Shown: positions 1 to 64,000 of the stretch, in pieces
Layout of the letters: the number at the start of each line of letters is the position of its first letter
How positions within the stretch are numbered: the stretch's first letter is position 1
Assembly: GCA_020635205.1 (NCBI GenBank)
Contig: JACKAE010000001.1
Coordinates: 22,059 to 86,058 of the forward strand
DNA: 64,000 nt
Source of the DNA: Ignavibacteria bacterium
GTDB taxonomy: Bacteria > Bacteroidota > Ignavibacteria > OLB7
Direction: 5' to 3'
Notes under the pieces: model-generated
Database searches by the model: none
Told to the model about the DNA's origin: nothing
The model's input: the letters and a program-made list of their open reading frames with translations, nothing else
Translations under genes and position numbers: made by a program

Positions 1-254
1 TGGAGAAGATTAGAGGTCTCAACTATCACCTGCTGAGAGAACGACCAACGTTGAAGAAAGGTGACGTTCTGATCGTCGGAGTTCGTTCTCTCTTCCGCTC
101 TCTATAAGTATTCCGAAGTTCTGCCTTCTCTCTCTGTAATCTTAGTCCAGGGAGTTCTCGAAATCTTTACAGTTGTTTTTGTATTTTTATTTGGATTTAG
201 TCCAAGTAAGTAATATCATTGCGCCGAATACAGAGACAAATAGTTGATTTTTCT

Positions 255-1535
255 ATGAATAAGACGTTTTTGCTCTTTCCCCTTTGCCTTCTGCTGATGG
301 CTTCAGGATCTCTGCTGGCACAGACAGAACAAGAAGGTGAAGAAAATTCAAGCAGAGGGGGATTTGAGATTGAGGGATATGGGGAAGTGATTTACCAACA
401 CTACGACTATGGCCCAGACCGGAAGAGTGGAGAAAATGGTGCGCCGGATGATAGTCGATCTGTGGTTGATCTTCCCCGCGTGGTCTTCGAGATGAAGTAT
501 TTCTTCGACGATGACTTCTACATAACGTCAGAACTGGAGTTTGAGCATGGGGGGACTGGTTCCTCGATGGAGCTTGAATATGAAGAGTCGGGAGAGTACG
601 AGCAAGAGGTGGAGAAGGGAGGGGAAGTCTTCCTGGAAGAACTTCACCTCACGAAAAAATTCTCCGATGAGTTTTCGCTCAGGGCAGGAAGACTGATTCT
701 TCCCGTTGGTCTTACAAACAAAGAGCATGAGCCGGATGAATACTTTACCACCACACGTCCCGAAGGGGAGGTGGCAGTTGTGCCAGTGACTTGGAGCGAA
801 ATTGGAGTGCAAGGATTTGGATCGTTTGGAAATCTTGACTGGACGCTTCTGCTGGTGAACGGACTCGACGCAACCGGCTTCACGTCGGAGAACTGGATTG
901 TGGAGGGACATCAAACTCGGTTCGAGACTGTGCAGGCAACAAACATGGCAATTGCTGCTCGGCTCGACTATCATCTCTTCCCTTGGTTACGGTTGGGGGC
1001 TTCGTTCTATCGAGGGAACTCTACAGACAATCGACCGAAGAGTGATATGGAGGGAATTCCGGGTGTGGTAACGATTGCAGAGGGAGACTTGCTTTTGGAG
1101 CGAGGACCGTTGACTGTTCGAGGAGAGTTCCTTAACGGTAACCTGACAAACTCTCAAGAGATCAGCAGCAAGAACAGTCGCGTATCGAAAAACCTACAAG
1201 TTCCCAGAACACCAGTGGCGAGTGGCGCGCGCGCTTGGTCGGTGGAAGGGGGATATGATCTTTTCCCCCTGATGAACTCCTCATCTTCTCTGCGCCTTAT
1301 TCCATTTCTCCGCTACGAGTACTATAACTCGATGGAGGAGACGGCGGAGAATATCTACGCCGATCTACGGTTCAAGCGAACGATAATTACCGGGGGGATC
1401 AACTTCCACCCAACAAAAGGAGTCGTTCTGAAAGCGGACTTCTCCCACCGCAAACTCGGGCTTGAGCGCTACAACGACGAAAACACCATCAGTCTCGGGA
1501 TCGGCTACGTTGGGACATTTTTTGAACGGGAATAG
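255..1535 (+). CDS. Secreted/outer-membrane protein of unknown function, beta-rich. Upstream of and on the same strand as the imelysin cluster.
   Basis: ORF 219..1535 with an internal Met at 255 followed by a cleavable signal peptide 'MNKTFLLFPLCLLLMASGSLLAQ'. Acidic, beta-strand-rich composition. No recognisable catalytic motif. Confidence 0.5.
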   Translation: MNKTFLLFPLCLLLMASGSLLAQTEQEGEENSSRGGFEIEGYGEVIYQHYDYGPDRKSGENGAPDDSRSVVDLPRVVFEMKYFFDDDFYITSELEFEHGGTGSSMELEYEESGEYEQEVEKGGEVFLEELHLTKKFSDEFSLRAGRLILPVGLTNKEHEPDEYFTTTRPEGEVAVVPVTWSEIGVQGFGSFGNLDWTLLLVNGLDATGFTSENWIVEGHQTRFETVQATNMAIAARLDYHLFPWLRLGASFYRGNSTDNRPKSDMEGIPGVVTIAEGDLLLERGPLTVRGEFLNGNLTNSQEISSKNSRVSKNLQVPRTPVASGARAWSVEGGYDLFPLMNSSSSLRLIPFLRYEYYNSMEETAENIYADLRFKRTIITGGINFHPTKGVVLKADFSHRKLGLERYNDENTISLGIGYVGTFFERE

Positions 1536-1610
1536 GTGATCTGCGCAGGAGAATCTTTGCAAGCATTCAACAGAAATAGTACTTGATCGAATTAACAATA
1601 AAAACTGACC

Positions 1611-2669
1611 ATGACTCTACAACGACTTCTTTCCACACTTGCTTTGCTCGCACTCGTTTTCGGACTTACCTCTTGCTCGGAAGATTCTCCGACGGGGGGA
1701 CAGGAGACCGAGTACGAAGTCTACCTGAATGACTTTAGCTTCAAAGTAGTGGTGGCAACTTACAACGACATGCGGCAAAAGGGGGAAGTGCTCGATCAGG
1801 CTGTGGAATCTTTTGCGGCTGACCCTTCCAACCAATCGAAACTTGACGCTGCCTGCGCAGCCTGGCGTGGGATGCGTGAACCGTGGGAGGCGGGGGAAGC
1901 CTTCCTCTTCGGGCCAGCCGAGTTCCTCTCACTTGATCCTTCCATCGACAGTTGGCCAGTCGACCGACAGCAGCTTCAAGATGTGCTCGACAGCGAGTTC
2001 GACCTGACGCCGGAGTTTATTGCTGAGGGGTTGGGACCAGCACTTCGAGGATTTCACACCGTAGAGTTCCTCCTGTTCGACAACGGTTCTCCTCGCAACG
2101 TCTCCACATACACTGAACGCGAGCGTGAATACCTTGTGGCTGTGGTACAAGTTCTGGCCGACGACGCGGCACGACTTGCCGCGGCCTGGGAAGATGGGTT
2201 CGCCCAAGAGTTTGCCAATGCCGGTAAATCTGGCAGTCGTTACCGGAATCAGACAGACGCTGTTGTAGAGATCATCGAGGGGATGAGTGGTATCTGCGAT
2301 GAAGTAGCAAACGGAAAAATCGCTGATCCGTTCGACGAGGTGGATACCCGTCTCGTTGAGTCACAGTTCAGTTGGAACTCTCTCGATGACTTCACCAACA
2401 ACATCCGCAGCGTCCAGAACGCATATACCGGTGGGTATCACAATGGCGACGATGGAAAGGGGATTGACGAATTGGTGGCAGAGAAAGATGCCGCACTTGA
2501 TGCACGGCTAAAGAGTGAGATTGAGGCGGCGATAGCAGCTATCGGCCAAATCCCAGCACCTTTCCGCGATAACCTGACAGCAACTGCACAGATCGAAGCG
2601 GCGCAGGCTGCCGTGTTGAAAGTCTTCAACACCATTGAAAACGATGTGAAGCCGTTGTTTGTGAATTAA
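1611..2669 (+). CDS. Imelysin-family (peptidase M75 / IrpA-like) periplasmic lipoprotein.
   Basis: Lipoprotein signal 'LALVFGLTSCSE'. Imelysin-type motifs 'GFHTVEFLLFD' and 'GMREPWEAGEAFLFGP' (HxxE/GxxxE cores). Sits immediately upstream of a DUF1111 di-haem gene, the pairing conserved in iron-uptake clusters. Confidence 0.7.
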   Translation: MTLQRLLSTLALLALVFGLTSCSEDSPTGGQETEYEVYLNDFSFKVVVATYNDMRQKGEVLDQAVESFAADPSNQSKLDAACAAWRGMREPWEAGEAFLFGPAEFLSLDPSIDSWPVDRQQLQDVLDSEFDLTPEFIAEGLGPALRGFHTVEFLLFDNGSPRNVSTYTEREREYLVAVVQVLADDAARLAAAWEDGFAQEFANAGKSGSRYRNQTDAVVEIIEGMSGICDEVANGKIADPFDEVDTRLVESQFSWNSLDDFTNNIRSVQNAYTGGYHNGDDGKGIDELVAEKDAALDARLKSEIEAAIAAIGQIPAPFRDNLTATAQIEAAQAAVLKVFNTIENDVKPLFVN

Positions 2670-2714
2670 GCGTATAATTTTGCCGAATTGATTGAGCTAT
2701 GCGTGGTGACCTCC

Positions 2715-2840
2715 ACTCATCGTAACCCCCGACTTCGAGTCGGGGGACGTGAAGCCAAAGGTGGGAGAAAACGGCTTGAAGCCGTTTTCCTTCTCGTGAT
2801 GTTCCTGAACATCCCGATGAATCGGGGTGTTAATCAGAGG
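2715..2840. repeat. MITE-like dispersed repeat, family copy A. Three hairpins: GACTTCGAGTC, AACGGCTTGAAGCCGTT and CCCGATGAATCGGGG.
   Basis: Shares the three-hairpin organisation and long identical stretches with copies at 16990-17110, 17213-17340 and 43505-43655. Confidence 0.75.
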
Positions 2841-2938
2841 TCGGGTTACCTCAATAGTTATGCAAACTTTATAAGCTATCAGAATGTAGATAGCAGACTT
2901 GATAGGAATCACTGAATAGAGATCAAGAGAAAAGAGAG

Positions 2939-4339
2939 GTGAAGAGATCGATGGTAGGAATTATCTGTCGCTATAGTTACGCCGTAATTCTCCTCGTGGG
3001 GGCAGTTGTACTGAGTAGTTGTGGAGATGGACTGTCGGAACCGGATGGGGGAAATTTTATCCTCTCCGGCGGGGCAACCACTATCCTCAACGCGAATAGC
3101 AACGCATTCTCGACACCTGCTCCAAATCTCTCGGGAAGTCAACTGGATCTGCACGCGAAAGGGGATGCGGAGTTCGAGTCGAAATTTGTCGCTGCTCCGG
3201 CAGAAGTCTACGGTGGCCTGGGGCCGGTCTTCAACAGTAACTCTTGTGTCTCCTGTCACGTTCGGGATGGTCGTGGTCGTCCTCCATTTGTTGGGGAGGA
3301 GGCAAGCCAAATGTTGATGCGTATTAGTCTGCCGGGAAGCGATCCCATTACCGGCGAACCTCTTCCAGTCCCCGGCTACGGAACGCAGTTGTTCGACAAG
3401 TCGATTTTTGGGAAACGTCCACAGGGAAAGTTTCGAGTCGACTGGGCTGAAATCTCTGGAACGTATGGTGACGGAACTTCCTACACTCTCCGGAAGCCTC
3501 TCTACGCAATTACCGATGCCTATCGCCCTATGCCGTCGAATATGCTCTATTCTCCCCGAGTTGCGCCACCAGTTTTCGGCGGTGGACTTCTGGAGGCGAT
3601 TCCAGAATCTGCTATTCTGGCTAACGCCGATCCGAGTGATGCTAACGGAGATGGGATTTCGGGGAAGGCCAACTATGTTTGGAATGTAGAGCAGAGTTCA
3701 AAATCTGTTGGACGCTTCGGGTGGAAGGCGAACACGCCAACCTTACTCCAGCAGACAGCTGCAGCCTACAGAAATGATATGGGGATTACCAGTCCATATT
3801 TCCCAGTGGAAAGCGCATTCGGTTCAGAGCAGGATGATGGGCACGGGGACGACCCGGAGATTTCGATGAAGACGTTGGAGGCCGTGACGTTCTACGTGCA
3901 GACATTGGCGGTTCCGGCTCGGCGGAATGTGCGGGATGAGACCGTCCGGCGAGGTGAAGTTCTCTTCGCCAATCTCGGCTGCGCCTCTTGTCACGTACCG
4001 TCGTTTCAGACCGGAGTGCTCACCAACGTTCCCGAGGTTTCTAACCAGCGCATCTATCCCTACACCGACTTGCTTCTGCACGACGTTGGTGAGGAGCTTG
4101 CCGACAGACGCCCTGACTTCGATGCCGACGGTAGAGAGTGGCGCACGCCACCACTTTGGGGAATCGGTCTGACATCGATTGTCAACGGGCACACATTCTT
4201 TCTGCACGACGGACGTGCCCGCTCCCTTGCCGAGGCTATCCTCTGGCATGGGGGAGAAGCCGAGGCTGCCCGAGAAGGCTTCCGAACAATAGCCAAAGAA
4301 GATCGTGAAGCGTTGATTACGTTCTTAGAATCGCTCTGA
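2939..4339 (+). CDS. DUF1111-family di-haem c-type cytochrome (putative peroxidase/thiol oxidoreductase) lipoprotein.
   Basis: Lipoprotein signal 'VLSSCGDG'. Two CxxCH haem-binding motifs ('NSCVSCHVRDGRG' and 'LGCASCHVP'). Size and position after imelysin match the imelysin/DUF1111 iron-acquisition clusters. Confidence 0.7.
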   Translation: MKRSMVGIICRYSYAVILLVGAVVLSSCGDGLSEPDGGNFILSGGATTILNANSNAFSTPAPNLSGSQLDLHAKGDAEFESKFVAAPAEVYGGLGPVFNSNSCVSCHVRDGRGRPPFVGEEASQMLMRISLPGSDPITGEPLPVPGYGTQLFDKSIFGKRPQGKFRVDWAEISGTYGDGTSYTLRKPLYAITDAYRPMPSNMLYSPRVAPPVFGGGLLEAIPESAILANADPSDANGDGISGKANYVWNVEQSSKSVGRFGWKANTPTLLQQTAAAYRNDMGITSPYFPVESAFGSEQDDGHGDDPEISMKTLEAVTFYVQTLAVPARRNVRDETVRRGEVLFANLGCASCHVPSFQTGVLTNVPEVSNQRIYPYTDLLLHDVGEELADRRPDFDADGREWRTPPLWGIGLTSIVNGHTFFLHDGRARSLAEAILWHGGEAEAAREGFRTIAKEDREALITFLESL

Positions 4340-4714
4340 GTGTGGGAGGGCTGTAGGTTATCAGGAGGTGATATCTATAGATCGTGCTTTGCCTTTCTTT
4401 CTCCTGCATTCCATAGCTGCGCTGTAACATTCGCCCAAAACATGAATCTTGTAGGACGACATTTTTTTGCTTCTGAAGAAATGAGAAAAAGAGTAGGTCT
4501 GTTTGTCTACTTCTTATAAGGTAGAGCATATCAACGTAAAAAGAAGCCTTCGTGCCTGTATGGCAGGGTGCAGAAAGTGGGAAAAAAGAGCTTTTTACGA
4601 GCACTCCTCATTTTGTCCTTTGAATAGAACGTTGTCCTGAGTACTATTACTCTTGTCATCTTGTAAATTGTTTAAAAGTCGTATTGCATCAACCACAAGA
4701 ACGTTTGGTGTCCT

Positions 4715-6361
4715 ATGGCACAGAATATCCATTCTTTACTTCTTCTGGTCTCCTCCCTTCTGCTTTGCAGTACTGTTGCTGTTGTAGGGCAACACAGTGT
4801 TGATGATAATGGACTTCTATTTTTTCCCCCCAAGTTGACTGGTTCGTTCGCAGACCAAACAGGGGCAGGGGGCATTGGGCAATCAGTGCTTCGGCTTAAC
4901 GTTGGGCAACTGGAAATCCACAGAACGCTCCCCTTCTTTCCCGTTGTCTTCTTCGACGGCCCCGGGTCAACTACAATCCCTTTGCGCTATCGACTACCCT
5001 CTGTGAATAGTTCTCTCAGCCAGGCGAGAGCTTCCGAGATTATTCACCTCAACCCAGATGAGAGCGTGATTGAGGTCTACCGCGAGATATTGAACGTGAT
5101 CGGCTATCGGATGAGAAATTCCGATGAACATCTCTACTTAACTGGATGCTATACTACCGACCTTGAAGAGGGAGAGCAGACGGGGTGGGAACGAGCTAAG
5201 AGTATTCGGGCGTATCTCACAACGGTATGGAATGTGCCGGCAGACCAGATTACACTCCGCGAGCCTCGCTTGTTGGGGGAGTTAACCGACCCCGAAGAGA
5301 TGCGCAGGGAAGGGAGAGCTGTCTGGATGGAGTTTGAGCATGGGACAATCGTTTCACCATTTATCTATGCCGTCACGCTAAACCCATCTTTCTCTATCCC
5401 GATAGAACTTCAGTTGCGACCTAATATGAAGGGGGAAGAGATTGCCTCGTTCGAAATTCATGCCTGGCTCGATGGTCGTTTAGTTAGCACGGATCGCATT
5501 CTCAAGAGAAGAGATGACTCAATCTATACATTTCAAGGAGCCTGGGATATTTCTCCATCCTCTTGTAAAGCGTTCCCCTCTCAGTTTGAAGTGCGGGTTG
5601 ATGTCATCAGTCTGAGTGGAGAGCGGAGAACGTCGGAGCTTCTCTTGGTGCAGTTGGCAGCCGATAAGAATCGATTAATCGAGAGAGCATCACACCACTA
5701 CTACGCCTTGTGGGATATAATGCCACGCTCCATCTACCATATGCGCGATACAGAACTACAACTCACCGATATGCTCGACGCATCACTTCAGATGAGCTCG
5801 CGCGGAAGGTTGCACTTGTACGTCGGCGTTCCAAAGCAGACCGAGGGTAACTCCGACCAAGATGGGGGGGAAGGATTGATGGATCATGCGTTTGCCTGTG
5901 GAGGGAGTGAAGAGGTCAACTCGGTAATTGGAGAGATTGTTGGAAATTCTGCTTCTGTCGATACCGATAAAGTCAGCCAGGATGATGATTCTTTCTTGTG
6001 TGGACCTATCGTTTGGGAGACTGGAAGTACGACTGTTAGCACTGACGAGTTAATGATTACTGCCGAGAAGTATCAACCACGCGAAGCGATTGAAGAGCTT
6101 CTCCGTCAAGATCAAGAGAGCCGGCCAGTTATCGTTGCTAAGGTCGAGAAAGATGATCTCAGCATGAAGAGTGGGATGGGAATAGTGCGGCATGTCCTTA
6201 AATACTTGCAAAAGATGAGAGAGAAGGAGGTTTACGGGATGATCAACTCCAGATCACTTGCTACCGTGGCGATTAATGCGATAGCTCCCCTCAACTTCTT
6301 TGTTCCGTCAACGCCGGAGGAGGAGTGTTATAACCGATCCATTCAGGTTGTGATTCATTGA
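4715..6361 (+). CDS. Secreted hypothetical protein, 548 aa. Third member of the imelysin/DUF1111 cluster.
   Basis: Long ORF with N-terminal signal peptide 'MAQNIHSLLLLVSSLLLCSTVAVVGQ'. Same strand and short spacing after the di-haem gene. No motif I can name. Confidence 0.5.
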   Translation: MAQNIHSLLLLVSSLLLCSTVAVVGQHSVDDNGLLFFPPKLTGSFADQTGAGGIGQSVLRLNVGQLEIHRTLPFFPVVFFDGPGSTTIPLRYRLPSVNSSLSQARASEIIHLNPDESVIEVYREILNVIGYRMRNSDEHLYLTGCYTTDLEEGEQTGWERAKSIRAYLTTVWNVPADQITLREPRLLGELTDPEEMRREGRAVWMEFEHGTIVSPFIYAVTLNPSFSIPIELQLRPNMKGEEIASFEIHAWLDGRLVSTDRILKRRDDSIYTFQGAWDISPSSCKAFPSQFEVRVDVISLSGERRTSELLLVQLAADKNRLIERASHHYYALWDIMPRSIYHMRDTELQLTDMLDASLQMSSRGRLHLYVGVPKQTEGNSDQDGGEGLMDHAFACGGSEEVNSVIGEIVGNSASVDTDKVSQDDDSFLCGPIVWETGSTTVSTDELMITAEKYQPREAIEELLRQDQESRPVIVAKVEKDDLSMKSGMGIVRHVLKYLQKMREKEVYGMINSRSLATVAINAIAPLNFFVPSTPEEECYNRSIQVVIH

Positions 6362-6466
6362 TTCCCATCCGTACATGTGCTGTGATAGTAAAGGAATTGA
6401 TTGTTGTTTTCACCCTCGATACCTTTCCATCCACCTCTTCCGAGATTACCCAATACGCGCTCTGCG

Positions 6467-7032
6467 ATGCTCTTCCTATCGTTGGTTCTTCTTGCCAATC
6501 AATCTTTTGTCCAGACTGAAGATTCCACTGCCGTGACATCGGCAGACGCCTTCTTCTCGCCACAGTTTCGAGCATTTCAGTTCGACGTAGCAAATTTGTG
6601 CTATACGCGGACGCAGAAATCAATCTCGACTTCGATTTGTTTCACCCAATCTCGAGCACGTGGATTGGATTGCGTGCAGGGATGGTAAATACCGGAGAGG
6701 ATGTCTGCCAAGACCTGTTGGGGGCATATCCCACAGGCTGTAAGAAGGGAGGACAGCAACAGTATCACCATTGGGACTTACTCGGATATGGGGCTATCTA
6801 CACAACGGGACGCTATCCAATTCGCTTCTCACTTCTCGGAGGGATCAGTAATGCTACGACAAACCTCAAGATCTCCGATTCTACCTTGCGGGTAAAGTTA
6901 GGGGGAGAAATGCAGGTTCGTTTGACGGGGGCAATGGCTATCGGTCTCGGTTTCTATAGCCTGCTTGGGTATCAGGAGGGAATGACTGACTATCTACCGT
7001 TGAAGCTCAATATCGGGTACGCCCGGTGGTGA
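6467..7032 (+). pseudogene. Small outer-membrane beta-barrel protein (OmpW/OmpA-like barrel), apparently frameshifted.
   Basis: Signal peptide 'MLFLSLVLLANQSFVQ' is in the ORF 6401..6688 (frame 2). A beta-barrel-like body ending in aromatic 'GYARW' is in ORF 6598..7032 (frame 1). The two frames overlap 6598-6688, implying one frameshift. Confidence 0.3.
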
Positions 7033-7086
7033 AATTCACAATATGGTTTGTACCATAGCGTTATAGGGGCTACCTTTGTCTAAGCA

Positions 7087-7479
7087 ATGCCACGCAAACT
7101 TATCATACTGACAACCCTTCTCGGTCTGCTGATCGGTACTATCGGTCTGCCGACAAATATCCACGCCTGCAACATGGCGAAGGAAGAGAAGGCCGCAAAG
7201 AGTTGTGGTATGTGCGATCCGTCGCACGAGCAGGAGAGTAGTGAAGGGAACGGTTGCTGCCACAACAGAATCGAGCTTCAGCATACTGACCAGGCCTCCT
7301 TAAGTAAGGTAAACGTGGAGATTGCTCCACCAACTCTCGGCCAACTTCTTGTGTGGACACTCTTTTTGAGTGAGCCACTTCTCAACGGAGAGAAGACCAT
7401 CTCGGCACAAGCACATCCCCCTCCTCTCGAAAAACAAAGACCGCCGATCTATCTCGTTAACTCCTCATTTCTGATCTGA
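7087..7479 (+). CDS. Small secreted Cys/His-rich protein, putative metal-binding. Leads the cus-like operon.
   Basis: Signal peptide 'MPRKLIILTTLLGLLIGTIGLPTNIHA' followed by 'CNMAKEEKAAKSCGMCDPSHEQESSEGNGCCHNRIELQH'. Lies directly upstream of the TolC-like/CusB/CusA genes. Confidence 0.45.
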   Translation: MPRKLIILTTLLGLLIGTIGLPTNIHACNMAKEEKAAKSCGMCDPSHEQESSEGNGCCHNRIELQHTDQASLSKVNVEIAPPTLGQLLVWTLFLSEPLLNGEKTISAQAHPPPLEKQRPPIYLVNSSFLI

Positions 7480-7742
7480 AAACCTCTCTTGCCGACCAAC
7501 AGACTTGGCAACGTGGATAGCTCCTGCTCTCTACTCTGCTAAGCCGAATCTTATTCTCTACCACAACATTTTCTGGAACTCCCTGGAGGCTTTGCTCGCT
7601 GTAGCGAGTGCTCTCGGATACTCTTCTCAAGTGGATCGATCAACTGCACTGGAGAAGTGGCAAGGTTGATGGAGGGAATGATCTGACCAACGTAATAGCT
7701 ACTGTTCACAACTGTTTTGCACTGAATTAATCTCTTAAAGAA

Positions 7743-9044
7743 ATGGGGCGAAGAGTTCTCCTCGTATTTGTTCTGCATCTCTGCACGATACCGTGGCAGG
7801 TTGCCGCGCAGTCGATTGATTCTCTCGTGTCGATGGCGGTGAGGACCGATCCCGGTTTTCGGCAGATCGGGTATGCCGAGGAGCGAGCTGAGGCTCGTGC
7901 CCTCTCAGCCGGTGCGTGGGAAGCTCCCAAAGCCGGAGTGCAGTTCCAGATGCTCTCTCCACTCAATCCGAACCCAGTGACGAAAGGGGAGACAATGTTT
8001 ATGGTGGAACAGATGATCCCTCTCGGTGGACAGAAGCGGACAATGGCTGAAGCAGAGCGGAGCATGGCAATTCTCGCCGAACCAGAGCGGATGGCGTTGA
8101 AGCGACGATTGCGGGGGGAGATCGAAGAGGAGTATTACACAATCTGGGAACTCGACAGGGAACGAGAATTAAACAGAGAGAATCGCTCCCTTGCCGAAGT
8201 CCTTTACGAAGATGTGGAGAGCAAATATGCCGTTAACCGGGCAACTCAGTCAGAGTTATATGCTCTATCTATCGAGATCGAACAGCTTGATGCAGAGCTA
8301 AAAGTTCTGGTGCAGAAGCGAGTAGAAAGCAGCCGGAGGTTGAACGCAATTGTCGGTAGAAGTCTCGATGACTCAGTGATTATTGTCGATGAACCGAGTG
8401 CCCCACTACTTCCACCATTCAGTCAACTTGTGGACAGTCTCGCGGGCCACCCCGACCTGCTCCGAATGGAACGAATGGCGCAGGTACAGAGGAAGATGGC
8501 CGATGCTGCCCGAAGCGATCTGAAGCCGATGCTCATGCTGCGCGGAGGAATTTCTTGGATGCCGGAAGGGCATCCAGTGAGAACACGGGCGTTGGGGGAA
8601 ATGGTAAACGAGTTCCACAGTTCCGGCACTACGCATGGTGAACAGGTTGCCATTTCAGTTGGCGGGATGCTCTCCTTCCCTCTCTTCTCTTGGTCGCGTT
8701 CAGGTCCGGAAGGGAAGGCTGAAGATGCAGAGTTGGCGGCAGAACAGTCGCTTGCCGAGCGAGAGAGGATGTTGCGAGAAATGACCGCGATGTTGAGCAA
8801 GCCGTACGGGATGATTGAGCGAGGACAAACGATGATTGACTTCTATAAAGATCGGCAGATACCCCTTCTGGAACAGCAGCTTGAAGGGTTGCGTGCCGAC
8901 TATATCGGTAACCGCGTCGGCTTCGATCAATTACTGCAGGTCTACAAAATGCTTGTGATGAGCAGAGAGGATATCCTGATGAGAGAGGGGGAAATGGCAC
9001 GAGCTTGGGGAGAAATTCGAGCACTTACGGGGAATTCAAAGTGA
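7743..9044 (+). CDS. TolC-family outer-membrane efflux protein (CusC/CzcC-like outer-membrane factor).
   Basis: 433 aa with a signal peptide, a coiled-coil-rich sequence and paired-repeat architecture typical of outer-membrane factor proteins. Immediately precedes the adaptor and RND pump. Confidence 0.7.
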   Translation: MGRRVLLVFVLHLCTIPWQVAAQSIDSLVSMAVRTDPGFRQIGYAEERAEARALSAGAWEAPKAGVQFQMLSPLNPNPVTKGETMFMVEQMIPLGGQKRTMAEAERSMAILAEPERMALKRRLRGEIEEEYYTIWELDRERELNRENRSLAEVLYEDVESKYAVNRATQSELYALSIEIEQLDAELKVLVQKRVESSRRLNAIVGRSLDDSVIIVDEPSAPLLPPFSQLVDSLAGHPDLLRMERMAQVQRKMADAARSDLKPMLMLRGGISWMPEGHPVRTRALGEMVNEFHSSGTTHGEQVAISVGGMLSFPLFSWSRSGPEGKAEDAELAAEQSLAERERMLREMTAMLSKPYGMIERGQTMIDFYKDRQIPLLEQQLEGLRADYIGNRVGFDQLLQVYKMLVMSREDILMREGEMARAWGEIRALTGNSK

Positions 9045-9064
9045 ACAATTCAAAATTCAAAAAT

Positions 9065-10357
9065 ATGAGTGAGCGTGGGGGGCGCGTTGCCTTGATTGTG
9101 GTGGCGGGGATGCTGCTCGTAGTTGGGGGTATAGCTGCCGGATATTTTTTGCTCCCCAACTTTGTTGGAATGGCAGGGCACAACCACGCAGATGAGATGA
9201 TCTACTTCTGCCCAATGCACCCACAGGTGCGGCAGAACGAGCCAGGTATCTGCCCGATCTGCCACATGGACCTTGTGCCGGAGAACAACCCTGACGGAAT
9301 GAGTGAGCAGATGGAAGAGGGAGAAAACCTCGTTCACATCACTCCTCGACAACGTCTGATTGCCGATGTCGCTACGGTAGAAATAGAGTCCCGCCAGCTT
9401 CAGTTAGATATAACTGCACCAGCTACAGTGGGGGTAAATGAGGAGACTCAAAAGGTGGTGACCGCTTGGTTCCCCGGAAGGATCGAGGAACTCTACGTTC
9501 AGAAGACCGGGGACTACGTTCGGAAGGGGAGTCCGCTGGCGTTGATCTACAGTCCTGAACTTGTCACGGCGCAGAAGGAATACCTGTTGGCTCTCGACGC
9601 GCAGGAGCGGCAACTTCTTCCAACTATCGAGCGGAGAGGGGAACGCTCTGCTCCGAATGAGGGGGAGAATAGGTTGGTGGCAGCATCAGAGGAGCGGCTG
9701 AAACTTCTTGGCATGACCGACGGACAGATTCAGGCGTTGCGTGAGAGAGGAGAGATTACTCGAACCACCACGATCTTCTCCACAGCCTCCGGCATCGTCA
9801 CCCGCCGGAGTGTGGTGGAGGGAGCCTACGTAAACGAGGGAACCACACTCATCGAAGTTGTCGACCTCTCTTCGGTCTGGGTGATTGCCAACATCTCCGA
9901 AAGTCAGGTAAGTCTTATCCGACCCGGGATGAACATGTCAGTCACGGGACTCTCATTAAACGGGAAGGTGATGAATGGTCGTGTTGAGTATATCTACCCG
10001 ATGGTAGACCCCGAGTCGCGCACTATCCAGGTGCGAGCTGTTTTCGCGAATCCTCAGCTTCAACTAAAGCCGGGAACGTATCTAACCGCTTCGCTTGTTC
10101 ACTCTGCCACCGATGCCTTAGCTGTGCCGGTTGGTGCGGTAATTCGTACTGGAGAGCGGGACCTTATTTACGTTGAATCGGGAGAACACACGTTTGAAGC
10201 TCGCGAAGTCACCCTCGGGATGAAGGCGAATGGATACTATCAGATCGTTGCCGGAGATATTAACCGTGGTGACAGGGTAGTTGCCGAGGGGGGATATTTG
10301 CTTGACTCAGAGCGAGAGTTGAGTGGTGGAGCATCAGGTGGAGAGCACCAACACTGA
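9065..10357 (+). CDS. cusB: Efflux RND periplasmic adaptor (CusB-like) with an N-terminal heavy-metal-binding domain.
   Basis: N-terminal TM/signal 'RVALIVVAGMLLVVGG'. Metal-binding motif 'YFCPMHPQVRQNEPGICPICHMDL' (CxxH...CPICxM). HlyD/membrane-fusion-protein-like body. Confidence 0.75.
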   Translation: MSERGGRVALIVVAGMLLVVGGIAAGYFLLPNFVGMAGHNHADEMIYFCPMHPQVRQNEPGICPICHMDLVPENNPDGMSEQMEEGENLVHITPRQRLIADVATVEIESRQLQLDITAPATVGVNEETQKVVTAWFPGRIEELYVQKTGDYVRKGSPLALIYSPELVTAQKEYLLALDAQERQLLPTIERRGERSAPNEGENRLVAASEERLKLLGMTDGQIQALRERGEITRTTTIFSTASGIVTRRSVVEGAYVNEGTTLIEVVDLSSVWVIANISESQVSLIRPGMNMSVTGLSLNGKVMNGRVEYIYPMVDPESRTIQVRAVFANPQLQLKPGTYLTASLVHSATDALAVPVGAVIRTGERDLIYVESGEHTFEAREVTLGMKANGYYQIVAGDINRGDRVVAEGGYLLDSERELSGGASGGEHQH

Positions 10358-10535
10358 GCAGAAAGCAGCTAACAGAAGAGTTTGAAAGAGGTGCAAGCCG
10401 GTACTCTCATCCTCTCTGTCTCCAATTCAATGCAAATATAAAGGCGATAATTACACAACAATCAGAAGGTCAAAACTGAGCGCAGATAACTATCCACAGA
10501 CTGCTATCTGCTAACTACTACCTACTATCTCTCAA

Positions 10536-13500
10536 ATGATCGAACGCATTATAGATTGGTCTGCACACAACCGACTCCTCGTCGGCTTACTCTTCCTGCT
10601 CCTTGCCGGGGCTGGAGTTTGGGCTGTGGTCACAACGCCGGTTGACGCTATTCCTGATCTCTCCGATAATCAAGTGATCGTTTTTACCGAGTGGATGGGG
10701 CGCTCGCCGCAGATCGTAGAGGATCAGGTGACCTATCCCCTGACAACTGCCTTGCAAGGGTTGCCAGAGGTGAAAGGGGTGCGCGCGCAGACAATGTTCG
10801 GCATGAGCTTCATCTTCGTCATCTTTGAAGATGGGGTCGACCTTTACTTTGCCCGACAACAAGTAGCCGAACGAATTACGACTGCACAAACCGATCTCCC
10901 CTCCGGGGTTATCCCAACAATGGGACCAGACGGAACAGGAGTGGGGCATATCTATTGGTACACTGTTGAAGGGGAAGGGTACGATCTGGCCACGCTCCGA
11001 TCACTACAAGATTGGTTCATTCGCTACAAGCTCTCCTCAGTTGACGGTGTTGCCGAAGTTGCTTCGATAGGTGGCTTCGTAAAGCAATATCAAGTAGATG
11101 TCGATCCTGAGAGGCTCCGCTCGTATGGCCTCACATTCTCCGATGTAGTTCGAGCCATTCGCTCGGCAAACAATGAGGTGGGAGGAAAGCTAATAGAGAA
11201 TAACGACGCCGAGTTCTTCGTGCGGGGGCAAGGATATTTCGAGAGTCGCGAAGATATTGAGGGGACGTTGGTTAACGCAAAGTCGGGAGGATTGCCAATT
11301 ACCATTGGTATGGTTGCCGACGTTCAACTTGGTGGAGATATTCGGCGCGGTTCGTTGGAGAAAGATGGGAAGGGGGAAGTTGTTGGGGGTATCGTCGTGA
11401 TGCGGCAGAACGAGAATGCTCGGGAAGTAATCGAGCGGGTGAAGGAGAAGATCGCTGAGATTGAAATAGGACTTCCGAAAGGGGTACGGATCGTCCCAAG
11501 CTACGACCGTTCTCCCCTGATCGACAAAGCAATTGCTACGCTTCGGAATGCGCTCGTCGAGGAGGCGTTAATCGTTACGTTGATTGTTCTCCTCTTCATC
11601 TTCCACGTCCGAAGTGCTCTCCGCATCTTAATTGAGATTCCAATTTCCGTTCTCCTCGCCTTCTTGCTGATGCGAGCGTTCGATATTACCTCCAACATCA
11701 TGTCGCTCGGTGGCATTGCCTTAGCAATCGGCGTCGTTGTCGACTCATCTATCGTCCTCGTGGAGAACGCTTACCGGAACATTGCCGAGGCGCAGGAGAG
11801 AAAGCGGAGAGAGCGAGAAGAGGGGGCTTCCGATTCCCCCGATGCGGAGTCCTCAGAAGAAATCAGCTTGACAAAAGAGGACTACTTCAACCTCGCGGTT
11901 CTCTCTGCAAAACAAGTTGGGCGAGCAATCTTCTTCAGCGAAGCAATCATGGTCATCTCCTTCCTTCCGGTCTTCCTTCTCGAAGGTCAAGAAGGAAAAC
12001 TGTTCCACCCCTTAGCTTGGACAAAAACGTTTGTGATCGGCTCCTCTGCAATCGTTGCCATCACTCTCGTGCCGATGCTGATGACTCTGTTGATGAAAGG
12101 GAAGTTCAGAACAGAGAGAGAAAACCCGGTGATGCGCTTCTTTCACGCTCTCTACAGACCAATACTGAACTGGGTGCTGAAGTGGCGGAAGACGACTATC
12201 GCGATCAACCTGCTCGCCCTTCTGGTTACGATTCCCCTCCTCACCTCGCGTGGAACAGAATTTATGCCGCCCCTCGACGAAGGCTCACTCCTCTTCATGC
12301 CGGTTCTCCTCCCGAATGCCTCGGTAGGGGAGGTTACCCGTGTGATGGGAGCACAGGATAAAATCATTGCCGACTATCCCGAAGTTGAACATGTTCTCGG
12401 GAAGGTTGGGCGAGCCGAGACTGCCACCGACAACGCTCCGGTGGCAATGATCGAAACGATTATTCTGTTGAAACCGGAGAGCGAGTGGCGTCCGGGAATT
12501 ACGAAGGGGAAAATCATTGCAGATCTCGACGCACAGCTTCAGATACCGGGCGTTCGGAATGGTTGGACACAGCCGATTATCAACCGAATTAACATGCTGG
12601 CCACAGGAGTCCGTACAGATATTGGGCTGAAAATTTTCGGCCCCGATTTGGACACACTCGAACATTACGGAATCATGGCCGAAGAGATTTTGAAGAAGGT
12701 TCCGGGAGCAGCAGACGTTGTCGCCGATCGTGTGCAGGGAGGCGTTTTTCTCGACATCGATCTTAACGAAGAGAGTGCCGCTCGTTACGGCGTTTCCGTA
12801 CAGGATGTGCAGACCCTTATTGAGACGGCAATAGGAGGAGAAAACATTGGGGTGGTTCTCGACGGACGTGCTCGCTATCCCATTCGTGCTCGGTATCAGC
12901 GGGAGTTGCGCGACAATCTGGAGAGCATTAAAAAGATTCTCGTTCCTGTGAGTGGAACTGTTGGTAGCAGTGCGATCACGAGTAGTGGCATGGGAGAAAT
13001 GAGTTCGGGAATGGGGAGTGGGGAAAAGAGGGTGAGCAGTGCGAGGGGAGAAATGACGACAATGGGAAGTTCGAACGCGTTAAGGAGAAAGGAAGTCTCC
13101 TCTACACCCGGAGTCTCACTCTCTGGCCTTACGTCTCGTTATGATCTTTCCGGTTCTACCGGGGGTAATTTACGGGGCTACGTGGAGCTTGGTGAGATTG
13201 CTAAAATCGATCTGCGTCCCGGACCTTCGATGATACCTTCTGAAAATGGAGAGCTGAAATCTACAGTCTTTCTAAACGTCCGGGGTCGCGATATGGGGAG
13301 CTTTGTCGCCGAAGCGAAGGAACGATTGCAGGGCGAGTTGGTCTTGCCTCGTGGCTACACCTACAGTTGGAGTGGACAGTACGAAAATCAAACGCGTGCC
13401 GAAAATCGCCTGTTGTTAGTAATTCCAGTTGTCTTCTTGGTCATCTTCCTCACTCTCTACCTAACGTTGAAAGATTGGAAGGAGGCTTCTGTGGTGATGC

Positions 13501-13976
13501 TTTCAGTCCCATTCGCTCTTATCGGCGGTGTTTGGTTGATTTCTCTCCTCGGCTACAATCTCTCAATAGCCGTCTGGGTTGGGTTCATCGCTCTCTACGG
13601 AGTTGCAGTGCAGACCGGTGTTGTGATGGTGGTCTACCTTCACCACGCACTCGATAAACGGCTTGCCGAACGCGGTGAAGGTTCATCGATTACGCTGCAC
13701 GACATCCACGAGGCAACGGTTGAGGGGGCGCTCGGTCGTCTCCGGCCAAAATTGATGACCGTTGCCACGTCGATGATTGGACTTGTGCCGATTATGTTCG
13801 CCACCGGTGTGGGGAGCGATGTGATGAAGCCGCTCGTTGCTCCGATGATTGGCGGACTCCTCACTTCTGCAGTTCACGTCCTAATCATGACACCTATTCT
13901 CTTCATCATTATGAAAGAACGGGCACTGAAGAGAGGGAGCTTGAGGAAGAGTGAGATGGCGGAGTGGATGGCGTAG
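10536..13976 (+). CDS. cusA: Heavy-metal efflux RND transporter, CusA/CzcA family, 1146 aa. Carries a low-complexity insertion.
   Basis: Canonical HME-RND start 'MIERIIDWSAHNRLLVGLLFLLLAG'. Twelve-TM architecture with conserved CusA-like blocks throughout. About 100 aa longer than typical because of a Ser/Gly/Met-rich segment ('SSGMGEMSSGMGSGEK...GEMTTMGSS'). Confidence 0.85.
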   Translation: MIERIIDWSAHNRLLVGLLFLLLAGAGVWAVVTTPVDAIPDLSDNQVIVFTEWMGRSPQIVEDQVTYPLTTALQGLPEVKGVRAQTMFGMSFIFVIFEDGVDLYFARQQVAERITTAQTDLPSGVIPTMGPDGTGVGHIYWYTVEGEGYDLATLRSLQDWFIRYKLSSVDGVAEVASIGGFVKQYQVDVDPERLRSYGLTFSDVVRAIRSANNEVGGKLIENNDAEFFVRGQGYFESREDIEGTLVNAKSGGLPITIGMVADVQLGGDIRRGSLEKDGKGEVVGGIVVMRQNENAREVIERVKEKIAEIEIGLPKGVRIVPSYDRSPLIDKAIATLRNALVEEALIVTLIVLLFIFHVRSALRILIEIPISVLLAFLLMRAFDITSNIMSLGGIALAIGVVVDSSIVLVENAYRNIAEAQERKRREREEGASDSPDAESSEEISLTKEDYFNLAVLSAKQVGRAIFFSEAIMVISFLPVFLLEGQEGKLFHPLAWTKTFVIGSSAIVAITLVPMLMTLLMKGKFRTERENPVMRFFHALYRPILNWVLKWRKTTIAINLLALLVTIPLLTSRGTEFMPPLDEGSLLFMPVLLPNASVGEVTRVMGAQDKIIADYPEVEHVLGKVGRAETATDNAPVAMIETIILLKPESEWRPGITKGKIIADLDAQLQIPGVRNGWTQPIINRINMLATGVRTDIGLKIFGPDLDTLEHYGIMAEEILKKVPGAADVVADRVQGGVFLDIDLNEESAARYGVSVQDVQTLIETAIGGENIGVVLDGRARYPIRARYQRELRDNLESIKKILVPVSGTVGSSAITSSGMGEMSSGMGSGEKRVSSARGEMTTMGSSNALRRKEVSSTPGVSLSGLTSRYDLSGSTGGNLRGYVELGEIAKIDLRPGPSMIPSENGELKSTVFLNVRGRDMGSFVAEAKERLQGELVLPRGYTYSWSGQYENQTRAENRLLLVIPVVFLVIFLTLYLTLKDWKEASVVMLSVPFALIGGVWLISLLGYNLSIAVWVGFIALYGVAVQTGVVMVVYLHHALDKRLAERGEGSSITLHDIHEATVEGALGRLRPKLMTVATSMIGLVPIMFATGVGSDVMKPLVAPMIGGLLTSAVHVLIMTPILFIIMKERALKRGSLRKSEMAEWMA

Positions 13977-14396
13977 GGGAATTCAAAATTCAAAAGTAAA
14001 AATTCAAAAAAGTAGGTTGCATAGATTTCTTATAGAACCTTCAGGTCGGATGTGATAGGAACTTTCGTTAACCCCCGGACTTTTAGTCCGGGGGGATCGG
14101 TATCCTCGGTTCTGACTCCCCTCTCCCACTCTGGGAATAGGGTAGGGGGAATTCAAAATTCAAAAGTAAAAATTCAAAAAAGTAGGTTGCATAGATTTCT
14201 TATAGAACCTTTAGGTCGGATGTGATAGGCACTTTCGTTAACCCCCGACTTTTGGTCGGGGGGGATCGGTATCCTCGGTTCTGACTCCCCTCTCCCACTC
14301 TGGGAATAGGGTAGGGGGAATTCAAAATTCAAAAGTAAAAATTCAAAAAAGTGGGTTGCACAGATTTCTTAATCAATTAAATCTTGAGAGATACTA
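13976..14396. repeat. Tandem direct repeat, about 2.3 copies of a ~170-180 bp unit. Each unit has an A-rich 'GAATTCAAAATTCAAAAGTAAAAATTCAAAA' block plus a G/C hairpin 'CCCCCGGACTTTTAGTCCGGGGG'.
   Basis: Near-identical units start at ~13976, ~14146 and ~14324 (third copy partial). Only a few substitutions or indels separate the copies. Confidence 0.85.
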
Positions 14397-14774
14397 ATGA
14401 ACAAATCGGTTATGTTGAAAGCACTGCTCGTAACGATGCTCTGCGGTGGATTCGTGTCGAGTTCGCTGGTTGCTGGCACGGAGGTAGCTCAGAAGAAGAG
14501 AGAGCGGACGATTACGATTTCCGTTCCAGAAATGCAGTGCGGAATGTGTGAAGCACGTATCGAGAAAGGATTGAAGAAGATCGACGGCGTCAAGTCAGTG
14601 AAAGCTGATGCTGAGGAGAATACTGTGGTTGTCACATACGACACCAAGAAGACATCGAAGAGCAAAATTGAAGAAGCCATTGCCAACCTCGGCTACGATG
14701 CAGGTGAGAAAGAGGCGAACGAGAGCGCGCAGTCGCAGCTCTCACCCTGTTGCAAGCCGGGGGGGCACGAATAG
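14397..14774 (+). CDS. Secreted heavy-metal-associated (HMA) domain protein, periplasmic copper chaperone-like.
   Basis: Signal peptide 'MLKALLVTMLCGGFVSSSLVAG'. HMA motif 'MQCGMCEARI'. C-terminal 'CC' pair. Confidence 0.7.
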   Translation: MNKSVMLKALLVTMLCGGFVSSSLVAGTEVAQKKRERTITISVPEMQCGMCEARIEKGLKKIDGVKSVKADAEENTVVVTYDTKKTSKSKIEEAIANLGYDAGEKEANESAQSQLSPCCKPGGHE

Positions 14775-14907
14775 AAAAAGTGAATAGAAAAAAGAGATCC
14801 TCTGCGCCTCTGCAGTCATTCTCTCCCTAATCGAGAGGATGAGGACAGATCAAAGGGTGGAGAGAACAATCGTATAACCAACCAATATTCTGTCGTAAGT
14901 AAATAAA

Positions 14908-15108
14908 ATGAAAGAGACAATTAAGATCGAAGGAATGAGCTGTGGCGGATGTGTCGCAAGCGTTACGAACGCCCTAAAACGGGCTGGCGTAGAAAACTTA
15001 GAAGTAGAGATCGGCAGTGCAACTGTTGAATACGAGGAGGGGAGAATGACACACCAACAGATCATCGATGCAATTGAAGATGCTGGTTTTGATGTGGTAG
15101 CAGGATGA
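14908..15108 (+). CDS. copZ: CopZ-like heavy-metal-associated copper chaperone, 66 aa.
   Basis: 'MKETIKIEGMSCGGCVASVTNAL' is the classic GMxCxxC HMA fold. Typical CopZ size. Confidence 0.8.
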   Translation: MKETIKIEGMSCGGCVASVTNALKRAGVENLEVEIGSATVEYEEGRMTHQQIIDAIEDAGFDVVAG

Positions 15109-16220
15109 GGAGCCTCTCTACGACATACCACTCAATCCAGTTGTGCAAGGTGAAGTCAACAACGTTTGGGGTACTATTCCTCTGCGGGGTACTCTTTGGG
15201 TATACACCGGGATTGGGACAGATGAACCTCGACGTAAAGATCGAACGTCCATCTCGGATTTTGCCGAAGGGGGGATACACCACCTACATCATCGTTGCGG
15301 AGAACAGATCGGCGGAGCCAATCGACCTGCAGGTGATTAGAACTGTAAACGACTATCCAGATGACACCTGGCTCATCTCCGTCTGCTCTCCCGACCTCTG
15401 CTACGAAGCGGAAGTCGATACGCTCGATCCCTATGTAATTGAACCGGGGGAGACCGGCGGAGCGCAGGTACATATCTTAGCCGGCGACACCGGGAGTGCT
15501 CGGGTCGTTCTCTCATTCGATTCTCAGAATGGAACCGAGCCAACGTTGATCGAGCTTCGGGCAGAGATCGGTGAAATTCCGGAACCCTCCCTTTTCGTTC
15601 GCATAGATAGCACAACCTCCAATGCGGTTGGGGGGGATACCGTGGAGTTTGGGATATTTCTTCTGAACACATCGGGGGATTCATTGCACCCACGTGTAGT
15701 TCGGCTCGAGAGAGATTACCCGAACGAAACCTGGGGCGACTTCCTCTGCTACTTCGATCAGTGCAGTCTGCCCGATCAAAAAGAACTTGGTGCAGACTTA
15801 AAGAAGGGGGAGGGGGTACTCTTCGCAGTAAAGGTAATTGCTGGTGTGGAGGTTGGGGAGAGTGGAGAAGTTGAAGTGATGGTGGATCCCGGTGATGGAA
15901 CCGAGCCAACATTTCACCGCTTTGCTGTGACGGTAGACCGGGTTCTCTCAGTTCAAGAAGTAGAGGCTGAAAAGGCACTCCGAATATACCCGAACCCAAC
16001 ATTCGGAGAGCTGCAGATTGAGTGTAGGCGAACGCATGATGCCACTCCTCTGCAGATCGATTTCTTCGATTTGATGGGTCGGAATCTTAGCAATCAGGTT
16101 GAGTTCAACTATAAGTCTGATCGAGTTCTCCTCAACCTTACCCAACTTCCCTCCGGCACTTATCACTGTACCGTACGTGGGAGGGGGATAGATGTGAAGA
16201 GAACGATTATTAAGTACTAA
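15105..16220 (+). CDS. T9SS C-terminal-domain cargo protein of unknown function, embedded in the copper operon.
   Basis: Start ATG overlaps the copZ stop (ATGA). Two internal repeats each contain 'DYP(D/N)(D/E)TW...C..C'. C-terminal T9SS sorting domain 'LRIYPNPTFGELQIE...FFDLMGRNL...LPSGTYHCTVRG'. Confidence 0.6.
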   Translation: MRSLSTTYHSIQLCKVKSTTFGVLFLCGVLFGYTPGLGQMNLDVKIERPSRILPKGGYTTYIIVAENRSAEPIDLQVIRTVNDYPDDTWLISVCSPDLCYEAEVDTLDPYVIEPGETGGAQVHILAGDTGSARVVLSFDSQNGTEPTLIELRAEIGEIPEPSLFVRIDSTTSNAVGGDTVEFGIFLLNTSGDSLHPRVVRLERDYPNETWGDFLCYFDQCSLPDQKELGADLKKGEGVLFAVKVIAGVEVGESGEVEVMVDPGDGTEPTFHRFAVTVDRVLSVQEVEAEKALRIYPNPTFGELQIECRRTHDATPLQIDFFDLMGRNLSNQVEFNYKSDRVLLNLTQLPSGTYHCTVRGRGIDVKRTIIKY

Positions 16221-16276
16221 AACATTCAGATAAAATCTATCTATACAACCATTCAACAATAACTGTAGGAGCTACT

Positions 16277-16726
16277 ATGAAACGAACACTCGCAATTCTC
16301 ACGATTGGTGCATCCTTGACCTTTACGGCATGTGGAGATGAAGCTGCAAAAGAGAAAGGGGATGAGATGACAGAGACAACTGAGCAGACGACAACTGAAA
16401 ATGAGACGGCAGTTGCCACGCAGCCCGAGGTTATAGACGGAGTGCAGGTGATTACCGTAAAAGTCGAAGATATGGGTTACACGCCGAGCAAAATTGCTTT
16501 CAAAGCGGGAATGCCTGCAAAAATCATCTTCGATCAACATGCCGAATATGAGTGCGCGAGCGATGTGATGTCCAAAGATCTCGGCATTGCTCTGACAAAA
16601 CTTCCCAAAGCAGAGAAGACGGAGGTTACTTTCACACCCGATAAAGCAGGAACCTATCAGTTTACTTGCGGTATGGATATGTTGAAGGGGACGGTGATTG
16701 TAGAAGAGGGAACAAGCCAGATGTAG
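16277..16726 (+). CDS. Cupredoxin-like copper-binding lipoprotein.
   Basis: Lipoprotein signal 'LTIGASLTFTACGDE'. Cupredoxin-type ligands 'DQHAEYECAS' and 'FTCGMDMLKGTV'. Lies within the copper island. Confidence 0.6.
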   Translation: MKRTLAILTIGASLTFTACGDEAAKEKGDEMTETTEQTTTENETAVATQPEVIDGVQVITVKVEDMGYTPSKIAFKAGMPAKIIFDQHAEYECASDVMSKDLGIALTKLPKAEKTEVTFTPDKAGTYQFTCGMDMLKGTVIVEEGTSQM

Positions 16727-16989
16727 AGAGCTTGGATTGGAAGCATTTAGGGAAGCTCTCTTCTATGAGCAGACCTTCTGAATGCAGAGGATAAAGTAAG
16801 ATTTTCTTTGTGGGATGTTTCACTGGAGACAATTGATTGTTACCTGCAACTGTTTCAAGGTGAGAGATTCCGAACAGAATGGAATGTGTACCGGCTCTCC
16901 GATGTCTGAGTGCCGGTACATATTCCTGCTTTAGCGCGTGAACGAAGAGGCGGGTAATTTGAGCACTTCTCTTGTGATGAATTCCCGAC

Positions 16990-17110
16990 TTTGAGTCGGG
17001 GGGGGATTGAGTGAAAACAGGCAGAGAAACGGCTTGAAGCCGTTTTCTTCTATGTGGATGCTCCAAAACACCCCGATGAATCGGGGTGTTAATGTGAGGT
17101 GGAGATTCCC
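16990..17110. repeat. MITE-like dispersed repeat, copy B.
   Basis: 'CCCGACTTTGAGTCGGGGGG...AAACGGCTTGAAGCCGTTT...CACCCCGATGAATCGGGGTGTTAATG'. Nearly identical to copy C about 225 bp downstream. Confidence 0.8.
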
Positions 17111-17212
17111 TCATTAATTGTTCAAGTGCACTGAGTTGGAAGCATGTCAAGAGACGACCTGAAGGTCTTTGCCGAATTTGTCGAGCGCTGTGGGTTCAGT
17201 TTCCAACTGATA

Positions 17213-17340
17213 GTAACCCTCGACTTTGAGTCGGGGGGGGGATTGAGTGAAAACAGGCAGAGAAACGGCTTGAAGCCGTTTTCTTCTATGTGGATGCTCC
17301 AAAACACCCCGATGAATCGGGGTGTTAATGTGAGGTGGAA
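17213..17340. repeat. MITE-like dispersed repeat, copy C.
   Basis: Same sequence as copy B. Overlapping ORFs on both strands translate the shared 'HINTPIHRGVLEHPHRRKRLQAVSLPVFTQSPP' peptide and are artefacts of the repeat. Confidence 0.8.
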
Positions 17341-17530
17341 GAGAATATCTGGTTGGTGTTGAGGAGTAACTAATCCCGCTGTTTTTGGTTTTCCTTTTGG
17401 TTGTGTGCGAAAGCAACCTACCTCGCCCTGTGAGCCGCACCTTGCTCAAGAAAAGTGATCCCTACCCCGAAGAAAGAAGTAATCAGTATTGAGAAAAATA
17501 AATGTACTCGATCATAACTATGGAGTCTGT

Positions 17531-19249
17531 ATGAAGTATTACTGTACAATGTTCACCTTTATCTGTTGTTGCGTGCTGACTGTTTCGGCAACAGCACAGG
17601 AATTTGATTCGTTGACTGTGAAGGCGAGGGATAACGCTGACAATGCAGGCGTTGCGGGAGCAACCGTAAAGCTGTTAGATGATAGTGGAAACCTTGTGGA
17701 CGAAGTAACCACCGACGAGAATGGGAATGCCGGTTTTAGCTTCAGTACCTCAAGTATTGGTAACAACGTGGCTTACACTACTGGTCTCGGTGAGCCATAT
17801 CCCAATCCTTTTACTTCCCACACAACTCTACCTATTTCCCTCCGGTCACCGGCGCGGCTAACTGGTGCAGTTTACGACCTTCTCGGTAGAGAGCTTGCCT
17901 CGGTTGAAGGAGACCTTGGAATCGGCTCTCACTCGTTCGATCTCGATCTCTCCGGTGTTCCTGCCGGCCTCTATCTCTTTCACTTGAGTAGCGGAGGAAA
18001 AGAGATCGGTTCAATTCGGTTGAACCACTCAGGTTCTGGAGCGAACGGTAACGTTAACCTTCACATCCTTCGCGGTGCTGGCACTCCTCCGGCGGCAGAC
18101 AAACCAGCTATTCCCGGTACGTTCAGTCTTGTTATCTCCCACCCGAACTACAAAACGGTTACTGAATCGGATATTACGATTGAAGGAAGGAGTGTGAGGT
18201 TCATCATGATGACGCGGGTTGAGCTTATTCCAGAGTTTGGAACAGATCAGAATCGGGTATTTACGGTGATTGCCGACGCGCGAAGCGGACTTGATGTGCC
18301 GCGCGACTTGGAGTTCAATCCGGTGCACCCAGAACAACTTTGGGTTGTGAACCGTGCCTTCGACGGAACGGTAACCTACTGGAATCCTGGAACTGCCGAG
18401 ATGACTTCGTTGAGAGTTCGAGACCTTTACGCTAACCACTTCATGGAAGAAGTGAGTGCAATTGCCTTCAGCGAGACGGAGCTTTTTGCGACTTCCCAAG
18501 AGTCTGTGAACACATACGATGGACAGCTTCCGGGGGGGAACAACTTTATGGGACCAGCACTCTGGACGGCAGATACAGCGATCTATAGTAAAGATGGGCT
18601 TGAGGACTGGGGAGAACTTGGCTCTCACCTCGACATGCTCCACGCAAGTCCGAACGGTATGGGCATTGCGCACGATCACGATAACGCCTACTGGTATGCT
18701 GATGGCTTCGGCGGTAACATCGTCTACTACGATTTTCAACAAGATCACGGTCCTGGTCACGACAACCATCGTGACGGTATCATTCGTCGTTACGTCGACG
18801 CACGTATCCAACGCCTTCCGAATGTGCCAAGCCACATGATTCTCGATAAGGAGAGTGGATGGCTCTACATCTGCGATCCAGGAAATCGGCGGGTTACTCG
18901 ATTGAATACCAAAACTGGCTCATACTCAGGTAGTGGTGAGACATTCTTTCCAGATTATGAGGAGGTGTTCGAATTCTCAACCTACACTGGAGCCACCTAC
19001 GAAGTCTTTGCGAACAGCAACCTTAGCCATCCATCTGGGATTGCACTCCACAACGGACGAATCTTCGTGACGGACAACGAGACTGGCGAGATCATCGCCT
19101 ACAACTTGACCGGTAAGGAGCTGAACCGCATCTCCACAAATGCTCAGAGCATTATGGGAATCGAGATCGGTCCAGATGGAAAAATCTGGTACGTCGATGC
19201 CGAGGCGAATCAAGTGGTGCGGATTGATGTGAAGGATGTAGGTGACTAA
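17531..19249 (+). CDS. Secreted protein with an N-terminal CarbopepD_reg-like domain, an internal T9SS-CTD-like module and a C-terminal NHL/beta-propeller-like region.
   Basis: Signal peptide 'MFTFICCCVLTVSATAQ'. 'VKARDNADNAGVAGATVKLLDDSGNLVDEVTTDENGNAGF'. The CTD-like block 'YPNPF...AVYDLLGRELASV...GLYLFHLSSGGKEIGSIRL' lies at aa ~100-180, not at the C-terminus. NHL-like 'GRIFVTDNETGEIIAYNL' and 'DGKIWYVDAEANQVVRID'. Confidence 0.6.
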   Translation: MKYYCTMFTFICCCVLTVSATAQEFDSLTVKARDNADNAGVAGATVKLLDDSGNLVDEVTTDENGNAGFSFSTSSIGNNVAYTTGLGEPYPNPFTSHTTLPISLRSPARLTGAVYDLLGRELASVEGDLGIGSHSFDLDLSGVPAGLYLFHLSSGGKEIGSIRLNHSGSGANGNVNLHILRGAGTPPAADKPAIPGTFSLVISHPNYKTVTESDITIEGRSVRFIMMTRVELIPEFGTDQNRVFTVIADARSGLDVPRDLEFNPVHPEQLWVVNRAFDGTVTYWNPGTAEMTSLRVRDLYANHFMEEVSAIAFSETELFATSQESVNTYDGQLPGGNNFMGPALWTADTAIYSKDGLEDWGELGSHLDMLHASPNGMGIAHDHDNAYWYADGFGGNIVYYDFQQDHGPGHDNHRDGIIRRYVDARIQRLPNVPSHMILDKESGWLYICDPGNRRVTRLNTKTGSYSGSGETFFPDYEEVFEFSTYTGATYEVFANSNLSHPSGIALHNGRIFVTDNETGEIIAYNLTGKELNRISTNAQSIMGIEIGPDGKIWYVDAEANQVVRIDVKDVGD

Positions 19250-19301
19250 GCAAAGGTGCGTGCCTACCTTCGCAGGCAACAACACCTGAAAAACATAAAG
19301 A

Positions 19302-19343
19302 GATGTGCTCCTCAAATACCTTCGAGGAGCACATCTTTTTGTT
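19302..19343. terminator. Bidirectional rho-independent terminator between convergent genes.
   Basis: Perfect 13-bp stem 'AGATGTGCTCCTC...GAGGAGCACATCT' followed by a T-run (and an A-run on the other strand). Confidence 0.75.
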
Positions 19344-19468
19344 TCCCGACTCTTTGACTCTCGACTCTCATCTCCCTCCACCAATCCCGGGACGCTCCCT
19401 AAAGAGCCGCTGCTACCAATTGTGGCCTATTGCGATCTCCACTCCTACACTCCCACACTCATCTCCTT

Positions 19469-22400
19469 TCATCGTTGAACGATTATCTTCTCCGTTACTC
19501 GACCGTTCAACGTCTTTAACTCTACAAGGTAGGTTCCCGGCTTCAGCGTGCTTCCATCGAACTCGACGGCGTAGCGGCCTGCTTCAAACAACTCCTTCTC
19601 GATCATCCGTTCAACTTCTCGACCCATCGCGTCGTAGACTGTCATGCTCACGTGTTCCTTCCTACTTACCGAGAATCGGAACTCCGTCTCGCCCGTCGTC
19701 GGGTTCGGTTGGGCCGAGATGCGGAGTCCGTTCCCCGCTTCGCCGTCGAGTTTGCGAACCCGTTTACCTGCCAGGCTTTCGATCCAGCCTTGAGTGCGAC
19801 CAGATGTCCACATCGCTGTGCTGTCGAGTGCGAAGTTCGAGAGAAGATTGCTCGAAGCGAGGCGGAGCCGGACGTAATATGTGCCGGAGAGAACCTCAAT
19901 CACTTTGTCGGTGATCCGATACTCTGCGGGGTTTGTCGTCACGTCAAGTCGTGTGGAGTCGAGCAGGTAGGCACGGACACCCGTAGCCGAGTCGACGAGT
20001 TCTAACAGAAAATCGATCGACTTTCCCGTTGCAGTTGCCGAGTCACCGTGGAAAAATTGCAGAGCCATCGTTCCCCCTATCGCAACGCTATCTCCGGTGC
20101 TGAACGACTCTGTTTTGAGAAGAGCCAGAAGATCAGTCAAGCTGTCTGGGACTGCCTCGGCTATCAGGTTGAGGTTGCGACTCTCTTCAGCATCACTGAA
20201 CCAGACATCGTAGAGTCGAGCGGAGAATCCAATCGGTACTGAGTCGTTCAGTCGCGCCCCCACTTCACGTCCATCGGCCAAGTATCCATCGGGTCGGGTG
20301 CGGGCGTAGTACTGGCGTGTTGTTCTGAGGGTGCTGTCGGGAGGGAGACCGTAGAGGACAGAGTATCTATTCACCAACTTCCCCTCTGATGCTGTTCCGT
20401 TTGGATTATATCCTCCGTGGTTAAAGGTCTTCCAGTATTGGTACTGCCACGTTGGTGTAGCACCCATCAACCATTCAGCCTCGACTTGGTGCATCAGACT
20501 TGTTAAATCATCCCGTTGGAAGACGATAGAGAAGAGAGGAGCCTCAGAGGAATCAGCAGGAACCATCACCTGATTTTGTGAGGAGACAACCGGAAAGGCA
20601 TAATCTGATGAATTTGCTAAGTACATCTCTCGGCTTATCCACGTTCCCATCAACGACGATTGATTATAGGCAGTGTCGAAAAAGATTGATCGGAAGAAGA
20701 CATCAGAATAATAGTCGTCGCGCACCCAAATGCCATTCTCGTAGACAGGAAAGAACCGATACCACTCCCAGGTCACCCCCTCCATCACCCGGCCAAGTCC
20801 ATCTTGGGATTGGTCAATTGAGGGGTGGATGTAGTGATTGGCCAATACTCCCTGAGGAACTCCATTATACGGATTGGTAAAGGGAAAGGGAGAAATGTAG
20901 TAGGGTGAATTCATCGTATTTATCTCGAATGAGAACTGCAGCTTTGGACCTGCCGTGGGAGGGATATAGTTCAATCGACCATAGACAATACCGATGTAGA
21001 TTCCGTACGTGTTGGTATCGGGCTGCTGCCAGACGATTGGGGCTGATTGCTGCTTCATCTGACGGTGAGTAAAAGGGGGCATCGATGGATATTGACCAAT
21101 GCCATACCCCTGAGATGGTTGATAAAATTGGCTTATCGTATCGTATGGTGTCCAGACCGGAAAGTTCAGGAAGTTGGTATCCATTAAGCGTCCTCGCGCG
21201 ACGATGCCAACAGTTGAATCGCTCCAAGCAATGTACTCCCCAATACCACTATCACCACTTGCCGAGGAGATCACCGGTGTTCCCCATTGGTAGGGGTCTA
21301 ATCCGTAGTGGTAGCCAACACTCTTGATTGGTTGGACGAACATATCTTCGATGGTGTCCCCATTCGAGTTGGTATAGGTAAAGTATTGAATATCCCGAAT
21401 CAAGACTTCACGCTGTCCGACAAAACCGGTGTCGTTCGGGTGGGCAGTCCAGACGATGGAGACACGCGGGGTTGCCTTGTTTGTGTAGGAACGAATAGTA
21501 ATCGAAGGGTGTGTATTCTGTGTGCGAGTCTGGCCACCGGTCATGTTCCCGGAGACAGGCCACTCTATCGGTTCCCAGAGAATCGCCCCCAACTCCTGCA
21601 TCGGCAGAGAGCGACGGAAGAAGACGTGGTAGTCACTCAGTGCACTATCCCAGCGAAAATAGGTCGAGAAATACCGGTCTGTTTTAGGATCGTACACAAT
21701 TTTGCGTTGATTGCTGTGCGAGAGATCACCCGGAGCCATCGATTCGTCCGGTTGGGTGTAGGTTATGCGTAGAAGTGCGGCTCGACCTGCGCCTAACGTT
21801 AAGCGTACTGTGGCTATTCCTGAGCCTACTGATGAAACAACCGTGTCGAGTCCGGCTCTCTTCCCTATCAGTGGAAGGTGGGTTGTGTCGGGAACAACTT
21901 CCACCACTCGAACAAATCGGTTATACTGGTTTGAGGTATCTGGACTTACCAATTTGAGCGTCAACTCGATTGTGCGCGTTTCGCTCAGTGTGTCGAGAAT
22001 TGCCTTCGTTGCGGAGGAGTAGCCGATGTCGGCACTGTCGTAGTTTCCTGTCTCGAATACTCTCCTGTTCACAACGCTGATCCAGTTCGTATCATTAAGT
22101 CTGTTGCGTACTCCTCCGGTTGTGTCAATCATCGTATCGTACAGTCCGATCTCTACGTATGTTCGGTTTAGTGAATCAACAACACCGGTAATGGGATGCC
22201 ACGCCTTTACACCTTTGATGATTTCATTGGAGGGTATGGTGCGGTGGAGAACCCCCTGTGTGCCCCCCGCCCCATCATACTCTGCGGCTGGTTCATCTTG
22301 CTGAAAGTGAATGCTGTAGGCATCCCGCCAGTGGAGGCGTTTGGTGTAGCTGCCAATCTGCTTGAACCAAGCTAACCGCTCTTTTAACTCCTTGTAGGTA

Positions 22401-24652
22401 TCGCGAAACCCGAAGTAGAGATCATCAATCATACCCAACGTGTCGTGACGAAATTCACCGTTCGCATCAACTGATCCAGAGGTTCGAAGCTGCAGCGGGT
22501 AGTCGATGAAGTTGTAGAGCGTATCGCGCAGCGTTAGGCCACCAAAGCCACTCTCAGCAACCTTCTCAGTAATAAGGTAGTCGTTGTCATCGAATAGGTG
22601 CCACGGGTAGACGTTGAACTTGTATAAGGCTAATCCGTAAGAACCGTAGCCGAGAACCATTGCGTTCAGAAGTGCCCGAACCTCCGCACGCTCGAAGCGG
22701 TGGTCCATAAGTGTGTCGTAGCCCCCCGCTCCACTCGCTATCTTGAAAAAACTCTGCAACCCTGCATAGCCAGTGTAGCGTCGGCCAGTGATTCTGCCAA
22801 GGTGGGCAGTCTCGTACATTGTTTTCATTCGCCACAAGTGGGTCTTCCCCTCTGTATAGTTGAACGTCTGTCCCGGAATTGCCGCCCCGAGCCTTCCGTG
22901 TTGCCAGAGAAGCTCCATCGTGTCGATACGCCCTTGCAGGAGTGCTGCGTAGCCAGATATCGACATCGAATCGAAGTCGAACAGGTGTGGAACCCCAAAT
23001 CTTCCACCGTCGTGTTGTTTTGCACTCGGGATATCGGGAATTGGAACACCCCCTGCCTTAATACCGAACTGATCCCCAAAGTTCCAGAAGCTCCGCCCGA
23101 TGTAGTTCCCCACCACCGACCGACTCGCATCCCCGTTCCACTCGATGTAGGGAACTGCCCAACCATGTTCAGAGGTCATCGTGTCGCCGGTGGCGAAGAC
23201 GTAAGCGGGGTTGTTCTGAATCACATTGTTCTTCAAACCGCGGTAGCCGTTGTAGGCTAAGGGGGGAGGCTCGTCCGTTCCGTAAACGCTGAGGAAACCA
23301 GACTTAAGTGTTGAGGTGGAGAAATCCATCGCAAGTGTGTCAATCTCTCGCCGGGCAGCATCCCTGTAGTCTACCCCCTCGGTATCATCTGTCCACAACA
23401 TGTGGGTGATAGAGTCCCGGACGCTCACCGAGTGCAAAGCCATCTTCTCTGTGCCAACGTAGATTACCTCGAGGTCGATACTCTTAGCAGTTACTCCAGT
23501 GTCAGCTGGTCCCCCCATCCCCTCACGTTGGAAGTTGATTTTTTTTGCGACTTCATGATAGATGTCCCAGTTAAAGGGTGGATTTCCTACTGGTTTCAAC
23601 TCTGCTTTCGTTACTGCAACAGATTTATAGAGAAAACGCAAGTTCGTATCGGCAGTTTGGAGCGTGTAAGGAGACGCAGAATCGCGGTACGTCTTCCCCT
23701 TGTCCACTTCATAGTAGATGTTAAGGATAAGCATCGTATCGTTGTCGGCTCCTTCGCCACCATTAAACAGATGCCCTTTGATTGTGAGATAGTGGGGAGA
23801 CCGGAACGCATTCCAGATATCCCCTTTGTATTCTCCCGGCTTTTCTGGATCCGGCCCATAATAGCTAACCCCATCGAAGAGTTCTGAAGAGTTGATCGGA
23901 TTGTCTGTCGTTACCCAGTTCGTCCCGTTGAATGTCTGATCCCACCGCTCAGTCTGACTACTCTTGTGGCGGAAGGCGATGCCGGAGGCGACGGTATCGC
24001 CAGAAGAGGATGGGAGATAAACTGCTTCGCGATAGTGATAATCTTGCTTACGGAAAAAGTCGTGTACGTAAAGAGAAAATGGATTTACTCGCAATGAATC
24101 ATACAGATAGTTGGTAAACACATTATCATACCACGGAGAGACAGTCAGCAGGTTCGTCAGATACCCCAGTCCACGCATCTCCGACGTATCGAAGGGATAG
24201 AAGACTGCCTCGCGCGCCTGCTGCGACTGGTGAATGTATGAGGGAAGCCCGTGGTGTCCATCATAACTGGTAAGGGGAACAACGTACTTCCCAGTCGGGG
24301 CTGAGTTGATGAGGGTCTGGTATCGCCCCCACCGGTCGAACTTGTAGGTCCCCTTCTCCACTGAATAGATTACGTAGTCTCCACCAATCCGGCTCACGTA
24401 ATCCCACACCTCATTCATTGCCACTTGGTTATAACTGTAGAACCAGATACCGACAGGAAAGTCGTCTGGGAACTGTCGGGGGATGTTTACCCTGTCGGCC
24501 AGTGTAGAGTCGTACCACTCACGGTATCCGGCCGGTTGCCCTGAGCTTTCGGGGGGAAAGAGGAGAGGGAAGAAAAGAATAAGGGCGGCAAGTTGCCAGC
24601 TTCGCAGCATAGACTGCCACCTTGTTCTGTTAGTGGTATTCATAGAGGGCAC
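19469..24652 (-). CDS. Very large (1727 aa) T9SS cargo protein of unknown function.
   Basis: Uninterrupted 5.2-kb ORF. N-terminal signal 'WQLAALILFFPLLFPPESSGQ'. Canonical C-terminal T9SS domain 'RISAQPNPTTGETEFRF...MTVYDAMGREV...GTYLVELKTLNGRVTEKIIVQR'. Confidence 0.7.
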   Translation of the reverse strand: MPSMNTTNRTRWQSMLRSWQLAALILFFPLLFPPESSGQPAGYREWYDSTLADRVNIPRQFPDDFPVGIWFYSYNQVAMNEVWDYVSRIGGDYVIYSVEKGTYKFDRWGRYQTLINSAPTGKYVVPLTSYDGHHGLPSYIHQSQQAREAVFYPFDTSEMRGLGYLTNLLTVSPWYDNVFTNYLYDSLRVNPFSLYVHDFFRKQDYHYREAVYLPSSSGDTVASGIAFRHKSSQTERWDQTFNGTNWVTTDNPINSSELFDGVSYYGPDPEKPGEYKGDIWNAFRSPHYLTIKGHLFNGGEGADNDTMLILNIYYEVDKGKTYRDSASPYTLQTADTNLRFLYKSVAVTKAELKPVGNPPFNWDIYHEVAKKINFQREGMGGPADTGVTAKSIDLEVIYVGTEKMALHSVSVRDSITHMLWTDDTEGVDYRDAARREIDTLAMDFSTSTLKSGFLSVYGTDEPPPLAYNGYRGLKNNVIQNNPAYVFATGDTMTSEHGWAVPYIEWNGDASRSVVGNYIGRSFWNFGDQFGIKAGGVPIPDIPSAKQHDGGRFGVPHLFDFDSMSISGYAALLQGRIDTMELLWQHGRLGAAIPGQTFNYTEGKTHLWRMKTMYETAHLGRITGRRYTGYAGLQSFFKIASGAGGYDTLMDHRFERAEVRALLNAMVLGYGSYGLALYKFNVYPWHLFDDNDYLITEKVAESGFGGLTLRDTLYNFIDYPLQLRTSGSVDANGEFRHDTLGMIDDLYFGFRDTYKELKERLAWFKQIGSYTKRLHWRDAYSIHFQQDEPAAEYDGAGGTQGVLHRTIPSNEIIKGVKAWHPITGVVDSLNRTYVEIGLYDTMIDTTGGVRNRLNDTNWISVVNRRVFETGNYDSADIGYSSATKAILDTLSETRTIELTLKLVSPDTSNQYNRFVRVVEVVPDTTHLPLIGKRAGLDTVVSSVGSGIATVRLTLGAGRAALLRITYTQPDESMAPGDLSHSNQRKIVYDPKTDRYFSTYFRWDSALSDYHVFFRRSLPMQELGAILWEPIEWPVSGNMTGGQTRTQNTHPSITIRSYTNKATPRVSIVWTAHPNDTGFVGQREVLIRDIQYFTYTNSNGDTIEDMFVQPIKSVGYHYGLDPYQWGTPVISSASGDSGIGEYIAWSDSTVGIVARGRLMDTNFLNFPVWTPYDTISQFYQPSQGYGIGQYPSMPPFTHRQMKQQSAPIVWQQPDTNTYGIYIGIVYGRLNYIPPTAGPKLQFSFEINTMNSPYYISPFPFTNPYNGVPQGVLANHYIHPSIDQSQDGLGRVMEGVTWEWYRFFPVYENGIWVRDDYYSDVFFRSIFFDTAYNQSSLMGTWISREMYLANSSDYAFPVVSSQNQVMVPADSSEAPLFSIVFQRDDLTSLMHQVEAEWLMGATPTWQYQYWKTFNHGGYNPNGTASEGKLVNRYSVLYGLPPDSTLRTTRQYYARTRPDGYLADGREVGARLNDSVPIGFSARLYDVWFSDAEESRNLNLIAEAVPDSLTDLLALLKTESFSTGDSVAIGGTMALQFFHGDSATATGKSIDFLLELVDSATGVRAYLLDSTRLDVTTNPAEYRITDKVIEVLSGTYYVRLRLASSNLLSNFALDSTAMWTSGRTQGWIESLAGKRVRKLDGEAGNGLRISAQPNPTTGETEFRFSVSRKEHVSMTVYDAMGREVERMIEKELFEAGRYAVEFDGSTLKPGTYLVELKTLNGRVTEKIIVQR

Positions 24653-24725
24653 TCCTGTTTGATGGTGAATTGAAGAGCCAGTATAGCTCCTTTACTATTA
24701 CTGCTATTACGAAAGTTTTTATGCT

Positions 24726-26411
24726 CTACTGTTTGATGATTGGTGCTGTTCCAATTACCTCACCTCCCCCATCGAAGGCAACCACGCGGTAGGCTCCAGA
24801 GGGAATATCTCCACACTCCCACAACGCCGCACCTATCGAGGAGTTCACCTCTCCACGCACAACCTCACGTCCCGACATGTCGTATGCCGCAAACCATGCT
24901 GGCTTCTTCTTCAAGTTCCCTCGCCAGGCAATGTGCAACTCATCAATTACCGGGTTCGGCCACACGTACAACCCACCACTCTCGCCAGCGATTGGGTATT
25001 CTTGCACACTCAGCGTCGTGTCGTCTAACGGTATGCTCGGACCACCCGCAACAACAACTGCTACACCTGCGGTGATCCCTCCTGGCCAGCCATAGTCTCC
25101 GATGATGAAATCTCCATACCCATCACCTGTCACGTCACCGGCTGGACGCATCACAATCACATTCAAGTGATCCAATGCCGGACTGTACCACGCCTCGTAG
25201 TCGTAATCTGGACCATACGCGCTTCCAGAGACCAACAACATCGTAGGCTTCTCACCAGGGCGGAGGGGTTCGGCTAAGGGCAACATATCGTACCGATAGG
25301 CTGTGTCGTTGAGCGAACCGACTCGGTAATCGAACAAGCCAGTCTTGTAGAACAGGTCGGCAGAGTCAATGGAGAAGCTGCGGGTACGAACGTTTCCCCG
25401 CGTTGAGAGATAGACCGACGTGCCATCGATCGTTCCGCCACCATATCCAGCGATGTCGGCGGCAGCATCTCCATCGAGATGATAGAAGCCGAGATTCAGT
25501 GTGCTGTTGATACCAGTGACACCACTTACCAGAGGGAGGTTGCGATCAGCAGGACGTTGAGACCATGAAGCAGGAGAGTTGTTATCACCCCAGAAGAAGC
25601 GGAGCATGTATCCACCTTGAGGGTAGTTTCCACCGAAGGCCAAATCGAATTTATGATCTCCATCGAAGTCTTCAAACCAGACTTGCCAGGCATCAGCTTC
25701 GCCGAACTGGCTGGTATCCTTGACAATCACATCGGGTTCTTCTAACTGAAAGTCTGGACCGCCATAGTAGATCCATACCTGGTTCGATCTATCGATTCCT
25801 GTATCGCGTCGATAACCTACTCGTAAGCCGCCAAGCACCACTATTACATCATCAATACCATCATTGTTTACATCAGATACCAGAATATCTTCAAGGAAAC
25901 GCTCTACTGGCGGTACTTTCTTGCCATGATCCACCGTTAGAAATGGAGTTCGATTAATCCCAGCACTCGTGAACTCATGCAACTGCATAATCTCATAATA
26001 GCGTGTCGCTTCATCCACGACTTCCTGATAGCCGTTGAGGTATAACACCGATTGTCGGCCATCTCCATAAAAATCTTTTATATAAGGCAATGTGGAACCA
26101 ACTGAATCTGATACCCATATAGGATCAGTTGAGAGATTCTTCCCTCCGGCATAATAGTACCAACGCCACTCCGAACGCTTATACTGGGCAAAATCAGCCG
26201 TATCATCTCCGTTGATATCCACTCCACCCCACACGTTATACCCAATCTCCTCAAATAAGATGGCATCCCCCCGTACCTCCCACACCTTCTGCAACTGCAC
26301 GGCGTTCGGGTTTGCTTTCAACACGTTTTGGCTCCGTAGCGGTATGCTCGTCAGGGTGAGTAACCCGATGAGTGGGAGCAATAGGAGTGTATGGAGAGTA
26401 TCTCTGTTCAT
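24726..26411 (-). CDS. FG-GAP repeat (integrin-alpha-like beta-propeller) protein with a T9SS C-terminal domain. Tandem paralogue 1.
   Basis: Signal 'MNRDTLHTLLLLPLIGLLTLTSIPLRSQ'. FG-GAP/Ca-binding motifs 'DINGDDTADF', 'DVNNDGIDDVIV', 'DFDGDHKFDL' and 'GDVTGDGYGDFIIGD'. CTD 'LYVWPNPVIDELHIAW...AYDMSGREV...SGAYRVVAFDGGGEVIGTAPIIKQ'. An alternative upstream start lies at 26456. Confidence 0.7.
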   Translation of the reverse strand: MNRDTLHTLLLLPLIGLLTLTSIPLRSQNVLKANPNAVQLQKVWEVRGDAILFEEIGYNVWGGVDINGDDTADFAQYKRSEWRWYYYAGGKNLSTDPIWVSDSVGSTLPYIKDFYGDGRQSVLYLNGYQEVVDEATRYYEIMQLHEFTSAGINRTPFLTVDHGKKVPPVERFLEDILVSDVNNDGIDDVIVVLGGLRVGYRRDTGIDRSNQVWIYYGGPDFQLEEPDVIVKDTSQFGEADAWQVWFEDFDGDHKFDLAFGGNYPQGGYMLRFFWGDNNSPASWSQRPADRNLPLVSGVTGINSTLNLGFYHLDGDAAADIAGYGGGTIDGTSVYLSTRGNVRTRSFSIDSADLFYKTGLFDYRVGSLNDTAYRYDMLPLAEPLRPGEKPTMLLVSGSAYGPDYDYEAWYSPALDHLNVIVMRPAGDVTGDGYGDFIIGDYGWPGGITAGVAVVVAGGPSIPLDDTTLSVQEYPIAGESGGLYVWPNPVIDELHIAWRGNLKKKPAWFAAYDMSGREVVRGEVNSSIGAALWECGDIPSGAYRVVAFDGGGEVIGTAPIIKQ

Positions 26412-26549
26412 GGTTGTTCTTACATAATCATTTTTGGTTGCTTGTACTATGTACAATTCTAAGCTCTATCGTACAAGTGAAATTTCATGCCTATGAACTC
26501 CTCATTGAGAAGGATAGTGCCCCTCTCTGCCGAACGGTATTGATAGTTC

Positions 26550-28232
26550 CTATCCTTTTACAATTGGAGCAGTACCGATTACTTGGCTCCCCCCATCGAA
26601 GGCAACCACGCGGTAGGCTCCAGAGGGAATATCTCGACACTCCCACAACGCCGCACCTATCGACGAGTTTACCTCTCCACGCACAACCTCACGTCCCGAC
26701 ATGTCGTATGCCGCAAACCACGCTGGCTTCTTCGCCAAGTTTCCTCGCCAGGCAATGTGCAACTCATCGATCACCGGGTTCGGCCAGAGATACAATCCAC
26801 CCGACTCACCAGCAATTGGGTATTCCTGCACACTCAGTGTCGTGTCGTCCAACGGTATACTTGGACCACCTGCCACAACAAAGGCAATCCCACTCCGGAT
26901 TCCCCCACCAAACATTCCATCACCTGCAATGAAATCATCATAGCCATCTCCTGTCACATCGTGGATGCCCAATAACTTTGAAAAGTCGACGTGATCCAAT
27001 GCTGGACTGTACCACGCCTCATAATCATAGTCTGGGCCATACGTACTTCCCGATACTAAGATCAACGAGCGTTGTTCGCCTTGTTTCAATGGTGCTCCCA
27101 GTGGCAGCATCTCATAGCGACGTAGAGTGTCGTTCAGATAGCCAGGCGAATCCTGAAACAGTCCCGTCTTATAGAATAAATCGGCTGAATCGACTGAGAA
27201 ACTGCGTGTACGAACGTTCCCTCGGGTCGAGAGATAGACCGATGTCCCATCAATCCCACCTCCAGTGTATCCAGCAATGTCTACGGCATCGTCACCATCC
27301 AACCGATAGAATCCTACACTCGTTGTTGCATTGATTCCCGTCTGGCCATCTATTAACGGCACATTACGATCTGCTGAACGTTGTGACCATGATGTTGGTG
27401 AGTTCTCATCCCCCCAATAGAAGCGGAGCATCTGGCCACCGAGTTGATACCCTCCAGCAAAGATCATATCGAGCTTGTGATCTCCATCGAGATCTGCAAA
27501 GTGTACATCCCAATAATATTCAGGCTCACCATACTGACTACTATCCTTGACAATCACATCCGGCTCCTCTAACTGAAAGTCTGGGCCGCCATAGTAGATC
27601 CACACCTGATTATTCGCGTCTAAGCCTTCTCCTCGGACTTGACCTGTTCGAACACCATACATGGAGACAATTACATCATCAATCCCATCATTATTCACAT
27701 CTTCCACGTATAGGTTATGAAAACTCCGTGAAATCGGGGGAACATGCTTCCCTAAATCCTCTGATACTATTGCGACTCTACTTAACCCCGTATCAGCCAA
27801 TTCGTAAAGATTTAGGATATCATATGTATAGTAAAAGTCATCAATCTCTAATCGATACCCACCTACCCACAGCATGTACTGACGACCATCGCCATAAAAA
27901 TCACCAACTGATGGAAGTCCCATTGAATCAATCGTTAGAATCGGCTCAGTCGATAGTGACTTTCCTCCAGCATAAAAGTACCAGCGATATTCTGAACGTT
28001 TGAATTGCCCAAAGTCGGCTGTATCGTCTCCATTCAGATCGACTCCTCCCCAGACATCATACCCAATCTCCTCAAACAAGATGGCATCCCCCCGTACCTC
28101 CCATACCTTCTGCAACTGCACGGCGTTCGGGTTCGGCTTCAACACGTTTTGGCTCCGCAGTGGTATGCTCTTCAGCGTGAGTATCCCGATGAGTGGGAGC
28201 AATAGGAGTGTATGGAGAGTATCTCTGTTCAT
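26550..28232 (-). CDS. FG-GAP repeat protein with a T9SS C-terminal domain. Tandem paralogue 2.
   Basis: Same N-terminus, FG-GAP motifs and CTD as 24726..26411. The upstream intergenic sequence is also duplicated (26457-26549 matches 28278-28370). Confidence 0.7.
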   Translation of the reverse strand: MNRDTLHTLLLLPLIGILTLKSIPLRSQNVLKPNPNAVQLQKVWEVRGDAILFEEIGYDVWGGVDLNGDDTADFGQFKRSEYRWYFYAGGKSLSTEPILTIDSMGLPSVGDFYGDGRQYMLWVGGYRLEIDDFYYTYDILNLYELADTGLSRVAIVSEDLGKHVPPISRSFHNLYVEDVNNDGIDDVIVSMYGVRTGQVRGEGLDANNQVWIYYGGPDFQLEEPDVIVKDSSQYGEPEYYWDVHFADLDGDHKLDMIFAGGYQLGGQMLRFYWGDENSPTSWSQRSADRNVPLIDGQTGINATTSVGFYRLDGDDAVDIAGYTGGGIDGTSVYLSTRGNVRTRSFSVDSADLFYKTGLFQDSPGYLNDTLRRYEMLPLGAPLKQGEQRSLILVSGSTYGPDYDYEAWYSPALDHVDFSKLLGIHDVTGDGYDDFIAGDGMFGGGIRSGIAFVVAGGPSIPLDDTTLSVQEYPIAGESGGLYLWPNPVIDELHIAWRGNLAKKPAWFAAYDMSGREVVRGEVNSSIGAALWECRDIPSGAYRVVAFDGGSQVIGTAPIVKG

Positions 28233-28370
28233 TGTTGTTCTTACATAATCATTTTTGGTTGCTTGTACTATGTACAATTCTAAGCTCTATCGCACAAGTG
28301 AATTCTCACGCCAATAAGCTCCTCATTGAGAAGGATAGTGCCCGTTTCTGCCGAATGATATTGATAGTTC

Positions 28371-28460
28371 CTATCCTTTTACAATTGGAGCAGTACCGAT
28401 TACTTGGCTCCCCTCATCGAAGGCAACCACGCGGTAGGCTCCAGAGGAGATAGTGGTTAA
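28371..28460 (-). pseudogene. Remnant 3' end of a third FG-GAP/T9SS paralogue.
   Basis: Only the last ~30 codons ('SGAYRVVAFDEGSQVIGTAPIVKG') and the downstream intergenic sequence are conserved. Homology ends abruptly at ~28460. Confidence 0.55.
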
Positions 28461-28899
28461 GAGATTTATTCTTCTCTGGAACTCCTCACCGCAAGGCTTC
28501 CTGGGCTTTTCTCCCGAACAAGATTCATATAGAGCGTGTTGACAATCACGATTTCCAGAAGGGACGCACCGCTGGTGCTCCACGGCAGAGGTATCGTCGA
28601 ATTCCTCGCGCTCACGCACGAGGCTATCAACCGGCTGTCGCTCCGCGATGTAACAGAACCATTACCGAAGAGCCGCAGCGCGGCGAACCGTTGGTAGCCT
28701 GGAGCGGAAGCTCCGGGCAACGAGAGTCTACCGAGAGCGTAGCTCCAGAGGAGCGTTCCTCCATTGAGGGCAGAGCGATCAGCGCATTGTCTGTCAACAC
28801 GCTATAGAAGTCTTTCCGTCATCGCTGCCGGCATCAGCACTAACACCACATCTCGAATATCTCTCTTGCCATTTCCCCTCAATCGGCATAACTTCTTCT

Positions 28900-30582
28900 A
28901 TGCCTATTAACAGACGAACATTTCTAAAGAGGACGGCGGCAGCTTCGGGGATCATTGCTGCAAGTCCTTTGCTTCGATACTCGAATCTTCTTGCCTCGCC
29001 AGATGAGGCGAACCCACTTCGTCGTATTCCCGACCTTGAAGGAAATCTGTTGACCGTTGCTCCAACGCGGTTCTCTCTCCGCCCGGGAGGAGACTCAGCT
29101 ATATACGGGATCAACGGCTCCTACCTCGGCCCAACTATTCGCCTGAATCGTGGCGGTGAGCTGAACGTGAAGATGGAGAACCGTTTGATCGACGAAGATT
29201 TGATTATTCACTGGCACGGCATTCTTGCCCCCTCTGAAATGGATGGACATCCACACTTGGCCGTTGGACCGGGAGAAGATTACGACTACAACTTCACAGT
29301 CAATCAGCGTGCCGGAACCTACTGGTATCACTCCCACACCGATAAGTTCACAGGATCACAAGTCTACAGAGGAGTTGCCGGTCTCTTTATCGTTCACGAC
29401 GAAGAAGAGTCAGGGCTTGGCCTGCCGAGTGGAGATTATGATATCTCTGTAGTTCTGCAAGACAAGAGAGTGACACCCGACTTTGAACTCGACTACAATT
29501 TGGCTCCGGTAGACGTTATGCGGGGGTGGCAGGGGGATACGATGCTTGTTAACGGCAGACCGAATGTTCAGTTGGATGTTGATCGAACGCTCTACCGCTT
29601 CCGTCTGTTGAACGGATCGAACGCTCGTGTCTTTCTGGTTGGGTTCGAGGATGGGCGAACGTTCCACCTGATTGCAAACGAGGGGGGGCTACTTGAATCT
29701 CCTGTGGAGATTGACCAGTTCTTCCTTCCACCTGCGGGGCGGGCAGAAATTCTTGTCGACTTCTCCGACGATGAACTTAACGCGAACCTTCTCCTCCGTT
29801 CTCTCACTTTCTTTAATGAATCGTTCCCCGGTTCGCGCCAGGGGAAGGAAGCCGACCTGCTCTGCTTTCGGGTGACTGGTGATGGGGATAGTGGAGGGGT
29901 TGTTCCGCAGACGATGACGACAATCGAGCCGTATGATCCAGAAGCTGCGATGCGATCTCGTTCGTTCCGGCTGCACATGGCGAACGGCCACCACGCGATT
30001 AACGACTTGAGCTTCGAGTTGAACCGGATTGACTTCGAGGTTCCGATGGGGGAACTGGAAGTCTGGGAGTTCTTCAACCCGACGCAGTTGATTCACCCAA
30101 TGCACGTCCACGGGACGCAGTTCCAGATACTCGACCGCAACGGTCGGACGGAAAACATCCGTCCAGAAGAGAAGGGGTGGAAAGATATGGCACTCCTCTT
30201 CCCTCAGGAGCAGGTGCGCGTGTTAGTTCGGTTCGATGCCCACCCCGGAAGGTTCATGCTTCACTGCCACAACCTTGAACATGAAGATGATGGGATGATG
30301 CTGAACTTCCGAGTGAACAACCCGGCCTCAGTTGGGGGGGGTGTCGGAGAGAGAGGGCATCTCTCGGCTTCACCGAATATCGTGGAGAAGGAGACGTTGA
30401 TTCGGTTCAATCCAGTAAAGGGTGATCGCCAACTACAGGTGATCGACCTTCAAGGGCGAACCCTTCTTCAAAGGATAATCCCTTCGGGAAGAGACTCCTC
30501 TCTTCTCGACCTTTCCGGATTCCCCTCCGGTTCTTACTGGTGTCGCCTCGGCAACGAGTCGGTTCGGCTACTTGTAAAGTAG
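28900..30582 (+). CDS. Multicopper oxidase (CueO/laccase-like) with a twin-arginine signal and a T9SS C-terminal domain.
   Basis: Tat motif 'NRRTFLKRTAAASGIIAASPLL'. Copper-site motifs 'HWHG', 'YHSH', 'HPMHVHG' and 'HCHNLEHEDDGMM'. C-terminal 'LIRFNPVKGDRQLQVIDLQGRTL...PSGSYWCRLGNESVRLLVK'. Confidence 0.8.
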   Translation: MPINRRTFLKRTAAASGIIAASPLLRYSNLLASPDEANPLRRIPDLEGNLLTVAPTRFSLRPGGDSAIYGINGSYLGPTIRLNRGGELNVKMENRLIDEDLIIHWHGILAPSEMDGHPHLAVGPGEDYDYNFTVNQRAGTYWYHSHTDKFTGSQVYRGVAGLFIVHDEEESGLGLPSGDYDISVVLQDKRVTPDFELDYNLAPVDVMRGWQGDTMLVNGRPNVQLDVDRTLYRFRLLNGSNARVFLVGFEDGRTFHLIANEGGLLESPVEIDQFFLPPAGRAEILVDFSDDELNANLLLRSLTFFNESFPGSRQGKEADLLCFRVTGDGDSGGVVPQTMTTIEPYDPEAAMRSRSFRLHMANGHHAINDLSFELNRIDFEVPMGELEVWEFFNPTQLIHPMHVHGTQFQILDRNGRTENIRPEEKGWKDMALLFPQEQVRVLVRFDAHPGRFMLHCHNLEHEDDGMMLNFRVNNPASVGGGVGERGHLSASPNIVEKETLIRFNPVKGDRQLQVIDLQGRTLLQRIIPSGRDSSLLDLSGFPSGSYWCRLGNESVRLLVK

Positions 30583-30683
30583 CATATCAAAGGAGAGTTC
30601 ATACTATCAAGTTCGGTTCCCTTACGTTGGGTACAGCAGAAGAGGGGAGAGAAAACTGTGCAACTACACGATGAGGTAAGTTC

Positions 30684-32543
30684 ATGAATCGCTACCACAT
30701 ATTTCTCTGTTCGGTCGCTCTGGTTCTTTTCGGGGCGTATCACTCTGGAGGCCAGACCATCGCCGATCCAATTCGCGTTAATGCTGACGAGGGGAATGCT
30801 ATGCAGGGAGGTCCGATGCTCCGCGTTGGGCCAGATGGAACTATCTACGCCGCGTGGGTTGACTTTCGGAAGAATTCCGGTGGCGACGTCTACATGCGGA
30901 CTTCAACTGATCGAGGGGCAACCTTCTCGGATGAACACGTTGTCTACAGTGGGGGCAAGGTTCCCTCGGGCCGAGGACGAGGAGCCGATTTTGTGGTAGC
31001 TCCAGATGGGACGATTCACATGGTCTGGCTTGCCCTGTATGGCTTGGGTGGAACGGATATCCGCTACGTCCGCTCGACAGATGGAGGGAAGACGTTTACC
31101 TCTCCGGTCTCCGTTGTGGGTGACGATGCTGGTGGAGCGCAGGACTTCCCATCAATTGCCGTAGACAGCAACAGCAATTTCTACATTGCCTGGATTGATG
31201 GCCGCGACATCAAGAAGGGAACTTTGAATACCGACCAGATTTATATGACCCGCTCTACTGACGGCGGGGCAACCTTTGCCGAGCCGAAGAGGGCGAGCAT
31301 CATGCCGGAAGGTATCGGAGGATCGTGCGAGTGCTGCAACACGAGTACGGCAGTCTCTCCAGATGGCGACATCTACATCGCATTTCGGGCAAACGTGAAC
31401 AATCTGCGCGATGTTCACATTGCTCGGTCGCGAGACGGAGGGGAATCGTTTGAGCCGGCAATCAAGGCAGCGAGCGAGACGTGGGAAATCTTTGCTTGTC
31501 CGATGGCCGGTCCGGTGGTTGCGCTCGACCGAGATGAGCGGGCGCACATCATGTGGAAGGATAACCGCCCATCTGCAAATGGTAAACAATACATCTACTA
31601 TACCATTCTCCCGAAGAATGCCGACGGTTGCCTCTTCGACTATCCACTCACGCGCGAGGCGGAGCAGACAAACTATCCAACGCTCGATATTGCTCCCTCG
31701 GGGGCGATGGTCTGCACGTTTGAGAACGTGACGCTGGGGAAGATTCAAGGACTCTACATGATTTCGGGGGATGGGGGACATAGTTTTGAGGAGAGGGAGG
31801 GATTGACAAGTGGACAAGAGGGGGTGAACCAAGAGATGCCAGTAATTGTGAGTGGTGCCGACGGAAGCCGCTATATCCTCTGGCAAGATGATCGCCGTGG
31901 AAACACCGACATCTGGTTTGCCCGCGACGATTCTTCGATAGAGCTTACGTTACCTGAGGCCGTAGAGCTTCTCGGGCCGAACGACGGCACAACGTTCGAC
32001 CAAAACGGTTATCTCTCCTGGAGTACCCCACCAAATCTTGCTGGCGGCAGAAATGTAATCTACACGCTCACTCTCGAATCGCTCTCCAATCCGGGAAGGG
32101 TGATTACCGTAGAGGATATTTACACGACAACCTATCGACCCGAAATTCCTGATGGGACATATCGTTGGAGTGTGGTTGGCCGAACTACCGTTGGCTCTTC
32201 CCGAATCTCAGATACCCGAACATTTACGCTCAGCCGCACAAGTTCCGTAGCAGATATGCGTGGCGTTGAGTGGGGGGGGATGGTAACAATCACTCCAAAT
32301 CCTATCAGAGGTGAAGGAACGATTCGGCTGAAGCTCTCTCCCTCACTCGCGAACGCGAAGAATGTGCAGTTATCAATTGTTGACCTGCTCGGAAGGGAGC
32401 AAGTGGAGATCGGTCAACAGCAGTTATTGCAGGGGAACCTTGCTGTCGACGTTAACCTTGAGTCTCTCAGCAATGGTCTCTACTATCTTTTGTTGTGGGC
32501 TGAGGGGAATCGAACGCTCTATCCTCTCGTGATTTCCCGTTAG
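30684..32543 (+). CDS. BNR/Asp-box repeat protein (sialidase/glycosidase-like beta-propeller) with Fn3-like domains and a T9SS C-terminal domain.
   Basis: Five Asp-boxes ('STDRGATFS', 'STDGGKTFT', 'STDGGATFA', 'SRDGGESFE', 'SGDGGHSFE'). Signal peptide. CTD 'TITPNPIRGEGTIRLKL...GLYYLLLWAEGNRTLYPLVISR'. Confidence 0.7.
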   Translation: MNRYHIFLCSVALVLFGAYHSGGQTIADPIRVNADEGNAMQGGPMLRVGPDGTIYAAWVDFRKNSGGDVYMRTSTDRGATFSDEHVVYSGGKVPSGRGRGADFVVAPDGTIHMVWLALYGLGGTDIRYVRSTDGGKTFTSPVSVVGDDAGGAQDFPSIAVDSNSNFYIAWIDGRDIKKGTLNTDQIYMTRSTDGGATFAEPKRASIMPEGIGGSCECCNTSTAVSPDGDIYIAFRANVNNLRDVHIARSRDGGESFEPAIKAASETWEIFACPMAGPVVALDRDERAHIMWKDNRPSANGKQYIYYTILPKNADGCLFDYPLTREAEQTNYPTLDIAPSGAMVCTFENVTLGKIQGLYMISGDGGHSFEEREGLTSGQEGVNQEMPVIVSGADGSRYILWQDDRRGNTDIWFARDDSSIELTLPEAVELLGPNDGTTFDQNGYLSWSTPPNLAGGRNVIYTLTLESLSNPGRVITVEDIYTTTYRPEIPDGTYRWSVVGRTTVGSSRISDTRTFTLSRTSSVADMRGVEWGGMVTITPNPIRGEGTIRLKLSPSLANAKNVQLSIVDLLGREQVEIGQQQLLQGNLAVDVNLESLSNGLYYLLLWAEGNRTLYPLVISR

Positions 32544-32691
32544 GATGGCGTTGCAATTAATGCAGATTGAATTTTTTCGGTTGTATCCTGTTGGAGGGAT
32601 AGTGTGTTGTGAATACGTTGTGTTGAGGTGATGTCAATCAGACTATCATATCTTTCGATGAACAAGGCTACAATTCCGGATAGAATTCACC

Positions 32692-35241
32692 ATGAATGTT
32701 GTTGAACAATTTCTCGGGCAGGGAGTACTTCCATTTGTAGGGAGGGAGGGAGAGATTGAACGGATTCTCGACTTCTGGCGGGGGACTGTCGATTCCCAGC
32801 GACTTCGTTTACTTCTGTTGACTGCCGAAGCGGGGGCTGGAAAGAGCCGACTGTTAGAAGAGTCAGTTGCGATGATCGAGAACGATGGGGGGGTAGTAAT
32901 TCACGCAAAGCTCTACCCTGAAGGGACGAACGACCTGACTTCCCTCCTAACCCAAGCACTTCAGAGAAAAAAGAAGGATCAGAGAGTTCCCGGCATTCGC
33001 GCAGCCGAAGAGGTGAAGGGGATCGTTCCCTCGCTGCAACGTCTCAGTCGGCTTCGGCCTCTTCTTCTCGTGATTGAAGACCTTCACTTAATGCCGGAAG
33101 AGGCACTCCCCGACCTTACAACGTTGCTCAGCCAACTTGCCGATGAGACAATCTCTGTGCTCGGCTGTGCTCGTCCGGTGCAAATGCAGGCGAGAAGTCG
33201 CCTCGAAAGTTTTCTGGTAGATACCCTCGAAATGAAGGGGCTATCCCCAAATGCAATTGCAAAGCTCTGGAAGGAGTTGTTTGCAGATGAACCGAAAAAT
33301 TGGGTTCCATCCGCTCTACACAAGGCAACCTTCGGCAATCCTCTCGCCCTCCGCTCAGCAATCCGCGCGTTGATTCACGGAAGGGGAGTGGAGCAACGCT
33401 CTGCCTCTCAAATCTGGAAACTCAATATCTCGCAGCAGGAATTTGAAGGGTTGGTTCACCAGAGTGTCTCTCTGGTTGTGGAAGGTCTCGTTGCCCAGTT
33501 AACGCCGGAGTTGCGCCAGAAAGCGGCACGCCTTGCAATGTTGGGGGAAGTTTTTGCCCGCGAGTCTGCGGAATACCTCCTCGGCTCTACCGAGGCACTC
33601 GATCAGTTGCAGGCAACCGGACTCCTTCTCCTCTCTGGCTACCCAGCTTCATCGTTGGCCGGGTACATTCCAGATGCACCTCGCTTTAATAGCGATGGCA
33701 GCTATCCCGGAAGTCGTTCCCCACTGATTGCCTTCACACATTCGCTTCTGCACAACTACCTTGTAGCAGAAGTAGAGGGAGACGCAGTTGCTCTCTGCGA
33801 ACTTCTCTCACGCAATCTCCCTCTCTACTCGTTGGTTCCGTTACGCCTTCTCCGGTCGGTGCAGATCGCTGAAGAAATTTCTGGGGATGTTCTATCGAAC
33901 AGTTTTCAGCGAGTAATTATTGTAGCGCAGCGATTCGACCGCACGTCGAACTGGAAAGAGGGGCACAACGTTTGGGAGACTGCCCGGCATCTTCTCTCAT
34001 TTCTTAAAGAGAGGATACCACCTGAGGAGTACCACTATATCAACGTTGTCTTCCTCACGGTTCAACTCTCTATCTGGCGACGCGAGCGAGGTTCAAAGCG
34101 ATGGCTTGACACATTGGAGAAGGGAATCGAAGCGACAGAAAACTATAGTCGCGAGTGGGAAGCCTATGCCCGCATTCTCCTCTGGGCATATTGGGGAGAA
34201 TATTATGGCCGGGTCGACTATCAGAACACCTTTACTGCCGAGAAGAATGCTCGTGAAGTACTGGAGCGATTCCCTGACCAGAAGTATCGCCCAAGTTGGG
34301 TCTACCATCTGGAAATGCTTACGTTGATTGCCTTGCAGGTAGACGACGAAGAGCGAATTGCCGATATGCAACAGGAGTTCGATACCTTCCTCGCCGATCC
34401 TACGCTCCCACCTGAGATTCGCTCTTCGCTTATTCAGCGACTTGCGAAGTTTTTCCTGATGTACTTTTCGACGCAGGAAGAACTTGCCGAGCGAGTCGCC
34501 TCGCTTGAACTGATTGAGGAGGAGGTCGACGAACTCAGTCCTTTCTTCGGAACCAGTAAGAGTTATTTCCTATTGAGTATCGGGCGGTTTGCGGAGGCTG
34601 AAGAACTGGCCCGGCGGCTAATCACCATTTCGTATGATTTGGGGGAGTGGGGAACCACCTTAACGGCTGCCAGTGTTCGAGCCATGGCGGCTGTGGCAAC
34701 TGGAGCCTCAATTGAGTTTGCTGCCAAAGAATTGAAGGAGGGGATAGAGCTTGTCGAGCAAAACAAGTCGGTTGGTGGGATGACAATAGCTGCCAACGCC
34801 TTCCTCCACATTCTCTTGTTTCTCGGAATCGAACGTCCTGAACAGGCTCTCCGTCAACTCTTCGATCTGTCAATCGATCAGCTTACAAATCAGCAGTTGG
34901 CATTGATTGGTATCTGGAATCATGACCTTGAATCAGCCTCGATACTTTTGAAGGAAGATCACATCAACCAACTCTACTTGAAGGGGGAGAGGGTAAAGGT
35001 CTGGAAAGATTTGCTCGATCCAGAGACGCCTCTCTCGTTCGAGGGATTGGATCGGTTGATGAAGCGAGAGATTTTGGAGCTTCGGGATATTCTATCTGTT
35101 CAGGGAGCATCCACCTTTGGTTGGCAATGCAAATTTCTGAAGAGGATCGAAGTGCCTTCCTCCCAACGGCGCTGGATGTACTGGAGCGAAGTTTGGAGTG
35201 GTTGGCCAGCATCAAGCCTGATTTATACACGACGCCGCTGA
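32692..35241 (+). CDS. STAND/AAA_16-type NTPase with TPR-like helical repeats (regulator copy 1). The C-terminal end is frameshifted.
   Basis: 'FVGREGEIERILDFW' plus Walker A 'TAEAGAGKSRLLEE' and Walker B 'LLLVIEDLHL'. Followed by a long alpha-helical repeat region. From ~nt 35095 the homology to copy 2 continues in a different frame ('WLAMQISEEDRSAFLPTALDVLERSLEWLASIKPDLYTTPLIRLLEKFEG*'). Confidence 0.65.
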   Translation: MNVVEQFLGQGVLPFVGREGEIERILDFWRGTVDSQRLRLLLLTAEAGAGKSRLLEESVAMIENDGGVVIHAKLYPEGTNDLTSLLTQALQRKKKDQRVPGIRAAEEVKGIVPSLQRLSRLRPLLLVIEDLHLMPEEALPDLTTLLSQLADETISVLGCARPVQMQARSRLESFLVDTLEMKGLSPNAIAKLWKELFADEPKNWVPSALHKATFGNPLALRSAIRALIHGRGVEQRSASQIWKLNISQQEFEGLVHQSVSLVVEGLVAQLTPELRQKAARLAMLGEVFARESAEYLLGSTEALDQLQATGLLLLSGYPASSLAGYIPDAPRFNSDGSYPGSRSPLIAFTHSLLHNYLVAEVEGDAVALCELLSRNLPLYSLVPLRLLRSVQIAEEISGDVLSNSFQRVIIVAQRFDRTSNWKEGHNVWETARHLLSFLKERIPPEEYHYINVVFLTVQLSIWRRERGSKRWLDTLEKGIEATENYSREWEAYARILLWAYWGEYYGRVDYQNTFTAEKNAREVLERFPDQKYRPSWVYHLEMLTLIALQVDDEERIADMQQEFDTFLADPTLPPEIRSSLIQRLAKFFLMYFSTQEELAERVASLELIEEEVDELSPFFGTSKSYFLLSIGRFAEAEELARRLITISYDLGEWGTTLTAASVRAMAAVATGASIEFAAKELKEGIELVEQNKSVGGMTIAANAFLHILLFLGIERPEQALRQLFDLSIDQLTNQQLALIGIWNHDLESASILLKEDHINQLYLKGERVKVWKDLLDPETPLSFEGLDRLMKREILELRDILSVQGASTFGWQCKFLKRIEVPSSQRRWMYWSEVWSGWPASSLIYTRRR

Positions 35242-35303
35242 TTCGACTGTTGGAAAAGTTCGAGGGGTAGAACAGGGAAAGAGGTGGCGAGCAATTGTAG
35301 CCG

Positions 35304-36022
35304 ATGCCGAGAAATTACGAAGTGAGAGAGAGGGGAGGGAAAGAAGAGGAAGGCTCGATCCGTATCTCCATGCTCGGCACGATTCGGGTGGCTCTTCCGG
35401 GTGAAGATTTTGTTCCCCTTCGAGGGGTGCGCATCCGAACTCTCTTGGGTTTGATGGTAGCCGACTGCATTCTCTCTCGTCCACTTTCACCCGAGGAGTT
35501 TCTTCGCTTAGCCGGAGGGGATGATCCTGACTTAGAGCACGCACGAAAGAAAAAGAACATGGGTGTTGTCCGTCTCCGTGAGATATTAGGACGTGAGGCC
35601 ATCCTGACCGACGAAGAGACCCCAAGGCTACATGCCGACATAGTAACAGTCGATCTGATTCGAGCCAACGAACTTCTAAGCGAAGTAGGTGGGGCAATCA
35701 GAGAGGGGCGTTAGTTCAGGCGCAACCACTGGTGGAGGAAGCGTTAGAGATCATCGGTGGGGAAGTCCCTTCCCAACACTCTACGACGATTTCTTCGAGG
35801 CAGTCCGGGAAGATTTTGAACATCGGTTGCGGCGTGGACTACTCGAGGTTGCCCGTGGTCTCCTCGCCAGAAGGTGAAGCAAGTCGTGCAGAGACGCTTC
35901 TCCGCCGTGCCTTCGATCTTCTCTCCGGCGATGAAGAGATTGGCGAAACATTGCGGCAAGCCTTAATTGCTTCGGGTAATCGAGTGGAGGCTGCACGGGT
36001 GAAAATGGCGATGACTCCGTAG
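35304..36022 (+). pseudogene. Fragmented SARP-like wHTH + BTAD DNA-binding module. The decayed C-terminal part of regulator copy 1, split over three frames.
   Basis: ORF 35304..35714 encodes 'IRISMLGTIRVALPGEDFVPLRGVRIRTLLGLMVAD...ARKKKNMGVVRLREILG', a SARP-type winged helix. ORFs 35689..35877 and 35732..36022 encode in two other frames the collinear BTAD segments 'FPTLYDDFFEAVREDFEHRLRR' and 'AETLLRRAFDLLSGDEEIGETLRQALIASGNRVEAARVKM'. In copy 2 these are contiguous. Confidence 0.6.
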
Positions 36023-36112
36023 CCGCTCGATAGAGAACTATGGAAATGAGCGATTGCCTGCTATCTTGTATTCAATTACGTACTCTCAGTTTTGTAGAGA
36101 AAGAGCAGAATA

Positions 36113-36343
36113 GTGAATCGGGTTGAGCAATTCCTTCAGCATGGTCTTCTCCCTTTTGTTGGAAGAGGGGAGATTGAGCGCATTCTCAACTTCTGGCGTG
36201 GCACAGTTGAGTCGCAGCACCTGCGCGCATTTCTGTTTAACAGCCGAGGCGAAGTGGAAAAAGTCGACTGCTATCTGAGTGTATCGAGCGGATTGAGGGG
36301 GGGGAGTTGTTGTTCACGCAAAGTTGTATCCGGAGGCCGCTAA
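36113..36343 (+). pseudogene. Disrupted N-terminal (P-loop) fragment of regulator copy 2.
   Basis: 'MNRVEQFLQHGLLPFVGRGEIERILNFWRGTVESQHL' matches the copy-1 N-terminus. The Walker A region is then replaced by 'FLFNSRGEVEKVDCYLS...' with a net 5-nt deletion relative to copy 1 (96 vs 91 nt) and a frame change. Confidence 0.6.
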
Positions 36344-39300
36344 CGACCTTGCAAAGCTTCTTGCCGGGGCACTTTGGAACAGCAAGGAGATACGGAAGCT
36401 CCTCGGCAGTCAACCGAACGAATCTGTTCCCGCAATTCTCGCAGCACTCCGTCGCCTTAGCCGACTTCGCCCAACCGTGATTGTGTTGGAAGACCTTCAC
36501 CTGCTTACCGTCGAGGCGATTCCTGATCTCGCCTCACTTCTCGGCAGCCTTTCCGATGAAACTCTCTCGCTGATTGCTCTGGCTCGTCCGGTGCAGCTTC
36601 AGGCTCGTGGTCTGCTGGAGAATTACCTTACCGAAACTGTCGAGATGAAAGGCTTGGAGCAACCTGACATTGTTGAACTTTGGAGTCAACTGTTTGGTGC
36701 TCCGGCAAAAGCAAAAGAGATTTCGCTGCTGGAGAAGATCACGTTTGGGAACGGGCTTGCTCTCCGCTCTGCTCTGCGAGCCGCTCTGCAAAGTGGGACA
36801 GTTCAGCAACGTGGAGCATCTGGAACGTGGCGACTCACAGCCTCTATTGTAGAGTTCGAGAATATCTTAAGGCAGAGTGTCTCTCTGGTAGTTGAGGGAT
36901 TGGTGGCCGGATTAACGCCAGAAATGCGAGATAATCTCGCTTGCATTGCTCTGCTTGGTGAAGTCTTTGCTCGGGAGACTGCGGAGAGAGTCATTGGCTC
37001 TGGGGAGCAATTGAACGTGCTGTTGGAGACCGACCTACTGATTACCGCTGGGCATCTGATCCCACCAATTCCGGGGCTTCCCATTTCAAAAGTCGAAACA
37101 TCGTGGCCTGCAAGTCAGTTGCCGTTGATTGCCTTCACTCACTCACTCCTCCACAACTATCTCGTCACCAAAAGTGATGTGGATGTCGATCTCCTGTCGG
37201 CAGTAGTAGCCGAAAACCTTCCCCTCTACTCTCTTCTTCCCTTTCGATTACTTCGCTCTGCTCCCATCTCTCCCCACTTTTCAGGAGAAGTGCTGGCTAC
37301 TGCAATTACCCGTTGTTTTGCTGTCGCACAAATTATCGACCGAACGTCGAACTGGAAGGAGAGCTATGAGAGTGTCTGGCTAACTGCCGAGTACCTTGTG
37401 CCATCCCTTGAAGGGAGAGTGGCGAACGAAGAGTATCGGAGCCGTCACATTATGGAGAAAACTGTGAAGCTCTCTCTGCTCCGTCGGGAGATCACTTCCG
37501 AGAAGTGGCGGAAAGCCTTAGATGCAGCCATGCAGGTTACCGAAGATATTCGGGATGGAAACGAAGCCCGAGGGAGGTTGATGGCCTGTTCGCAGTGGCA
37601 CGAGTGGCACAGCCGCCACAACTACCAGCACTCTCTCGAAGTACAACAGATGGTGAAACCTCTCCTACAAATCTACCCGTTACTTCGCTACGATGTCATC
37701 TACATTTACTATCTCGATGGACTTGCCTCGGCTGCCGAGCGGATAGGAGATATGGAGACACTCCGTGCGATACAGGAGATGGCCAAGGAGTTGTTCAACG
37801 ACATATCAACTCCGCCTGAGTCCCGCACAATCATCATCAGAAGATTGCTGAAGTATCTACTGCAAACATACTCTTCAGAAGAGGAGATTGAGGAGTGCTG
37901 GAGAACCATCGAGCAGATTGAAGAAGAGATTGACGAAGAGGATCCCTACTACGGGGTTGCCAAGTCTTTTTTCTTGGAAGCGATCGGAATGTACAAAGAG
38001 GCTGCCGACCTTTCCGAGCGAGTGAGCAAGCAGTGCCGTGATCGCGGAGTCTGGCTAAACGCCCTCCTCTGTGAAGCTACACGAGGCATCTGTCGTGCTG
38101 CCTGTGGCGAACCAGTAGAGGAGTTAAAGAATCGAGCAAAGAAAATTTTTGCAGAGGGGAAAGAACATGAAGTACCGCAGACCTTAGCCGAATCGTTAGC
38201 GAACCAACTCTATCACGTTAATCTCTATCGAGGGGAACCAAACGTAGCTGAAATCTATGCTGAATTTGGGATCTCAACAGAAGACCTTAGTACCCAACAT
38301 ATCGGAGTGCAGGGCATTTGGGATGAGAAGAGGGAAGTTGCAGTCTCCATTATCGGCACTGATATAAACAACTATATCGAGATACCCAACGATGTCTGGA
38401 AAATCTGGAGTGAGTACCTGCAAGACCCATCGTTGCAACAGAGAGAGCAACTTCATTCCTTGCTTCAGTTGCCGATACTTCGAACGCAGGATATGCTGAA
38501 AGTTGTGGGTACTCTTCACATCTGGTTGATCGGGGAAGATATTCAAGAGTTGAAGAACGATCTCCCTTCCTTTACAACTGCTCTGGATAGCGTGCGGCGT
38601 GGACTTGCTTGGCTGGAGAAGAGGAACTGCACGGCATACATGCTACCCCTGATTGAGTTCTTAAAGCGATTTGGGGAAGAGAGTGAAGGGGAGGAGTGGG
38701 AACGTCAAGTAAGGGAGGGAGCAATCCCGCAGAAGGAAGAAGTGGTGGCTGAGGGAGCGCCGGAGAAAATTAGAATATCGATGCTCGGGACTATCCGCGT
38801 GGCGATGCCATCAGAACAGCTTGTACCAGTTCGGGGCGTTCGTATACGGACACTGCTGGGGCTAATGGTTGCCGACAAACTACTTGCCCGGCCACTCTCC
38901 ACCGACGAGTTCCTTCGGCTTGCCGGTGGGGATGATCCCGATCCAGAGCACGCCCGGAAGAAGAAGAACATGGGGGTTGTTCGGCTGCGCGAGATCTTAG
39001 GGCGAGATGCAATCCTCACCGACCAGGAGACTCCCTCTTTGAACGAGGATCTCGTGGAAGTCGATTTAATTCAGGGGGATAAGAAAATTCGCGAGGCACT
39101 CGAAGCAGTCTCTGAGGGGGCACTTGTTAGAGCACTTCCGCTGGTGCAAGAGGTGTTGGAAGTGATAGGGGGAGAAGTTCCCTTCCCAACGTTGTACGAC
39201 GATTTCTTCGAGGCAGTGCGGGGAGACTTCGAGCACCGACTACGCCGTGCTGTAATTGAAACAGCCCGGGGGCTATCCGATGGGGGAGATGTAGGGAGTG

Positions 39301-39434
39301 CGGAGACTTTGCTCCGCAAGGGATTTGAAGTTCTTCCGGGGGATGAGGAGATTAGCGAGATGTTGCGCCAAGCCTTGATCGCCTCCGGTAATCGCGTAGA
39401 AGCCGAGCGGGTGAAGATGGGAATGAGTTCGTAA
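36324..39434 (+). CDS. STAND-family regulator copy 2: Walker-B/TPR body fused in frame to a C-terminal SARP-like wHTH + BTAD domain. The Walker A is missing and the start is a non-ATG TTG codon.
   Basis: Collinear homologue of copy 1 from 'VHAKLYPE' onward, with Walker B 'VIVLEDLHLL'. Intact C-terminal 'IRISMLGTIRVAMPSEQLVPVRGVRIRTLLGLMVAD...VVRLREILG' and BTAD 'AETLLRKGFEVLPGDEEISEMLRQALIASGNRVEAERV'. Confidence 0.65.
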   Translation: MYPEAANDLAKLLAGALWNSKEIRKLLGSQPNESVPAILAALRRLSRLRPTVIVLEDLHLLTVEAIPDLASLLGSLSDETLSLIALARPVQLQARGLLENYLTETVEMKGLEQPDIVELWSQLFGAPAKAKEISLLEKITFGNGLALRSALRAALQSGTVQQRGASGTWRLTASIVEFENILRQSVSLVVEGLVAGLTPEMRDNLACIALLGEVFARETAERVIGSGEQLNVLLETDLLITAGHLIPPIPGLPISKVETSWPASQLPLIAFTHSLLHNYLVTKSDVDVDLLSAVVAENLPLYSLLPFRLLRSAPISPHFSGEVLATAITRCFAVAQIIDRTSNWKESYESVWLTAEYLVPSLEGRVANEEYRSRHIMEKTVKLSLLRREITSEKWRKALDAAMQVTEDIRDGNEARGRLMACSQWHEWHSRHNYQHSLEVQQMVKPLLQIYPLLRYDVIYIYYLDGLASAAERIGDMETLRAIQEMAKELFNDISTPPESRTIIIRRLLKYLLQTYSSEEEIEECWRTIEQIEEEIDEEDPYYGVAKSFFLEAIGMYKEAADLSERVSKQCRDRGVWLNALLCEATRGICRAACGEPVEELKNRAKKIFAEGKEHEVPQTLAESLANQLYHVNLYRGEPNVAEIYAEFGISTEDLSTQHIGVQGIWDEKREVAVSIIGTDINNYIEIPNDVWKIWSEYLQDPSLQQREQLHSLLQLPILRTQDMLKVVGTLHIWLIGEDIQELKNDLPSFTTALDSVRRGLAWLEKRNCTAYMLPLIEFLKRFGEESEGEEWERQVREGAIPQKEEVVAEGAPEKIRISMLGTIRVAMPSEQLVPVRGVRIRTLLGLMVADKLLARPLSTDEFLRLAGGDDPDPEHARKKKNMGVVRLREILGRDAILTDQETPSLNEDLVEVDLIQGDKKIREALEAVSEGALVRALPLVQEVLEVIGGEVPFPTLYDDFFEAVRGDFEHRLRRAVIETARGLSDGGDVGSAETLLRKGFEVLPGDEEISEMLRQALIASGNRVEAERVKMGMSS

Positions 39435-39524
39435 CCCCACCTCACCTTCACCCACTCGATGACGTATATCACATTCACACGCAGCCACATACGGTAGCCG
39501 TAAGGCTCCCAACTCCCCCCTTTC

Positions 39525-42500
39525 CTACTTACACGTCTTTGTCGTATCCTGAACATCCGGTACTGGCAACTTCTGTGAAAAGATTAGGTGATCGTTCACT
39601 GGGGCGCGCAGTAGTTCAAACACCTTCTGCGCAATGCGTGCACTTCCAGTCTCGAATTCCTGCTCAGTTACATAGCTTTTGCTGTGCAGTGTGTTATCGA
39701 ACTCGGAGTAGGTGGCAATCCCTCCAATCTGGCTGACTTTCGTCACGAGTATGTCGGTTCTGTCGGCACTGTAGAGGTTAGTGAAACCGAACTCGGCTGC
39801 CTCTGCTGCAAACTGTGTAAAGAGTGCCCCAAAGAATTCCGAAGGGTTTACAATCCCTGGGTCTCCAGTCGCTAAGTCGATCTTCACCAGATTCTTGGCA
39901 GTCTCTAACAGGAAGGAACCAAACTTTGTGAAGGAGAATGGTTCGATCCGCGTATCCTTAATCCACCCAACAACAGTGTGAGTGGGAACAGGAGTTTCTC
40001 CCAGTCCTTTTAGATCTTCGCTCTCGGGACACATTGCATCAATTGCCCCCGATTCAATGTCGACACCACTTTTTCTTGCTATGTCCCGAAGAACTCCGCG
40101 CACTAATGATTTATCCCGAATCTTTACTAAAAGCGCGCAGAGAGGAGAACCCCAGTGTGGTGTTCCGATAGTAATTAGTTTGTGAAAATTCCCCTGGCCA
40201 AAGTTCTCGGGAAGATAGTATGTCTGCCCGTTGTAGTCTGCTACGTGTTGGCGGGCAGCTAATCCCCCCATGCTGTGAGCCACTACAGAGACTTGTGAGG
40301 TTGAAATCCGGTTGCGATCTCTCCTGTTTTTGAGCACTTCCCGAACCTTTGCACCGACTGTTTCCCCTGAGACCGTGAAGCTCTTGGCTGCGTCGGCGGA
40401 ATAATCTACCCGGTGGATATCGAAACCAGGATAGGGACCGGTAAAGACAGACCTCCAAGTTCCCGGTCCTGACCACATGCCGTGAACTAAAAGTACTGGT
40501 GGGTGAGTGACCGTGATCGCCTCCGTTGCGCTCAACGTCTGCGATCCATTTGCGTAAGTGGCATATATCTGCACTCTATTCTCGTCTTGTCCCGACAGGT
40601 CGCTTGGTGCTCTGATAAGTGATAGGGCGTAGTAGCTTCCGTTCGATTCATAGATGGGAGAGGTTCCCTTCGTTCCTGTGAATGTTCCCGGTAGTTCGGT
40701 AGTCAAGTTTGTGGTAAGGGCAATTGTCGATAAGCCAGTAATACTAAAGTTTACGTTCCCACCGGGGTTGCTGGTGAAGCCGAGAAACCGTACCCTCACC
40801 AAGAGCAGGTTATCGCCATCGGCAGTCATGCCAACACGTTGCGCTCCCCCGTAGCCGAGGTTGTCGTGATTCGGTCCCCCGTCGGCTATTGAGACCTTAT
40901 AGCTTTTTCGTCCGTCGGGACGTGTAATCTGGCTGGTGGTAACGAATTGCGGATCATTCAGGTCAACAATCTCCATTGCCAACTGTCCGGCTGTCTCAGT
41001 AAATATGTGAACTGGTGGTGGGCAACTCGGGTTGCTCTGCGTCGGTTCAATTTCTGCCCGCACTAAGTACTTTCCCTCTCTCTCCCCAAGTGTCATTTCT
41101 ACCGAAGCGACGGCATCATCCCCATCTTCCTGCAACGCCATCTGAAGTGTGGTGGCTTTCACTCCCCGTCTGTCAGCGATTGACGCGCCATCAACTCCGG
41201 GAGTATCCATAATGGTGAATCGGACAGTACCACACGTTGGAGCGAAGTGTTCGATTCGTACGCCAAGTCTCTTCGGTAAGCGTTGCGTAGCTATTGCCGT
41301 CTGATAATCTCCCCCGAACATCTCTTCATCGGAGAACATGCCGAAGCGTGCTTCTGGAATGCGCAAGTTCCCGACAGATGATCCAACTGCAACAGTCGCT
41401 CCGGTTGTAAACTCAAGCTCAGATGCCGGGATCGAGTCGCTGTAGTGGTTGCAGGGGCAAGCACCCGGTTGCAGGACAAAGCGGATGTAGAAGTTTGCCC
41501 CATCCGTAGGGGAGATAGAGATCGGTGTTGTCCAATAGGTCTCGATCGATGGGTTAATCAAGTTAGAGGTGAAGAGAAGTTTATCGGCAGAGGATGACCT
41601 GCCATCTTTGTCAACATCGTGGAAAAGTTGAATCTCCCTAATGTCGTCGAGGCTGCCGGAGAGGGCATTCAGATAGACTGTTAATCCCTTCAACTCAACA
41701 GAGGTTCCCTCCCCCGCGCCACATCCACCAGAGAGTGCGTTCACTGTAAAGCGGTCGACTATTGGGGGTTCCGTTAACTCCCAGTCGAGCAAGGTTGTCT
41801 CCTTCCCAATATGGTTCAGGATAGCTGTCCCGGCTGAGCTACTTGCCGGGGCGTGTACTCGGTAGGTAGCGGTATTCCACCCTGAAATAGTTCCCGATAG
41901 AAACGCAGCGAGTCCATTCGAGTATTCCAAACCACCATTGTATCCTACCTTCTGATCGATAATAAAGAAGGGGAGTGTTGAGCCAGATGTGAAGAGACCT
42001 GTTCGTCCTGTTGGGGCAAAGAGGCGCATATCTTTTTTCTCACCGGCAATTGACATCGTAGCAACCGAACATTTCACCTCGTTCATAGTGTAGAGAACGT
42101 TGAGTCCGTCAAATTCAACGTCGCCGAACTGTTCCCAGTAGAGCTTTCCACTCTCTCCATTTTCTGGAGGACCGGAGTTCGTTACCAGAGGGGAAATATG
42201 TCCAGAGCGATATTGCATGATGAACTCTTCTCGGCTCTCTTTTTCACGGTAGGTTGCCCAGATGAGGTGGCCGGAGTAGAGCCTCAGGCTCTGCATCCGA
42301 AGTGGGGCAGGGCCGTAGATGGTTGATGCCGATGTGCCGTCGTAATATCCGATCAATCCTTCCTTGAACTCGACGGGCAGTCCGGGTGTTCTCGCTACTA
42401 CTTCGCTTGGAGGATAGTACTGCCAGGCTGCCTCCGATCCACAAGAGACGAGAAATGGACCGGCAAACTGACCGACCAAGAAAGACTTTGCAGGGGGTAT

Positions 42501-43244
42501 CCAGGCGCGAAAGGTTGCCACTCTTTCTGGAGCTTTCGTGAATGGAGCTTCTGCTTTGAATATGGTGATCTCTCCTTCCACGCCATCTTTTATCGTCTTC
42601 TTGTGCATCCAGAACAAGTTCTTTCCATCGAACTGATATTGGCGTACCATGGCAAATCGAGGGTTAGATAGGTGTTCGTCGTCAACGTTCACATTCTCCT
42701 CTATGCTTCGGTTTACCTGTTGAACAGCTTTAGAGGTATGGTTGTAGGCAAAGATGTTCCCTTCCTGATCTCTATAGATTACGTAGCCTCCTTCGGCTCG
42801 AACAAATCCAACCTTCACTCCCTCCTTTGCTGTAGTTAGCGTAGGAGCATTCTTCACGCTCGAATTGTTGCTGACTTGCGTCTGCGTTTTTCCGTCGTAG
42901 TAGAAGACTTCGCTTCTTCCGCTTTCCTGTGTTACGTAGGCAACATTACCCTCAGCATCCATATCGGGCCAACCGCTAAAGAGTATCCGTGCCTCGGTTG
43001 CCACCCGGGTTGTGTTTCCTGTTCTACTGTCGTACACCTCAAGTGTCACAGTTGGATTTGTGATCGTGGCAGTTGACGACGTGTAGACTACCAACACTCT
43101 CCCATTTTTTGTGATCGGTCGCGACGCAGTGCCGGGAGTGTTAATCGGGTGGAATTGAGCAAAGAGCGTTGGAACGCTGAGAAGAAGAGCCAACAAGAGG
43201 TTCAGGAGAAAAACACCTAACGAGCGGAAAACTGTGCTGTTCAT
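39525..43244 (-). CDS. Large (1239 aa) secreted multidomain protein with a C-terminal alpha/beta-hydrolase lipase/esterase domain.
   Basis: Signal 'MNSTVFRSLGVFLLNLLLALLLSVPTLFAQ'. C-terminal 'PVLLVHGMWSGPGTWRSV' and the nucleophile elbow 'VVAHSMGGLAARQH', identical to the Bacillus LipA 'AHSMGG' motif. No T9SS tail. Confidence 0.7.
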   Translation of the reverse strand: MNSTVFRSLGVFLLNLLLALLLSVPTLFAQFHPINTPGTASRPITKNGRVLVVYTSSTATITNPTVTLEVYDSRTGNTTRVATEARILFSGWPDMDAEGNVAYVTQESGRSEVFYYDGKTQTQVSNNSSVKNAPTLTTAKEGVKVGFVRAEGGYVIYRDQEGNIFAYNHTSKAVQQVNRSIEENVNVDDEHLSNPRFAMVRQYQFDGKNLFWMHKKTIKDGVEGEITIFKAEAPFTKAPERVATFRAWIPPAKSFLVGQFAGPFLVSCGSEAAWQYYPPSEVVARTPGLPVEFKEGLIGYYDGTSASTIYGPAPLRMQSLRLYSGHLIWATYREKESREEFIMQYRSGHISPLVTNSGPPENGESGKLYWEQFGDVEFDGLNVLYTMNEVKCSVATMSIAGEKKDMRLFAPTGRTGLFTSGSTLPFFIIDQKVGYNGGLEYSNGLAAFLSGTISGWNTATYRVHAPASSSAGTAILNHIGKETTLLDWELTEPPIVDRFTVNALSGGCGAGEGTSVELKGLTVYLNALSGSLDDIREIQLFHDVDKDGRSSSADKLLFTSNLINPSIETYWTTPISISPTDGANFYIRFVLQPGACPCNHYSDSIPASELEFTTGATVAVGSSVGNLRIPEARFGMFSDEEMFGGDYQTAIATQRLPKRLGVRIEHFAPTCGTVRFTIMDTPGVDGASIADRRGVKATTLQMALQEDGDDAVASVEMTLGEREGKYLVRAEIEPTQSNPSCPPPVHIFTETAGQLAMEIVDLNDPQFVTTSQITRPDGRKSYKVSIADGGPNHDNLGYGGAQRVGMTADGDNLLLVRVRFLGFTSNPGGNVNFSITGLSTIALTTNLTTELPGTFTGTKGTSPIYESNGSYYALSLIRAPSDLSGQDENRVQIYATYANGSQTLSATEAITVTHPPVLLVHGMWSGPGTWRSVFTGPYPGFDIHRVDYSADAAKSFTVSGETVGAKVREVLKNRRDRNRISTSQVSVVAHSMGGLAARQHVADYNGQTYYLPENFGQGNFHKLITIGTPHWGSPLCALLVKIRDKSLVRGVLRDIARKSGVDIESGAIDAMCPESEDLKGLGETPVPTHTVVGWIKDTRIEPFSFTKFGSFLLETAKNLVKIDLATGDPGIVNPSEFFGALFTQFAAEAAEFGFTNLYSADRTDILVTKVSQIGGIATYSEFDNTLHSKSYVTEQEFETGSARIAQKVFELLRAPVNDHLIFSQKLPVPDVQDTTKTCK

Positions 43245-43504
43245 GGCGCAATTGAATTATGGTTTCGATGTAGAGTAGAGAAACCGATCGTGCTCCGGCA
43301 GCAATCGCCTGTTCTGCACTATCTGATAGGAATGAAGTTATAGTGAACTGTAGAGGATACAAAGCACAGATTCCCAATTTGTGATGGAACAGAAGGGAGG
43401 TAAAGTGGTAGCAACCGGGAATAGAGGGGTGGGTGCAGGTAGATCAGCACAACAGTGAAGAGGTGGAAAAGAGAGACTCTCTTTTCCACTCTGCGGATCC
43501 TTCA

Positions 43505-43655
43505 GAACACCCCGATAATAATCTTTGCCGAATGAGTTGAGTACTATGATGCTGTGATCTCAACTCATAGTAACTCTCGACTTTTAGTCGGGAGGATTGA
43601 TCTTTTGCTGCTGTGGTTCTATTGCCCCCCGATGAATCGGGGTGTTAACAGGAGT
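43505..43655. repeat. MITE-like dispersed repeat, copy E. Rearranged copy of the 2715/16990/17213 family.
   Basis: 'GTAACTCTCGACTTTTAGTCGGGAGG' and 'CCCCCCGATGAATCGGGGTGTTAAC' hairpins. Lies between the lipase gene start and the downstream operon. Confidence 0.7.
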
Positions 43656-43794
43656 TCGTGTTCTCCTGCTTATAACTGTTCAAGAGTGCTAATCGAGGCA
43701 CTAATGTGAACCAGTGATTACTTGGTGCATTGTTCAAACTTCACCTATAGCAGGCTTCACGCACTCATTCTATAAAAAGAGTGAGAAGCAGTGT

Positions 43795-44292
43795 TTATCC
43801 TCTTTTCGCAAACACGTCTACAAATCCTCCACCATCTTTCTCCACCCACGATTCCACGTGAATGGTGAGCCGGTGTTGAGGAATGTTCCATGAACGGAAG
43901 ATAGGTGAGTGTTCACGTGCTTCGCTGGCAGTGTCAGAGGTGAGGTTGAAGGGGGGAGGAATTAATTCGATGATTGTCGACCCCTCTGGCACAAGTTTGA
44001 AGTCGATAATTACTCCATCTCGAACTTCTGCCATTAGGTCGATCAACGGTTCTACAAAGGTGTAGACTACAATAGTTGCCTTCTCTTCCAAATCGTCCGG
44101 TACGTCAATCTGCATATGTTCCCAGCGATGTGAAACGCGGTTCCGTCGCTCTGCATCCTGCCGGACGATGTCGTGTTGTGTCGGTAGTTGTTTGTCGGTC
44201 ATTGTGCCCTTTCTCGTTGGACGTTTGGTAGGTTCGATGAAATCAGATCGGGTTAGATTTCTATCGAACAAAAATTTCTCCGCTCCGCTCAA
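43795..44292 (-). CDS. Hypothetical cytoplasmic protein. Last gene of the minus-strand operon. An alternative start at the internal Met of 'MTDKQL' (nt 44202, giving 43795..44202) would avoid overlapping the upstream gene.
   Basis: ORF of 165 aa with no signal peptide and no recognisable motif. The 5' end overlaps the upstream gene by 32 nt. Confidence 0.4.
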   Translation of the reverse strand: MSGAEKFLFDRNLTRSDFIEPTKRPTRKGTMTDKQLPTQHDIVRQDAERRNRVSHRWEHMQIDVPDDLEEKATIVVYTFVEPLIDLMAEVRDGVIIDFKLVPEGSTIIELIPPPFNLTSDTASEAREHSPIFRSWNIPQHRLTIHVESWVEKDGGGFVDVFAKRG

Positions 44293-46414
44293 TCATTGAC
44301 TCTCCACCATCCTCGGTCACTACTTTGATGCCGTAGCGGTAGCGAGACCCGGTGAAGATGTCCCGGTCAACATACTCTGTCGCCTTCCCCTCAACGGCAC
44401 TCACCAAAGCGAGCTTCCCATCATCCACACTCTTGTAGAGCATCACCTGCACGTCGGTTGAGATCAAGCCGCTCCAGCGCAAGACAATCCCGCCTGCTGT
44501 TGAGTCGTAGGTAGCATTCACTGCCGTTACGCCGGCTCGCACGCCGTTGTCGTAAGGGCGGGCGGTTACGATATTGGAAAGACTGGAGCGATTGCCGTCG
44601 TCGTCGAGTGCGTCGAGCGCATATTCGTAGAGGATGCCCCGCTCGGCTGTGGAATCAGAGTAATCGAGAAGTGCCGGGTCTGCGCTGCTGAACAACGTTT
44701 CCCACTCGGTTCCCCCCGCAACACGACGGTAGAGTGCGTGCTCCATCGCATCCCCACTCGGACTGCGATACCAACGGATCGCCACGCCCCGATCGCCCGG
44801 CGCCACGCCAATGATAGCCGGTGCGACCGGAGCGATGACGTCCGGTTTCTTTAGTTTCAATGTTTGGGTAAAGTTCGAGTGGTTGAAATTCCAGTCGAGT
44901 GCAGTCACTTTATAGTAAATATCTTCGCTCAAGGTTTGGAGCGTCAGCGTATCCTTAAAGATCGTGTCGGTGGTGATCTTCGTGGTTAGCTGTTGGAACT
45001 CGTGATCTTCTTGGTTTGCGAAGAAGACCCGGTATCCCTGCAAATCGTTCTCTTCGTTTGGTGACCAAGTAAGCGTCACCACACCGTTCGAGTCGATAGT
45101 TCCGGCAAGCCCTTGCGGGATCATCGGAGCAATCGAGTCGGGAAGGATTCCGAGTACAGGACTTGAGTTCCGCAAGTTCCCCGCCGTATCGATTGCGCCC
45201 ACAACGTAGTAGCCGGGGAGGAGTGTGTCAACACCGTAGTGTGTAAACTCTCTCGCATCGAGTGGAAGGTAGTCACTAATGGCTTCAAACGGCCCTTCTG
45301 TTCCACCACCACGTCCGATCACGAAGCCATCAAGATCACTTTCCATATCGTGCGGCAGCTCCCACTGAATCTTGATGCCGTTCCCCTCAACAACTTCTGG
45401 GAGAGAAATCAACGGTGCTTTCGGTGGAGTCATGTCGCGACCCATTGCCGTGATCTCTTTTCCACTGGGCGAACTGTCGCCGAAGGGGTCAATGCCAACA
45501 ACCCGATAGGTAATCGGCTCGTAGTTCCGTTCAAGTTCGATGCGGTACTCAATCGTGTCGAAATTCCCTTCGCTTGCGTCGTCGATCTCTCCATTGTTTA
45601 CTGGGATGAAGGGAATCTCCTTCAGGCGCTTGAAGTTCGGTCCTCCATCTGTTGAACGTTCGATATAGTAACCAGTGAAAGGAGTTGAGTGCTCGAAACG
45701 ATACCACTTCAACACAACTAACTTCTCCCCTTCGGAGGCTGTCAGAGTCTCTATTGTTGGGACGTTCTCCCGTGGGACAACGCCGAGTGCAACTACTGCG
45801 GTGTCAACAGGTTGGTTCGGGTCGTTTGCTAAGGAGTAGAGCCGATAGAGGTAGGCTTTCCCGGGGACGACATCGCGGTCAACATATCGTAGCCCATATC
45901 CGTTGGCGAGGCGTGGGGCAATATCGGCCAAGACCATCGCGAAGCCGTGCATACTCTGCTGTTGCAGATAGGTCTCGTAGATGCTTCCGAACGGATCGGT
46001 CTCCGTCACAATTGCCGAGCCGTAGAGGGTCTGCACTGCTGCCCCAGCAAGTGTATCTTCGGGTCGGTACTGAGACTTCCACTCATCGATAGTCAGTGGG
46101 CGAATCGGTGAAGCGTTCAGTCGTTTCCAGTTCGGTTTCTCCGGCATTGTCTCCGTTAGCTCCATACGCTCGAGAACAAATCCTCCGCGACCGGCAGTCT
46201 GCCATGCTGTATAGGTGGTTGCACCCCACCGAAGGACAACAGAGTCACCGTACGACCGAGCTAAAATTTGGAGATTTGGCCCAGTAGCTGAATCTGTTTC
46301 GTCGAGGACGCTCTCTCGGTCGAATGGATATTCTCCATCTGCTCCTTCATCTTGTGCCAAGATGGGAGTTGCTATAAGCAACAGCGCGAGTATCAACAAA
46401 GAAATTCCGTTCAT
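44261..46414 (-). CDS. Secreted multi-fibronectin-type-III-domain protein, 717 aa.
   Basis: Signal 'MNGISLLILALLLIATPILAQ'. Several Fn3-like repeats ('YLYRLYSLAND', 'YYKVTALDWNFNHS', 'YEYALDALDDDGNRSS', 'YRYGIKVVTEDGG'). Confidence 0.6.
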   Translation of the reverse strand: MNGISLLILALLLIATPILAQDEGADGEYPFDRESVLDETDSATGPNLQILARSYGDSVVLRWGATTYTAWQTAGRGGFVLERMELTETMPEKPNWKRLNASPIRPLTIDEWKSQYRPEDTLAGAAVQTLYGSAIVTETDPFGSIYETYLQQQSMHGFAMVLADIAPRLANGYGLRYVDRDVVPGKAYLYRLYSLANDPNQPVDTAVVALGVVPRENVPTIETLTASEGEKLVVLKWYRFEHSTPFTGYYIERSTDGGPNFKRLKEIPFIPVNNGEIDDASEGNFDTIEYRIELERNYEPITYRVVGIDPFGDSSPSGKEITAMGRDMTPPKAPLISLPEVVEGNGIKIQWELPHDMESDLDGFVIGRGGGTEGPFEAISDYLPLDAREFTHYGVDTLLPGYYVVGAIDTAGNLRNSSPVLGILPDSIAPMIPQGLAGTIDSNGVVTLTWSPNEENDLQGYRVFFANQEDHEFQQLTTKITTDTIFKDTLTLQTLSEDIYYKVTALDWNFNHSNFTQTLKLKKPDVIAPVAPAIIGVAPGDRGVAIRWYRSPSGDAMEHALYRRVAGGTEWETLFSSADPALLDYSDSTAERGILYEYALDALDDDGNRSSLSNIVTARPYDNGVRAGVTAVNATYDSTAGGIVLRWSGLISTDVQVMLYKSVDDGKLALVSAVEGKATEYVDRDIFTGSRYRYGIKVVTEDGGESMIERSGEIFVR

Positions 46415-46501
46415 GATATTCTATCGTCTGATATTGTATGAGTTCTAATGTTCTGGCCTATCGGGCGCAGGCGTTTAGCCTGCGCCCACTGAAGGCAATG
46501 G

Positions 46502-49500
46502 TTATGGAAGGTCGAGTTTGATTACGCCGCCGTTGTTTGCCAGAGTGTTCCCATCGCGGCCAATGAAGCGTATATCGTACTTGCTCGATCTCTTTACCTT
46601 CATCTGAAAGAAATGTGGATTCTTTGGAGTTCCGTTGGCGAAGGTGAATGGATAGTTCCACTTCGCAAATCCCCACCACTCCGGCGTCTGGCTAAATGCG
46701 CTTGCGTTTAGTCCGTAGCGGTAGAGAAGTTCGTCGGCAACTCTGTCTCGATCTTTCAACAGAACTGTTGCGGCGTCGTAGCGAATCTCCAACGTGTTGA
46801 TTTCGTTCTGCGCAATGTTCATGTTTGCGTTTGCGTTCATGCCGCCCCCTCCTCTCGATACGTTCCCCTTCGTTTGCACTGTCGCTTTAAACGTTGACTT
46901 ATTCAATACTCCCCCCGGCTTATTCGGTTCTGGATCAAAGCCTTTCCAGTAGACCGCGTTGATCTCTCCATTTGTGAGCTTCGTTGTTGCTCCGGTTCCG
47001 ATATACTTCAACCCTACAGCCCACTTCGGGAAAGGCTCAGCGGCGATAAATGTTCCGTTGGTCAACTGGCTTCCCGGTAGGTAAGCGTTCTTGCTCGGAT
47101 ATGTTCGCAGAGTGCGCGTATTCGGCTGCGCAAATTTTGCGTTGAAGGCTACATCAGTCATCAACATGTGGTTGAAGTAAGGGAACTCCAGATAGTCGAG
47201 ATAGTATGCCTTCAAGTTGGACCAGTAGGCGTCAGAACCTACGTTTGACTTATCAATAGCCTCTACCCGCACTAATGGTTGGATATACTCTGTCTTGCCA
47301 CCTTTTGTCCAAGCAATCTGCTTTAGGTCGTACCAGCCAAGAGGCTCTTCACCACTGTAGCGGGCGTAGATCGTATTCGAGTCACTTCCGTTTCCGGTTC
47401 CGATATATTTCTGGTTTGTATTCTTTAGATAGGCAACCATCTTATCCTTCAGTCGAGAATACTTGCTTGTCTTAAAGGCGATTTGGTAGACCATGAACTC
47501 GTTGTCGCCAAGCTGGATAGCTTTCAAGCGTTGTTGCTTCACGCTAATGGAGTTCCTGTCGCCGAGAGACTTCGACTTTGTATAGCTTTCCAGATTCTTA
47601 TCACCGCTGGTTGTGTATTTACTATCTCCCCCTTCCGATTTACCTGCGAACTTCATTCCACCACCACCAGACTTCCCTCCGGCAGCGATCTTCTTGTCGC
47701 CTCCCATCAAGCCTCCTTTCTTCACCATCTTGCGGACAATCTGAATGATATAGAGTTGCTCTTTCTTCAGGTCAGCGTACGGCATGATAAACTTTGCCTT
47801 CGGCTCAGCCGGATTTGCATCCCACGTCAGTGGTGTCTCCGCAACAACCTGACTACCAGCACCAATCTCTTGGAACCGCGCTACATACTTGTACTCGTAA
47901 TCCGGGTCCTTCGGCTTCAGGTTTGGAATGTTTGCCGGGAAGAGTTTGAATCGGACATAGCCCTCGGTTCCACCATCTGATGTGTAGTAGTAGCGTTGCC
48001 GCTGCCCCGGCTTCGTGATTACAATGTTCTGGTCAACGAAATTCTCCGGTGCTTTCCCAGTTGTGAAGTCCTGCGTGCGAGCCTCTACATGTTCCTGATT
48101 GCTAAACCTGTTCTTCGTGATCCGCACCCACTGATTGTCTACCAATCGGTCGCCGTAAATTTTAACAGTGATGCGGTGCTTGGTTGACTCATCCAACATC
48201 TGATCTGGCTCGAAGAGAGCGCTCATTGCATTGTTGTAGAGCGAGTAGGTTCCCTCCACCTTCTGTCCATTCTTCATGTTCTTCACCGAGAATTCACGAA
48301 TACCAAATCGGAAGTGTGAGGTAACAACTTCCTCTTCTTCGTTAACTCCTTGTACGGAGATCACTTTGTTCGTCCCAACTGGTAGGTTGAAGGCAACCTC
48401 GGGATAGGAGAAGACATCCACATCGTTTCCAGTCGGTTTGATGTCGGCGATAACTTTCAGGTCGCCGAACGGATCTCCCGGAGGAGCACACTCCGAACCA
48501 TAGTGGAACTTGAAGTTGCACTGCCCGGTAAGGAGTCCGTTGAGTACAGAATAGTATCCAGCTACCTGCCCTTTCAGCCACGTTGGGTTTGGCAAACCTG
48601 CCTTCAGTCCGGCGCAGACTCCCACTTCCAGAATTGGGATATCTGCTTTGATGAACCAAAGGTTGATGTCGATTCCAAGCTCTGCTTCAAGTCCAGCATA
48701 TACTTGTCCGCGGGCGTACCAGCCGTTCATACCGGCGATTCCACCTTCAGCGTCGGCGCACTCTAAGTTCTCCTTCATTACTGAGACATCGTAGCCGAAG
48801 GCGATAGCGATGCGGGCGTAGAAGATCAAGAACTTCAGTTTGCCAGTGTTAATCGAAAGTTGCTGCCCAAGTGCAAAGCCGCTTCCGTTGTCCACACTTG
48901 CATCTCGGGGATTTTCATCGTTGAAGTAGGGGAGCTTCTCTTGGAAGTTAATCGGACTTGTTGGCAACGGAGGGAGTGGTGGTAGACTATTCTTACCAAC
49001 CATGAAGTATGTGTTGATGTCGAGCAAGTCGAGTACCGTCAGTCCTATCGGATCGTCCGGTGTTCCCACCTTGATAAACCACTTATCCTTGCTGAAGTGC
49101 ATTGCGCACTGTCCGCCACCGACGAGGATATTCTTCTTTCCTGCCTTCAGGTTGAAGTTGATGTCGATCAACCCGTCGAACGTTTTCATCGCCGCCGAGT
49201 ATCTGAATCCAACCGATGCACTGACGACTGCCTTGCTCTCGGCGGGGCGTTGCTTCGGGTTTAGATCGCTAACGAAGTAGCCATTGCCGACAAGCGAAAT
49301 TTCGTTTAATCCTCCTCCTTGGAAGAAGGATGCTTCCAGTGTGATGTCGCCGTTAAATGCTTTTGGTGATGGCATTGTTCCCATCACGATCGTTGCCTTA
49401 AATCCGAATGCGATGTTCGGGTCGGGATCGTAGGTTGTTCCCGAAGAAGATGCCCCGGCCTTATCTTGGTCGAAGTCCTTCGCGTTTCCTGGGTCACCCT

Positions 49501-52500
49501 CCAGATTCGCTGCGCCAGGAATCGAATTCACAGGCTTCATGTGGTAGTATGCGCCGCCACCAAATCCGTAGATACCGAAGCCGGGGTAGACCATGATACC
49601 GGCGTTCATCACCGCCATCGCGTCTACGTACCAGTAGCGGTAGTTATCGTTTCCGTTTTTGTACTTCGTGCTGCCGAACTGAACAGTTGCGGAGACCTGC
49701 ACAAGTGGCTTGAACTTTACCTCGAGTGCGCCTCGGAATCCATCACCGAACTTCTCATCACCATTGTAGAGATTTACTTCACCCTTGATTTCACAGGTGG
49801 CGATACTGGCGTCGATAGAGATCGAGTTCAACTCCGGCTTATCGATTGTCCACGATTGTTTGCCGTTCTGCTCCACCATCTTTCCCCAGATCGTGAAATT
49901 CGTTCCGCCACTGATTGCGCTCTGGCCATTCCCATCCAGCCCGATGTGGAAGCCGAGTGCAATGCCAGCTTTCGTCCCGTCATCCTTGAACTTGATTTCG
50001 ATGCCGTCGTCAGGCTTGATGCTGACGGGGAAGCCTGCAAAACTCTTTTCTGGACTTGCGAACTTGAAAGAGGTTGCCGAGATGTAGGGCTTCTTGTTTC
50101 TGATCTTCAAGTCTTGAAACTCCACTTCCGGAATTTTCACGCTGACGTTCTTCATCTCCGGGAACTTCTTGTCGATAGTAAGGTCTCCGCTCAGCTTTGC
50201 CTCTACGGTCACATCACCACCACCGGCGGTGATATTCAATTGCGATCCTTCGTAGAGAGAGAGAGTTGCCCCCCACATATCCACAACGATGTCGCCAATG
50301 TTACTCACGCTGAATGCTGTCTGTACACCTTGATCCGAGTTGCTAAGCAGGCAAGAGTAGCCGATACCGTTCTCTGCTACGGGTAGTTTGATCTTCCCAG
50401 CGAACTCTCCCTTTGTCAGTGAGTTGTTGACGAAAGACATCTCGAACAAATCAATAGAGAAGCCCCAACCTCCGATGCTCCCTTGGTCGATTGAGAAGAC
50501 TGGTTCGGCCTTCACGTTTCCGGTAAATCCAAGTTTGTTGATGAGGGCATCGCTGAGGGATATGGTTGTGGCCGAGTTTCCCTTCTTCAAGTAGTTCGGA
50601 AGCGTGACGGTAATCTGTTTGAAGAAGAAGCCTTTCCAGTCATCCCCTTGCGCCCCTTGATAGTTGGCGGGGAAGGCCATGTTCTCTGCGTTTCGTGTGT
50701 CGGAGAAGTCGAGCACAACGTCGTCGAATGTGAACTTCACTCCTTGCATTCCCTTCACGCTGAAGGCGTCCATCGAAACCTCGCCGAGAAGATCACCCCA
50801 AGCCGATGCGTTGAAGGTGAAGCTGGCCTTTACTGGCCCTTCCCCATCAGCCTTCTCAATCATCTGGTTGTTGAAAGTGAAGAAGCCATCTACTTGCAAG
50901 CCCTTGAATCCTTCGCAGTCCCACTTCACAAATGTGCCGCTGTTCCCTTGCGCTTTCTTCAACGTTACCTGCACATTCTCTCCCCAGTCGAAGGTCTTGT
51001 CGTTCCCGAGCATGGTCAGTTTCTGGAGGCCATCTATTGACAGTCCTGTTGGGTGGAAGCAGACATTCTTCTGTGCGAAGGCGAGAATCTGGTTGTTCGC
51101 TTCAGGAATCGGGAAGTCCATCACCGCGTTGAGTCGAGCGCCATCTGGGGCAAACTCCACGGCCACAACGTCAATCAACTGAATCTTGCTATCTACAATA
51201 TCTTTGAAGGCAAAGGGGAGACCTTGCACGTCGAGGTTTGCGAAGTTGTCGATATACTTCTGGTGGCTCTTGATGAAGTTGGTGACATTCTGCACCTTCT
51301 GCTCGGTGATATTTCCGAGGTTGTCCTGAAAGTCTTGCAGTGCTTGATCCACCTGTGATCCCGGATCGTACGCACCAATTGCTTTCCCCATGTAGACCTT
51401 GTGCTGTGGGTTCAGCTTCAGTCCATTGAACGTCGCCTTCAACTGTACTTTAAAGATCGGAGCATCGATTGTCCCCTCACCTGTCAAGTTCCCTGCACTC
51501 GGGTCGGAGAGACTTGTAAGCGTCATCGTGAAGTAGCCGATCTGTACCTCGTCTCCCACTTTGTAGCTGTAATTGCTCGGTGTGTTGGATGGAGCGGGGG
51601 GAGCACAGTTGAGTGATTGGCAGTCGGAGACGTAGTTCTGATCTAAGTCAATGTTCCCTTGGTCGTCATCCTCATCTTCTTCATCCTCCACGAGATCGTT
51701 ACCGCCACCATAGGTAAAGGAGCAGACAACGCTCTCACCATCATTCTTAAATGATAGAGGCTTGCTTCCCTTCTTTGCGCGAGCGGTAATCCGAACGGCA
51801 TACTTCATTTCCTCCTCAAGTTGCGGATCGGTTGGTCCGTAGAGGTAGCTTGTGCCGATCACAACTTTTTCGAAAAAGGGAGGTTCTGGAGCCGAGGCCA
51901 TTGCCTGGGCGGGGGGCGTATTTGCCGGAAGAATTTCAACAATGGTTAAAACGTACTCTAAGTCTGCCGGGGGTGCTCCCGGAGGAATCGTCCAAGAGAA
52001 GAGAACGTTCTGTGGATTGCTCAGGTTTACGATGCCGTTGCACGATGGTGTCAGAAGTTCCGGTGGATTCAGGTGGGTAATCTGAAAGTTTGCGCAGCCG
52101 GAAGGAGCCGGATTTGAAAGTGCTACCCCACTCTGAAAGTCGAGTGCCTGAAGGCAGAAACTGTAGTTTCCTTCCGGTAAGCCGTTTCCCTGCACAACCT
52201 CAGCTTTCGAGATACCGGAGAACTGCACATTGTCCGGGTCCAGATAATCACTCAGGTCACTCCCCTTCAACACCTTTACTCCGTTTGCCGGAACATTGAT
52301 AGGTGAATTCGGCACAAAGCTCTTGGGGATCGTAATTGTGACGCCGGTGTTCCCTTTAATCGAACCAGTTAGCCGGACATTCTCTGCTTTTCCCGACGTG
52401 TTCGTTAGCGTAATCACCACCTTGTTGTCGAATCCGACGTAGTCGGAAAGGTATGGCGAGTAGGGGGGGAAGACCTGAGTCGTCACCTGAATTGTTTGTG

Positions 52501-52654
52501 CGCTAATAGTTGTAGTAGCCAGTGTGAGGAAGAGGGCAAAGAGTACCCCCCACCTTAATCCTCCCCCGAATATGTGGGGGGGGGTAACGTGCCGCTTCCA
52601 CGAGATCATCGTCGTGTGCGGGCGTACGTTCCCTCTCTTAAAATCTGTACGCAT
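46502..52654 (-). CDS. Giant (2050 aa) secreted Lys/Gly/Asn-rich protein of unknown function.
   Basis: Uninterrupted 6.15-kb ORF. Signal-like 'WGVLFALFLTLATTTISAQ' after a short N-extension. Internal Gly/Lys-rich linker 'KKGGLMGGDKKIAAGGKSGGGGMKFAGKSEGG'. Overlaps the upstream OMP gene by 17 nt. Confidence 0.65.
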   Translation of the reverse strand: MRTDFKRGNVRPHTTMISWKRHVTPPHIFGGGLRWGVLFALFLTLATTTISAQTIQVTTQVFPPYSPYLSDYVGFDNKVVITLTNTSGKAENVRLTGSIKGNTGVTITIPKSFVPNSPINVPANGVKVLKGSDLSDYLDPDNVQFSGISKAEVVQGNGLPEGNYSFCLQALDFQSGVALSNPAPSGCANFQITHLNPPELLTPSCNGIVNLSNPQNVLFSWTIPPGAPPADLEYVLTIVEILPANTPPAQAMASAPEPPFFEKVVIGTSYLYGPTDPQLEEEMKYAVRITARAKKGSKPLSFKNDGESVVCSFTYGGGNDLVEDEEDEDDDQGNIDLDQNYVSDCQSLNCAPPAPSNTPSNYSYKVGDEVQIGYFTMTLTSLSDPSAGNLTGEGTIDAPIFKVQLKATFNGLKLNPQHKVYMGKAIGAYDPGSQVDQALQDFQDNLGNITEQKVQNVTNFIKSHQKYIDNFANLDVQGLPFAFKDIVDSKIQLIDVVAVEFAPDGARLNAVMDFPIPEANNQILAFAQKNVCFHPTGLSIDGLQKLTMLGNDKTFDWGENVQVTLKKAQGNSGTFVKWDCEGFKGLQVDGFFTFNNQMIEKADGEGPVKASFTFNASAWGDLLGEVSMDAFSVKGMQGVKFTFDDVVLDFSDTRNAENMAFPANYQGAQGDDWKGFFFKQITVTLPNYLKKGNSATTISLSDALINKLGFTGNVKAEPVFSIDQGSIGGWGFSIDLFEMSFVNNSLTKGEFAGKIKLPVAENGIGYSCLLSNSDQGVQTAFSVSNIGDIVVDMWGATLSLYEGSQLNITAGGGDVTVEAKLSGDLTIDKKFPEMKNVSVKIPEVEFQDLKIRNKKPYISATSFKFASPEKSFAGFPVSIKPDDGIEIKFKDDGTKAGIALGFHIGLDGNGQSAISGGTNFTIWGKMVEQNGKQSWTIDKPELNSISIDASIATCEIKGEVNLYNGDEKFGDGFRGALEVKFKPLVQVSATVQFGSTKYKNGNDNYRYWYVDAMAVMNAGIMVYPGFGIYGFGGGAYYHMKPVNSIPGAANLEGDPGNAKDFDQDKAGASSSGTTYDPDPNIAFGFKATIVMGTMPSPKAFNGDITLEASFFQGGGLNEISLVGNGYFVSDLNPKQRPAESKAVVSASVGFRYSAAMKTFDGLIDINFNLKAGKKNILVGGGQCAMHFSKDKWFIKVGTPDDPIGLTVLDLLDINTYFMVGKNSLPPLPPLPTSPINFQEKLPYFNDENPRDASVDNGSGFALGQQLSINTGKLKFLIFYARIAIAFGYDVSVMKENLECADAEGGIAGMNGWYARGQVYAGLEAELGIDINLWFIKADIPILEVGVCAGLKAGLPNPTWLKGQVAGYYSVLNGLLTGQCNFKFHYGSECAPPGDPFGDLKVIADIKPTGNDVDVFSYPEVAFNLPVGTNKVISVQGVNEEEEVVTSHFRFGIREFSVKNMKNGQKVEGTYSLYNNAMSALFEPDQMLDESTKHRITVKIYGDRLVDNQWVRITKNRFSNQEHVEARTQDFTTGKAPENFVDQNIVITKPGQRQRYYYTSDGGTEGYVRFKLFPANIPNLKPKDPDYEYKYVARFQEIGAGSQVVAETPLTWDANPAEPKAKFIMPYADLKKEQLYIIQIVRKMVKKGGLMGGDKKIAAGGKSGGGGMKFAGKSEGGDSKYTTSGDKNLESYTKSKSLGDRNSISVKQQRLKAIQLGDNEFMVYQIAFKTSKYSRLKDKMVAYLKNTNQKYIGTGNGSDSNTIYARYSGEEPLGWYDLKQIAWTKGGKTEYIQPLVRVEAIDKSNVGSDAYWSNLKAYYLDYLEFPYFNHMLMTDVAFNAKFAQPNTRTLRTYPSKNAYLPGSQLTNGTFIAAEPFPKWAVGLKYIGTGATTKLTNGEINAVYWKGFDPEPNKPGGVLNKSTFKATVQTKGNVSRGGGGMNANANMNIAQNEINTLEIRYDAATVLLKDRDRVADELLYRYGLNASAFSQTPEWWGFAKWNYPFTFANGTPKNPHFFQMKVKRSSKYDIRFIGRDGNTLANNGGVIKLDLP

Positions 52655-54308
52655 AGCCTGCTATCCCTGTATATTCTGTGAACGTTGAATTCTTTATTTC
52701 ATCGGATCCGTTTGCCGAGACTGTCGAGAAGTTCAGGTTGAAGCTGTGGTGATCTCCCGTCCGATATATTCCGCCAAGACCCAGCGCAACCGTTCGCGAA
52801 TTTTCTCCGAGCGTGGCAGAGATACTGCCGTTCAAGCCGAGCTTCTCCTTAAACAATCCTTTCGAACCACCGAGCGAAACCGATGTCGTGATCTGCTCTC
52901 CAGCCAAGTTCTCCATGCGCGTTCCGGTTAGCGATCCAGTTACTGAGAAGCTCGATTTCAGTCCGGTCAGCGTGTAGCTGAGCGAGGCAATCGTTGTGTT
53001 GTACTCAGAGTAGCTCGCAGTGAAGGTGTTGTTGTCGAGCAGTCGCTGGTGCGTAGCTGTCAGGAAGAATGCGTGGCTGAAAGTTGTGTCAGTAATCATG
53101 TAGCGGGGGGCAACCATCACCATTGGGGTCTGTTGGTGGAGTCGTGTAGTATCATTTACTGGAAGCGTTCCCTCCGATTGCGAGATCATCTGTGTGCTCC
53201 CAGTGAGCAGAATTCCGAACGATGCGCTCGGACTCCAATTCATTGTCAGCGATGGGGAGAGATTCTCTGTGGTAGCGAGCTTCTTTCCCTGAAGGTTGTC
53301 GTGCCCCCAAGTGAAGCTGCCGTTAAAGGTCAGCTTCCGGTTCGCTACTGCCAAGGATGGTGCGATAGAAACACTCTCCACATCTCCCGAGGTGTAGTAA
53401 GCCCCCATCGATTGATAGTCTGGATCGATCCGCGTGTAGTTTGCATTCATCGAGAAGACGTTGCCGTAATAGTTGGCGTCGGCTCGCAGAGCAGTGTAGA
53501 TCTGTGTGGAAGCGCGGGGTGTAATCACATCGCCGAACGCCTCGGCCTCATCGCTGAGGGCAATCGAATCGCTTCGGACGTCTCGCGTGTAGCTGCTAAC
53601 TGCGCCGTCGATCTTGAACGTAAGGTTGTTGGCTGGCTTTAATCCGAACGTTGCCCCAACCACTAAGTTCTCTCCGGGGCGCACATTTGCGTTTTCGGCA
53701 ATTGTGTTTCGGAGCGAGGTTGTGTCGTCGGCAGCTTTCAGAAAGCTGAGGTCAACTGAGAATCCATTGTTCCCATACCCAAGTCGTCCGGCATATCCGG
53801 TACGCCTGTAGACTGGCTCCACGATGTTCAATGTATCGGCAGTATCTACTTGCACACCCTGCTGCAACTCTCCGGCAATGAACGATGCGCGGAAATCTCC
53901 CGGCATCAGTTCAACTCCGGCTCCCAACATTTGATGTCCCGAAAGTGTGTAAGGGGAGAACGAGAGGTTCCGATAGCCGAGGTGTGCGGTTGCCCACTTG
54001 TATTGTGGACTTGCGCCAAACTGATTGAAGGGTTGGCTGAAGGAACGATCCTGCGTGCTCCAAGAGAAAGAGAAGGGGAGCTGTAAGCCGTAGAGATCGA
54101 GCGTTACGTTTCCTGCAACTAACGCAGAGAAGGGATCTCGTCGATTCTCAATTCCAGAAACTCCGTAGCCTACCAGTCGTGAGGAGATTGCCCCACTCAA
54201 CTTTACTGGTGACTCCTTTCCGACCCGCTCCAAATCTTGGGCATTCAAATGAAGTCCAAGTGTTAGGATCAGGAATGTTGTGGCGATGATGTATCGTGCA
54301 ATGTTCAT
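52638..54308 (-). CDS. Outer-membrane beta-barrel protein, ~555 aa. First gene of the operon.
   Basis: Signal 'MNIARYIIATTFLILTLGLHLNAQ'. Alternating amphipathic beta-strand pattern throughout. C-terminal 'GIAGYAYRF' aromatic OMP signature. Confidence 0.6.
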   Translation of the reverse strand: MNIARYIIATTFLILTLGLHLNAQDLERVGKESPVKLSGAISSRLVGYGVSGIENRRDPFSALVAGNVTLDLYGLQLPFSFSWSTQDRSFSQPFNQFGASPQYKWATAHLGYRNLSFSPYTLSGHQMLGAGVELMPGDFRASFIAGELQQGVQVDTADTLNIVEPVYRRTGYAGRLGYGNNGFSVDLSFLKAADDTTSLRNTIAENANVRPGENLVVGATFGLKPANNLTFKIDGAVSSYTRDVRSDSIALSDEAEAFGDVITPRASTQIYTALRADANYYGNVFSMNANYTRIDPDYQSMGAYYTSGDVESVSIAPSLAVANRKLTFNGSFTWGHDNLQGKKLATTENLSPSLTMNWSPSASFGILLTGSTQMISQSEGTLPVNDTTRLHQQTPMVMVAPRYMITDTTFSHAFFLTATHQRLLDNNTFTASYSEYNTTIASLSYTLTGLKSSFSVTGSLTGTRMENLAGEQITTSVSLGGSKGLFKEKLGLNGSISATLGENSRTVALGLGGIYRTGDHHSFNLNFSTVSANGSDEIKNSTFTEYTGIAGYAYRF

Positions 54309-54406
54309 TGGTTCGCGTTTCTTCTGCCCTCGGCGTCGAGAGCGGTTTTTCACTCGCGAATCAATTTAAAGGTGGGTGGAAACGGTAATCTCTGTTCCTG
54401 ACCACA

Positions 54407-55342
54407 TCAACGAAGAAAGATCAAGCGTTGAGATTTTTTCCGGCCACGGTTTGTGGAGAAGGTGGCCACGGTTTGGAAAAACGGCTGAAATTGGGGGAAA
54501 ACGGGAGGATTATTCGATGGTGGGGGTGTGGTGGGGCATGGTGTGCGGTAGGGACATGGCACGCCATGCCATCCATTATTATCTTCTTCCATCCCATTCT
54601 CCCGATCCAATTCCCAACGCATCGGATTTGCTTGGATATATTTGCGGATACGTTGCAGATCGTCCGTATCTCTGATAATATGATCGTAAAAGCGTGATTG
54701 CCAGATTGACCCTATCTCTGGGAAACAAATTTTAGCCTGACGTGACACTGCGGACTTGAATGCGCCGATAATTGACGAGAGGGAGCGAGCAACTGGCTTG
54801 CCGAAGTAGCGGACGTAGAGTGGGTCTATGATAATCGGGTTGATTGCCATACCTGATGGCAGAACTGTTTGGGGCTTGGAATCTCTCCAATTCACGAGAA
54901 AAGATTTGAGTCCTGTGGTCTCGTTCGCGGTCTCTTCTGGAGTAAGAGGGTTATGTAGGTGGTTCGTGTTGTTATTAGGGGAGAGATTATTCGGCGGACT
55001 GCTTCTTCCGTTCGGTGCTAACAGAATTCACACAATCAGGTGTATATGATTGGGCATAATCACATACTCATCTAACACTACTTCTGAACGTTTGTTCTCT
55101 GTTTCTTTCCACGCGTGGTTGGCAATCCTACCAACTTCGCTCAGGTGCATTTCTCCGGCATGAATTTCTCCAAACAATTCCCGGCGATTGAACGTGCAAA
55201 TGGTGACATAATATGGATTGGGCAAAGCATAGTTGTAGCCTCGCAGACGATAGGAGCGGCGATGGTATGATGGCATAGAAGGTGATGAACAAATTATTGG
55301 GATAATGAGGAAGATGGAATATACGGCGTAGGGACATGGCAC
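54407..55342 (-). mobile_element. REP-associated tyrosine transposase (RAYT/IS200-like Y1 transposase), interrupted by an in-frame stop codon. Likely a pseudogene.
   Basis: N-part 55028..55342 carries the HUH motif 'VIMPNHIHLIV'. C-part 54407..54895, in the same frame, carries 'SLSSIIGAFKSAVSRQ...IWQSRFYDHIIRDTDDLQRIRKYIQANP' with the catalytic Tyr. The two are separated by TGA at 55028-55030 and ~80 extra codons. Confidence 0.65.
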
Positions 55343-55358
55343 GCCATGTCCCTACGCC
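55325..55358. repeat. REP-like perfect palindrome 'GGCGTAGGGACATGGC-AC-GCCATGTCCCTACGCC' next to the RAYT gene.
   Basis: 16-bp perfect inverted repeat. A related half-palindrome 'GTAGGGACATGGCACGCCATGCC' recurs at ~54527-54549 inside the RAYT 3' region. Confidence 0.7.
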
Positions 55359-55761
55359 GTAACAATACTGTCTTTTCAGAATGGCGACGATACGTTCGCG
55401 TTGGTTGCGAAAGGGTCGTCAATTGTCTGAATGTTTTCAGATGCCCTAACATAACCTGCCACAAACCTACTCGTACAGTTAGTAAAGTCCTCCTAACGTG
55501 AGCGTGAGAATCGTTCGAGAGAAGATTGTTTGATCGAGGAGTGTCTTGTTCGGGATCACATCCTTTATCAGTCGAGAAACTGAGGCTTCGAATGTTCCGA
55601 ATTTCAACACACAATTTCTCTCCTCTTCACATGCCCGATCTGTTGTATCTTCCCCTTGTGCCGATGGTTTATGAGGATGCCCGATTCAGGTGGTGAGTTC
55701 ACTTTCTCGGGAAAACATCGTGTTATCACTTACTTAGTATTAGAATAACGAGTAAACGTCT

Positions 55762-56685
55762 ATGCTTCGATTTAAAGCTGACTACAGAACGATCGCCTAC
55801 ATGGTCGCTACCACCGGATTGCTGATAGCCCAGTGGGTTATTGGTTACGTCCACCCGGTTCTCTTCCCTCTCTCCCTGTTTATGGCTGTTGCCGTTGCAG
55901 TGATTGCCCACAACCACAATCACCTCCCGACGTGGAAAAACCGGACGCTGAATACTTTGACAGATTACTGGTTGACTCTCTTCTATGGATTCCCTGCCTT
56001 TGCTTGGAAGCCAACACACAACCTGAACCATCACGTTCTCAATAACCGTGAGGGAGACTATACGATCACGTGGCGAGTTACTGAGGGGAATCACTTCTTC
56101 TCGTTAATGAGCTATCCTTCAATCAGCAGTTTCTTTCAGCAGACTCCGATTAAAGGATACTTGAAGCACCTGCGCGTGAAGGATAAGCGGAGTTTCTGGC
56201 TGGCAATTGGCCAGTATGCTGCGCTCGCAATTTTTGTTGGCGTTGCGTTGATTGTTGACTGGAAGAAAGCACTCTTCTTTATCATCATTCCGCAGCAGTT
56301 TGCTCTCTTTAGCATTCTTCTCTTCAACTATGTGCAGCACGTTCACGCGAACGAGGAATCGGAGTGGAACCACTCTCGCAACTTTGTTGGGCCGATGTTG
56401 AACCTATTCCTTTTCAACAACGGGTTCCACACAATTCACCACGAACGTGCCGGCATCCACTGGAGCTTGACGCCGAAAGAGCACGCAAAGATCGAACACC
56501 ATATCGACGACTCACTGAAGGAACGGAGCTTCTGGTGGTATATGATTCGGACATATATCCTTAGTCCGGTTGTTCCCTCATTCCGCACGAAGTCGATGCG
56601 GCTGGAGCGGATACGGCAAGAAGAAGAGGCACGGCGAAGAGAGGGAACGAGTCAAGTTGTTAAGGAAGAACAGGTATTGGCGTAA
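55762..56685 (+). CDS. Membrane fatty-acid desaturase family protein (possibly carotenoid ketolase-like).
   Basis: Three His-boxes ('HNHNH', 'HNLNHH', 'FHTIHHERAGIHWS') in a multi-TM protein. Confidence 0.65.
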   Translation: MLRFKADYRTIAYMVATTGLLIAQWVIGYVHPVLFPLSLFMAVAVAVIAHNHNHLPTWKNRTLNTLTDYWLTLFYGFPAFAWKPTHNLNHHVLNNREGDYTITWRVTEGNHFFSLMSYPSISSFFQQTPIKGYLKHLRVKDKRSFWLAIGQYAALAIFVGVALIVDWKKALFFIIIPQQFALFSILLFNYVQHVHANEESEWNHSRNFVGPMLNLFLFNNGFHTIHHERAGIHWSLTPKEHAKIEHHIDDSLKERSFWWYMIRTYILSPVVPSFRTKSMRLERIRQEEEARRREGTSQVVKEEQVLA

Positions 56686-56871
56686 GAGAGTTTTGGAATT
56701 CAAAATTCAAAAGTAAAAATTCAAAATGATTTCGGGATTCGGATTGGGGATTTCGGACTGAGATACATCAGAAAGGTGTCGTACTTGACAACCGGCTCAA
56801 ATTTGATTTTGGAATTCGGATTGCGAATTTCGGATTGAGTGCTTGACACCAGGTTGAAGTCAACATATCTT

Positions 56872-57018
56872 CCCCAATCCCCAATCCCCAATCCCCAATC
56901 CCCAATCCCCAATCCCCAATCCCCAATCCCCAATCCCCAATCCCCAATCCCCAATCCCCAATCCCCAATCCCCAATCCCCAATCCCCAATCCCCAATCCC
57001 CAATCCCCAATCCCCAAT
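56872..57018. repeat. Heptanucleotide simple-sequence repeat (CCCCAAT), about 21 copies, in the 5' region of the PDO-rhodanese gene.
   Basis: Perfect tandem 7-mers from ~56872 to ~57018. They sit downstream of a TTGACA-like hexamer at ~56844 and 127 nt upstream of the ATG at 57145. Confidence 0.9.
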
Positions 57019-57144
57019 CTCAAGATCGTCTGCTCCAATCGGTTACGAGTGTACCGAAAGATCGGCCTGTGTCGTATGTTGGAACGATTGTTTGATGAAC
57101 TCAATATTAATTCAAGAATTCAAGACAGAGGAGAGGATATTCCT

Positions 57145-58611
57145 ATGTACTTCCAACGTATTTATGATGAGAAGCTGGCCCAGGCTGCCTATCTGATTGG
57201 TTGCCAGAAGACGGGGCAAGCGGCGATAATTGATCCGGAGCGAGATGTGGATCGCTATATCCGGATTGCCGAAGAGAATGGTTTCCGCATTACGGTAATT
57301 ACCGAAACACATATCCACGCAGATTTCTTGAGCGGCGCTCGTGAACTTGCCGAGAAGACCGGAGCGACGCTCTACCTCTCCGGCGAGGGGGGAGAAGGGT
57401 GGAAATATAACTGGCTCGACAAGAAGAGCAGTGGTGGCTACTATAACCACGAACTTCTGGAGGATGGGGATAGCTTCAATGTGGGAAACATCGAGTTGAA
57501 GGCTGTTCACACGCCGGGTCATACCCCGGAGCACTTGAGCTTCTTTGTGATCGATCATGGTGGTGGTGCGGATGATCCTATCGGTCTGGCCACCGGTGAC
57601 TTCGTTTTTGTAGGGGATGTTGGTCGTCCTGACCTGCTGGAGACCGCAGCCGGTGAAGAGGGAGCAAAGGAGCCTGCTGCCCACGAACTTTACGACTCAC
57701 TTCGCTGGTTCGACAAGCTGGACGATTATATACAAATCTGGCCGGGACATGGTGCTGGCTCGGCCTGTGGCAAAGCGCTTGGGGCAATTCCGATGACCAC
57801 AGTTGGCTATGAAAAGCGCTTCAACAGTGCGTTGACCAAAACGCGGGATGGCGACGAGAAGTTTGTCAACTTTATCTTGGAAGGGCAGCCTGATCCTCCC
57901 TATTACTTCGCTCGCATGAAGCGGGAGAATCGAGAAGGTCCAGAACTTCTGGGTGAACTTCCGAAGCCTGAACTTGCTCCCCCTTCTGAAGTTGCCGGGA
58001 AAGTGAAATCTGGTGATGCAGTTCTACTCGACACTCGTTCTTGGAATGATTTTCGTCGAGGCCACATGCAAGGATCGTACTACACACCGTTCGACAAGAC
58101 CTTCCCAACGATTGCTGGTTCTTATACTGACCCAGAACAAGATGTCTATATGGTGATTGGTCACGCAGATGTTGAGGAAGCTGTGCGCGATCTGGTTCGC
58201 GTCGGTATAGATCGCATTAAAGGATATATCATTCCTGAGGCGCTCGATCAGTATCTGAACGATGGCGGAGCAAAAAGGGAGATTGTTTCGACAACTACCG
58301 AAGGGCTGGCTGCCACATTGCGGGAGAAAGATGTGACTGTTCTCGATGTGCGGGGTGAATCTGAATATCGTGAAGGACATGTGCGAGGAGCTTTACAGCT
58401 TGCACACACACGCCTACCGGCTGGCATAAGCAACTTGCCAGAGGATGCGACACTTTACGTTCACTGCAAAAGTGGTGCTCGCTCCGCGATTGCCTCGGCC
58501 TACTTGCAGGCAAACGGACATAACGTTGTCTACGTGAGTGGAGCGTTCGACGATATGGCGAAGGCGGGAATTCCAATTGCCGCCTCACCACGCGAGGAGA
58601 TGACGGCATAA
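57145..58611 (+). CDS. MBL-fold persulfide dioxygenase fused to rhodanese domains (ETHE1/CstB-like sulfur dioxygenase-sulfurtransferase).
   Basis: MBL motif 'ITETHIHADF' (HxHxDH). C-terminal rhodanese with active-site 'VHCKSGARSAIASAYL'. GGAG ribosome-binding site 8 nt upstream of the ATG. Confidence 0.75.
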   Translation: MYFQRIYDEKLAQAAYLIGCQKTGQAAIIDPERDVDRYIRIAEENGFRITVITETHIHADFLSGARELAEKTGATLYLSGEGGEGWKYNWLDKKSSGGYYNHELLEDGDSFNVGNIELKAVHTPGHTPEHLSFFVIDHGGGADDPIGLATGDFVFVGDVGRPDLLETAAGEEGAKEPAAHELYDSLRWFDKLDDYIQIWPGHGAGSACGKALGAIPMTTVGYEKRFNSALTKTRDGDEKFVNFILEGQPDPPYYFARMKRENREGPELLGELPKPELAPPSEVAGKVKSGDAVLLDTRSWNDFRRGHMQGSYYTPFDKTFPTIAGSYTDPEQDVYMVIGHADVEEAVRDLVRVGIDRIKGYIIPEALDQYLNDGGAKREIVSTTTEGLAATLREKDVTVLDVRGESEYREGHVRGALQLAHTRLPAGISNLPEDATLYVHCKSGARSAIASAYLQANGHNVVYVSGAFDDMAKAGIPIAASPREEMTA

Positions 58612-58687
58612 ACACTTGAATGTGAAAGCTACCTCTTCTTGAGCTTACGCTTCAGGTAGAAGAGCCAAAATCTGTATACAGAAGAGG

Positions 58688-58728
58688 GCGACCGGATGTA
58701 TATTCATCCGGTCGCTTTTTTTTGTGAG
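58688..58728 (+). terminator. Rho-independent terminator after the PDO-rhodanese gene.
   Basis: 'GCGACCGGATG...CATCCGGTCGC' stem followed by 'TTTTTTTTG'. Confidence 0.7.
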
Positions 58729-58760
58729 AACTGATTCTACACTTTTTCTCTTGGAACGAT

Positions 58761-59309
58761 ATGCCGGACAACGTCACGCTCTTCTCGTTGATTCAGTGGT
58801 CACTACTCCACCTCATTATTCCTCTGGCCATTCTCCAACGACTCGTGGAGCTGCAGAGAGCCAAACGGAATGGGCGGAAGTTGCGGGGGAGGGGAGCCGT
58901 AGAGTTTGGGAGAGACCACTACCCGGCAATTGTCACGATGCACACCTTCTGGTTCGTGGTAATGATTGCCGAAATTATTCTTCTCTCCCGTCCAATCAAT
59001 CCCTTCTGGCCTGTTCTGCTACCAATTTGGCTCGGGGCGCAAGGATTGCGCTACTGGACACTCCGAACCCTTGGGGAGCGGTGGACAACGCGGGTGTTTG
59101 TCCTTCCGGGTGAGAAGCCTGTCACTGGAGGGCCGTTCAACTATCTCCGCCACCCGAACTATGTAGCCGTGGTTGTGGAGATTCTTGTGCTCCCCCTGAT
59201 CTTCGGTTGCTACATCACCGCAATTGTTTTCTCTCTGGTCAACGCTGTTCTCCTTTGGATACGGATAAGGGCAGAGGAGCGGGGGTGGAGGGAGGTTGGG
59301 ATGAGCTAA
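58761..59309 (+). CDS. Isoprenylcysteine carboxyl methyltransferase (ICMT/PEMT) family membrane protein.
   Basis: 'FNYLRHPNYVAVVVEILVLPLIF' is the characteristic ICMT-family RHPxY motif. Multi-TM, 182 aa. Confidence 0.65.
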   Translation: MPDNVTLFSLIQWSLLHLIIPLAILQRLVELQRAKRNGRKLRGRGAVEFGRDHYPAIVTMHTFWFVVMIAEIILLSRPINPFWPVLLPIWLGAQGLRYWTLRTLGERWTTRVFVLPGEKPVTGGPFNYLRHPNYVAVVVEILVLPLIFGCYITAIVFSLVNAVLLWIRIRAEERGWREVGMS

Positions 59310-59396
59310 GAAAGCATGCTGAATATCGCTTGCATATAGTTTCCATGAGCAGACTTTCCTGTGCTTCTCATACACATTCCCTTCACAATCCCTTTT

Positions 59397-60077
59397 TTAA
59401 TTTTTAATTTTGACTTTTGAATTGATCCTCCCTGTTTTCCGCACAACAGCCGCCACCTCGCCGAGCAGTGCAGTTTCCGGACTTCCATCTACTACTCCCA
59501 CTTTTTGGTAGTGCCGGTTTACAGCCGTAAGATATTTCCGTGGGCCAGCCTGCTCCAGTCTGCGGACAACGGAGCTATTGCCTACCAAAGCGAAAACCAA
59601 CATGCCATCTTCAACTTCTGGCGTTTGCCTTACTACAATCAGATCTCCTTTGAATATCCCCTCCTTATCCATTCCATCGTCGGTAACGATTGCGACGAAG
59701 GCGTTCTCTGTTGGCATAGTTTCTGGATCGGGAGTGAACATGCCACGCGGGTTCATGAAGATAGAGTATGGGTTCGATGAATGTCCGTCGCCAACAATGG
59801 GAAGCTGTTTTGCAGAAGACCCTGACGTTAGGGGAGAGATGAGACTCGGGTCAACTAAGGCGATTCCCCGAGCCTTCCCCTTGTGCCTGATGATATATCC
59901 CTTTACCTCCAGAGCATTCAGGTGTTCGAAGACGCCGTTCGTGGAGCGCAGCTTGAATTCCTTAGCAATTTCTGGAATTGTCGGTGGTGCTTGCTCCTCC
60001 TCAATGCGGGAGCGGATGAACTCGTATATTTCGTTTTGACGTGGCGTTAAGGAACCACGTCCTGAGCGGGAAGCCAT
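59397..60077 (-). CDS. lexA: LexA-like repressor (S24-fold) with substituted cleavage site and catalytic dyad. Predicted non-autocleavable.
   Basis: N-terminal wHTH 'LTPRQNEIYEFIRSRIEEEQAPPTIPEIAKEFKLRSTNGVFEHLNALEVKGYIIRHKGKARGIAL' closely resembles the E. coli LexA DNA-binding domain. C-terminal 'VTDDGMDKEGIFKGDLIVV' aligns to 'VSGMSMKDIGIMDGDLLAV' with Ser119 replaced by Gly. 'VVRRLEQAG' aligns to 'VKRLKKQG' with Lys156 replaced by Arg. The Ala-Gly cleavage site is replaced by 'HSS'. Confidence 0.7.
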   Translation of the reverse strand: MASRSGRGSLTPRQNEIYEFIRSRIEEEQAPPTIPEIAKEFKLRSTNGVFEHLNALEVKGYIIRHKGKARGIALVDPSLISPLTSGSSAKQLPIVGDGHSSNPYSIFMNPRGMFTPDPETMPTENAFVAIVTDDGMDKEGIFKGDLIVVRQTPEVEDGMLVFALVGNSSVVRRLEQAGPRKYLTAVNRHYQKVGVVDGSPETALLGEVAAVVRKTGRINSKVKIKN

Positions 60078-60344
60078 GTTAGTCTTAACATGATAGTTAT
60101 CATCAGTCAGAAACCTGAAAATACAACTGAACAGCTACTGCCGCACTACGATCTACGAACTGTTATCCGCAATCTTCCCCTATGGTTCGTCCAGTAGTCT
60201 TTGATCTGACAACAGGTTCACCGATTTTATGGGGATGAAACGTCACGTTTGGCAACCAAAAGGTTTGTGCCGACTATCTACTTCGAGGTATTCAGGAACT
60301 TCTCTGGAAATTATGTTGGAGCAGTGCTCAACGGAGGAAAAGAA

Positions 60345-60722
60345 ATGATTAAGGGAATCGGAGTGGATAACGTCGATGTTCGGCGGATAGCCCGCACCTT
60401 GCAGCAGTATGGAGAGCGGTTCGAGCAGAAGATCTTTACTCCCGAAGAAATTGTCTACTGCCGTTGGAGTCCAGAACGGACTGCGGAACGATACGCTGCC
60501 CGATTTGCCGCAAAAGAGGCTTTCGCTAAAGCGATAGGGACTGGTGTCCGCTTAGGGTTCCGTTGGAGGGAAGTCTCAGTGGGCAAAGAGAAGACTGGGC
60601 GTCCAATTCTCTATCTCTCCGGTGGTATGGCTGAACGCTATGGACACCTTCGTTCCCATATCTCGCTGAGCCATACCGACGATATGGCAATCGCGATGAT
60701 CGTGTTAGAAGAGGAGTTATAA
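60345..60722 (+). CDS. acpS: Holo-[acyl-carrier-protein] synthase (4'-phosphopantetheinyl transferase).
   Basis: 'MIKGIGVDNVDVRRI...ARFAAKEAFAKAIGTG...SLSHTDDMAIAMIVLE' is the canonical AcpS. GGAGGA ribosome-binding site upstream of the ATG at 60345. Confidence 0.8.
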   Translation: MIKGIGVDNVDVRRIARTLQQYGERFEQKIFTPEEIVYCRWSPERTAERYAARFAAKEAFAKAIGTGVRLGFRWREVSVGKEKTGRPILYLSGGMAERYGHLRSHISLSHTDDMAIAMIVLEEEL

Positions 60723-60989
60723 GTAGAAGGGGAAGACTAAGCCCTGAAGATTTTCACAATCTATGGTTGGAACATAGTTCCCGTTGTTGCGTCTATCCTG
60801 CCGTGACAGCATGATCTATCTATAGAAGCTCATTTACTCTTTATTATCACAGCTATTTCTGGTAGTACTGTAATATCATCGTCGGAGGCGAGGGCCTATC
60901 GAACGGAGCCTCGCATCAGAACAACGGCGCATCTCCAGACGACGCAGGCTGATCGTGCTCGGGTTCGTCTGTTAGACGACGCTGCTCTG

Positions 60990-61529
60990 GTGGATGAAGC
61001 ACGTGCTGGGAATTCGCTTGGCTTTGATGAGTTAGTAGAACGATATCGTGAAAAAGCTCTCCGCTTGGTTGCTTCCACTTTAGGGGGGCGGGAAGATCTC
61101 GAAGATATAGTACAGGAAGTATTTGTGAAGGTCTATCGATCCCTTGACCGTTTTCGTGGTGACGCATCTTTTTCTACCTATCTCTACACAGTTACCGTCA
61201 ATCGTTGCCGAGATGAGCTGCGCAAATCAAAAATCCGCAAGTTTTTCTCCTTTGATGATTGGTTTGATAAGGGAGGAAGTAGCAGTAACGAGTTGACTGC
61301 TGCTAATGGTCACGGACTTGAGCAAGAAGAGCGAGTAGAAGCGGTGCGTGCGGCAATGCGGCGGTTACCGGAGCAGACCAGTATGTTACTCCACTTGCGG
61401 GAGATTGAAGAGTTGAGCTATAAGGATCTGGCCACGATCTTTAATGTGGAGATCGGGACGATCAAATCTCGTCTTGCGCGTGCTCGGGATAGGTTGCGGG
61501 AGGAACTGCTACCATTCATGGAAGAGTGA
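60990..61529 (+). CDS. ECF-type RNA polymerase sigma-70 factor.
   Basis: Region 2 'EDIVQEVFVKVYRSLDRFRGDASFSTYLYTVTVNRCRDELRK'. Region 4 'LSYKDLATIFNVEIGTIKSRLARARDRLREEL'. Confidence 0.8.
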   Translation: MDEARAGNSLGFDELVERYREKALRLVASTLGGREDLEDIVQEVFVKVYRSLDRFRGDASFSTYLYTVTVNRCRDELRKSKIRKFFSFDDWFDKGGSSSNELTAANGHGLEQEERVEAVRAAMRRLPEQTSMLLHLREIEELSYKDLATIFNVEIGTIKSRLARARDRLREELLPFMEE

Positions 61530-61664
61530 GGAATCGGGAGCTAATATCTTTCACTTCTACTGTCTTCGACGGTAGCGTGTGAAGTGCACAGAGCAGGATA
61601 ACTGTTCATCTCGGCAAAAAAAAGAAGTGGCTATCGAAAGATTATCGACGTTTTACACTGACAA

Positions 61665-63302
61665 ATGAGCTATAAACTCACAGAGAAAGAAAAAACTCTT
61701 CTCTCCGCCTACCATGATGGGGAGTTGAGTAGCGCGGAACATGCTGAGGTGGAGAAGCTGTTGAGGCGATCCACTGAAGCACAGAGTTGGTTGCGTGGGG
61801 CAGATGCAGTTCGGAGGCTTTCCATGACTGCCGTTGTTCTGCCTGAGGCGGCAAGCCGTTCTACAAAGCTAACTGGAAGTGCAATTGCTGCTGCATCCCG
61901 CAGAGGTGGTGTGGGCACAGTTTCATATATGGTTCACTCTCCTTGGACTGCTGTTGGTCTCCTATCGTTGCTTCTGATTGGGGCTGTCTACTTGATGGAT
62001 CCATTTGCTCCGAGCAGTGAAGGGCTGACTGCTACGAATAGAGTTGTGTCAACATCAGGGGAAATGTCTCCTGAAACCGTGACATTGCCAGCAAGTGATA
62101 CCAAATCAATGGTTCCGCCAATTACGCCGCGCGATCTAATTGGGTTTGCAGTAGATGGGATGCTTCCGGTGAACGCGGATAGAACGAAATATCTTGCTGT
62201 AGGCTCCCCCAATCACTCCAGCGAAGAGATGGTTCGCGAACTTGAATCTCAGTTGTCTGGCCTTGCCAGCGTTCACCTCCTGACGCTCGACTCTCTGGCA
62301 AAACTTCTTCGGTCGGCCGTGTTGCAAGCCCGTAATGGAACCTATGCTGTTCGACAAGATTTGTCTGCCCTTCGTGAGGATGTTATCGAACAGATAGAAC
62401 GTGCTCCGCTCTCAGCGAAAACCAGTGAACAACTTACCAAGGCAAAGCAGCAAGCAAAGCAGGTGCGCGAGGATGTCGAAGATCGTCTCGCCATGGAAAT
62501 GGAGCGAATGCGGAGAGAATTGATGGCTGGAGGAAGTGAGCCATATCTATTGGTAGATGCTACAACCGTAGCGGAAGCACCTACCGGAGATCACCAAGTA
62601 GTCCTCTCCTTTGAACAGATCGGTAAACGTTTTGATATCGTGCTTCTAAATCCAGAAGGAGTTACGGTGCGGGATCAGAATGTGAATATTGCCGCGTTGC
62701 TACCTTCTGCTTCTGGACGGCCAACTTCTCATGGCAAGCAAATGCGACCCCAGTCTTCTCGGTCGAAACCAGATACTCAGCCGGCAGGTTCATCAACAAA
62801 TTTTGCTTGGGAGGAACATGTCACCAGCGTCTACATGGCTGATGTGACCATTACTCTCAGCTCTAATCAAAGTCAGATTATTATCAGTAACGATGAAGAG
62901 ACTACGCTGAATTCTGGTTTCTTCGATATAGAAGAGAATTCCCCTACGTTTTACACTCTTAGCAACTATCTGACAAAGCTGACCGACAGCCTGAACGCGA
63001 CTGTCAATCGTATTATTACTGATACGGCAACTTCGGCACGTGAGCGTGCAGGGCAAATTCTGCGGGTACAAGATGATTATCGTCAACGTGTTGGACGGAT
63101 AATTGAAGTGATCCGGACTCACCAGAAAAACGCAGATGACCGAGATTCAGCAACAACTTCGGATGATGACGCCGCTTCTGTTGAAGAAGACCGTGAAGAT
63201 ATTAGAACTGATGGACAGTCTCTCGAAAGTGCCCTACGTGATGATGCTGCCGACGCTAATTCTCCCTGTTCTTTACAGGAGAACTGTACAGGAGTATCAT
63301 AA
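61665..63302 (+). CDS. Anti-sigma factor with a single TM helix and a large extracytoplasmic domain. Cognate of the upstream ECF sigma.
   Basis: N-terminal anti-sigma motif 'LLSAYHDGELSSAEHAEVEKLL'. TM helix 'WTAVGLLSLLLIGAVYLM'. Lies 135 bp downstream of the sigma gene. Confidence 0.65.
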   Translation: MSYKLTEKEKTLLSAYHDGELSSAEHAEVEKLLRRSTEAQSWLRGADAVRRLSMTAVVLPEAASRSTKLTGSAIAAASRRGGVGTVSYMVHSPWTAVGLLSLLLIGAVYLMDPFAPSSEGLTATNRVVSTSGEMSPETVTLPASDTKSMVPPITPRDLIGFAVDGMLPVNADRTKYLAVGSPNHSSEEMVRELESQLSGLASVHLLTLDSLAKLLRSAVLQARNGTYAVRQDLSALREDVIEQIERAPLSAKTSEQLTKAKQQAKQVREDVEDRLAMEMERMRRELMAGGSEPYLLVDATTVAEAPTGDHQVVLSFEQIGKRFDIVLLNPEGVTVRDQNVNIAALLPSASGRPTSHGKQMRPQSSRSKPDTQPAGSSTNFAWEEHVTSVYMADVTITLSSNQSQIIISNDEETTLNSGFFDIEENSPTFYTLSNYLTKLTDSLNATVNRIITDTATSARERAGQILRVQDDYRQRVGRIIEVIRTHQKNADDRDSATTSDDDAASVEEDREDIRTDGQSLESALRDDAADANSPCSLQENCTGVS

Positions 63303-63470
63303 CAGTCGATAAGAAGCAAGAAGAAGTAAGTTCTGTCGTTCTCTCGAGGTCAACCGACTATTAGTCGGCTGGCCTCTTCTCATTTACCTCTACGCAAGTG
63401 CAACTTCTCCGCTACTCTCACGAATGCCGCTGCTACATTTACTACCGGGTCATTCTTTTGGAGAAAAACG

Positions 63471-63785
63471 ATGATTATCACAAACACTGCTACTGTCCCA
63501 GGAAAAGAGGTTGTCGAGGTTTTAGAGGTTGTTTACGGTAATACTGTGCAGGCAAAACATCTTGGCAAAGATATTATGGCAGGGTTCAAGAGTCTGGTGG
63601 GAGGAGAAATAGTTGGATATTCTGAAATGTTGACTGAAGCACGAGAGCGTGCTACACAGCGTATGGTTAATGCCGCCGAGAGTGTCGGTGCAGATGCCGT
63701 CGTAAACGTTCGGTATACTACAAGTGCGATAATGCAGGGAATGTCAGAAGTTTTGGCCTATGGAACTGCTGTCAAACTTCGGTAG
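63471..63785 (+). CDS. YbjQ/UPF0145-family protein (putative heavy-metal-binding).
   Basis: 104 aa 'MIITNTATVPGKEVVEVLEVVYG...GGEIVGYSEML...ADAVVNVRY' matches the YbjQ-family architecture. Confidence 0.65.
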   Translation: MIITNTATVPGKEVVEVLEVVYGNTVQAKHLGKDIMAGFKSLVGGEIVGYSEMLTEARERATQRMVNAAESVGADAVVNVRYTTSAIMQGMSEVLAYGTAVKLR

Positions 63786-64000
63786 GTCTTGTTTGGTAAC
63801 ATAAATGACCATCGGTCACGTCTTCTCTCCTTAACATATCATCACGTCCCTCCCCTTGATTTTTGGCTGAAAAATCTACTATCTTTGCAGCGTTAGCACT
63901 CTACGCAATAGAGTGCTAACAAAATATCTAAAAACTGCCAATTCTTTTCAATTATCAAGTTTTTAAACACACAACTATAATTATTCTGAGGGAGAATTAC

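Follow-up and report, generated by a model that had tools for sequence, protein, structure and literature searches.

In textbook accounts the bacterial SOS response is triggered by the self-cleavage of LexA, which the S119A and K156A substitutions block. Several related proteins have been described. The LexA of Synechocystis sp. PCC 6803 (Sll1626) lacks both the Ala-Gly bond and Ser119, gives no cleavage products, and regulates non-SOS genes in a graded rather than an on/off manner (PMC3091678, PMC1524924, PMC7567884). [quoted passage not shown] 2021). The Balneolaeota LexA has an A/T-rich direct-repeat motif, TTACACATATTTTWTACATA, and a regulon that includes recA and translesion polymerases (Kilic et al. 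2020, PMC7739468). More distantly, Streptococcus pyogenes SipA (PDB 4n31) is described as a signal-peptidase-like protein acting in pilus polymerisation (PMC4049620).

The DNA analysed here is a 64-kb stretch, referred to as the window, and it contains an ORF that is a genuine LexA homologue in which the LexA winged helix-turn-helix (wHTH) and the S24 fold are both intact (Table 1). In a Pfam search of the window protein, LexA_DNA_bind is matched over profile positions 3–65 of 65 (E 1.8e-21) and Peptidase_S24 is matched with E 2.1e-13; the protein scores 126.8 bits against the TIGR00498 lexA model, which has a cut-off of 110.95, and the initial annotation was right to call the N-terminal domain LexA-like. 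Identity to canonical LexA (E. coli LexA) is about 30% over the full length, and the best PDB matches, by sequence and by structure, are all LexA. The AF2 model has a pLDDT of 85, exceeding 90 in the C-terminal domain, and its N-terminal domain consists of helices 12–28, 34–40 and 46–58 plus a beta wing. Foldseek comparison of this model gives a TM of 0.89 for the N-terminal domain against 1lea, and of 0.8–0.89 for the C-terminal domain against LexA C-terminal domains.

Table 1. Features of the lexA-like gene and its surroundings in window coordinates, with two predicted sites from Rhodocaloribacter litoris.
Feature	Position	Strand	Basis and remarks
lexA-like CDS, 226 aa	59397..60077	(-)	ORF call; probable catalytically dead LexA-family repressor
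R172-R173 for K156-R157, general base lost	59559..59564	(-)	Codons CGC AGA
S24-fold C-terminal domain, Pfam match residues 118-197	59487..59726	(-)	PF00717; putative pseudo-peptidase module
D133-D134-G135-M136 for G117-M118-S119-M120, nucleophile lost	59670..59681	(-)	Codons GAC GAT GGA ATG
H99-S100-S101 for E. coli A83-A84-G85, scissile-bond site	59775..59783	(-)	Codons CAT TCA TCG; HMMER alignment
LexA wHTH, N-terminal, residues 9-71	59865..60053	(-)	PF01726
Perfect 6-2-6 palindrome ATGATAGTTATCAT	60090..60103	(.)	Initially annotated as a candidate operator; probably chance or lineage-private
Conserved non-coding block GTTGTATTTTCAGG	60114..60127	(-), lexA strand	Identical in window, L001 and L002; flanks vary
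Conserved block TCTACGAACTGTTATC	60152..60167	(+)	Identical in window, L001 and L002
HAD-family hydrolase internal-deletion scar	60182..60304	(+)	N- and C-terminal fragments in different frames; tblastn
Perfect 6-1-6 palindrome AAACGTCACGTTT	60238..60250	(.)	By-product of HAD deletion junction
acpS (holo-ACP synthase), conserved divergent neighbour	60345..60722	(+)	PF01648; TIGR00516; synteny
Predicted Rhodocaloribacter litoris boxes GGTGATATTATTTACACC, AGTGAAAAAATATTCACC			

HMMER alignments with the E. coli LexA structures pair RVAAGEP with DGHSSNP, GMSMK with DDGMD, and VKRL with VRRL of the window protein, placing S100-S101 at A84-G85 (with H99 at A83), G135 at S119, and R172 at K156. An independent MAFFT alignment shifts the gap slightly and still leaves the protein without Ala-Gly, Ser or Lys, and the three substitutions proposed in the initial annotation (of Ala84-Gly85, Ser119 and Lys156) are upheld by both methods and by direct reading of the codons. 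T154, N171 and E152, near-invariant accessory positions of canonical LexA, are lost as well. The PDB entries matched by the window protein include ones named after the S119A and K156A mutants. Because the scissile Ala-Gly, Ser119 and Lys156 are all gone, the usual role of DNA-damage switch would be impossible for this protein, and RecA*-stimulated autocleavage is predicted to be negative from the missing residues; the sequence gives good support to the view that this is no canonical switch of the RecA-triggered, self-cleaving kind. We consider it quite probable that the window protein is a LexA-family repressor whose S24 self-cleaving domain has turned into a pseudo-peptidase.

The loss extends far beyond this genome. 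A survey of the top 150 cluster representatives (50% identity clusters) from a library of 1.84 billion proteins yields about 72 without the dyad and about 70 that are canonical, and in a tree of these representatives 63 of the 72 dead ones form a single pure clade with no canonical members inside it. Named members belong to the Kapaibacteria, Kryptoniota and Rhodothermales, lineages that are related to the Bacteroidetes and branch deeply. Across 69 diverse dead members, position 117 is Asp (G117D) in 96% and position 156 is Arg (K156R) in 100%, position 119 is Gly or Ala, and the whole C-terminal domain is without a conserved Ser, Lys, His or Cys; Lys occupies position 156 in all 75 canonical sequences. 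We define the dead-LexA clade of FCB bacteria by Asp117, Gly/Ala/Ser119 (Ser also being admitted) and Arg156, in E. coli numbering, together with the LexA wHTH, and the window protein, with D133, G135, R172 and this wHTH, belongs to it. The former cleavage site in the family reads (S/A)(S/A/E)NP and is never Ala-Gly.

Other samples agree. Dyad and site are lost in all 43 homologues down to 38% identity, and likewise in all 11 Kapaibacteria-type and all three Rhodothermales loci taken from species genomes, and DD(G/A)M plus Arg is present in 118 of 118 Rhodothermales-type homologues; the LexA proteins of the neighbouring Latescibacterota and Gemmatimonadota are canonical. The substitutions are thus lineage-wide, and much more widely so than the initial annotation, which had raised the point, would have led one to expect. 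This distribution indicates that the catalytic loss is ancestral to a large monophyletic clade spanning Kapaibacteria, Kryptoniota and Rhodothermales. We found no description of the clade in the searchable literature.

Two readings would make the substitutions less meaningful. The first is that the protein is a canonical cleavable LexA, the substitutions being alignment artefacts and the dyad and Ala-Gly lying at shifted positions. Although the protein passes the TIGR00498 'equivalog' cut-off and public records annotate it as LexA (P0001, 100% identical, is entered as 'transcriptional repressor LexA [Ignavibacteriae bacterium]'), this is barely credible. Three independent alignments concur on the substitutions, the cleavage-site segment contains no A-G, C-G or G-G dipeptide, the family has no conserved Ser or Lys in its C-terminal domain that could serve as a displaced dyad, and the 74 canonical sequences aligned alongside it show AGSK in perfect register. 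The second is that the gene is a decaying, non-functional relic on its way to loss, as might be suspected from the reduction of the adjacent HAD gene to a scar in the source genome, and from the complete lack of LexA in Bacteroidia proper (PMC8565304). This too is very improbable, if marginally less so. The ORF is intact in more than 170 homologues, 49 columns are invariant among 41 sequences at 50–82% identity, and the AF2 fold is confident. Moreover, in comparison with two relatives, L001 and L002, whose proteins are 95% and 86% identical to the window protein, dN/dS is 0.029 and 0.072 overall and only 0.010 and 0.031, respectively, for residues 90–215. Such very strong purifying selection on the dead domain means that the gene is not decaying. 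The canonical reading is contradicted by the alignments and the relic reading by the selection analysis, and we retain that of a pseudo-peptidase repressor.

Does the family still bind DNA? In the Rhodothermales branch, two conserved 18-bp palindromes, GGTGAAAATATTTTCACC, lie upstream of the dead-lexA gene. Nine Rhodothermales loci have at least one copy within 180 nt upstream, and eight of these have two; the sites found by a matrix of this sequence include ones outside its building set. Elsewhere in 69 kb there are no matrix sites of at least 14 bits except for a single borderline match (14.0 bits) downstream in L012. We count these paired predicted sites as support for the retention of DNA binding in the family.

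In the Kapaibacteria branch, which includes the window gene, the two palindromes reported initially in the lexA-acpS spacer are not supported as operators. Both exist and are perfect, with their coordinates displaced by 2 (60090–60103 rather than 60092–60105, and 60238–60250 rather than about 60236–60248). They do not exceed chance. Perfect palindromes with 6-nt arms and 0–4 nt spacers occur at 0.41 per 268 bp across the whole window, and when the intergenic region is resampled 2000 times under a first-order Markov model the probability of at least one is 0.26 and of at least two is 0.064. No further copies of either palindrome are present in the window, and a search of its 64 kb for ATGATA-N2-TATCAT with up to two mismatches returns one match (the site itself) against 2.0 expected. 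The second palindrome straddles the join of the HAD deletion, where the N-terminal piece ends at about 60246 and the C-terminal piece starts at 60248, and it is absent in L001, which has AAGCCTCTTGCTT there.

The first palindrome deserves fuller consideration as an operator through which lexA would be autoregulated. Its 14 bp are perfectly palindromic, a length similar to that of the 12–16-bp LexA boxes, and it lies 12 nt upstream of the lexA ATG at 60077; in L001 the block around it shows slightly more conservation than the sequence on either side, and the left half of the palindrome, RTGAYAAY (in L002, GTGACAAT), is similar to the half-site GTGAAAAT of the Rhodothermales. We nonetheless regard this role as improbable, for several reasons. 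First, the symmetry decays among close relatives: the arms can pair at all 6 positions in the window, at 4 of 6 in L001 (where the site reads ATGACAACTATTAT) and at 2 of 6 in L002 (GTGACAATTACCGT). Second, the Rhodothermales box has TGA...TCA spaced 2 bp further apart, and a scan with the Rhodothermales matrix finds nothing significant either in the window (top score 13.5 bits against a shuffle mean of 12.8) or in any Kapaibacteria upstream region (none above 8). Third, the entire spacer in L030 is 26 bp and free of palindromes. Fourth, 26% of such spacers are expected to contain a palindrome of this type. Finally, 19 non-redundant orthologous upstream regions share no palindromic or direct-repeat dyad beyond shuffle expectation (P 0.46–0.63), by exhaustive enumeration of inverted and direct dyads with 4- and 5-nt arms and spacers of 0–10 against shuffles. 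We infer that neither spacer palindrome is an operator of the window protein, contrary to the initial proposal.

Further scans of these regions were made. Long imperfect palindromes listed for each upstream region include no common site, and the window has a single GAAC-N4-GTTC, where 1.6 are expected. An EM motif search of the 19 Kapaibacteria upstream regions, assuming one site per sequence, with widths of 12–16 and with and without a palindrome constraint, gave best motifs of about 11–12 bits, none palindromic and scored without a shuffle control; these were set aside. RNA folding of the leader, in which a 7-4-7 repeat lies over the start codon, is not special (z = -0.29). A scan of positions 59300–60400 for sigma-70 promoters and terminators returned nothing, and for the promoter this is expected if it is of the Bacteroidota type. 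The spacer does contain two blocks that are conserved in both relatives. That on the lexA strand, GTTGTATTTTCAGG, is likely to be the lexA promoter element: TATCTT(C/T) is found 5–60 nt upstream of the ATG in relatives, and the block resembles the Bacteroidota -7 motif, TAnnTTTG. The other, TCTACGAACTGTTATC, is likely a promoter element of the divergent transcript of the HAD remnant and acpS, as other loci have a homologous (C/G)TATCT(T/C)-type element 25–35 nt ahead of the divergent gene.

The HAD remnant was recognized by tblastn with the intact HAD protein of L007, which recovers MVRPVVFDL, DNRFTDFMGMKRH and FGNQKVCADYLLRGIQELL within the spacer. An intact HAD gene sits between lexA and acpS in L025–L027 as well as in L002 and L004–L009. 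The TIGR00516 match of acpS begins at residue 33 of a TTG-initiated ORF, corresponding to the ATG at 60345. The lexA-like gene is monocistronic and in most loci convergent with its downstream neighbor. A conserved operon partner, either a protease or an anti-repressor, was considered and rejected, since the genes downstream vary from locus to locus and are for the most part convergent. The gene is divergent from its conserved neighbors, which in Kapaibacteria comprise acpS and an ECF sigma factor and in Rhodothermales mraZ and the dcw cluster. There is no second lexA, recA, umuDC, uvr or SOS-type box within the 64-kb window, and the repair genes of this genome fall outside it.

This context bears on whether a DNA-damage response might persist through some mechanism that does not involve self-cleavage. 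The repressor could be cleaved or degraded in trans (by a partner metalloprotease as in ImmR/ImmA or DdrO/IrrE, or by Lon/ClpXP), titrated by RecA* without cleavage, or countered by an anti-repressor. Few segments are as well conserved or as confidently modelled as the loop of the former cleavage site, IPIVGxGxSSNPFSIFMNPxG, which suggests continued use for interaction; the Rhodothermales branch is, by its predicted sites, autoregulated from paired palindromes like classical LexA; and the LexA regulon of the neighboring Balneolaeota includes recA and translesion polymerases (PMC7739468). It nevertheless seems unlikely, given a monocistronic gene with no conserved operon partner, a window that has no recA, umuDC, uvr or SOS-type box, and conserved neighbors that are not repair genes.

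We favor a pseudo-peptidase repressor that would still dimerise through its S24 domain and bind DNA; no operator or regulon was found for the Kapaibacteria branch, and DNA binding by the window protein is expected from domain conservation. The co-conservation of Asp117 and Arg156 suggests that a salt bridge between them probably fills the former active site. In the absence of RecA*-stimulated autoproteolysis the activity would be constitutive or tuned otherwise, perhaps through the level of expression, through turnover or modification, or through a ligand or partner acting at the former cleavage loop and cleft, which are conserved. We also entertain, with little confidence, an ancient regulatory rewiring at the root of the lineages related to Bacteroidota, in which the RecA-triggered switch was lost once and Asp117-Arg156 took the place of the Ser-Lys dyad. 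The dead LexA would then have been kept for hundreds of millions of years, regulating cell-envelope, division or lipid loci instead of DNA repair, and its former cleavage loop, which is highly conserved, would now act in sensing or in the binding of a partner. If true, this would explain why Bacteroidia were able to discard LexA and recruit phage CI-like S24 repressors for the SOS response.

Public pipelines label the dead protein plainly as 'transcriptional repressor LexA', and in Kapaibacteria, Kryptoniota and Rhodothermales a lexA annotation is no ground for assuming SOS regulation. The S24 fold, apparently kept for a non-catalytic job, offers a natural pseudo-enzyme for study, and the long-standing puzzle of LexA loss in the Bacteroidetes lineage gains a testable intermediate. 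Experiments are feasible in Rhodocaloribacter litoris, a member that is in culture and completely sequenced (CP076718; orthologue WP_166978437.1) and for which an operator is predicted.

Comparison with known systems places the protein closest to canonical LexA (E. coli LexA / TIGR00498; MEROPS S24), with which it shares the LexA wHTH, the S24 beta-domain, and the same architecture and fold. It differs in lacking Ala84-Gly85, Ser119, Lys156, T154, N171 and E152, in having Asp for Gly117, and in that the searches upstream of its gene revealed no SOS box. [quoted passage not shown] The substitutions themselves are different: Synechocystis has Gly-Gly and Ser to Asp, with only the Ser of the dyad described as missing, whereas the window protein has Ser-Ser, Ser to Gly, Lys to Arg and Gly117 to Asp. 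Moreover, the Synechocystis protein is singled out as unusual among the cyanobacterial LexAs analysed in those papers, while the loss here defines a clade across three FCB phyla. Since the described substitutions differ and the phyla are distant, the two losses are presumably independent. The Bacteroidetes non-canonical LexA is also an S24-family repressor of the same superphylum, and is relevant because Bacteroidia are without LexA proper, but the window protein has PF01726 rather than PF01381 and the catalytic residues are absent. The Balneolaeota protein is the LexA of a neighboring FCB lineage with an unusual motif, and the status of its dyad is unstated in PMC7739468. No Balneola names appear among the 120 best matches to a Rhodothermales-type query. 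SipA belongs to the same peptidase clan, SF, and is a weak structural match to the window model (E ~0.02); it is S26-like and not DNA-binding, and the structural resemblance is remote. SipA, too, is without the Ser/Lys dyad. A non-cleavable LexA is already known from Synechocystis, and what appears to be new here is a whole dead clade with substitutions of its own.

The lexA-like ORF encodes a LexA homologue, as the initial annotation had recognized; it has the domains and fold of LexA and lacks the scissile Ala-Gly and the Ser119/Lys156 dyad (E. coli numbering). In Pfam, the LexA DNA-binding domain is matched over its full length at residues 9-71 (E 1.8e-21) and Peptidase_S24 at residues 118-197 (E 2.1e-13), and TIGR00498, the NCBIfam lexA equivalog, scores 126.8 bits against a cut-off of 110.95. 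The AlphaFold2 model rests on 41 homologues and is of high confidence (mean pLDDT 85, >90 in the C-terminal domain), with low pLDDT confined to the N-terminus and linker residues 78-87. The PDB entries that match it best are structures of full-length LexA (3k2z, 1jhh, 3jso, 8trg). A public entry on a 1.28-Mb contig, 'transcriptional repressor LexA [Ignavibacteriae bacterium]', is 100% identical, and the closest species genome is a Candidatus Kapaibacterium MAG (95% identity), a taxon assigned at NCBI to Bacteroidota, FCB group.

Three substitutions had been reported in the C-terminal half, and all are borne out. When E. coli LexA chains are aligned to the window protein with HMMER, LPLVGRVAAGEP pairs with LPIVGDGHSSNP, VSGMSMKDIGI with VTDDGMDKEGI, and VTVKRLKK with SVVRRLEQ, such that Ala84-Gly85 is replaced by Ser100-Ser101 (with His99 at Ala83), Ser119 by Gly135, and Lys156 by Arg172. 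MAFFT alignments agree on the substitutions, with one loop gap placed elsewhere, as do the codons themselves. Nor do the lost residues reappear at shifted positions: the cleavage-site loop contains no A-G, C-G or G-G dipeptide, and the C-terminal domains of 69 diverse dead members (homologues without the dyad) have no conserved Ser, Lys, His or Cys, so that no substitute nucleophile or base can be recognized. The window protein very probably cannot self-cleave by the canonical mechanism.

Features of the lexA region, in window coordinates
Feature	Position	Strand	Remarks
Fatty-acid desaturase gene	55762-56685		
TCCCCAA heptamer array	56871-57019		perfect tandem; 21.3 copies, 100% matches
Former Lys156 segment codons	59559-59564	minus	read directly
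Former Ser119 segment codons	59670-59681	minus	read directly
Former scissile site codons	59775-59783	minus	read directly
lexA-like ORF	59397-60077	minus	226 aa
7-4-7 perfect inverted repeat	60075-60092		CATGTTA-AGAC-TAACATG
First palindrome	60090-60103		ATGATA-N2-TATCAT
Invariant block GTTGTATTTTCAGG	60114-60127		alignment window/L001/L002
Invariant block GATAACAGTTCGTAGA	60152-60167		alignment window/L001/L002
HAD-family hydrolase internal-deletion scar	60182-60304		N- and C-terminal fragments fused out of frame
Second palindrome	60238-60250		6-1-6
ECF sigma factor	60990-61529		Sigma70_r2/r4
ECF sigma factor and 545-aa ORF	within 60990-63302		

The substitutions also proved to be shared across the lineage. 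First, (S/A)(S/A/E)NP, DD(G/A/S)M and an Arg at the Lys156 position occur in 43/43 aligned homologues, down to 38% identity. Second, in one-genome-per-species contigs the dead loci comprise 11 of Kapaibacteria type (the branch of the window protein) and three from Rhodothermales, the sister branch; the next-nearest matches come from Latescibacterota and Gemmatimonadota and have the canonical motifs (GRVAAGEP, KGESMRD, TVKRY). Third, when 1.84 billion cluster representatives (50% identity clusters) were searched with a profile, 291 matched at E <= 1e-30. A neighbour-joining tree was made of 142 full-length sequences, mostly from the top-150 representatives; the dyad is missing from 72 of these, and the other 70 are canonical AGSK. 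A single clade holds 63 of the 72 and no canonical sequence. Finally, DD(G/A)M with Arg is present in all 118 Rhodothermales-type homologues examined. The signature of the 69 diverse members is G117D (96%), S119G/A and K156R (100%), and T154 and N171, 99% conserved in canonical LexA, are free to vary. Named members include Candidatus Thermokryptus mobilis (Kryptoniota), Candidatus Kapabacteria, Rhodocaloribacter litoris, Salinibacter sp. 10B and Salinivenus, together with Rhodothermales or 'Bacteroidota' MAGs. Judged from these sequences, the catalytic loss is lineage-wide, old and monophyletic; the core observation of the initial annotation is correct, and stronger than was known at the time.

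Three representative proteins outside the main dead clade (P0090, P0181, P0185) show intermediate states: one retains Ala-Gly and Ser119 yet has Asp117 and Arg156, and two retain Gly117 with Ser lost and Lys changed to Arg. They could represent steps on the way to the dead state or else separate losses.

A decaying gene is ruled out by low dN/dS against the two closest relatives. Relative to L001 (95% amino acid identity) the overall ratio is 0.029, with 0.064 in the DNA-binding domain and 0.010 across residues 90-215, the part that spans the former cleavage loop and dead S24 domain; relative to L002 (86%) the whole gene gives 0.072 and residues 90-215 give 0.031. The best-conserved family segments include the former cleavage loop, IPIVGxGxSSNPFSIFMNPxG, and DDGMDxEGIxKGD, and co-conservation suggests an Asp117-Arg156 salt bridge that may fill the former active site. 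We think it likely that the window protein is a non-autocleaving LexA pseudo-peptidase, still a DNA-binding regulator but not a switch triggered by RecA. The main alternative, that it has remained responsive to DNA damage via another route, seems unlikely to us. Neither a second lexA nor recA was found within the 64-kb window, and the classical GAAC-N4-GTTC box occurs there once versus 1.6 expected.

The two palindromes of the lexA-acpS spacer exist, each two bases from where it had been placed, and their proposed role as operators is unsupported. First, resampled spacers contain at least one such palindrome with P = 0.26 and at least two with P = 0.064, and the whole-window background is 0.41 per 268 bp; two are statistically not unusual. 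Second, the first palindrome is ATGATAACTATCAT in the window, while its L001 counterpart is ATGACAACTATTAT and its L002 counterpart GTGACAATTACCGT, the arms being complementary at 6/6, 4/6 and 2/6 positions, respectively, and no further copy was found in the 64 kb with two mismatches allowed. Third, the second palindrome spans the junction of the HAD hydrolase deletion, where the L001 sequence differs; the spacer holds the first ~22 and last ~19 codons of this gene in different frames, L001 has only a remnant, and many relatives have it intact between lexA and acpS. Finally, no operator common to this branch was found: in 19 non-redundant orthologous upstream regions, nothing beyond chance came from an EM search for motifs, from dyads enumerated and compared with shuffles, or from listed palindromes, and the whole spacer is merely 26-66 bp in some relatives. 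The lexA start codon lies inside the 7-4-7 repeat, which shares bases with the right arm of the first palindrome; as RNA the repeat forms the centroid hairpin, but leader folding energy is ordinary (z -0.29), and just 5/7 is conserved in L001. One further locus, L031, has a long inverted repeat of GTTTCAAGTGTCAAG units about 60-160 nt upstream of lexA, seen in no other locus and possibly a mobile or REP-like element.

The invariant blocks GTTGTATTTTCAGG and GATAACAGTTCGTAGA are interpreted as putative back-to-back promoter elements of lexA and the divergent transcript, because in orthologous loci TATCTT(C/T) lies 5-60 nt upstream of the lexA ATG, and the divergent gene is preceded by the same element on the opposite strand. 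We take this element to resemble the Bacteroidota -7 box TAnnTTTG.

Operator-like sites are found in the sister branch. In nine Rhodothermales loci (L012-L014, L023, L024, L033-L036) dead lexA is divergent from mraZ-rsmH-ftsL-ftsI, and an 18-bp palindrome, consensus GGTGAAAATATTTTCACC, is present in two copies in eight and one copy in L035, the paired copies 32-55 bp apart and <=180 nt upstream of lexA. The matrix recovered sites outside its building set (L035; distal boxes of L012-L014 and L023), and the 69 kb scanned contained one other site at the >=14-bit threshold, borderline at 14.0 bits and downstream in L012. These sites provide good comparative evidence that dead-clade members still function as autoregulated DNA-binding dimers. 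No site is detected with the matrix in the window or the Kapaibacteria upstream regions, which is consistent with their different recognition helix (STNGVFEHLNAL or STNGVNDLLNAL, versus SVSGVHKQVRAL or STNGVFKLVTAL in Rhodothermales). Near the mraZ side of the Rhodothermales loci are CCCCAC direct repeats that look like MraZ boxes. The canonical lexA genes of L015-L018 (Latescibacterota, Gemmatimonadota) have a textbook TGAACTAATGTTCA box (TGAAC-N4-GTTCA) between TTGACG and TATATT hexamers, about 100-130 nt upstream, and are a useful positive control for the appearance of an autoregulated lexA promoter.

The conserved synteny around lexA in Kapaibacteria comprises fatty-acid desaturase, MBL/rhodanese and ICMT genes on the convergent side of lexA, and on the divergent side (HAD), acpS, an ECF sigma factor, a gene in what we infer to be the anti-sigma position, and groES/EL. 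In the window, the 545-aa ORF that comes after the ECF sigma factor probably encodes the cognate anti-sigma factor; across Kapaibacteria the two keep their synteny with acpS and lexA, with groES/groEL next in several relatives. No conserved operon partner (protease, anti-repressor) was found among the loci compared. The TCCCCAA array lies between the desaturase and MBL/rhodanese genes and gives rise to spurious repeat ORFs ('PIPNPQS' and 'GLGIGDW') on both strands.

We found no description of the dead-LexA clade in the literature on LexA in Ignavibacteria, Salinibacter or Rhodothermus or on Ser-Lys dyad loss. For the LexA of Balneolaeota, the binding motif is a direct repeat and the regulon is of SOS type (PMC7739468). 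Bacteroidia have no LexA, and their phage CI-like S24 repressors keep the catalytic residues (PMC8565304); the window protein is not of this type. The closest functional precedent is LexA of Synechocystis, which lacks Ala-Gly and Ser119, yields no observed cleavage products, has non-SOS targets, is apparently tuned by modification, and was noted as atypical compared with the other cyanobacterial LexAs analysed (PMC1524924, PMC3091678, PMC7567884). Its substitutions differ from those described here, where a large clade spanning three FCB phyla is defined by the loss.
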